The notes beneath the pieces are model-generated. The model made no database searches. It saw only the letters and a list, made by a program, of their open reading frames with translations, and was not told where the DNA came from. A program made the position numbers and the translations under genes. From the NCBI GenBank assembly GCA_030324005.1, contig JARDVH010000025.1:67170687-67234686 (forward strand): DNA of 64,000 nucleotides, written 5' to 3'. The number at the start of each line of letters is the position of its first letter. The first letter of the stretch is position 1. This DNA is from Negaprion brevirostris (taxonomy: Eukaryota). This document shows, one piece after another, positions 1 to 64,000 of the stretch.

Positions 1-289
1 CCGACATTTGCAAGGAGTAAGCTAGGGAGGGAGGCCTTCAGCCCACTTTCACCTGCAGACCTACATGTTTCCCACGCTTCCTGGAGTGTTGGCTTCTTTT
101 CGAGCCTAGGAGACGCTGAGAGTGGTTTGCAGTGTTAAGGGTATGGGGTTATGTCCAATGAGGTCACTCTGGCCGGTGTGCGGATGGAGAATTTGTTACC
201 TTGCTTGCAGTTCCTGTGTTGGTAGATGGGTCTGCACGGGTCAGCTGTTCCAGGTCGCTGTCAGGCTGCATTTTGTCTTCACCAGTTGG

Positions 290-600
290 CGGATATCCTA
301 TCAGGAAGCACCAACACAGATTTATGAAATCATGCTGGATGAATTTACTGGAGTTCTTTGAGGATGTAACAAGCAGGGTGGATAAAGAAGAACCAACAGG
401 TGGAGTATATTTCAATCTCCAAGAGGCATTTAATAAAGTGGCACACAAAATGTTAATACCAAAGATAAGAGCTCATTGTTATGGTGGTGATAGATTAGCA
501 TGGGTAGAGGACTGGTTATCTAACAGTGACCAGAGAGTCATTTTCATGGTGGCAAACTGTAACTGGTGAATTCCAATGAAGCTTCAGCTATTTATAATTT
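290..600 (+). mobile_element. CR1-type LINE reverse transcriptase fragment
   Basis: KSCWMNLLEFFEDVTSRVDKEEPTGGVYFNLQEAFNKVAH resembles the CR1 RT SCLTNLLEFF...YLDFQKAFDKVPH region. Confidence 0.85.
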
Positions 601-1520
601 TGCATGTGCAGGTTCCTCTGCTCTAGGAGCAGAGAGACCTGTCACTCAACCTCTACTGCTCTCAGCCAGCCTCCACAGCCCAAAACATGCCTAACTCCCA
701 GCTACATGGGGTCCGCGGCCTGTCACAAACCCCCTGTGGCTGGTCGCAAGCCACGCCCGACTGACCCCGCTCACCTAGACTGATCAATCCCCATGACACC
801 CTCCCTCCCTCACCCAGGCCAATACCCCCCCCGCCTTTCCTCCCACCAATCACCAATCTGCAGAGTCGCAGCGGACCCCCTTCCCTNNNNNNNNNNNNNN
901 NNNNNNNNNNNNNNNNNNNNNNNNNNNNNNNNNNNNNNNNNNNNNNNNNNNNNNNNNNNNNNNNNNNNNNNNNNNNNNNNNNNNNNCCCTTCCCTACTGC
1001 TGATCACACTGCAGAGTGCGCAGCGGGTCCCCCTGCCGCACCACCAAATGGACTACACTGATCTGGCCCCAGACCCAGTTGTCCCCCTCTAGCCTTGCCC
1101 CCTTTGCACTGCCTGTTGCCCAGAGGGCAGTGTCAGGGTGCCAGGTGGGTAGTGCCGAGATGCCAGGCTGGCATTGACAGGGTGCAGGCTGCAGTTCCTG
1201 AAAGGGGCACCACCCCCTTGCCCCAGTTTCATGAGGGGGCCTTAATAGCCTCCAGTTCTACAGGCAAGGCCATCACGTCTGATCCCATTGCTGGGGACCA
1301 CTATGATTGAGACCACAGAGGCAAGTGACTCCAGTTGATAATGTCCTGAGATTGCTAATTTCATTCAAATGATATTTAAAACTGATTTAAATAATTTATT
1401 CAGTCCCGCACTAGAAATGGGTAACCTTGCTGGATATCTGGTGCCGGTAAGGTTACAAGAGGCGAGGAATTGGGAACTAAACTGCTTTCTCGGCTCTCGT
1501 ACTATCTTCCGGTTATGCAA
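600..1520. mobile_element. GC-rich non-autonomous element (MITE-like family)
   Basis: Shares ggcactgcc/gtgccagg-rich blocks and atttaaat motifs with the repeats at ~21290-21420, 38480-38900 and 45840-46290; interrupted by a gap. Confidence 0.45.
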
Positions 1521-3609
1521 TCTATTGCCAATTTTTCTCATCAGGTTATAATAGACATTAGAAATGCCAGGGCAAAAGGGAATTTAAACTGCTTATCTTG
1601 CCCAGTAAAACTGAACACAGAACAACATATTGCATTGGTCATGGTGAATTTTTTGAAAACTGCTATTTAAAACGTATTCTTCTTGGCTAATCCCTGAGAT
1701 GCCAACAACTTTGTTGTCCTGATGTCTCCGGGAACTGAAGATTTATCTCCTGGATACTGGTCTAAACAAACTAAGGGAAAAAAAAACATAGGGGTATTAA
1801 AAATATGTGTTTTTCATTTTCTTGGAAAACTTGCACTCATTAGTTATTAAAATATTGAAGAAGGCAAACTAAAGGCTATTTGACTGAGCAGGGAGATTGG
1901 AAGGAAGGCACAAAGTCATGTTGCAATGAAGCTTGGAATTTTCTGACGTTGCCCGTGGCTAGGGTTCTCCGGCCCCGCTGCTGTGAGTAGAAATTTGGCT
2001 AAGCACCAAATTCTCCATTCTCGCTGCTTGCATTGGGGGCAGGAGGGGGGGAGGTGGGAAGGGGGTGGCATTAGACATTAGCGAATTCCAGTTGTAATCT
2101 CCAGAAATACACTCAACCTCAGCACAAAGTTGACAACCTTAGACTTGATGCTACCATGCCCCTCCCCTGAAAAATAGGGAGCCTAATTTTTAAATTTGTT
2201 GCTTGAACAGTAAATTGTGGAATCCATCGCACGCCCATCTTATAACCCACCACTGATTCCCACTAATTCTAGCGAAAATTAAAATAGGACAGGCTCTGTA
2301 AAGGGTAGTCAGTTGATCAACCAAGCAGAGAAGGTGAAAATTACCCCAGAGATTTCCAACGGAGACAGAAATCCTGGCTGGAGTCTAGCAGAGAGAAAAA
2401 AAATCAAATTAGCTTGACCCTGGAAAATCAGCCAGGGTCAGGAGCACAGTCATGCCAAGTTTATGCCGGGATTGCATTGGAGCGGAAAATCCTACTGAAA
2501 TATTTGCTACTCTATTGTGTGCAGGTGATGATTGGCAACATGTTCATAATCCATGTGAACAGCAAAACACACACAACTGTTGGACATAATGGAATCTTCA
2601 AAATTCATTTAAAAAGACACAAAACATGAATGAAATGCTGATCAGGACGGGACACCCAAATGAACAAGAATGTTAGTTTTAGTGAAAAGAGTGCTGTTGC
2701 CACTTTTCATGGAGTTATATTGATGCAAGTCAATTATTCAGGAATTGGGTTTGTGCTTCAAAGCAAACAATTCACAGCTGTACAAAATCCTCATGGCATC
2801 AGTGAAATATATGTTTCACCTGTATCTAGGACAAGGCATTGTTTGGTTGTAGAGGTTTTTAAATGTCTGCTCCAGAAGTTTGCTTCAAAGCATTCAGCCT
2901 TTTGCATTGACATTAACATGTAGCCAAATGTTGCTACTTTGCCTTCCTTTGTATGAAAATGAATTCAGGAAACCCAAGAGGTTGAGCTTGTGCAGAAGAT
3001 GAGAGCAGATCTGAACAAAGCTCTAACTAACCTGTGTTTAGGAGTGCATTACAAGGATCCTGAATTTCCTTGGGATTGTGGCACATCTTCACCAGTTCTA
3101 CATTGTCAGTGCCTGTTTGGGAATAAACCTCCCAAGTCTCCTGTGTCCAAGGAGACATGACCTGAGGAAGGATAATTTGCTGAGTGAACAGTATGCCGGG
3201 TGCACTTACTGGCAGGATTATACCCACTAAGGAGTTCCAAGCCTACAACATGTCCTATACCTTTGACAATTTACCTAAAAGTACTTTTGTGCCAAGACTT
3301 TTTTTCACACATTTGGCTCTAACATCCCTACAGAGCAGTTTTCCAGTGCCAGGATGTTATGCCCTCCCCGAAGGCCCCTCTGAGATATGTGCGCAGTGGT
3401 ATAAATACTCACTAGGTGTATTTAAATTGTGATTCCTCCTCCCACAGCTCCTATTGAATTTCCTGTTGGATACATGCTGGCACTTACAGTCGTACAGTGT
3501 AGGAAACGATTCAGCCCATTGTGTCTGTGCCAGCTCCTTGAAAGACCTATCCACCTAGTTGCACATCCTTGCTGTTTGCCCAATGTTTTCTCTTTTTTTG
3601 AGTGTATAT

Positions 3610-3880
3610 AAACATAGAGCACAGAAGGAGCCCATTCACCCCATTGTTTCCATGATGGTCGAAAAAGAACTCTTCAGTCTAATCTCATTTTCCCACTCTT
3701 AGAAAAAAAAATTCTCAAAGGACAGTGGAAGCAGAGTCTTTGGATGTTTTCAAAGCAGAGATAGATAGATTCTTGATAACCAAGGGGGTGAAAGGTTATT
3801 GGAGTTTGGTGGGACCTTACAGTTAAATCAGCCATGATCTTATTGTCTGGTGCAGCAGGCTCCTATTTCTAACTCATGTG
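3610..3880. mobile_element. CR1 3'-end fragments
   Basis: gtggaagcagagtc...gcagagatagatagattcttg...cagccatgatcttattg, typical of CR1 3' regions. Confidence 0.6.
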
Positions 3881-4179
3881 TTTGTATGCAGTACTCAGCT
3901 GTGGTTTAAATGGTGTTTACACTGCTCTATTATAACCTCCCTGCCCTCATACTCTGTGCCTTGGCCAACACAGGAATGTATCCCAAATGCTTTCTTAATT
4001 ACCTTATCTACCTTCCAGAATCTGTTTGTCTACATATCTCAGAATCTTACAATTTATTGTGCATACCTTGTGACCTCTGGATTGGAGACAAATCATCTCA
4101 GTTCAAGGACAATATTACAGATGTTCTTCAGGGCAATGTCCGAGTCTCAAAGTTCTTTAGTTGTTTCATCAAAGATCTT

Positions 4180-4600
4180 GCCTTCAAAAAGTGGTTTCTC
4201 ACTGATGACTGCACAGTGTTCAATTCCATTTGTAATATCTCAAATGACACATTCCTGAAAGGAAACAGTGTGTGTCCGCAAACAGCAAGACCTGGGCAGC
4301 TTTCAGTTTTGGACTGAAAGGCGACCAAAGTGTCAGGCAGTGGCTATCTCCACAAGGGAAAATCTCACCATTTTGGCTTGACGGTCAATGGCATTACCAG
4401 CAACAAATCTCTCGCCATTAACATTCTAGGGATCACCATTGAGCAGGAACCTAACTGAGCCAGACACATACATAGAGGCTATCGGAACAGGTTAGGAGAT
4501 GGATAGTTTGTGACGAAGGACTTCACAAAGCCTGTTCACCACGTACAAGGCACAAATCACGAGCAAGGAAATATTCTCGATTTTGTTGGATTAGTGCAAT
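4180..4600 (+). mobile_element. decayed CR1/L2-group LINE fragment
   Basis: ctgatgactgcacagtgttc (xDDCTVF) and similarity to 41990-42370. Confidence 0.6.
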
Positions 4601-4944
4601 TTAGTAAGTGTGAAGTGATGTGGTGAGGAGGAAACAACGTGGAATCGCAGTATTATGTCTAGATAGTACTGTTCTGAGGGCAGTGCTAGAATCGAGACAC
4701 AAAGTTGCTAAGGGGTTCAGAAAACANNNNNNNNNNNNNNNNNNNNNNNNNNNNNNNNNNNNNNNNNNNNNNNNNNNNNNNNNNNNNNNNNNNNNNNNNN
4801 NNNNNNNNNNNNNNNNNNNNNNNNNNGAACATTTCATTTTGAAAATAGGGGCACTGAGCACAAAACAAAGAAGCCAACCTAACATTTACAAATCTTTGGT
4901 TAGTCTTCAGTTAGAAACTTACTTCAAATTTTGGACGCACTTTT

Positions 4945-5290
4945 TTACTCATTCTTGGAATATGAACATCACTGACAAGGTCAGCATTTATTACTTATCC
5001 TTAATTGGCCTTGATAAGGTGGCAGAAGGTGGCCTTCTGGAACAGCTGCAGTCCTTGTGGTGTAGGTACACCCACGGTTGTGTTAGGGAGGGAGTTCCAG
5101 TAGCTTTACCCAGTGACNNNNNNNNNNAGCAAAGGAGCAGCAACATAGTCCCATGTCAGGATGGTATATGGCTTGGAGGAGAACTTGTACGTGGCACCCA
5201 TGCCTTTGCTGCCCTTGTCCTTCTAATTAGTAGAGGTCATGGGTTTGGAAGGTGCTTTCAAAGAAGGCTTAGCAAGTTGCTGCTCTGCAT
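4945..5290 (-). mobile_element. 3' end of the LINE family at 41770-42780, inverted
   Basis: gcatttattacttatccttaattggccttg is similar to the reverse complement of 42745-42772. Confidence 0.65.
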
Positions 5291-6479
5291 CCAAATGCAG
5301 ATAGGATATCAAAGGTTCTGGAGAGAATACTGAAAGTATTAATCAGTATGAAATTAGATATGAGGGACTTCAATTATTGGAGAGTTGGAAGAAGTTGGGA
5401 TTTTTCTCTTTAGAACAGAAGAGATTAAGGGGAGTCCTATTGGTGATATTTTGCTTGCATTGGAAGGGTCAACTGCCATGTGGAGGCAATGGCAGATTAC
5501 TTTTTGAGGATGTCCTCCTTCATGGGCAATCCTTAGTCCATGCAAGGGGGGCATGACCGGAACGACGACCTCGGTCCCACCCAGATTTCCAGGGTCTGGC
5601 TTCACCAAAAGACTCACCTGTCTTCGAGGCACCTCTTCGTGGAGCTGCAGCTTCAACATTGGCCATGGCTAACTGATATTATGAAGGGTGCAAGCTGCCA
5701 GCAGTTCTTGTGGGGGGGCGGGGGACAAATTTCTTCNNNNNNNNNNNNNNNNNNNNNNNNNNNNNNNNNNNNNNNNNNNNNNNNNNNCCTGTTAATTGGC
5801 TTTTGTGGGCAAAAGCATCCCACTGCACACTGCAGTGATGTCCTCAGTGATGGGACTTCACTCTCTCTGATTCTATTCATCTGTACTGAGGGTAAGTTGT
5901 GTTCTACTAAAATTAGTGCATGTGGCTATGATGGTACTGTCATAGGCTTGCTGGTGCCTATTAGGAAGTTTGTATTGCACAACCCTGCACCAAAACTGCA
6001 GTGCCTTATTGACTGAGCATTTCCCCAATTCTCTGGTTTTGTATCAGATGAGTAAAATTATGGAATCAGAGTGATGATTCCATAATCCTGCACTGGAAGC
6101 CAACAGCTATTCATAGGAGCAGTGGATGTCAGAATTGAACCTGCTATTGTTGTAATCCTATCCCTGCCCAATATTCCCTATGCCCATGCCTGATCTGCTG
6201 GAAAAACAATCACCCCCCCATATGCCAGCCAGCCCTGGAACCTGCCTCCATTTTAACAAAGGTTATAGAAAATATGAATAGTGCACTAACTCCTGAAGTA
6301 CTTGAATCATGTACAATGGTCCACTAGGTGACTTGGACACATAAATCTGAATATCATTTCGAGAAGATTTATTCACTGACAACCAGAGGTAAACAATACA
6401 TAAGAACCTGGGCAAATCTGAATTCCACAGCTGCATATCCTTTGCAGTATCTTAAAATGATCAAAGAACATAGATGCAG

Positions 6480-9400
6480 ACTTAAGAGAAAATGCCATTT
6501 TATTGAGAATGAAATTCAAACTTAAATCAATGTTACAATCATGACAATATGTCAGACAAGGAATTTTGCGGTTCGGTGACACAAAAACCATTACTTTAGC
6601 ATTGTTCCCTTTTAAGACATAGCAAAGTGATTCATAATCAATGATGGCAATGGCTTGGAAACACAATGCATTTGTACAGTATATTCAGTGCAAAGCAATT
6701 ATTCAATAACAGCAATAAAAAGCTTGTATTTATACAAAAAGTAAAAAAAAAGTAAAAAGGCAGAACTGTAAGTATACCTTTGAAATCAAAACTGCAGAAT
6801 GTTGTCTGTTTTACGTACACAAAAATATGAACAGATTAAAATGTATGCTCTTTTCATGGAGCTCAACTATCTATGTGATAATTACAACAGAAAGCTAGGA
6901 TTTCCATTTCATGCCTACAATCACAAACTAGAAGAATACAAAATATGAACTGTATCATAAACTGCTGAAATTATGATAAAAGAAGCCTTTTTAATGTCTG
7001 TAAAGAGAATTCAGGGTTGAAGACAATTGGGAGTACCAAATCAGAGATGGATGAGGTTTGCCTAGGTCGTATTCAATCTTTCGAGTTGAAATTATCACTT
7101 TTGCCTTTCAACCTACTTAATAAATAATAGGATAAAGTGGTGCTTTCCACTACAATTTTGAGAATATTGTTTTCATAATGCTAAACAATCATGTGCATGT
7201 TTCAACGTGGCAGTCACTGGAAGCAAATACAAATATTTTGTTCTTTGTAATAAATGGTTAATAAGCAAAGCTTATTTTGCCACCAGTACCAGCCAGTTAA
7301 ATTAGCAGTTGATTAGAAAAACTTCAAAGTTTTCTGAATTCAGCTTGACACAATTGTGCTCATCAATTATTAATACGAGTTGCTAGGTTCGGCAAATACT
7401 TTGATCTATCACTAGAATCAGTGCTTCTGCTCTCTTAGCAAGAATCCCAGTACCCAAGGTCTAGAGGAAAGCAGATTAATCCTTTCACCAAAACACAAAA
7501 CTAGAGGTAGCTTTACCCTGTGGCTCTGATTTGCACTGCTTCATTTTTTTTGTTTGTTTTGTGTCTGATGGTATTTCACACCTCCAGTAATTGACATCTT
7601 CTCAACACAGGATGTCGCACAGAATAATAAAATGATTCTCAATAGTTTAACAGAAAAAAGAAAATGGAGAGACAACAACTCCAGTATTCAGTGCTTTCCC
7701 AAGAACTCCTGCAGAATCACATCTCATCGGTGAAGGAATTTGTTATTTGGCTAACAGAATGACACTCATATCTAAATGTAACATTTCAAACATGAGTGTA
7801 TAATATTGTTTGTGATTGCACAATGCAATTGGAGTGATTGAAGCTGAATTCCTTTTTTTTTGCTCATATATAATACCTCAGATTACCTACTATCACTTTA
7901 TAAACAAATAAAATTCTTGGTGTACTGTAAAGTCTATTAAAGCACATCTCCATTAGTAACAAATTTATCAGCAAACCATCGGAGGCATCACATAACTGCA
8001 GCATAAATGATAGTTTGAGTTAGCAGTCAGTACCATAGAAAATAACTTTATCCAAAACCCCAAAAGATGTTCACATCTGCAATAGAAAATCTGTTCCCAA
8101 CGGAAAAGTGATGAACACATTTTGCTTAATGTCCAAAATGTATGGCGATCATTAAAACCTTTGCTGTAGGGAATTAACCTGGTGGATGCTGGATCTTTCT
8201 GGATGTGATACAAAATGTTTTTGACTGTACAAAATCTTAAATTTGGTTCCAAAATCGCTGCCTGCAGCTCTACAAATATCACATCCTAACAAAGAATGTT
8301 CTTTTTAAAAATCACTTTATATAAAAAAAATCATATTTAAATCTTTGAAAGGCCATCTTAAGCAATAAAAATTACATTAAACAAATAGAGTACCTCTTAT
8401 TAAATAGGTAACAGCCTGCACTGGCAGTAAGATTTGATTAGTTCAACCTTGAGTTGTGTAACCTGACACCTGCTTTTCAAGTGCTGCTGAAAACTCCTGA
8501 ACTCATTACCTGTACAGATATATAAATGTAGACTGGTGGTTGGCTTCAAGCTACCACTTGGAATAAATAATATCAATAAAGTTGTCCAGCTTTAATGTAA
8601 ATCGGCCATATTGAACCTTGGGTCCACAAAAGCATGCTCCACACAAGAAACTTTGCAGTTAAAAAAAAGTGAACTATATCTAAATATTGAAAAATATTTG
8701 ACTTTATTTAATACATAAAATAGTAATGTCTAAGTTTCATAATGGAACAAAGCATTTGAAATTTAAGGAAGCATTAGGATAAGTGAATATTGCATTAATG
8801 TACCTCTCATCTATTTTGTGCTTTTTAAATTATAAAGACTGAATACACATTTCCAAGTGTAACCGTAGCTAATTATTTGATTTATCGGTATTTCAAGGCT
8901 AATATCTCAAGGACCTGGGTTACTTTGACACATAGTAAGTTCTCTATTAATGTACACTTAGAAATGTACTGTTAAATGTATATTTACACTTGTGTTAATA
9001 AGGGATGAGGGCCTTTAAAAGGCTCAGTTTGATTTGAGAATAAAGAAAAAAGAACTTAGATTAATTTAGTACTTTTCCTTGTTTAAATTGATTGAAAGGA
9101 AATAGTGACCATAACAGCATGTTCTTTAGTCAGCAGCAATAAACAGAAAGATTTGGGTCAGGATTTGCCCAAAAGGATTTGGCTCCAATTTCCTTCAGGG
9201 CTTTTAAATTTTGATCTCTTTTTAGAAAAGGGTTTGAGTGGCAGTAATAACATGACACAAATCAGATGCCATTTTGTGCTCTCCACTTCACTGCTTTTGT
9301 GGATCCATCTGATCTTAATTATTAATATATAGATTAATAACCACAAATACCAGAAAATTTGAGTTATTATGGGGCAAATCACAGGGGAGGGTTTTCATCC

Positions 9401-10764
9401 TTATATTGATAAACAGTTATGTAAGAATATGATTGGTTAATGTACTGTTGGGCAGCAATGTACTCATTCCTTTATTTATCAAAGCTCTGCAACTGTGAGT
9501 CACACAATGATGTTTCTTTGATTTGATATCTTTAAGAAGACTACTTTTTCAAACAAAACACTTCCGATTTATACCTCAAAGAAATTTACATTTTTCAAAA
9601 CGTGACTATTCAATATACAGGTTTTATTTTAAAAACGTATGTTTTCAGAGAACATGTAAATTGGACTGAATGATTTGAAGGTAGGTGTCCCACAGCCACT
9701 GGCATGAGCTACCAAGAGTACACTATTTCCATTATATTACTAATCTTACACATGCACAAATATTTAGTGATTAAACCATTCTGGGATTCTAAATATTTCA
9801 GGGAAAATTTCATGTACTTAAAGTAACCCATTTGAGTATATCATGACAATATTAATAACTTCCACCTTTTTCAAGTATGCAGACAACTACAGATACTAAA
9901 TTGTAATGATGCTACAATAGACATTACTATTTTAAGGTTGCTATGTCACCATGAAGGAGGCATACAATTAATGAGTAAACAACATTCAATAGAAACATTA
10001 ATGACACTGAAGTAAAGTGAGATTTCTTCAAGCCAGATGACATTTACCTCGTTTGAGACTGGAAAGCAATTTTCTTTGAAACATACACAAAGCATTTAAA
10101 GAATGCAAAAACAGACAATCCTTTTGAAATCTGCAGTAAACATTCAATTAACAGGAATTCTCAGATAAACGGCACTTAGAAAACAACTTTTTTCTATTTA
10201 CACTTGATGGGGATCTCTCAAGAAATTGATAAAGAAAAGTTCTGTCCCTCTATGCATAGTTAAAACTGAGTGCATACATGTTTCTGATACCACTATTCTA
10301 AAAGTGAACCATTTTTCCCATAGACAATTTATAAAAAAAATAAAGTGGATAACTATTTCTTGTAGGACTTTTCTTCTTCTTAAGCTTAGAGTCCTCTTAT
10401 TCTTCTTGTTTTAGCCACTTTTCTTGCTACTTTCAATGTTGTTCTAATAATGCGTTTATAAGTTACTGCAATTTTCACACTGTCAGTTCTGGGAAGGCCC
10501 ATCTTTCTAAAACAAAACAGTTTTGCTGAATAGCTAGAAGTTCTTCATATATTTGGACAAGTTAACAAGTTCACTCAAGAACTTATAAAAAAGCAATGTG
10601 ATGTGCATATCTTGATCTGTACAGAAATGTCTTCAAATACTGTACCAGTTCTTTCACTCAACAGTCTTAATATGATAAGATTTTCTTCCAGTTAAAAACT
10701 GTATAATAGGCACTATTTAAACGTTGACTTCCTTTGCAAATTGTTGTTATAAGGAATCACAGAG
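6480..10764 (-). other. RUNX2: Runx2 3'UTR (predicted, ~4.3 kb)
   Basis: AT-rich and without recognisable repeats from the stop codon down to minus-strand AATAAA signals at 6503-6498 and 6373-6368. The 3' end is inferred. Confidence 0.7.
6498..6503 (-). terminator. candidate polyadenylation signal AATAAA (second candidate at 6373-6368)
   Basis: tttatt on + strand at the end of the repeat-free UTR block. Confidence 0.55.
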
Positions 10765-11307
<543 letters not shown>

Positions 11308-14300
11308 TCATCATTATATGGTTAGACATTAAGCTAGATTATAATTTGCATCTAATCGTCACACGCTGTAAAATAATAAGATTATTTAAAAGACAACCAT
11401 AAGGGCCAGTCAATCAGAAGGTGACAGCTCTTCTGTACTCAGCAATTCCATTTTGAAGGTGATGGATACAGTACTACTTTCGCCCAGGGCCCCAGATCAA
11501 GGGGGGACCTAGGCACAGTGAGTGATGGTGGAAAGGGAATCATAGGCTGGGGGAAAATGGACTGTTAGCTTCCCCATCATTTCTGGAACCAATGTTAATC
11601 TATAAAAGTAGGCATACAGCAAAGACCCACACTAAAAGTAAACTACTGGAGCCATTGACGCCAATAGAAAATTAAGCATTACTTCAATATTGTCACACAA
11701 ATAGCTGGCAGATTATAACGTTGGCCAATAATGAGATTGAAATTCTTGAGCAGTAATATGAGACCCAAAGGGAATATGGTTGCATAAATTCCAAGAGCAT
11801 TCACGAATGTTCTTTATGTAATTCTGAGACCTTTCATAACAAAAAAATATATTTTTTAAACAGAACCAGCCTCCTCTGCTTTATGTTGTACCCTGTCAAA
11901 AATGACTCCAACATGCCAATCTCAACTTTCCATTTTAGTTTTTATGTCTATTTTACATCGATTGTAAAGATTTCAGCCCTTATTTTGTAAATTATTCTAA
12001 GTACTCAGAGGTCACAGATTTGTTGATTCTGAATCTACGAAATGACATACAAAATCTCAAAGAAAAATTCTGTTGTGCTATTTGAGGAGCCATAGTGAAA
12101 AATCTGATACAATGAGCAACATATAGAGAGAACTCTGTGTGTATATTCCATTTGAACAGGAGCTATAAATAACATGCATTAAGTATCAATTTATCAAAAG
12201 ATTTTCTAATGAGAGCTTCCTGTACTCTAGCTGTAGGCTAACAAAATAAGTACAAAGCACGTTGTGTATGTGGTCCCCACAGTTCTAGTTAAACAGAAGT
12301 TGGGTAAACATCTTAGAACTATTTTCAACTATATTTTTCCTGGAGGGAGTACAGTTGTTTTTATACTGTAATTAATATATATGATTTGTTGAAACACATT
12401 CCTGAACTAACTTTAAAGGAAGTCTGCACATAAAACTGAATGGAATGCATTATTACTTATTAGTTTGTGCCCAAACAAAAGCAGATATCTTAGGTAAGGA
12501 ATGCAATCCTTTCTGCAGTATGTCTGGTATGCCCACTCTCAGCATTCTTTTACTTAGGGGGTATGGGGTGTGGCCAGTTATGCTCAGCGACTTCCCTCCT
12601 ACATCCTGTCTCTGTAACCCAACAAATGCCAGGAGTAGATGCCAGCAGTTCTAACGTATATGAAATGAAATAAGTCATACAAACAACTGAAATGAACTTT
12701 TAACATCATATACTATTTGGTGCAGGAGGGGTGTGTGCTGGGGAAGGATGGGTGGTTTGTGGGGATTGGACTGGAAAACTATTTTAACAACTGAGGACAC
12801 CCTACTGCTCCCCCTCCCCCAGTCACAGTCTATCCTAATCTTCCCAAGACTTTTAACACAAGTTTTTTCTTCATGTGCTTTGCAACAAAGGACACTAAAG
12901 AAGGCAAAACAGTGAATAGTTTACTTTTGCTTATTGGATTGCTGTCTATAATTGCATACACTATGGCAAAGTTTTTGTTGCTGTCTTTGATCGCAGGATT
13001 TTGGTCAAGGAGATGATATGACTGGAGGTCGCAGGTGAATGGGAAGGTGTGGCATAGTGGAGCAATGGTAATGAAGGGATGCAGTTACAGCCAAACCATC
13101 TGGAGGGAAAGGGTCATGGATTTCTCCTCCCTGCCTATTCCTGCTTCTCCCTCAATGCTGAACTTACCCTCTCCACAGCCCCTGCTCTATCTGCCCTGTC
13201 ATGTTGTAAACCAAGAGGTACTACAGCTAGTTCCTCCATGCCTGTAGCAGCCTTTGCACAGACAGGTCATCCAATCCTCTGCTCTCCCTGTGAACATGTA
13301 TCTATACATCCTGCCAAATCCAGCAACTGACCACAACATCTCCAGAAACAACTCCATGGTACTTTCATAAACTTTGACATAGCAGAGGTTAGTCTAAATC
13401 ACCTTGCCCGCCAGTTGGATGTCTGGATAGCAAAAAATGCTTGTGCGTGTTCCTACTTGCATATACTTTGCTGAGTAAAAAAGGACATGCATTTCGTGAA
13501 TCTGCACAGTCTAAGGTCCAAGACCATGAGGCAAATCAACAGGATGGCAGTCGCTATGCTCCTGGTGCATGTGCAGCACTCTCAAGCTGGTGCCATTCTC
13601 AGCATCAGGCATTGTGTGAGGTATGCCAGACTTGGCCAGAAGCGTTAAATATACCATTCCGAGGGCCTCCAGCTTCCATAGCTCAGCCTTCAGCATTGCT
13701 TACAGAGTTGAATTTCTAGCCCTTAATGTTTAGCAAACCATCACATTATTACCTCATTCAATCTTTTACACCATGATTCTAGGTATGCCAAAACTACCAA
13801 CATTGCTAATCAATTCCGGCCTGGCAGTTTCTTTCACAAGATTTTACTGCTAATAGGACAATCTCCTCTTTACCCAAGGTACAAAAACATTGACTACTTT
13901 GCAGGAATACCCACTCCTTTTAAAAATACATTATAGCTCTAAAGTATTTGTCATTGTTCACATGTACACGTGAATGTGATTTAGTCTGCCACTTGTCCAA
14001 TTATCCTGTCCTGCAGTTTTACTGTGCTTTTGCAGTTGTGCATTTTGAATATGCTCCATTTTGCTATGGTTTCCTATTTAATTTTGTTTTTACAATTCAA
14101 GTTACAATTGCATGGATTAATGCTCCCTCCCAAATTTAACCGTTTCTTTCAGACTTCTTCTTTTGAATGCATTCATGCAGAGGTGAAGTTTCACATGGAA
14201 GGAAAGAAGGGGAAATAGCACCAGCATCCTCACATGTCCAGTCTTTCCATGTAAAGTTAGAGTGGCCCCGATTTCCCCAGCCTCTGCCTGGCAGGAATGG

Positions 14301-15439
14301 GCTGCACTAGGCCTAAAAAAGCAGTACGCCATCATTCTTGACCACCAGTGGAACTGACTGGCCAAAGGGCCACCTGGTTGAGTTGGAAGGCTGCTTTTCC
14401 CATGCAAAAAGGTTCCTGCTGGTGGTCGAATTAAAATGTGATGTTGAGATACAGATATACAGACAATGACCAAAATTTTACATTGCTTGGGCGGGTGCGT
14501 ACCCAACCCAGAAAATGTGTAAAATGGCACGAGAAGAGGTCGGGCATGTGCCCCAATGTCATCACCACCTCGCACATTGTTTGGTCAGTGGGTGAGAGTC
14601 AGAAATGTTCCCACTGACAATCAAGCAGCCAATATAAATGAATTAAACAGCAATGTTTTATGTTGCCCACCTGCCTTTACGTTTGGCAGGCAGGCTGATT
14701 GGTAAGACGACCTTTACGTTTTAACTACAAACTCAATCCAGGTGGACAAAAGTCATGGCTCAAATAAAGCGACAGCCCACAAGCTCTCTTTTCTCAGCAT
14801 TCACTCTCCTCCCTCTCACCCACTGTGACCAGCCTTTCACATAGCACATTTCACACTAACTGGGTATGAATTGGCCACCCAGCATAATATCACGTTAACA
14901 ATGTGATCTCGGGTGAGAGAAGGTTTCATATCTGCACCCAGTTTCATCGAATTCAGGCGTACCCAGAACATAAAATTCAGGTCCATGTATAATTAGCATT
15001 AGACTCTGAGCAGCCTAATTAGTAATCCTTACAGGAACTGCCCCAAGCTGTTTCTAAATTAGGTAAATACAAATGTGTATGATTTATATAGGACCAGGAG
15101 AAGTATAAAGAAATCCTCCTGGCTGCATGAATAGTTTTGGCACTATGACTGGCAAGCCTATCAATTGTTTTCCTTACAATATAGAATTTCCTGTTTGGCT
15201 CATGGAGTAGCCATCAGAATTCCCGTTCTGACCAGCCTTTACCCCATTGGCAAACTTCCAGACATCAAGTGGTTTGGGCCTCACCAAAGGGTTAGCACAC
15301 TACCCAACTGAGGTATGCTCAAAGTCAAAATCAACCCCAGTATGTAGGTTATTCTCCAGCACCGGCATCACAGCTAAGGCCAATTCTGTCCTCATGAATG
15401 TGTCTATGTAGTGATCAGAAGCAGGGATATCTAGTGAAT

Positions 15440-15928
15440 TTAAAACTCTGTTTCCTGTGTCTTTGCACAAAGTCTCATTCACCTATCGCCCCTATGTTTG
15501 CTGGCCTGTATGCCCTGGTTAAGCAAAGTTCATTGGCCTACATAGACTCCAGGTCTAGCAAAGCCTGAACAGTCTCACACCTCCCCATCTCTCACAACTC
15601 CCTATCTCCTCATGCTCAGCATCTCTCCAAGATCCCTGACTTCAAGCAATTCGAACCTCTTGAGCATCCCCAATTTTAATAGCTCTACTGACAGCCATGA
15701 CTTCTCAGCTGCCTCAGCCCCAAGCTCTGAAACTCCTCCTTAAACTTCTCTGCCTCTCTCTCCTGTTTTAAGATGTTTCTTAAAACCTATCTCTTTGGCC
15801 AAGATTTTGGTCACCTTTCTCAATGTCCTTATGTGGCGCAGTATAAAATTCTGTTTGATAAAACTCATGTGAAGTGCTTTGTGATGTAATACTATTATAT
15901 GTCATAAGGATGCAAGTTGTTGTTGTTC
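15440..15928 (+). mobile_element. L2 LINE 3' end
   Basis: aaaacctatctctttggccaag...tgtgaagtgctttg...atgcaagttgttgttgt tail. Confidence 0.65.
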
Positions 15929-18234
15929 TGCCTGAAAAGCAGCTGACTTCACACATCAGGAGTCAAACCTGAGAACTTCCTGATCTGTTTGGCTCATTTT
16001 CAACCCACAGGGTGCAATTATCATCCACTGAGTTGTCGTGATGTTTGTGTACTAAGAAATGCTTTTAACAGGTAACTTGTGGAATTATTACATTAAACTA
16101 TAATGTGACAGGCTTCAACAGAGATACCGTAATAAAACTCTTGCAATAATTTGAAAAAGAGGTATTCAAAATCTAAAAGAAAAAAATGGTGCGTATTTAA
16201 GAAGCCCACACAAGTTGTGGCACAGCCTCACATGACCAGTATATCACTCCCCAGGACCTATTGCCCAGATCTGTTCCTGAAATGCTTCCAGTGAGTGCGT
16301 GCGCAGGGACCCCTTCAGAGAGAATAGAATGAATCGGAAAGACATATGGAAACACTTTCATTGAACTGTTTCCATGAAATTTTTAATGAGCCAAAGCCCT
16401 TAGATGTGGTTCAATGCCTTAAATTAGCAAAATAAGAAAGTACAAATCCTCTTTCCCTTTCAATCCATACTCTGCTTTAAAAAAAATTAAAAACCACTAA
16501 TTGCTTGTGGTTCAACAACAGAAAGACATTAAAACAGGACCTTCCTCCTAAAAATAGCAGCAATTCTCTTCAAATTCCTATTCAGAATCGATAGTCTTTC
16601 TCCCAGTCAGATTGTCTCCTTGAGGCACATAATGCAATTTTTCATGTTGAAACAGGTGGGAGGGTTCAAAACTTAACTAGGCGAATGGTTGATTAAAATT
16701 GCTGCTATTGATGATTCATTTTGCCAGAACCTGAACTGAAAGGCCTTGTGGACATGACCAACTATTATATGTTGGCTTACAGTAATAGAATTAAAAATAA
16801 TCAGGAGTCAGTCACTGCTCATTGAATCTGGGCATTCAAATTTAATTGCATTTATATTTTGGAATAAGACAACAAGTTTAACAGATGAATTAAAAACAGG
16901 TGGAGGTGTCCTGTTAAATAGCAAGTAAGCTGCTTGAACTCGTCATAAATTCCCACCCTCTGCTTTTAGGCATTACACAGTGTGACATTCCAACTTGCCA
17001 AAGGGTCTGAGGAGGACAAGACAGTCTGTCTGAAGCTCATTTCCTTTTTTTGGTCAATTTGTAGTGTAAAATTCACACAGGAAGATGTAAAGAAATCTAC
17101 TTTCCACTTAGCTAATCTGTTGGTTATGCAGCCAATACATAGAAGGCAGAGGAGATCAATTACAAGGACGAATGAAATACGTCCCCTGTCCGCTTCAATG
17201 TAACTAATTATATTATAAAAATCTCATATTTGTCTCTGGAAAAGGCACTGTAAAATTGCAGCTAAATTTCTACACGTTCCATGAAAAACACTTGCTAATT
17301 TTACAGTGTTGTCCTTATTTGATTACTATAATTATTTTGAAGTCCCAAAGTCAGAATGTGGCCAATGTGAAAAAGAGAATGTGCTGATTTAATTTCCTTA
17401 TTACTTTATATTGTTAGTTGGAGGCACTCCCTTCTGAGTACAAAATATACCCTTTAGCTTTCTTCTATCCTATACAGCAAGGGCAATCAATTGTAAAATA
17501 CATGTCATGAAGGGAAGTTGAGAGACTACACTATACAGAGATACGTCATACCAGCTCACATTCTAAAACTATTAATAATCATTATAAATCATTAATCCAC
17601 TTGAAGGGAACTTTTTGAAAGTCAACTAGTTAAATATTCACTATACTAATATGTAAACTTTTGTCTTTTGGAAAATAATCATTATGCTCAAATTGTTCTA
17701 GTTAACAACTGTGCAGAGGATTTCTGCCCCTTTGTCTACATATTGAAGGTTTTCTATATCTTCGCTGCAGCTAAACTCTGACAACTGGTAGCTGACATAT
17801 GTTCCCCTTTCAGAACCAGTCAAATCTATTTGTAGTCTTCTGTTCCATTGAATAAAGCGGTCAGCAGAGGAGTTGAGATTGAGGCTAAAGGCCCAATTTA
17901 TGAACTTTGGAAGGTTCCTCAATAGCAGCATGCATTTGTAAAAGTCACAATTTTCCTTCCTGGCTTCATGATGGTGCTGAACCTTGAAGTATTATCATTC
18001 AACTCGCATTAATGGAAGATTTAATCCTCCGATTTGCTAAGTTCCTGATTTGAGCTATGCTGGTCCTGAAGTTTTTGATTAGTAATGACAATATCTTCTA
18101 GCTAGTCCATACCTCAGTCCTTCCAGCAGGCTACCAAATGGCAGAGGACTAGGAGATAAAGGATCATCCACCAACCTATCATTAAAGGTACAAATCAAGC
18201 GGACCATTTTAATTGGCAAATACAAATCTACACT

Positions 18235-18500
18235 GTTTGATTGAGGCATTGCCCATGCATTCCCTATGGCAACATCTTGACCAAACATAGTCGACTTACT
18301 ATTTTGTGATTTGAAATAAATGCTTAGGGAATAACTGTTCCCTGGCACATTTTACATGGAAACATCTCGACCAATCATAGTCCACTTGCCAAACAATCAA
18401 CACCCTTTTTCTCATGCAGTAGAAATTGTTGTTCCCTTTGAAATTTGGTATTCTTGTGTTTGTCCTGATGAGTGCATGATAAAAGGCTTTGATAGCATAG
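18235..18500 (+). mobile_element. repeat with decayed minimal hammerhead-like motif (Penelope-associated type)
   Basis: ccaatcatagtccacttgccaaacaatcaacac matches the reverse complement of ~54760-54792; tgtc-CTGATGA at 18461-18471. Confidence 0.55.
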
Positions 18501-20427
18501 CTGCAACTCTACCACTTCACTCACCACAGAATTGGAGCGGGTGAGGGTCAGACAGTGGAAATCTCTATTGACCTCAGGTGGGAAATATTGGTCTCGCTTG
18601 CGCGAGGCCATAAATTCCGCCCAATTATGTCTTTTCTCAGTAGTTTCTTTTTCTCTTCTTTAGATAACTACAGCAATACAGAGAAAGTTTCAACTTGTTC
18701 AACTTCAGCACTTTTACGCAGATGACAGTTAGACCAATGTGTCTCCACTAATCTACTTCAGGACAATGCACCTGCCACAAAACATTTAAAGTCTGTTTGA
18801 AATATTGAAAGCCCCAAGCTCTGGCTCAATTTGTGGCTTTAGGATCTCAGGGTAATGATGCAAGCTGCATGATTTGTTTCAGGCAATAGGAAACATTGAT
18901 GAGATCTCAAACAGATGTCATTGGAAGTGCACAAATTTGCAAATCCGAATGTGAACAGATAATTTCTGATTTAATGTTGGCATTAATCTTTATGTTAACT
19001 TTCTCTGCTGATGACAAGAAAAAATAAAAATAACTATTAGTCTATGGGGATGGATTTACCTCCTTTGAAGAAAGAGGGTCAAAGTGCAATTTCTGCCCTT
19101 TGGCCCATCTCCATCATGAGTTTCACTCATTTTCCTCCAACAGAACTCTTTCTGCATTCAAGATTGGACCAATCTGAATCCCAACCAGCAAGAGAGCCTA
19201 CTACTGCTGGAAGAGGGACATAAGTCTTTGGTGATGCAAGTACCCAATGAAAATTTTCATTTTAGATCTTGTGGTAAGCTAAGGCCTAATATATGGCCTG
19301 CAGAAAGGGAGATGTACCCACTATCTCCCCGAATCTGCTCAGAATAGTCCATTGCATATTGGAAGACAGGGTTTGAATGTGGAAAATTGCATTTGGCGAA
19401 GCAGTGTTCAAGTTAGTCAATAGTATTCTTTTGAGACTGAAAGTTTATCAAAGGAGAAGTATGAGTAAAAACATGAACAATAATAAGGACAGTTAATCCC
19501 TTCCCCTAAGGTTTAATTGTGCATCAATGTACATAATGAACGTTCTGGTCATGGCCTTATTTAGATTGAGTGCTTCATTTTCACAGTTTGTGCATGGAGA
19601 TACTGGCTCTGAATTTCCCAGAAGATTTCCTGATTTCCTGTTGTTCCTTCATGTCAGCACAACTGCCAGTGTAACACCATAAATGATATTTTTGTCAATC
19701 TCCTGCCAAAGTTACAGCATGAAATCGGGCAAACCCTTACAGAAATTTGGTGGCAACATTAGTACAATTTACACTTTATATTATGCACCATTATTAATGC
19801 AAACACAGGCACATTTTGATTCAATTTGTGCCCAATCTAGGGGAAAACAATTGAATGCAGAATGCCACTAAATAATTGTTTAATTGCACCATATGGTAAA
19901 TTATCAGTGCCGCTTTCGTTGTCACCTTGGAGGACACAGCAGCTGGGAAAGGCTGCTACCTGGGAAAAGCTTCTTTCAAATAAGTGATCTGGAATTCTAA
20001 TCAGTTAATATAATTAGGTGTGGCACAATGCTACCCTAAAGAAAACCTAGCACAGCAGACTCTTAAGGCCCCGACATTATACTGTGCCATTGACCCAGGT
20101 AAAGCAAAGTAAAACTTCCTGTTTTGGTGGCACGTTAGAAACTATCTTTTCACAGTTGCTCAAGGTGCAGGATGCTTTTCACAGAGATTGCAATTTTAAA
20201 TAGAGGTTATTTTCAGGGACTATGAAAGGAGCATTCAACCAGCCTCAAGGCAAGTCAAATGCTGCACCTAATAACATAATATGTAGACTTTTCTATAATT
20301 GACTGTAGATTATTTCTCAATTAGCCTGCAGTGATGCCTTGATAGTTACCCACACATGAAAGCATCGCCCGAAAACAACTGAAGGGTTGCAGTTGCTACC
20401 GTGATAAAATCTGCCAAAAAACATATT

Positions 20428-22318
20428 GGGCAGGATTTTTAAAAATTGACAGGGCTAGGATCAGAAGTAGGTCTGCAATTTTGGGTTTGTTGGACCATCC
20501 CAACCCTGAGCCATTTTTGAGAAGGTTAGGTTGGTGGCAGAACAGATGCCTGCCTACAAGTGTTGGGTAACCACCTGAGGTAACCAAGGGACCTATTAAG
20601 GCAGCTCTCCTGCACCCTGAGTGGAATTTTTCAGTTGGCAGGTAGGTCCTACACTGTAACTGAAACATGGCCAGTGAGAGGGTGGTCCTTGATTAATTAT
20701 TTACATATACATCCCATCATTCAACGTGACAAACACCATAAGTAAGACCATGGGCAAACCTTCTGGTATTTACTCTAAGGCTGGAATCCTCTGGTCTTCC
20801 GTCAGTGAGTATCTCGGCAGCGAGAGTTGGTGCTAGCAGTGGGATCTTCTGCTTCTGCTGCTGTCAGATTTCTCACTGAAGCCACCCCTCGGCACTGGGA
20901 TGAGAAATACACTGTGTATTCAATGGGAAATACACTGCTGGGGGGACCAGAGAATCCACCACTAGCAAACAGCTTCCGGCTGCACCATTGGCTTTTCTTG
21001 CCAGATGATGCAGCACTCAGAGTAAAGAAATTCTGCAGTGCCTCTGATGCCATTATGCTGGTGGGATGGGACCTGATGGCTCTGCAGAGATTGAAGAGCA
21101 GCCCAGTCTGTGAGATAACAAACACCTCTCCCCTCTCCCACCCCTGGAAAAGAGGCAAACCCCCTCCCACAGTAAAGGGGAACTCCCCCTGCCAATGGAG
21201 CTTCCAAGAGGGGCCCCTGATGTCATGTCAGCGAGGATCACTGTTGGTCTCCACAGGCATCATGGCTGCACTGGGGATCAGAGGGCTTTGAAACTCCCCG
21301 GGTGGTTGCGGGAATGGCCGGGTAGTGTCCACTGGGCAGTGCCAGCCTGGTAGTGCCCACCTGGCAGCCTGGCAATGCCCACCTGACACCTTTGCACTGT
21401 TCACCTCGCACCCTGGTGATGTCTGGTTTTGCACCATAAGTGTGCCAGGGATTGTGCCCTAAGTGGGAATGGAGCCTGAGTGGGGCTATTACTGGAGAGG
21501 GAGGAGATATGCACAATGACAGGGGGCTTATGCAGAGGGAAGCTCTGAAAGAGAGTTGGCACTGCAAGGAGATGATCTACAAAGGAAGGATTCTGCAAAG
21601 GGAGGTCGTACAAAGTGGTCTGTCATGGGCCTCATTGGGACGAAACTGATGCCCTGATGCCAGTGACCTATGTTGGTTTCGGGGGAGAACATGCTGCCTA
21701 TGATGGGGGGAGCCTGATGTCTGTAGAGAGGGGGTGGTGAGAGGAGGTCTCACAATTCACTAAAAGATCAGGGCATCCTGCAAATGATGCCTGAGTGTAC
21801 TGCAGTCAGCTTATTAAACAAAGAACAATCCAGCATGGGAAACAGGCCCTTCGGCCCAACGAGCCCGCGCCGCCATCACCCTACACCTATTCTACCCTGC
21901 GTGTCTNNNNNNNNNNNNNNNNNNNNNNNNNNNNNNNNNNNNNNNNNNNNNNNNNNNNNNNNNNNNNNNNNNNNNNNNNNNNNNNNNNNNNNNNNNNNNN
22001 NNNNNNATAGAACCTTAACAGTGCAGAACAGGCCATTTGGCCCATTGAGCCCGCACTGATAACAATCCGACCAAGGCCCCATCTCCATAACCCCACGTAT
22101 TTACTCTGCCAATCTCCCTGACCCTAAGGGACAATTTACCATGGCCAATCAACCTAACCTTTCTAGGTGGGAACCTTGTTTCATCATCGGTTGTCAGGCA
22201 GAGAAAGATCAGAAAACGAGATCTCGCCTCCGAGATTCATATTTCAGAAGTTTTGTGAGATTTCCTGCCAGAATCACCATTTTCGCCTGCGGTGAATGCC
22301 AGCAGCAAATCCTGGCCC
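20428..22318. mobile_element. composite of MITE-like TIR elements with nested SINE/CR1 tails
   Basis: gggcaggatttt ... aaatcctggccc termini; SINE tail fragments at ~21820-22160. Confidence 0.45.
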
Positions 22319-23756
22319 AGGATTTGCTTCTGTGACAAGGTTATTCAACGATTTGTTTCATTTCTGTATTGTTGCCTGCTACATTGTCCTAGGTCACTGT
22401 TAGCCTAGACTGAATCATCTGTAAATGAGGAATTACTGTGGTTACATTACCACAACTCAAGCCCCACTATCTGCAAACATGTGGTACATAACAAGAAAGG
22501 GGTTTCTGTAGTGGTGCTGAGTGAGCCTCTGTTTACCCAGTCATGGATTCTGAACTAATCTGGAGTGAAATTATATTAAGTTATTACTTGTGACTTTAGA
22601 GGGAGCCTAAAGTGCCTTTTGCCGCCATCATTCTTCATATGGAACTATTTTATTCCGTACAGAACCTGGAAGAGATTTGGGCCAGTCAATAGGAGGTTTA
22701 TTGGAGATTCAAAACAGCAATTGCTTAACAATGTGCTACTTGTAAAGTTTTTTTTCATGCTTTAAAAATATCACTGAACCAAACAACTTAAATGTGTTCT
22801 AAATATAACATACAGATCAAATGCAACAGCTGCTGTACGGCAATGCTCTCTCATCTGCTTTTATTTCAATATATAATATGCAAAATGTTTTTCATCTAAC
22901 ACTGTAAGCTAACTTTTCTTTTAAAAGGGAGTTATTTTAATGAACTGAAAATGCTGATTCTTTCATGCTGTCCTATATGGTGCCATAAAACAAATTGTCC
23001 TCAAAGGACTTGTAATTAAACTCTTTGTAAAAGTAAAGATTATTGTTTTGCTCCATTGAAAAGTATTCTCGAGTTAAAGGAATGTTTACTTTCTATTTCA
23101 TAGCAATGGAAAACGATTTTGATAAGAAAAACATGATAAAAATCTGTTGGATATTTTCATTAGTTTGAAACTATGTCCTGTTTTAGCAGAGAACATCCCA
23201 TTGACTAATCTATTCTAGCCACGTACAAATCAATCGATAAATGAATCCTGCACAATCTCTTTATCAACAAATCCAAGTACTTGAATTGCAACGTTTTGTA
23301 TAAAAATCAGTCAAATCAAATGTTTGAGAGGCCACACATACTGCATTATTGATNNNNNTTTACTGAAGTAGTTTGTGCATATTTTGCTGTCTCTGCAAGT
23401 CTGACAGTAATAGGCTGTGCTCCATATATTGTGCATACGAATGAATCATGAGATCACCCAACTGTATAATGCCAAAGGGAAATGGATGGCTGGAGAAGTT
23501 GACTGAAGTCTATTGGCACTGTTCTTTGACTTGTAAGCAGAAGGCTCCTATTAACAAAAATTCACAAAGGGCAGAGGCATGTTTGACGTACTTCTTTTTT
23601 TCTCTCTTCCAATTTGCCTTTTTTCCTCTTCCTGCCTTGAATATACTGCCTGCTGCTGGGATAGAGTTCCATTGGTGTTGGCAGCACTTTAGCACTTCAT
23701 TCTACTGGGTGCTCTCCATGTGTTAATAAACTATTTGGTTGTGTAGGGGAGGAGGG

Positions 23757-24065
23757 TATCATAGAATCATAGAATCCCTGCAGTGCAGAAGGAAGCCATT
23801 TGTTCTATCGAGCCTACACCTATAATAATCCCATCCAGGCCCTTTCCCAGTAACCCCACATATTTACCCTGCTAATCCCACTGACACTAAGGGACAATTT
23901 AGCATGGCCAATCAGCCTAACCTACATACCTTTGGACTATGAGAGGAAACCCACACATACATGGGGAAAACATGCAAATTTCACATAATCATCCAAGGCC
24001 GGAATTAAACCCAGGTCCCTAGTGCTGAGACAGCAGTGCTAACCACTGTGTCATCATACCACCCC
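23757..24065 (-). mobile_element. tRNA-derived V-SINE (HE1-like) with CR1-type tail
   Basis: Reverse complement of the 50601 copy; (atagaatc)n tail. Confidence 0.85.
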
Positions 24066-25379
24066 ATGTATTCTTTCCAATGGGAGCCACTCTGCCAATG
24101 CCCACTTCCCCATTCCATCCCACCATCCAGCAGAGACATTGACAATTTGTAATGCTGATACAATTAGTAAATATAGATTTTCATTTAAAAATTCAAGTTG
24201 GGCACAGTAGTGAACTATCAAAAAAAAAAATTTATAAGCAGAAGCTACATCTAATTCAAATAACATGAAAGAAAAAGGTCCTAAAATTATTGAACTGTTC
24301 TGCGGCACCTCGGCCATAGGTTGAGGAGGAGTTCACCAGAACGGCTGCTATCTCAGCCAGAACTGAAATGCTTTGCTTTCCCGCTTTAAGGTAGATTTTC
24401 TGGGATGGCCTTGTGGGAGCAGTAGGTTCTGTGCCACAGGCCTCATTTGGGACTCAAAGAAGCATCAGTGCATGCAGGTATATCTAACTTCGGTTTACCT
24501 AAACAAAACTGTTGCAAGTGGAGCTTACTTAGGGATGCAATCCGGAAATCCTCCATAATCCTTTTCCTGGTGGATGGCCAGTTTCTGGAGGTATTTTTGA
24601 GATATTTTGTGGGGTGTATATGATAGATACGTTCTCCCATCCCACCCCTCAACCTAGGTGGCAGAGGTGGACATCTATTCTTGATGTAAATGCCAGGATT
24701 GCCCTACAGTGAATGTTATGTGTTAGTTGTTGCTAATGTTTTTCTTTCTTTCTTCCCATTATTTATCCCTGATCTGTTCAGGACAGCTGAGCCATGACAG
24801 ATGAACAACCTGGTTTCTCAGATTTACCATTTCTATTCTGCAGCTGCCAGTGACAGAGGACTTCAGAAATAGATTCCAGTTTGATTGATCTTTCTTCTCT
24901 GTAGGCAGTTTCTAGGTATCGGCACAAACCATTCTCCATCACAACTGATCGATGGGTCAGTCTGGATGTGGAATTGTGGCAGCAAGATTATAATCTATGG
25001 ATCAGGTAGGTGGTTTTGGAACTCTGAGTTGCTCCCAATGATTGGACATATCACAAGACTGGCTGCCTTCTAAACAACAACTATCATGTTGGTTGAATAA
25101 GTCTTAGCTTCTGAGGTGAAAGTCTCAAATAAAATAAAAGCACTTTTAGAGAGTGTGAAATGTCTGAGGACACACAGTTTAGTATGGAGAATGAATGAAA
25201 GAATCCTCCTAATCATATTCATTGGACTTTTCTTGTTTCATAGAATTTTTAGAAAAGAATGATTCAAACAATGTTTGCTTTCAAAAATACGAATGCACTT
25301 CACCACAATGCAAATTTGCAATTGTTAAGGAACTGGTATAGGAATTAATAANNNNNNNNNNNNNNNNNNNNNNNNNNNN

Positions 25380-26200
25380 GACCTGTTGATTAAAAATGTT
25401 TAGGGGAATGAACGATAATAATCTGATAGAATTCTTCATCAAGATATAGACAGTGGCATAGTTGATTCCGAGCTAGGGTCCGAAATCTTAATAAAGGAAA
25501 CTACAATGGCATGAGACGCAAGCTGGCTTTAATGGATTGGAAAATGTTACTTAAAGAGGTGACGATGGATAGGCAATGGCAAACATTCAAAGAGGTCATG
25601 GGCGAATAGCAACAATTGTTCATTCCTGTCTGGCACACAAGTAAATTGGGAAAAGTGGTCAAACTATGGGCCACAAAAGAATTTAGAGAGAATATTAGGT
25701 CCAAGGAAGAGGCATACAGGTTGGCCAGAAAAAAAACAACAGATCTGAGGATTGGGAGAAGTTTAGAATTCAGCAAAGAAGAAACAAGGATTAAGAAGGG
25801 AAAAATTGAATACAAGAGGAAACTTGTAGGAACATAAAAACTGACTGTAAAAGTTTTTGTAGGTAAATGAAAAGAGAAAGATTGGAGAAAACAAATGTAG
25901 GTCCTTTAGTTTGCAACAGAGGAATTTATAAATGGGCAACAAAGAAATGGCTGACCAACTAAATACATATTTTGGTTCAGTTTTCACACGGGAGGATACA
26001 AATAACATACCAGAAATGTTGGGGATCACAGGATTTAATGAGAAGGAGTCGCTGAAGGAAATCAGTATTAGTAGAGCAATGCTGTTGAGGAAACTGATGG
26101 GATTGAAGGCTGATAAATCCCCAGAGTACTTAAGGAAGTGGCCCTAAAAATAGTGTATGCATTGGTGGTCAGTCAGTCACTGGAAATTGAAATACCCTGA
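25380..26200 (+). mobile_element. CR1 LINE ORF2 fragment (decayed)
   Basis: MGNKEMADQLNTYFGSVFTRED...LMGLKADKSP. Confidence 0.85.
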
Positions 26201-26205
26201 GGTAG

Positions 26206-26497
26206 GGGTGACATGGTGGCACAGTGATTAGCACTGCTGTCTCACAGTGCCAGGGACCAGGGTTCAATTCCCATATTGGGTCACTGTCCATGCAGAATCT
26301 GTATGTTCTCCCCGTGTCTGTGTGGGTTTCCTTTGGGTCTTTCGGTTTCCTCCCACATGCTGGTTAGGTGCATTGGCCATGCTAAATTCTCCCTCAGTGT
26401 ACCCAAACAGGTGCTGGAGTGTGGCAACTCGGGGATTCTCACAGTAACTTCATTGCAGTGCCAATGTAAGCCTACTTGTGACGAATAAATAAATAAA
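26206..26497 (+). mobile_element. tRNA-derived V-SINE, alternative tail
   Basis: A box tggcacagtgatt, B box ggttcaattcc, core tgtgggtttcc; tail gtaacttcattgcagtg...aataaataaa. Confidence 0.85.
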
Positions 26498-26964
26498 CGT
26501 TTACTAAAACTTTTGTTATCAGTTTCTATGTGGATTGCACCAAATGGATCCCATTAACTTTGGGAGCTAGGGCAAGTTACCTTTTTCTTTTAGCATGTTG
26601 TGGTCATTTTATTCAGGATGCTGCTGATTGCTTTAAAAAGTTGTGGATTGTCTCAGCTGCTGTGCAGTATTTGGCATAGCTGTGAAAATGTGAACAGAGT
26701 TTTCAGACCAGGCTGTTTGATATGGATTAGCTTGAAGCCTTCTCAAGGAGATGGAAGTTCTTGATAAAAACTTTCTTTACAGCTTTGTAGTTACAAAGCA
26801 TCAACCAGGCAAGAAAAAGCCTCAAAGAATAGTTATGTAATAACAATAACATTGAATAACACAGTATGGCAGAGCTATGCACTCTACTGAATGCCCTCTT
26901 TACTTGTTATTGTTTTATATGTTATTGCTGAAATAACTGAATTCCTGTAACAAGTAAAACATCA

Positions 26965-27489
26965 GGGATTGAATTTTGTTCTTGCTAACAGGTTTTCAGG
27001 CTAGTGTGGCCTGCAAAGTTTCCTGGATGGTCTTCCCGTAACCCTCCCATCTGCTCCCTAGGTTGGTCCACTCACCCTCATCCAATTAAGATCCTTAAGT
27101 AGCCACAGTTTCGAGGTTGGCAGGAAGATCTCATATTCAGGTCACCGTTTTTGGGCCTTAGGCAGAAAGGCACAGGGGGCTGTGTTGGGGGTTGTTCCTT
27201 GGGGTAGGGGGAAGTGTTGTGTGGTGGGTGATTTGTGAGGTGAAAGGGTGTTCTGAGTCTGTGGCGGGAGCTCTGTAAAGGTGGGAATTCTTTGCTGGGG
27301 GTTTCCATTCTTTTTTTCCAAATGGGGCATCCTGATCTTTTAAAAGCCTAGGTTGCTGGTGGGTTGGGCTTAGAGTAGTTTTCTTTCATTGAGTGCTTAA
27401 AAATATGATGGAGGAAGCCACCCTTCAGGCTGGTGGCTTTGATCCCATTTTTCCCTCCCACTCTGCAAAATAATGAGAAAATTCTGCCC
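26965..27489. mobile_element. MITE-like TIR element (PIF/Harbinger-like)
   Basis: gggattgaatttt ... aaaattctgccc. Confidence 0.5.
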
Positions 27490-27492
27490 TAT

Positions 27493-28409
27493 GGGCTTGA
27501 TTTTCATTCACCTGTGCGGGTGAAGTGAAGTCCAGGCACATATCCACCATGGTGCTCCCAAATGGCTTGTCAGTGTCCTAATGCTTCCAGAATGTGCTGC
27601 AGTTTACAAACTGAGAGCGGGGGAAGCTGGCAACACATTCACCTCTACTTAAACATAAGAACATAAGAAATAGGAGCAGGAGTAGGCCATCCAGCCCTTC
27701 GAGCCTGCCCCGCCATTCAATAAGNNNNNNNNNNNNNNNNNNNNNNNNNNNNNNNNNNNNNNNNNNNNNNNNNNNNNNNNNNNNNNNNNNNNNNNNNNNN
27801 NNNNNNNNNNNNNNNNNNNNNNNNGGTTTTTAACAGGTAATTTCTTATCTGTCTCTCTGCTCCTTCACTCGTCTGCTCCAGCACACAATAATAACAAAGC
27901 ACCTTCAAAAACTTATTCATGGGTTGGAGAGGGATACAGGAAATTTTCAAATCTGAGAAGGGGAGGAGTGAATGATGTGGAGCACATTGGCACACATATG
28001 TCAAGCACAGCAGCATGCATTGTCGCTGCTGATTTAAAACTTTGGAAAAAAAGTGAAATTCTAACTGAGGCGCTCAAGCTGCGGCACAAAGTTACCATTG
28101 CTTGAGCAGGGGAGGCGAAGAACTTTCTGACTAACTGGTTGCTTGGACACTGCAATGGCTGGCTGCTCTCCTGCTTGTTCCATTCTGCAAAGCAACAGAA
28201 AGCCCAGTCATGGCTGCTGCCTGCCTCTGAGATTTGTTCTCCAGTGTCAATTCCTGCCTCCAGGCAGCACATGACACCTCTAATTGGGCACTGAGCTGGC
28301 CCCATGCCCAGATAGGAGCTTTGCATTAAAAAATAATGTTGTGACATAGGGGTGGTTGGTATTCTGGAATGATCCATGCATTAGATTCCCTGGATTGAAA
28401 ATCCAGCCC
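27493..28409. mobile_element. MITE-like TIR element with nested CR1 tail and gap
   Basis: gggcttgattttc ... gaaaatccagccc. Confidence 0.5.
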
Positions 28410-29059
28410 CATGGCAGCGAAAGAAACTTCAATGTCACAGGAATAAAGGTACTCAAATGTCATGAGGTGCTTAATTATATCATTAATGATACACTATTAA
28501 ACAAACATTTAAAATATAATTTAAAATGATGCTGACCAGTTTCATTTAATTCACACCTTAGGAACCATTATTATTCATGTGTGAACCGTAACTGCAAGTG
28601 AGTCTGGCTATTCAACTGTCTGAACATTACACCTTAATCCAACACCATCTTCATTTGCTGTTCGTTTAGGCACTTCCTGCAGGGGCTACTGAATAAGGAT
28701 CAGGAAGAGGAACCTTACTTGACTTCTCCCTTCTTAACTCAGATTTTTAAAAAATATATGATTTGTGCCATGACCAAAGAATTACTACACTAGAGGGAAC
28801 AACTTTGATGGATCAAACAGTCTTTTTATATCCCTGGCATTTCTTATATTCTCACATCTGGTGCACCCATATCTTTTTCTGCAATTCTCGTAGAAATTTA
28901 TGTCATTTATTATCTTTTAACATTTAATTCTCAACACGCATACGCAACTTTAATAATTCTGTGCAATAGAAATCATGTAGCTCTGGTAACCTCGGAAACA
29001 TTTTGCCTGCATCCATATTCCTATAAAGAATTCTGCAAAACACAGAGATCTTTCTAGGA

Positions 29060-29390
29060 ATATCATAGAAACTAGAAGGTGGACTAGTCCATGTGGCCCT
29101 TTGAACCTGCTCCCCCATTCATCTTGATCATCAAATTAATTCAATGTCTTGATCCTGCCTTCCCCCTTATCCCTTGAGCCCCAAAGAGCTATAACTAATT
29201 TCTTCTTAAAATCACACAATGTTTTGCCCTCAGCTACTTTCTGTTGCAGTAAATTCCTCAGATTCACCACTCTCAGGGTGAAGAAATTTCTCCTCGCCCC
29301 AGTTCTAAAATGTTTATCCCTTATCTTCAAACTATGACCACTAGTTATGGACTTCCCCACCATGGGGAACATTCTTTCTGAATCTAACAG
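29060..29390 (-). mobile_element. CR1 LINE 3' end
   Basis: RMFPMVGKSITSGHSLKIRDKHFRTGARRNFFTLRVVNL. Confidence 0.85.
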
Positions 29391-42780: not shown

Positions 42781-43704
42781 TACTGTAAAACATTATTTTA
42801 TTTCAAAAATTGGCAATGCCCACTGGACAAAACATTAGTTTGACTATGAAACCGGGGGCAAATACTCCATATAATCCAAAAAGGTTTGACTAGCTCTCTG
42901 TATAAATGCAGTGGTATTCTATTCATTGTTTTTATATCATGAAGCTCTTTTGATGAAACTCAGCCTTGCAATAGTTAGAGCTCTGCCATTTATAGCAGTT
43001 ACAGTGAACTGAATTGTCAGCCAGAGACTGGAGGGCCCACAGCTTGGTGCGAATGGTTGTCATGCCATCTCCTAACCATGATCCTAAACCCAAGCCATTT
43101 TGAAAGAAGCCAGGTTGAGGTTGGTTTGTCTGCCTGAGTAGCCCATTTAGATCAAATAATTAAGAGGCCTATAAGACCCTGTTCCTGCTGTTTGGGATTT
43201 CCAGTCAGCCTGTGGACAGCCCACAATGCTTGGACACATGGTGGACTCAGGAGTGCAGACACAACTGCTCATGTGAAGGACTTTCACACTTCTGTACCCA
43301 TCCCATAATAGCCACCAAACCACAGCTGTGGCTATGAGCAAGATCCTGGAGGGCGTGCCACCCAAGATCATGCCCAGGCAGCAGNNNNNNNNNNGCAGTA
43401 GCAGTTTTAAAAATCAAAAAGACTTGGCCTTCTCCTTCCCTTCATCCTCACGTTAGCAGCTCCCACCTCAGCTGGGGGGGGGTCTGCCAATCTCTGAGTG
43501 TTGGAAGACCTCTCATTCGCTCTCCAGCCTCAGGAGTGTGCTCACCATCCCTGATTGGGAGGCAAGCCCACTTAAGTGGAATGACTGTCGCATGCCATTC
43601 AAGACTTGGAACCAGTAGCCACGTTGGGTACCTGGCCCTGAGCAAGAAGGGAAAAGCATCTATTGATATCCTCCACTTAATCCCTCACCATTTACCGTAA
43701 ACTG

Positions 43705-44160
43705 GTGTGTGATCAGTGGATAAACTCAGTTAGTACTATTTTTGCCTCTGATTTGAAAAGACTACCAATTTAAGTTCCCATCTCGTACTTGACCTTGTAA
43801 CCAGGACTGAGATCCGTGCTGTGCAGTACTGAGGAAAAACAGCATTACTGTAACTGTTGTTCTTTGGATGAGAAATTAAATCAAATAGCCCGCCTGCAAT
43901 AATGATTCAGCTGAATGTTAAAACTGCTGCATCACTAGTTAAAAAGAAAACTGGAAACACTGTCTTTGAGCCCTCCATCCTGCATCAAAAACAAGGACAG
44001 ATTAACTGGTCATTCATTTAATTTCTGATGATATTATCTTGCTGAGTGACTGCCTTGTGTGTCTAAATAACATCAATGACCTCACAACAAAATTCATTCT
44101 GTGCAGTACAATGGGTACTTTTTTGTGTTGCAGGTGCTTTATAAATGTAAGTTGCTCTTG
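43705..44160 (+). mobile_element. old DeuSINE-like element (SacSINE1/AmnSINE type)
   Basis: gtgcagtactgagg...ctttggatgagaaattaaa resembles the Deu core; L2-type tail gtgctttataaatgtaagtt. Confidence 0.55.
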
Positions 44161-45095
44161 AAGTGCACTAAGGATTCGAAAGAAATAGGAATAAGATGTC
44201 ATGTGAGTGAGCACAAATTTAAGATGAACTTGAACAGGATCTGAGGGGAGTGGTTGGAAAAAAGTTAAATGGAAAGTGGTTAGAATATGGAAAAAGCTGG
44301 CACTTACGTCAGGAAATTAGCTTGTTGGAAAAGAGGAAAATGAATGGTTACATTAGAAGTGAGCATGAGAGTAGGATTAGACCAGGTGATTCGTAGAGAA
44401 GGATCCTGGCACAGGCTTTGTAAGCAAACTATGCTGTTAAGTTCTTTTTTCGAATTAGACTCAGTGCCACATGCTTAATTAAATCTCTTGACTAATGCGT
44501 GAAGATGAGCAAGTTGAACATAGGATTGCCTTGAAGAAACAACACACCAGCATGAACCAACCCCTTCAGGGGAGCAGAGGGAAGATTGACTGGACAAATA
44601 AGTAAATAAACAAATAGTGAATGGTGGATGCAAAATGAAAATGACTATAGGGATAGTTTTCCAGCTCTTCCTACCTGCGGGATCTTCTAGTCCTGCCACA
44701 GCGACTCCCGGCCACAGGTTTCATGGCAGCAGGAGGTGGAATCAATGAGAAATCCCATTGCCCATGGCGGGCAGCCTCCTACAACTGAGAACTATACCCA
44801 GGGGAAAGGTGGGGGAATGCCAAAATCCCCTCCTCCCTAACATAATCCATTATATTATATTGGAATGAACTGCAATTAGTATAAATACACAGAATTCAAA
44901 AGGTATGAATGGAAATTTATCTTAAGTGTTAGGCTCATCAGATATTCTGCTATAAACAATTGGATGCACATGGCACATCTTCATTCATAAGCACTCCAGG
45001 TAAGTATCCAGGTACTAACCTACCAGTGATGAACAGAGATTGTTTCAAATATCACAACTTGAGGAGCAGTCCACTCTACTCATCTTTCTACATAC

Positions 45096-45272
45096 CTGCA
45101 ATCTGAGATGCAGCCTGTGGACTGAAAGCAGCTGGTGCAGGATTGAGAGAAGGACGAGGACTCTGTGTTGAGGCACCCACTCTCATGGCGGTTTGCCGAA
45201 GACGTTCCAATTCACTCAGACGCTCTGAGAATAATCCAACTTTGGGCTGGTCTTCAGGCTTCTGTCTGTGTC
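45096..45272 (-). CDS. RUNX2: Runx2 internal coding exon immediately after the Runt domain (177 nt, phase 1-1)
   Basis: Manual translation (R)[58 protein letters not shown](D). Acceptor ttctcttctaaccag, donor GCAG|gtatgt. In phase with the next exon. Confidence 0.95.
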
Positions 45273-46349
45273 CTGGTTAGAAGAGAACACAATGGCAATC
45301 TGCAAAAATCCACTTATTTGTTAATATTTAGATTATACATTTTTTTTCCATTGAAAGATGAATTTATTGTAGGTTTAGTCTTGAAAGGGACAATCTCCTC
45401 ATATTGAAAAGGCCAAAGAGACAAGCCAGATTCTAACAGTTAAGAAGTATCTAAAGAAAAAGTGAGGCAAAGAGCAGGAAGGCAGAGAAAGGTAAGGCTG
45501 AACGTGGACTGTAGGAAAGGGCAAGCCTGAGAGTGGAAGTGTAGAAAAGGGAAAGGTGGGAAATGGAGGGATATGAAAGACTGAGATGGAGATCAGAATG
45601 ACAGAAGAGGGTGAGGCCAAAGGCAGAGTCCAAGAAATGGGCAAGGCCAAAAACAAAGCAGTAGATAAAAAGTATTTCATGAATGGCACCGAAGAAAAAT
45701 CACAAAGCGAGGTCACAACACCATGAGAACTGATGGGGTAGGTTATGAGTAAATATTGAATTTAATCTACCTACAAGTTAAACCAGATAAATTAGTAAAA
45801 ATGTTTGAAAATTAACTAAATTGATAAAGCATATACAAAAAAATTCTGCGCCGAATTCACATAAAAGCTGGAGTAAATCCTGCCCGCAACCCCCCTGGCC
45901 CCTCCCCATTTTGGTCCGCCCCCACCCCCCACCCCCCCGCCAGCCTCTCCCCCTTAACACAGCCTAATACCCAGTGTGAAGTGCTAAGGTGCCCCCTGGG
46001 TATTGCCATTTTGGCTGTTGGGCTGTGCTGGGGGGGCCAGGTTGGCACTGCCACTTGGCAAAATCCAGGGGACACCCCCCCATTTGCCCCTGACCCCCTC
46101 GGGGGCCTCCTTGCCCCCTTCACTGCAGCGTGGTCGGGCCACCAGCTCCCCTGTGGTGGGGAGCTGTTGTAAACTCTCGCAGGGGCAATAGAGGCTAGAA
46201 GGCCCGGGGACTTCAGTCTCGGGCTCGCTAATGATATGTAAAACCTGATTTAAATAATTTATTCAATGCTAGAATAGCGCAGCGGGCTGGGAGAATCACC
46301 CCAGTAAACTTTAATTTAATAAATAAAACAAGGGTAAATAGGGATGGCA

Positions 46350-48960
46350 ATGTGGGTGGTGTCCCTTAATTACAGCACATGGGAATTTGTGGAGAGCAAT
46401 GCAATCTTGGACAAAGACACCTGTAATAAATGTCTTCCTTTTTTTTAAGAAACCTCATCTTGGAGTTCCTTAGCTGGAGTCTGAGGTGCAGACAAGAAAG
46501 AGCAATAGGAAGTTAAAGAGTTACCTGGGCATTTTGATTCAGAATATATCTACAACCCTAAGTTTTGTTAGTGGTATAGAACTGGTTGGTGGTCAGGGAC
46601 AGCTGGTATGGCCATGACTTTAGCAGGTAAGAGGGCCCCAGGTCCAATGTTGGAGTAGCGGTAGCCTTTGCCATTATCCAACAAATACAAGGTTGTTGCT
46701 TCTGTGGATGTGGGCTAAGTCTGAAAAATGGATAAGCAAACTCACCACAGCACCACGGTACAGGAACTGATTCATTTGGGGGGAATGAAAAGGGATGTGT
46801 TGTGGTAAGATACAGTGCAGTAAGGGGGATAGATACCATTCTCTGTAGTTCCAAAGTTTTTATTGACTTCTTAGTGCCAAAATTAAGTACATTCCCTCAA
46901 GGTTTGAGAAAAACTGGATGGGAGGGGAACATCCACTTGTGGTTAGCATAGGAATCAATGACATAGATAAACTAGGAATGAGGTTCTGCTGAGGGAATTT
47001 GAGGAGCTGGGATTCAAAAATTAAAATGCAGAATCTCCCAGGTAATCTCTGGATTGTTACAAGAGCCATATGCAAATTGGCATAGTGGCAAAAGGATTTG
47101 AAGGTTAATTGCCTGGCTGAAAGAGTGGTGTGCATGTCAGGGTGTTCGTTTCATGGTGCATGAGCAACAGTTCTGGGGAAAGAGGGAGCTGTCCCATTGC
47201 AAATGGCTGCACTTGTCCTTGCAAATCAAATAACTAGGCTGGTAAGTTAGGCTTTAAACTAATGAAGTAGGGTGTGAAGAATTGAGGAATAGGTAAATTC
47301 AAAAGCAATAAGGGATAAATGAAGCTGTAGAGCAAGTTGGTGATTTAGGTAAAAATAAGTTGGGTGGGGTCAGGAATGGACAAAGAGCTTGACAAAGGGC
47401 ATGAAGTGACAGCAAAAAGTAGAAAAAGGTTGAAGCTAGAGGTACTATATCTAACTGCATTGAGTATTCACAACAAAATACATGAAGTAACAGCGCTGAT
47501 GGAAATAAACGGATTTGATCTTTTAGCCATTAGATGTAGCTGCAGAGAAATCAAGATTTGAAGTAGAAAAATGGAAGAGAAGGANNNNNNNNNNNNNNNN
47601 NNGGTGGGGGTTGTGGTCCTGATACTAAAGAATGGGGCAGTAGCGTGAAAGAATCTTAGCTCAGAAAAACAAGATCAGTTTGGGTGGAGCTCAGAAACAA
47701 GAAGCAGAAAGCATCAGTGGGGGTAATTTATAGGTCCCGTAACAGCGGTTGTAATGTTGGGCACAGTATAAATCAGGAAATTACAAGTTCATGTAACAAG
47801 GGTAATACAGTAATCACAAGGGACTTAAGACTGATATCGAATGAGCAAATCAGATTTGATGTCTTAATGTGGAGGATGAATTCATAAAATGTATATAAGA
47901 TAGTCTTCTACATCAGTAGTTGAGGAACTAAGGAACAAGCAGCTTTAGATCTTGTTTTGTCCAATGATTCATGATTAATTAATAACCACATAGTAATGGA
48001 GGCTGCAGGAGGTGGGGGGGGTGGGAAGTAATCATAATATAACAAAATTTCATGTTTGGTTTGATAGTGATTTAGTTAAGAAACTACAGTCATAAATTTG
48101 AAAAAAGCAAACTCCAGAGATATGAAGGGCTAATTAGTTGAACTCAGTTGGAAAACTATAGTTTCAAAGTTACAACAGTAAAAAATGGCAAATATTTACA
48201 GAAATAAATTCTGTTTTTGCATGAACGTATGTTCTCCTGAGGAATAAAAGCTCATGGGAAAACTAGTCCAACCACAGATATCAAGGGAAGGTAAAGAATG
48301 ATAGTTAGCACTCTGCCTGACAGCGCCAGGGACCCGGATTCGATTCCCAGCTTCAGTCGCTGTCTGTGTGGAATTTGCACATTCTCCCCATGTCTGCATT
48401 GGTTTCCTTCGGGTGCTCTGTTTTCCTCCACAGTCTGAAAGACGTGCTGGTTAGATGCATTGACCCGAACAAGTGCCGGAGTGTGGCGACTAGGGGAATT
48501 TCCAGTAACTTCATTGCAGTGTTAAATCTCACTTGTGACTAATAAATAAACTTCACTTTTACTTTTTAGCATTCAATTAAAGGAAGATGTCTATAAAGTC
48601 CTCACAAAGAATGGTAAGCCTGATGATTGTGAAGATTTTAGAATATTGTGTTGAAAATGAAAGAGAAAATAGATTATGGAGTAAACTATAGGTATGTAAA
48701 AATATTAGCAAAAAGAACCACAGATTTCTTGCATGGCAAAGGCAGGAGAATTTATAGCTGGAAAGGAAATGGAGACATGAAACAAATATCTGTTTTCATG
48801 GTTGCAAATACAAAAAAATTCCAGGAAATAATGGGGAACCAAGGAGTTAGTTAGAATGAGGAACATAAGAAAATTAGTATCAGTTGAGAAATAATATTGG
48901 AGAAATTAATGGGACTGAAAGCAGCAAATACCCTGGATCTGTTATCCTGTATCCTATTGA
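46350..48960 (+). mobile_element. highly decayed CR1 (ORF1 and endonuclease region), interrupted by a SINE
   Basis: VVSIGINDI esterase-like segment at ~46940; LYLTALSIHNKIHE, WVELRNKK..VGVIYR endonuclease-like segments; MGLKAANTLD. Confidence 0.7.
48300..48568 (+). mobile_element. tRNA-derived V-SINE, same tail as the 26206 copy
   Basis: gttagcact..cagcgccagggacccggattcgattcc; tail gtaacttcattgcagtg. Confidence 0.85.
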
Positions 48961-49452
48961 GACAAGAAGGAGCAGGCTATTTAGGATTAAATACAAGGAT
49001 GAGAATTTAAATTGAGAGAATTGAGGGACAAGGAACGTAATTGCAAAATGCAGAGAAAGTGTAATTGTTAAACAGAATTTCGTGGGACATGAGGTCAAGT
49101 CAATAAAGTTCAATGAATTGAAGTTTATAGAATGTAGAAAATGGAAGCTACACATAATGTATTGTTACTTTTGACGGGATTTTATCGCCTCACTCATTCC
49201 GAAACTGTAAAATCCTGCTTGAGGTCAATGGAGCTTCCCATTGCCCACCCCTTCCCACTCTGAGTCCTGTGGTAGGTGGAGTGGTAAAATTATGGCCATT
49301 GTGTCTGGAGATGAAAAAGACAATGAGGGTTTACGCAGCAGATTAGCTAAGGTAGGAACAGATGTGGGTTTAGTTACAGACATGAAATGGGCAACATCAC
49401 CATTCCAATAGTTTGGGCAAGGCAGGTTTTATAAAATAGAGCCAGAAGAGAA

Positions 49453-49530
49453 TTTTTTTTTTTGTTTACTTTATTCCAATCCAATCAAGTCAAATTAAAG
49501 CCAATTCAGAGTCCCAACAAGTTGGGACAT
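49453..49530 (-). mobile_element. U2-headed retroposon family copy B (3' end only, runs into gap)
   Basis: Near-identical to 51301-51363; poly(T) on + strand. Confidence 0.8.
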
Positions 49531-49924
49531 NNNNNNNNNNNNNNNNNNNNNNNNNNNNNNNNNNNNNNNNNNNNNNNNNNNNNNNNNNNNNNNNNNNNNN
49601 NNNNNNNNNNNNNNNNNNNNNNNNNNNNNNATGTATTTAATTGAAGTCCCTGGCTGTGGAATCCTCCTGGTGGAATTTAAATTCAAGGCTGTTGGATAAT
49701 TGGTGCAAGTCTCTGAAATACTAGGCCAGTAACAAAACCACTAAACCAATATTTCCTTGACTTCCTCATCTGTGGAGAACATGAGTGAGGTCAGTTTGTG
49801 TTGTGCCCCAGCTGCAACTCGACAGCCTTGGTCTTGCTGCTAAATTTGTGGAACCCATTTTCGTAGGCACCCAGTTGGCATTAGATCCCCTTGAATGTGC
49901 TGAAGAAACCCTTGCTGAAACTAA

Positions 49925-50545
49925 GGGCTGAATTTTCAGGATGGTGACTGCTGGGCGCACACCATCCTGGGAGTTGGTGGGGATAGGATCACCACCAGCC
50001 CTGACTAGCTCACTGCCATTTATACTCAACTAAGCATTGATTGGCAGCAGGACAGAAGTACAACCTTGGAGACTTGTTGGCAATCTCCAATCCCTCCAGG
50101 CACAGTGCTACAGTAGCCAGAAGATGTACCGCCACGCTGTGTCTCAATCTGAGTCCCAGTCCCGATGTCAGAAGGGTTGGAGATGTGCTGGGAAGGCGGG
50201 AGGGGGCTGATCTCAGGGAGGCCAGAGGGGAGAGGGCCAATGCTTCCAGTTCCTCTGGGGAAGGGTGCCCAAATGTGAAGGGGTCTTCACCTTGAGGTAT
50301 CCCCCACCTGCCTGAGGAGGGGATTTCTAACATTGTCAGTTTCCCACCCTGACCAATGCCTGGCAACCTAAAAATTGAGGCTGGGTAGGAATGTCTACCT
50401 GAGGTCCTGCCTGCTCCATCGTGAAATTACGTCTGGGTCAAGGTCCTGGGAGTGAATCCTGTCGGCACTATTTTACCCAACACCACCTGCACATCCCAGT
50501 CCCCCCACCCCACGCCCATCTCAGAACCTGTGTAAAAATCCAGCC
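49925..50545. mobile_element. MITE-like TIR element (PIF/Harbinger-like)
   Basis: taa-gggctgaatttt ... aaaatccagcc-taa (candidate TAA TSD, 1-nt ambiguity). Confidence 0.6.
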
Positions 50546-50600
50546 TAACAGCCCATTTGAAAAGATGATAAAGCATAGGGGAAAGAGGTGGAGGGTTTGT

Positions 50601-50897
50601 GGTGGCACGGTGGCACAGTGGTTAGCACTGCTGCCTCACAGCGCCAGGGACCAGGGTTCAATTCTGGCCTCAGGTCACTGTCTGTATGGAGTTTGCACAT
50701 TCTCCCCGTGCCTGCATGGGTTTCCTCTGGGTGCTTTGGTTTCCTCCCACAGTCCAAAAATGGGCGGGTTAGGTTGATTGGCCATGCTAAATTGACCCTA
50801 GTGTCAAGGAGATTAGCAGGGTAAATATGTGGGGTTATGCGAATCGGGCCTAGGTGGGATTGTGGTCGGTACAGACTCGGTGGGCCAAATGGCCTCT
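50601..50897 (+). mobile_element. tRNA-derived V-SINE (HE1-like)
   Basis: ggcacggtggcacagtggttagcactgctgcctcacagcgccagggaccagggttcaattc head; CR1-like tail gactcggtgggccaaatggcct. Confidence 0.9.
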
Positions 50898-51278
50898 GGA
50901 TTGAAGGTCCCTCATTCCTTGCTTTATATTTTGTCATTGGGAGATGTATGAGGGAATTAGCCCAACAATAAAAGCAGAACACTGCAGATGCTGGAGATCC
51001 GAAATAAAATTAGCCCTAGTATCTACTCCCACTGTGCAGATCTCAGCAGAAGAAGTGCTGAAGGAAAGATTTACCCACCTATACTGTTGGGAAGCTGTGT
51101 GTAGCTCAGTGAGTCCCATGAGGAGATTCTGAATCTTTTATGGTTTAACAATGTATTCATTAACTACAAACTAAAGGTATTGTTGCAGTAACATTGAGAT
51201 GACAAAAGGCTCTTCACTCACTGGGGAATGGAGTTGTTTGGGAGAGTTGTGGAAAGAAACCTAGAATAATTTACTATA

Positions 51279-51605
51279 TTTTTTTAAATTTTTTTTAAAA
51301 ACTTTATTCCAATCCAATCAAGTCAAATTAAGGCCAATTCAGAGTCCCAACAAGTTGGGACATTCCCGATCCAAGCTGACAAGACAGGGCTCTCACCTCC
51401 TGTCTTGGGCTTGATCTACATGATCCAAGCTGTTTGGAGTAGGTGTAGCTCCTCCTCCAAGGCTTGATCTAATTTGCATCTTAGCCAAAAGGCCCAGATG
51501 CCGCTTTAAAAAATTGCTTCAAATGAAGCTGAAATGTAACCGAATGACTTCAACCAAGTGCAGCATGTTGACACTACACTTGATCTGAGCCAAAAGGCCG
51601 AGAAG
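51279..51605 (-). mobile_element. U2 snRNA-headed SINE-like retroposon, copy C (most complete)
   Basis: 51605-51573 reads CTTCTCGGCCTTTTGGCTCAGATCAAGTGTAGT = U2 nt 5-37 with one mismatch; structured body; AATAAA at 51308-51303; A tail. Confidence 0.9.
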
Positions 51606-53519
51606 GGAATGCTCCAGTAAGGAGCAAGTTGTCAGCATCCATGAGCAAAATTTCCATCAAAGCCAGAATATCAGTGCTGTAATGCACAATAAGGTATGTG
51701 TAACAAAAGCCTTGTTATACAATAAATGGAAGTTCTGAAGGTGGATGTAGTGGTGATTGTTGATCCATTGATAAAAGTCAAGGGACTAGTAGTCACTGAC
51801 CCTGTTATTGAACTAAGCTACAGGAATAAAAGGCAATGCAGATAATGGAACAAGAAACGCTAAGAAGAAAACAAAGGGAAACAGAAGTAATGAGTCCCGA
51901 ACAACATGACATAAGGATAGAAGGGGATTTAGGTTTCCCTTGGCAGGGCAGTGGTAAAATATATGACATACATACTTTACAATATCCAAAATAAAATCAA
52001 AGTAGTTCAATTGTTGTTCATTATATCATATTTGCATCACGTATTAGCTATTAATGCAGCCTTTGAAATGGCTGCATTAATAACTAATATATCAATCAAG
52101 TATTTATATTTTGTTTATAACACTTTATTTATGTTTTCTTTTCTGATTATACCACATATTGGTAGGCCAAACTTTGAAGCATAGTGAATAATCATGCTTG
52201 ATTGTTGCAATGAATGAAGCAATCTATTAGGCAAGGATTACTGCTATCTCAAATGTTCTGTCCTGCTTTTACTAAAAACTTCGACATTTCATTGGGGGAA
52301 ACATAAGCTAGATTCTCTTCAATACATACGAGAACGTTTTTGGCTGAACTGGATAGATTTAATAAAATACAACACTGATTCAGTGTTCTGGGAATTTTAT
52401 AAAGCTGATCTCTGTTCATTATGTCAGCAAAACTATATTTTGAACAGTGATAGTTCAAGTGGCTGTATGACTGAGCAAATTGGAATCATCCGCTGGCATT
52501 TCCAATAACAGCTGTGGCTATCATTACTATTCACAGATTCTGAAGTAGTTTTGCATGCAAACAGAACCAGTCACGCAAATCGTTTCTTTCAGCATCCTAA
52601 TCACAGACAGTACACATACCCTGACTCTTATGAAAGCGAGAAGAAACAAAAACCAGCAATAAAAACAGCAGCCTACAGGTGCATTCGCTGTTTGATTTTT
52701 GTATAAATAAGATGGAAAGAATGAATGCAAAATAAAGCCAGCCACTTTGTATAGTTTGGGCCTGCCCATCAGGCCTGAACTAGTTGCCTTTAATGGAAGA
52801 AAAGTAAATATCTAACAATAGAGAAATAAAATGCTTGAGCTGGCTGATTGCCAATTGGCAGAAGACAAATAATTAGCTTAACCTACCAAACCCAGTTCTA
52901 TGGATACAAGAGCGAAAGGGAAGGCGTGATGGATTTTCAAGATATTTTTGAAGTTTAAAAAAAGGTCTTTGGTTAGACTAATAAACACAGAAAATTGTTC
53001 TCTGGATTTATTTTAAGAATAAACATTTTAAAAACTTACAATGGAAAGGCAGCTACTGTACTACAGCTATGCACAGAATATTTTTCCTGGTTACTGGGAA
53101 TAGAAGCCAATAGTCAAGCAATGATCACATTACACATAAAAAAAACTGAGATGAGACCTGAAAAGATTCAAAATAAATTGTTCCTACCCATTCATGTCTC
53201 CTTCACTACATCTGTAATAGTGTCAAATATTTGGCAAACAGAATTGATTTGGAATGCAGGTAATACTTCTAAACTCATGTTACATGTTCAAATTACATTT
53301 TAGTTCTACTTAAATAGCTCTGCAGATGTAAAAATATGATTGTAATAGTGATGGGAACAGCTGCAGCTGCTGTTGAAATTATGTTTAAGTTAACAGGTCT
53401 ATGTCAGCATGTTCAATGGATAATTATATGTAATATGAATGGCTCTCCCTGAAACATAAAGACAATGAAAGCTTCTTATGGAATTTATGCACAGAAGTAG
53501 ATGAAAGAAGAAATATCTG

Positions 53520-53780
53520 TGCTCCTAGGGCACTATTGTTGTGTTCAGTTCAGGTCTCCGTATTACAAAAAGGATACCAAACCATTGGAGAAAGCACTAT
53601 AAGGATAAACAAGGATGATACAGGAACTGAGCAAGTACAACTATCAGGAAAGATGAACTCCACAAAAGAGAAGACTGAGAGGAAACCTGATAGAGGTCTT
53701 TAAATTATAACATACTTGATAGGGTAGACATAAAGATGATGTTTCTACTTGTAAGATATCCAAAACTAGGGACCAACATA
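53520..53780 (+). mobile_element. CR1 3' fragment followed by AT-rich simple repeat
   Basis: tattgtgttcagttc..tctccgtattacaaaaaggat; agaagactgagaggaaacctgatagaggtctttaaa. Confidence 0.65.
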
Positions 53781-53829
53781 TATTTATGTATATTTTGTAT
53801 ATATATTAAATTTTATATATATATATATC

Positions 53830-54400
53830 AAGAGCCCCTATTTAATGCAATAAAACATTGCAAGTTGCTTCATGGGAGCATTATCAAACAAACACGACAC
53901 CAAGCCCAAATCAGGAAATATTAGGTGAGATGACCAAAATGTGGGTTAAAGAGGTAGGTTTTTAAGGATTGTCTTAAAGGAAAGTAATGTAGGGAGGTGG
54001 ACAGGCATAGGGAGGCTATTCTGGATCTAGGTGCCTAGGCAACTGAAGGTGTGGCAACCAATGTAATGGAGGGATTTGAAAACAAAGATGACTTGACTGT
54101 GAGCCATTGGAAGTCACCAAGCACCAGGAAAATAAGTGAATGGATTTAATGCAAATTAAGATAGCAGAATTTTGGATGACTTATGTTTCCAGAGGGCAGA
54201 AAGTGGCAGACCAACCAGCAGTACTTTGAAATCAAGGTAATAAAAACATGAATGAACGTTTCATCAGCAGATGAGATGAAACGGGGCAAAGTTAAGCAAT
54301 GTTATGGAGAGGAAAATGGACTGTCTTACTGAAGGTGTGACTATGTGGCCAAAAGATCACCTCAGGGTCAAATATGACACCAAGGTTGAAACAGACTGAT
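53830..54400 (-). mobile_element. L2 LINE 3' region
   Basis: FNLGVIFDPEVIFWPH on the minus strand. Confidence 0.65.
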
Positions 54401-54659
54401 TTGTGATAAGGATGAAGTGAAATTGTGAAACACACTACCACATTGAGTGGAGAAGGTGGTGGAGGAAGAAATGACATCAAAGGGAAAGCCAAATAAGTAA
54501 GTGAGAGAGAAAGGAATAGAATGACATTTGATAAGGCGAGTGATCTGGGGTGAGAGTCATGTGGAGCATAAATGGCAGCAAAGTTGAGCTGAATGGCCTG
54601 TTTCTTGGCTTAAACTCTATTTATAGTCATTTGGTAATACAGAACTTGAGTATTGCTGA

Positions 54660-55015
54660 AAAAATAGACATGGTATTGAAACTTTTCAACTCACACATCA
54701 GGACAGTTTGCAGAACAACAAGAATAAAGAGAACATCAATTTATACTGTGTGAGAAGAGAGTGCTGATTGGTTGGCAAGTGGACTCTGATTTGTAGAGGT
54801 GTTGTCAAGGAGAATAGAGCAGGGAACAGGTGACTGCCAGGGTTTAGTTTAATCCCAACTAGGGAGGTCAACTCTGATTGGTCAAGGCATTGCCATGGGG
54901 AATATACAGGAAATGGTTGTTCCCCAAGCTTTTATTACATTGAGAAAGGCACAATGCATGGACAAGCTCCTTCTGTCTGCAAAAGCCAGAGCTCTGTGTG
55001 TGAATAAATGTGACT
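54660..55015 (-). mobile_element. second copy of the hammerhead-motif repeat family
   Basis: Inverted homologue of 18235-18500. Confidence 0.55.
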
Positions 55016-55814
55016 TCTAGCATGCGCAAATGAGCCACACTATGAGCCAGACTGACAATCTTAAATTGAATCATATTTATTTTTACTCTGTGCAATAAGA
55101 GAAATAGAGACAAACTGACCAAGAGAGATGTGGAATGATACAAGGCCTAAAGCAGCATTGAGCAGATACAGGCATCACTACCTGTTGGCAGTAATCCAGG
55201 TCATTTATTTTAAATCGAATTTTCATAAGAGTACATTCATATATAGATTTTATGAAACCATTGCACATTATTGTCCTGTGCTTACATTGATATTCAGGTT
55301 TCCTGGTAAGGCTATGTTTGTACCGGAAGAAATATGAAGTGTAGAGACAGTTGATTTGTCTTGGTGCTGAGGGATTAGCTAGGCTTGGAAAGGAAGAGAG
55401 CACACTGAATAAAAGGGCGGGATTTTACAAGCCTCGCTCCCGCCCAAGGCCAGTGGAGATTCCGAGCCACAAGCCTTTATGAATCAGCTCAGAACATCAT
55501 AAGCATATGAAAGATGCTCTATAAATGCATATTCTTTCTCTGATTGTGATGTCTACTTTGGTGGAATTTATTGATACTGGCAGTTCAGGGAAGATGTTTG
55601 CCTCTCCCTGACCTGGAGTTCAGAACACATTCTATTTATTTCACCTTTAATAAAGTCTTAACAATTCTTAATAAGAGAACCTTACAACTACTCATAATTA
55701 ACGCAATGTTGAATTGGAGTGAGATTCAGCGTAGCTGTGCCAATGGATGAAATGTGTTTTTCTTCATAGGCATATTGCTTGTCTGTTAATTTATCTCTAC
55801 TTTTTCATTTATGG

Positions 55815-56070
55815 AGGTTTTGTGGCACAGTGAGTAGTGTCCCTGTATCTGAGTCAGAAGCTCTAGGTTCAAGTCCCACCCCAAGACTTAATGGTCAAGG
55901 AAAGTGCATTCAACATGTGACAAAACAGATTGAGTGTCAACCTTCAAATCCTTCCACCTCGCTAATGGGTTGGCGGTAAGAGTGAAAGAGAGATTCCTGG
56001 TTAGCCATTTGTTGCAGAGAAAGTTGGAGCTCCTATCATTACTATCTATAACTCCAGACTATGACATGAA
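55815..56070 (+). mobile_element. tRNA-headed SINE relic
   Basis: A-box-like gtggcacagtgag and B-box-like ggttcaagtcc. Confidence 0.55.
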
Positions 56071-56170
56071 TACAATACAGTAATTTTGATTCCTTGAATG
56101 ACCTGAACATTGCCATGACATTTTCATTACAATTTAGCACAGAAAGAAATACCCACTAAATTTTTTAATT

Positions 56171-56979
56171 GGGCTGAATTTTCCTAACATTTGTTAGTGT
56201 GTCAGGTTCAGACTGAATACCAGTGTGTATCAATCCAGATGCACAGCCAAGTTTTCACTCCAGAGTTTCTGGCACTCAGTACGCCCTGGTGGGGTGGGGC
56301 CTGTTAAAACTGGNNNNNNNNNNNNNNNNNNNNNNNNNNNNNNNNNNNNNNNNNNNNNNNNNNNNNNNNNNNNNNNNNNNNNNNNNNNNNNNNNNNNNNN
56401 NNNNNNNNNNNNNNNNNNNNNNNNNNNNNNNNNNNNNNNNNNNNNNNNNNNNNNNNNNNNNNNNNNNNNNNNNNNNNNNNNNNNNNNNNNNNTCAAACAC
56501 ATGCCACGTTTGAAGGTTCATTTTATTAAAAATACTCTTCTGGGACACAGTGTAAAGGAAGCATATCAGGTACTTCACAATAATATAGTTGTGTTCTGGA
56601 AGATTCGGTATTATTTGCTTGCAAATTTGTGTGATCTACCCCCACGCAGGGATCGGGGCATTCCCTACTCCCCTCCCACGCGAGAATTGGTGCATCACAA
56701 CTGGTTTTCATTTTTGAAAACCAGCAGTGTTTGGCGCCCACATGACATCCCACCACTAGGTGAGACAATGTGGAGGAAGGACAGAAGTAGCGGCATTATA
56801 CCCTATAATTAGATTCAAATTTATTTTAAAATATGTTAATCAGATCCAAACCCTTTCTGGGCATGAACCTGATAATGCCAATGGAGGGGAGCAGGGAAGA
56901 TTCCAAACCAAAATCTCAGTGGTGCAAATCCCATTTTGGGTCTCTGACAAGAGTTATTGCCAATACAAGATTTGCGCCC
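56171..56979. mobile_element. MITE-like TIR element
   Basis: gggctgaatttt ... aagatttgcgccc. Confidence 0.4.
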
Positions 56980-58584
56980 GTGGCTAGCGTGGCCACTAGA
57001 TCATGGTCATTGGCTTCAAGAATTATTCCCTAAATTGTTCTTCATCAGTATTTTTTATCTTTGACTCCAGAAGAGCAAACTAAACTTAATGCAAATTAAT
57101 TTATAATTTATATATTGTAAGTAACTGAATATGAGAAATCTATCACAAACTAAGCAATGATATTCAACATGAATTACAGTTAAATTCAATTATTTGCTGT
57201 GTTATACTATTTGCCAAACATGCTGCACACATAACTGGAATTGAGCACAATGTAGTGTGATGCTGGTAGTGCAAAGACTACAACACTTATAATAGTCAGT
57301 ATCCTCCTCCTGTCTCTCCTTCTTGTGAACGTACCTGCCTTTAGGAAAAGGATCAGTATAACTGTGAATGACAGCTTCCCATTAAATGAGAATGAGAATG
57401 ATTAATGACTTTCTGTCAAGCAAGAATTTTCTCCCGATAAATTCTCTTAAGCACAAAGTGCTACTTGTATCCTAATGTCGGCTAACTAAGAGGGAGAACA
57501 AGAAAGCTCCCATAACAATTGGCATTAAAAAAGCCTTTTTAAATTATGCCTTTTTAGTTGCCTCAGCAGCCTGAAGCAAACAAATGCTGAAGAATGCTCG
57601 TGGGAGTGCAAGAGGATATTTGTGGTGCTGAAATGTGGGCAAGGGGCCAAAACAAGCAGCCTGATGTCATCTACGGTGTAAAGAGGCTTTGCAAACAAAA
57701 TGAGCACTTGAGCAAAGGTGAGGCCCAAACAACTAAGCGACTACTGAAAATCTGTACAGTATGTGACAAAATTAGGATCAAATCAACACCATTTTTAATA
57801 AAAAAAGGTAGAATAACATTTGAAGACGTGCTAACAACATTAAAATTGCGTTCATGTGATGTCCATTCACAATACCTATTGATACTGACAGCACTCCTGT
57901 ATACATTTACTTCGAAAATATCCATTTCACTCTGAACTTTTCAAGTTGCTTTTCCACAGACTTTCTCTCCACCAACATGCAACAAGAATGCAGGAAAGTG
58001 AAATTTTTTGGCCTGTGTTGTTATTCCAGGATCCTTGGTTCTGGTCCCCAGATCAAAATTCAGCACCATCAGAGATCAAAGCTGCATCCTGCGAATCTAA
58101 TGCACCACATGCTGATGTCCCAGCATATTACTTAACATCTGATTTGTCATTCCATTCCTATCTTTTAAGAATAGTTTATTATCATAAACACAGAATTTCT
58201 GTTCTGTTAACTACATAGATGATGAGAAATGACATTTTGTACTCTTTATAGAACTGTCAAACACCACATGCCATCTTGTTACGTGGTATTTCACATGTAT
58301 ATTGGAAGTAGCACGTAGGGATTGGAAAACTTCTTCAAAACTAACTGAAGATTATTTCTCTTTAAACTGCAGTACAGGTTTTATTGTTAGTTTTAACCAT
58401 CCTAATAATGCACATGCCAATAACCTCATTTGTTATATTTAGGAAAGGAACCAGGTTTCTGAAATCATACTCTCCCAAAGTCCATTGGGTGAGTAATTGG
58501 GATCTTCTTTGTCTGTTTCTTTGAGTGCTAACATATCTCCTAAAGCTCTAAATGATCATTTATGGCACGTGCATGAACTTTGAC

Positions 58585-59520
58585 CATGAGATATAGGGAC
58601 AGATGTGGCCATTTGACTGATTGTCTGCTTCACCATTCAATGAAATCATGGCTGATCTGGTATGATAATCCTCAATTCTACTTTCCCACNNNNNNNNNNN
58701 NNNNNNNNNNNNNNNNNNNNNNNNNNNNNNNNNNNNNNNNNNNNNNNNNNNNNNNNNNNNNNNNNNNNNNNNNNNNNNNNNNNNNNNNNTGTTATGATAA
58801 TCCTCAATTCTACTATCCCACCTTATTCCCATCACCTTTGATTCCCTTACTCTTTGAAAATCTGTCTCTCTCAGTCTTGAACGTACTTAATGATCCAACT
58901 TTTACAGCTCTCTGCGGTGAAGAATTTCACAGATTCACCCTTGGACAGGAGAAATTCCTTCCCATCTCTGTCCTAAATGAGCAGCCCCTTACTCTGAGAT
59001 TATGCCCTCTGGTCCTAGACTCTCCCACAAGGGAAAACAATCTCTCAGCATTTGTCCTGTCAAGCCCCCTGAAAATTCCGTATGTCTCAACATCACCTCT
59101 CATTCTGCTAAATTCCAAAGAGCACAGGCTCAAATTACTCAACCTCCTCGCCTAAGAAAATCCTCCATATGCCGGGTCAACATAGTGAATCTTCACTGGA
59201 CTGTCTCTGGTGCCAATATATCTTTCCTCAGGTAAGGGGACCAAAACTGTTCACAGTTTTTCAGGTGTAGTCTAACTAGTAGTGTCATGTAAAGTTTTAG
59301 CAAGAGTTCCTCATTTTTATACTCTATTGCCTTTGAAATAAAGGCCAACATTCCATTGCCTCCCCTATTTCTTCATGCTCGCTTTTTATAATTTATACAC
59401 AAGGACCCCCAAATCCCTCTGTGCTGCTGCTGCCTGCAGTCTTTCTCCATTTAAATGATATTTACCTCCTTTATTCTTCCGACCAAAGTGCATAATTTCA
59501 TGTTTTTTACATTATAAACT
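58585..59520 (-). mobile_element. CR1 LINE 3' portion
   Basis: LCSLEFSRMRGDVETYGIFRGLDRTNAERLFSLVGESRTRGHNLRVRG. Confidence 0.9.
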
Positions 59521-59929
59521 TATGGGGCAAATCACATCAGACAACATGTTGGTGCGGGTGTTAACATGCATATAGTTTATGGCCTTTAAAATTATTCAGA
59601 GCAGGAAGATCATGGTATTAATTAGCCTGTAATACCTGATGTGACAGCAGATCTCAACACTCCACTCCTTTTGATCTCACATTACCGAACACATGCTCAG
59701 CAATAGGGCAGATGCTCTCACCACTCCTACATAAAAGGATTATCAGGTTCTTACAGGTGAATTGTTGGTTGATTTGTTCTGGCTGATGCTTCAATGCTGC
59801 AAGTGTTCGGTTCTTTGTATAGTTGTTTAAAATTTCAGAAGTCTACAGGGATTGGCAGGTGTTAAAGGAGTTTCTGCTAATTTCAAAGATTCTGCGCAAA
59901 CTAGTGGCTCCCAGCTATGGGTTAATCCA

Positions 59930-60965
59930 TAGCCATTCCCCTTGGAATAGAATATGACATAGGAAATGGACAGAGCAGGAGAAGCTGCTGGTAGAGGAAG
60001 GAGGGGGAGAAATGCTCTCAACAGAAAGCTATGCCAGCCCAGGCTGCTCAGAGGATAAGTCTCCTCCTAGAAAATCAGTGAGGAACAAAGTGTGAGATGT
60101 CTGTTCTTCAGTAAAGACAGCCTCATTGAAATCTGCTCCCTTCCACAACTTCAGAGGAGTGCAAGGATAGCATTAACCATGGTTATGAAGTTGACTGTGG
60201 TTTTGAATTTTTACGGGTTTGGTTTCTTCCAGGGCAGAGTTGGAGATATTTGCAACATCTCACAGTTTGCATCCACTGATGGGTTAAGGGGATGGTCACA
60301 GAAGCCCTCTATCTGATTAATCTCATCACATTTCACTCTCACTTGCTAGACAGGAGCAGGCAGATAAAACATGTTATTTTGTGAGGACTGCCAGTTTCCC
60401 TGTTGCACAGGGTGCCATTGACTGCAGGCAGATCACTCGTGCATGCTGCATGTCAAGTCTTCCCTATACCACAACCATAAGCCACATCACCCTCAACATC
60501 TGACTGATGTGTGACTATAGGCAATTCCAGTTGCATTTAAGCATCTTCAGAAAACGAAAGGCTGCCACATAGGGCAACAAGGGCTATCCATTGGAGAGAC
60601 TGTTGATGACTTCAGTGCACAATTCACACATACTCTGCAGTACATATAAAGTGAAAACAATGCTGCCATATGAAATGTGCTAGAATAGACCATTAGCTCG
60701 CTGAAACAATGCTTCCTTTCTCTGGAGCACACTGGAAAAGCCCTGCAATACTCGGCAAAGTGCAGGTCAAGATTCATGGTAAATTGCTGCTTGCTGCATG
60801 ACCTCACCAACATGAGGGAACAGGCGTTGTCTTCAGTTTGTACATTGAACACCTTGACAACAGCAGTGTGAGGATGTGGACAAACAGGTGCATCAGGGAG
60901 AGGGAGGAAAAAGGACGAGAAGGAGCATAAGGAGGAGAAGAAGAAGGAGGAAAAGGAGGGAGAAT
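59930..60965 (+). pseudogene. PIF/Harbinger (HARBI1-like DDE) transposase relic
   Basis: KLTVVLNFYGFGFFQGRVGDICNISQ; FPVAQGAIDCRQI (60396-60434); GNKGYPL; NVLE*TISSLKQCF..ALQYS..CCLLHDL; acidic tail; stops and frameshifts. Confidence 0.88.
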
Positions 60966-61354
60966 GTAACATATTCATCCCTTTCTGGCTGAATTGTCTG
61001 TAAGGAACCCATTTGAGTGTTATAACTGTAATGACAACCCAATTCCACATTGACCAACACTTCCGCAACTTACCTTACTTTGTCCATGGTCATGGACACG
61101 GACTCAGTCACAATACAAAAATAAAAGCCATCTCAAAAAAACATTCCAAATCTACTTTGCAAATTAAACCATGCTACATTATATACAACAGTAACTAATC
61201 ATCATTGTGCATTCCCTTGGTATCTGTCACCCCTTGTACCTTTTTATGCCAATACTCCAACAGAGTGTTTGTCAGTGGCTGCAGCATAGCTGGTGGAAGG
61301 CCATTGACTTACATTGGGGGAGGCTGCAAATGGTCTTGGAGAATGACCTCAATC

Positions 61355-61595
61355 AGCTCCTGCTGGTAGAGGAAAGAGGGGGAGAAATACTCTCAGCAGG
61401 AGGCTATTTCAGCCCAGGCTCAGAGAACAATTCTCCTCCCTGAGAATCATTAAGGAACAAAGTGTGAGATGTCTGTTCTTCAGTGGAGACAGCCTCACTG
61501 AAATCTTCTACCTTCTACAGCCACAACTTCAGAGTAGGGCAAGGACAGCATTATCCATGGTTGTGAAGTTGACTGTGGTTTTGAATTTTTACAGG
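61355..61595 (+). pseudogene. second copy of the Harbinger transposase 5' segment
   Basis: Diverged direct repeat of ~59980-60215 (RCLFFSGDSLTEIFYLLQPQLQSRARTALSMVVKLTVVLNFY). Confidence 0.8.
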
Positions 61596-63009
61596 TCTAT
61601 GGATGCACCATTTCGGCATGTGTGGCACACATCTGGCCTGGCTGGCTGACAGGTGACAGCAAGGGTAGGTGTGAAATGGCAGGGGTGGATAAACAAATAT
61701 TGCCTTCCTAAGAGAGTACAGCAGGTTCAAGGTCCATGGAGCCATTGCCGTTCTCCATGGTAGTGCAGTCCTGGTAATCTGTTGGAGGATAAGTTGTTGG
61801 ACAACTGTGACACCTTGCAAAAGGTTCATAGACAGCTGATTGATCCTGAGATCACAAGTATTAGAAGCAGAAATGGATCATTTGGCCCATGCAGCCTGTT
61901 CTGCCATTCAGTAAAATCAAAGATCTGTCTGTGGCCTTAACTCTACTTTCCTGCCTGCCCCTTTAAATCCATGGCACCCTTGAAGATCAAAGACCTGTCT
62001 AATAATCTAGGTTTTCTTGACAATTCCCCTCACCTCACTAATTTTTAACATGGCTTGTTCCGTACTCATAAAGCATTTTAGCTTGTGGCATAGCTCTAAA
62101 CTGCCAAAACCTTCACGGAGGATAACAGTGTTAATCTGCTGAAACTAAAATTTCAATACGGAAAAACAATGTTTTAACAAAGAAGTTACACAGAGCACTG
62201 ATTCTAGACACAGACTGATCTTGGATTCCCTGGGGGCAGGCAGCACCACACAGCTCTAAACAAACAAATTTCTCCCCTTAAACATTTAACTGTTCAAGTT
62301 TTTTCCATAGGAATTTTAAACAACTTTAATGTAACCTCCTACACTATTTCTTTCGATCCGTATTAAGAAAATAATGAGACAATTTACCCGAAGGCTTCTG
62401 CTCATGCTTCTGTTAAACTAGTCATTAAGACCACAAAGTTGCAGAAGACTGGCTTGGTTTGACTTGCATGAAATCTCTTACTCAATGTTTGTGGTGAAGT
62501 CTACCTTAAATCTTCCAATAACCAAGATCACTAATTTGAGAAATAGAATAGCTGTTGTATTTAAAAGTTTTGTATGATGTACATTGCTAGGAGATAGAGA
62601 CATTTGATTAGTAGCAAAGTACAGGAGATGGGATTATTATTTCTCAAATGACTGAAATTGCTCAAATGCTATACATTAACTGCTTAACACTATATTCTGC
62701 ACCCTTTCCTTTCCTTCTTCTCTATGTACTCTATGAATGGTTTGATTTGTCTGTATTGCGCTCAAGAAACAACACTTTTCACTGTATCCAATACATGTGA
62801 CAATAATGAAACAAATCAAACTAAATCATGCTGAGGGCAAGATTAACATATCTGATACAGAAACAGAAAATGCTGGAAACACGTAACCCATTAGTCGGCA
62901 TTTGTGGAAACAAAACAAAAGCTAAATAAAGCCAATCCAACATTTCAAGTGTTTACATCCAAAACATTGTCTTTTTCTGTTCTCCATTGATTGACCTGCT
63001 GTATATTTT

Positions 63010-63775
63010 CAGAACAAAGAACAAAGAATGAAGAAAATTATAGCACCAACCATGCTACCTGACTGAACTAAAACCCCCACCTTTCCCATCCTACACATCC
63101 TTCTGGTAGTGCAGCGACCAGAATTGAACATTATATTCCAAGTGCGGCCTAACTAAGGTTTGATAAAGCTGCAACATAACTTGTCAATTTTTAGATTCAA
63201 TGCCCCAGCCGATGAAGGCAAGCATGCCGTATGGCTTCTTGACTACCTTCTCCACCTGTGTTGCCACTTTCAGTGACCTGTATACCTGAACACCCAGTTC
63301 CCTCTGCCTATCAATACTCTTAAGGGTTCTGCCATTAATGTATATTTCCTAACTGTATTAGACCTTCCAAAATGCATTACTTCACATTTGTCTGGATTAA
63401 ACTCCATCTGTGACCTAGTGTTGTCAGACTTTAAACTCCATCTGCCATCTCTCCACCCAAGTCTCCAATCGATCTATACCCAGTTGTATCCTCTGATGGT
63501 CCTCATCGCTATTCACAAATCCACTAAACTTCGTGTCATTCGCAAACTTACTAATCAAACCAATTATATTTTCATCCAAATATTTATATATATTACAAAC
63601 AGCAAAGTCCCAGCACTGATCCCTGAGGAATGCCAGTTGTCACAATGTCACTCAGAAACACATCCTTCCACTGCTACCCTCTGTTTTCTATGGCCAAACC
63701 AGTTCTGTATCCACCTTGCCAGGTCACCTCTGATTCCATGCAACTTTACCTTCTGTACCAGTTTGCCATGAACTT
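63010..63775 (-). mobile_element. CR1 LINE RT fragment
   Basis: Minus strand encodes IPQGSVLG and KFANDTK-like motifs; (gaacaaa)n tail on + strand. Confidence 0.8.
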
Positions 63776-64000
63776 TCCCTTAATTGGTTCACATTTTAGG
63801 TAACTGCAGAACTTTCCATTGGTTAAAACTATTTCACTAGGTACTCTGGTTTTCTGGTTCCCACGTTCTGGTTTCACTTCTATTGGAAAGATTTGGATAT
63901 ATTGGCCTTCCCTACGTTAGAAACCTGTAAACAGGGAGCATTCCCAGGGCCTTAATTTGCTTGATGGTGAATATCTGATGCAATAAAAAAGAGTAAATAC

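Follow-up and report, generated by a model that had tools for sequence, protein, structure and literature searches.

The window analysed here is the whole 64,000-nucleotide stretch of Negaprion brevirostris DNA (assembly GCA_030324005.1, contig JARDVH010000025.1, forward-strand positions 67,170,687 to 67,234,686), and coordinates refer to its first letter. It carries the last coding exon of a RUNX gene at 10765-11307 on the minus strand (RunxI domain, E 6e-54) and, 19-40 kb upstream of this exon on the same strand, three copies of a short element headed by a piece of U2 snRNA. These copies may be intronic to the RUNX gene, adding AATAAA signals in the sense orientation. Elsewhere in the window, an isolated strong hairpin at 35782-35859 (minus strand) resembles the Rfam family MIR845 at E 1e-4, below the gathering threshold.

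Copy C (51279..51605, minus strand) is near-full-length, belongs to the younger of two subfamilies and is devoid of a clear target-site duplication. Read along the minus strand, it consists of U2 nt 5-40, a body of ~270 nt, AATAAA and an A tail, the last two as originally described. The assembly holds two types of U2, about 84% alike: one forms a 492-bp tandem array (L036-L038, contig C157 at ~37.355 Mb) and the other is a single gene (L031, contig C182). The head of copy C (51570..51605, minus strand) carries the nt-23 letter of the array variant and is identical to it at 35/36 letters; identity to the single-gene variant is 34/36, and the earlier count of 32/33 matches over U2 nt 5-37 holds against this second type. 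Rfam reports U2 in copy C at E 8e-6, a match that is genuine only across the first ~36 nt. Full copies elsewhere carry a head of U2 nt 1-40, and the element is ~310 nt long. The head ends at the Keno/Utopia site, U2 nt 38|39: these retrotransposons had been named as targeting U2 near the junction, and the U2 sequence downstream of both begins at nt 39 (PMC4640811).

Several features follow the head, all on the minus strand. A predicted 15-bp hairpin (51552..51585) pairs element nt 44-58 with the branch-point-pairing box of the head. An inner, older and altered piece of U2 nt 4-33 (51476..51502) is predicted to form a longer stem, and an octamer motif (51472-51479), present in 59/70 copies and possibly incidental to this inner stem, overlaps its end. 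Thus the original description of the body as non-U2 stands for most of its length and fails at element nt 108-139, which is this second U2 piece. Two related hairpin units of ~53 nt come next (51419..51470 and 51365..51417), the second weakly like the 5' hairpin of one LINE lineage. They are followed by a predicted 3' stem-loop (51345..51360), in which a C-G / T-A paired change separates the two subfamilies, and by the AATAAA signal with its A-rich tail (51279..51308). Copy A (30394..30687, minus strand) was said to share the head-body junction of copy C, and does so at 87.5% identity over 289 nt with its head partly deleted. Likewise, copy B (49453..49530, minus strand) shares the tail, as claimed, at 93% identity over 75 nt; it shows the 3' end only, its 5' part being hidden in an N gap of the assembly.

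We searched the genome for an exact 21-letter head-body junction pattern and for an exact tail motif, which gave 1,044 matches (control 0) and 1,442 matches (control 0), respectively. A DNA search yielded 3,264 candidates, and each of the 40 that received a score was nearly complete, at 93-100%. On contig C1, 17/60 junction matches have a tail match nearby (79 tail matches), giving about 5,000 copies; truncation and gaps inflate this estimate, and the copy number is reasonably put at roughly 3,000-5,000. Only one copy was present in 33 random 10-kb stretches (262 kb without N), so the window's three copies in 21 kb form a local cluster. An extrapolation from window density to ~100,000 copies was ruled out by the random stretches and by the junction and tail counts. 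A second copy was present in 5/54 one-kb loci, one of which (L159) is probably an assembly duplicate. Seventy near-full copies fall into two subfamilies of 37 and 33 rows, the younger of which is enriched among them by best-hit sampling; divergence from their own column majorities is 4.1% and 6.6%.

The junction lies at U2 nt 38-40 and is constant. The original prediction turned on copies sharing one junction at U2 nt 37-40, and both the exact matches and an unselected sample bear it out: among 20 body starts sampled without regard to the head (from tail-chosen loci, random loci and the window), 19 show the same U2 junction and the 20th is truncated and has no U2. Within the young subfamily, the array-type nt-23 letter of the head is co-inherited with a letter of the body in 8/8 copies (p 3e-6). 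Among 30 tail-anchored loci, about 11 of which are cut by N gaps, none shows a shared LINE sequence upstream of the body. One could regard the copies as independent U2-LINE chimeras, or as a plain Keno 3'UTR, and the partner LINE described below does yield U2-headed copies, with junctions that vary (nt 34-58). However, the single fixed junction of the element, the linked letters and the lack of a shared upstream LINE at the tail-anchored loci make this origin extremely improbable. The element is one dispersed unit, repeated genome-wide as such. It has a head from U2 snRNA, is <500 bp, non-coding and poly(A)-tailed, and in these respects it resembles a SINEU. An older, shorter relative was seen at L266:1285-1525. 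Its head is U2 10-33, a single hairpin unit follows, and after a tail unlike that of the element come U2 39-53 and an A run; its score of 46 compares with 28 for the best of 300 shuffles.

The 5' ends of the element stop at U2 +1. For 54 of 60 listed junction copies on C1, starting points are scattered between U2 nt 1 and nt 28, and 11/54 junction-anchored copies begin at nt 1. The 10 letters upstream of these 11 copies matched neither U2 flank (0-5 of 10), and inspection by eye of 11 exact-head loci revealed no shared upstream extension. The element lacks a tRNA head, matches no tRNA/7SL/5S-type Rfam family and contains internal T4-T6 runs at three places, unlike classical Pol III SINEs, which have an internal promoter head and no early T runs. 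Pol III transcription is disfavoured because of these T runs. An origin of the body from tRNA or another RNA family was rejected, as the tRNA and Rfam searches gave no match to support it.

Folding predictions assign the element a structure more stable than that of its shuffled versions (z -4.9). Eight copies gave z values of -3.0 to -6.9, and eight random stretches gave -1.6 to 1.5. Element nt 44-58 is complementary, with some mismatches to a perfect reverse copy, to U2 nt 25-39, with 15/15 positions pairable, and the branch-point box is predicted to be paired at p of at least 0.9 in 40/52 copies; in U2 itself nt 34-38 are open (pairing 0.00-0.11). The first 15 nt of the body are thus predicted to fold onto the head, hiding the branch-point-pairing box. 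The fold-back arm may be a retained accident, since the head of a LINE copy (L284) has an inverted U2 piece too. The 3' stem pairs C-G in 29/70 copies and T-A in 29/70, according to subfamily. We counted the 252/263 pair as one compensatory event; the subfamily difference at 50/51, which could stem from CpG decay, was left uncounted. RNAalifold on the 70 copies recovered the structure only in part.

Three further ideas about the RNA were considered. The hairpin arm departs from a perfect reverse complement at 4 positions, of which 3 are A>G, as A-to-I editing would give; the A>G excess in stems is weak (p 0.035) and driven by common subfamily sites, and we keep editing as a lead only. An Sm site at the U run of nt ~97-102 was dismissed, for the motif expects a G behind the U run, and G comes next in 0 of 60 parsed copies (of 70). 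The octamer corresponds to the snRNA distal enhancer element; here it may simply follow from the inner stem.

The original prediction placed copies within U2 loci, and we found them there, both behind native U2 flanks and before U2 nt 39. In L106, the SINE lies directly behind a native upstream flank of the single-gene type, which keeps a PSE-like box at -61. An intact U2 gene lies 18 kb away from this locus, which is interrupted by an insertion near -90 and runs into a 4-kb gap; its SINE is ~80% like copy C. In L135, a whole array spacer and U2 1-38 are followed by a second head and the start of a body, and the contig ends 16 nt into that body. Partial, shorter U2 upstream flanks precede the SINE in L083, L084 and L105. 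The flanks of L083 and L084 span only ~45-70 nt, and these two may themselves be retrocopies. L105 and L106 both carry an insertion of similar sequence near -90 and may be duplicates of one event.

On the opposite side of the element, SINE tails are joined to U2 nt 39 in L062, L273 and L270. The tail is followed by U2 nt 39-109 in L062, by nt 39-48/50 and an apparent target duplication in L273, and by nt 39-53 and a new A run in L270. The earlier observation that no U2 3' half follows the tails therefore holds for the window copies (3/3) and fails genome-wide. L273 and L270 look like 3' carry-over from a source within a U2 gene. A narrow pattern joining the young-subfamily tail to the U2 3' half had 0 matches, and looser patterns had 4 and 11. 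These 11 comprise three SINE tails, the older relative (L266), three LINE tails, a tail-less broken U2 gene (the second match in L063), one locus whose upstream part falls in a gap (L268) and two chance matches (L269, L271). Among the U2-locus copies found, none unites the promoter, a complete element and the U2 3' half.

U2 loci showed further peculiarities. In L135, L134, L063 and L274, U2 array units are piled head to tail with inserted LINEs and SINEs. Young SINE copies and some LINE copies bear the array-type letter at nt 23. Three U2 genes (L032, L033, L034), two of them on small contigs, have a one-base 5' insertion and quite different 3' halves, and possibly derive from another organism in the assembly.

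The element also serves as a target for itself. All three matches (3/3) in which an A run is joined to SINE nt 39 are nested insertions: in L263 and L265 the tail abutting nt 39 belongs to a second SINE, and in L264 it belongs to a LINE. L263 is not a duplication, because a young-subfamily tail precedes an old-subfamily body. By our own arithmetic, with about 5,000 insertions and a 2.7-Gb genome offering about 4,000 sites of this kind, the chance expectation is ~0.01. Insertions at exactly nt 38|39 are rare, with 5 SINE cases and 4 LINE cases.

A U2-site LINE of Tx1/Keno type was expected, and a Keno-like Tx1 LINE was found. Its tails abut U2 nt 39 in L061, L063 and L274 and SINE nt 39 in L264, and a 3' junction at U2 nt 39 is that of Keno. 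ORF1 encodes ZCCHC3-type RNA-binding domains and zf-CCHC zinc knuckles, which we take to mark Tx1. ORF2 is interrupted by assembly gaps; one piece has relatives with RT and zf-RVT (2 matches), and a 76-aa fragment of its start matches Exo_endo_phos at E 0.086, below the Pfam cut-off. Among 44 candidate LINE 5' ends, 30 were read, and blast detected a U2 head in 20/30. These heads end at lineage-specific positions from nt 34 to 58. In L302 and L308, U2-headed LINEs stand behind array flanks with a junction identical to that of dispersed copies. Two to four stacked U2 pieces, one of them inverted, occur at the LINE 5' ends in L282, L286, L290 and L284. With roughly 5,000 copies against 44 candidate LINE 5' ends, the SINE is about a hundred times as numerous, and most copies of both are dispersed.

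The same prediction expected this LINE to share the 3' tail of the SINE, and here it failed: the partner shares target and head only. Blast gave no match between the SINE body and the LINE UTRs, and no match to two LINE 3'UTRs was significant; the body is not a Keno 3'UTR. A derivation of the body from LINE UTRs, U2 flanks or the spacer was also discarded, as 3/42 comparisons reached p < 0.05 and all three were short and unconvincing. The element could instead descend from a Keno-like LINE that lost its interior, making it a SIDE or non-autonomous LINE in place of a SINE, which would change its name and leave the cycle the same. Indeed, the inner U2 piece and hairpin unit resemble the start of a LINE lineage headed by U2 1-35, and the second unit gave shuffle p values of 0.006-0.042 in seven related LINE copies, a post hoc and non-independent comparison. 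However, the value was p 0.14 for an eighth LINE copy, from a different lineage, and blast to the LINE 5' or 3' parts gave no lasting match. With a 3' end that is unmatched to the LINE and a weak 5' likeness, descent from a deleted LINE appears unlikely.

We examined the marks left by insertion. Duplications of at least 9 nt flank 10/65 SINE copies compared with 3.6% of shuffled pairs; the remaining 55/65 are without one, unlike LINE copies, several of which, when dispersed, have duplications of 12-19 nt by eye. The SINE 3' flank is T-pyrimidine in 30/90 cases versus 198/1,007 (p 0.004), a weak bias in a count that includes a few mis-parsed tails. TCTG is not enriched in SINE flanks (2/90).

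Together, the data argue for a SINEU-like retroposon that has no promoter of its own, is likely transcribed from U2 promoters and likely owes its mobility to the Keno-like Tx1 LINE, and we consider this reading probable. As judged from sequence, the copies in U2 loci are the likely promoter source of the family. The originally proposed cycle, in which an element residing in a U2 locus is transcribed from the U2 promoter and dispersed by a LINE, gains support from the U2-locus copies and the U2-site LINE; transcription from the U2 promoter and the LINE protein that does the copying are what we infer from them.

The cycle would begin with the LINE endonuclease nicking U2 at nt 38|39, where the junctions are observed. 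From a SINE placed behind the U2 promoter, Pol II would produce an RNA that starts at U2 +1 and thus begins with U2 nt 1-38. Initiation there is suggested because 5' ends stop at +1 and the T runs disfavour Pol III; the +1 limit also fits a head taken from mature U2 RNA. AATAAA would then direct formation of a poly(A) RNA, and carry-over copies suggest that it is sometimes cleaved slightly later, within U2 nt 39-53. The LINE ORF2 would copy this poly(A) RNA, making a common tail unnecessary. Most insertions would go to loosely preferred A|T-pyrimidine sites, where the promoterless copies are likely dead. Rarely, an insertion would re-enter a U2 gene or the head of another copy, and annealing of the U2 part of the cDNA would create a seamless junction and a new source. 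Such seamless re-entry has precedent in R1 copies that carry 28S bases (PMC2718515) and in rDNA SIDEs (PMC3414825). The fold-back hairpin, itself predicted, might mask the branch-point box so that the RNA does not act as a broken U2, a purpose at which we can guess. More tentatively, and with slightly more doubt than conviction, we propose that the SINE is activated only upon return to U2 nt 38|39, that use of its own head as a target leads to nesting and clustering, that the hairpin evolved as a mask, and that the family originated separately from the crocodilian SINEU.

An alternative account is that a single template jump onto U2 RNA supplied the head, and that a master elsewhere uses a chance Pol II signal, upstream or internal, the U2-locus copies being dead by-products of LINE targeting. 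Stacked extra U2 heads with variable ends, which occur on SINEs (L008, L021, L118) and on LINEs (L282, L290), are what such jumps would leave, and crocodile SINEU-2 has stacked heads as well (PMC4494074). Furthermore, we saw no intact master, and the octamer is there in most copies. However, this octamer may merely reflect the inner stem. The head ends exactly at the nick site, a common upstream extension is absent from all 11/11 nt-1 copies and from the 11 exact-head loci, and the nt-23 letter of the array U2 recurs in the linked young subfamily. A single template jump is thus quite unlikely in our judgement.

Several known systems invite comparison. As the original prediction noted, snRNA-headed SINEU elements are described from crocodilians, and Kojima 2015 (PMC4494074) reported them from crocodilians only; passages of the later PMC5786205 and PMC5381603 cite just that case. 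According to PMC4494074, SINEU-1/-2/-3 resemble our family in a U2-derived head, a short non-coding body, poly(A), internal T runs, no recognised internal promoter, stacked snRNA heads, thousands of copies and a Tx1-type partner without a common tail, there being no LINE with the tail of SINEU-1. They differ in preferring a Mariner element and in a transcription source that is not known, a question that Kojima left open since the U1 and U2 promoters lie outside the RNA (PMC4494074). In contrast, the head of the new family ends at the Keno site, native flanks precede those copies that occupy U2 genes, the element serves as a target for its own insertions and its body is predicted to fold back on the head. 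The two families probably have separate origins.

Keno and the U2-headed Tx1-11_Crp (PMC4494074, PMC4640811) share with our system the insertion point at U2 nt 38|39, and the partner LINE has a Tx1-type ORF1 and U2 heads. Unlike Keno, the SINE is non-coding, about 310 nt long and without a LINE tail, and both SINE and LINE are mostly dispersed. R2 SIDEs and the R2/R1 hybrid SIDE are likewise non-autonomous, occupy an RNA gene of the host with which they share a transcript, and depend on a site-specific LINE (PMC3414825), and R1 forms precise junctions by annealing target-derived 5' 28S bases, which also travel to off-target sites (PMC2718515). SIDEs are, however, rDNA-bound internal deletions with a ribozyme and the LINE 3' end (PMC3414825), whereas the SINE uses a Pol II snRNA gene, retains the 5' end of its target as a head and is widely spread.

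In the literature searched, we found no paper on this family or on a like element outside crocodilians; the family may already be catalogued as a repeat. snRNA-headed SINEs, U2-headed Tx1 and Keno are already known (PMC4494074). What is new is a SINEU-like family whose proposed transcription route, through candidate U2 loci, can be tested. It supplies candidate source loci in U2 genes together with a partner LINE and a precise point of nicking, making the transcription question testable, and, if the proposed cycle is true, it would explain by example how the transcripts of snRNA-headed SINEs arise. A site-specific LINE system here probably feeds a dispersed SINE, and the SINE's thousands of U2 5' fragments would mislead snRNA annotation in such genomes.
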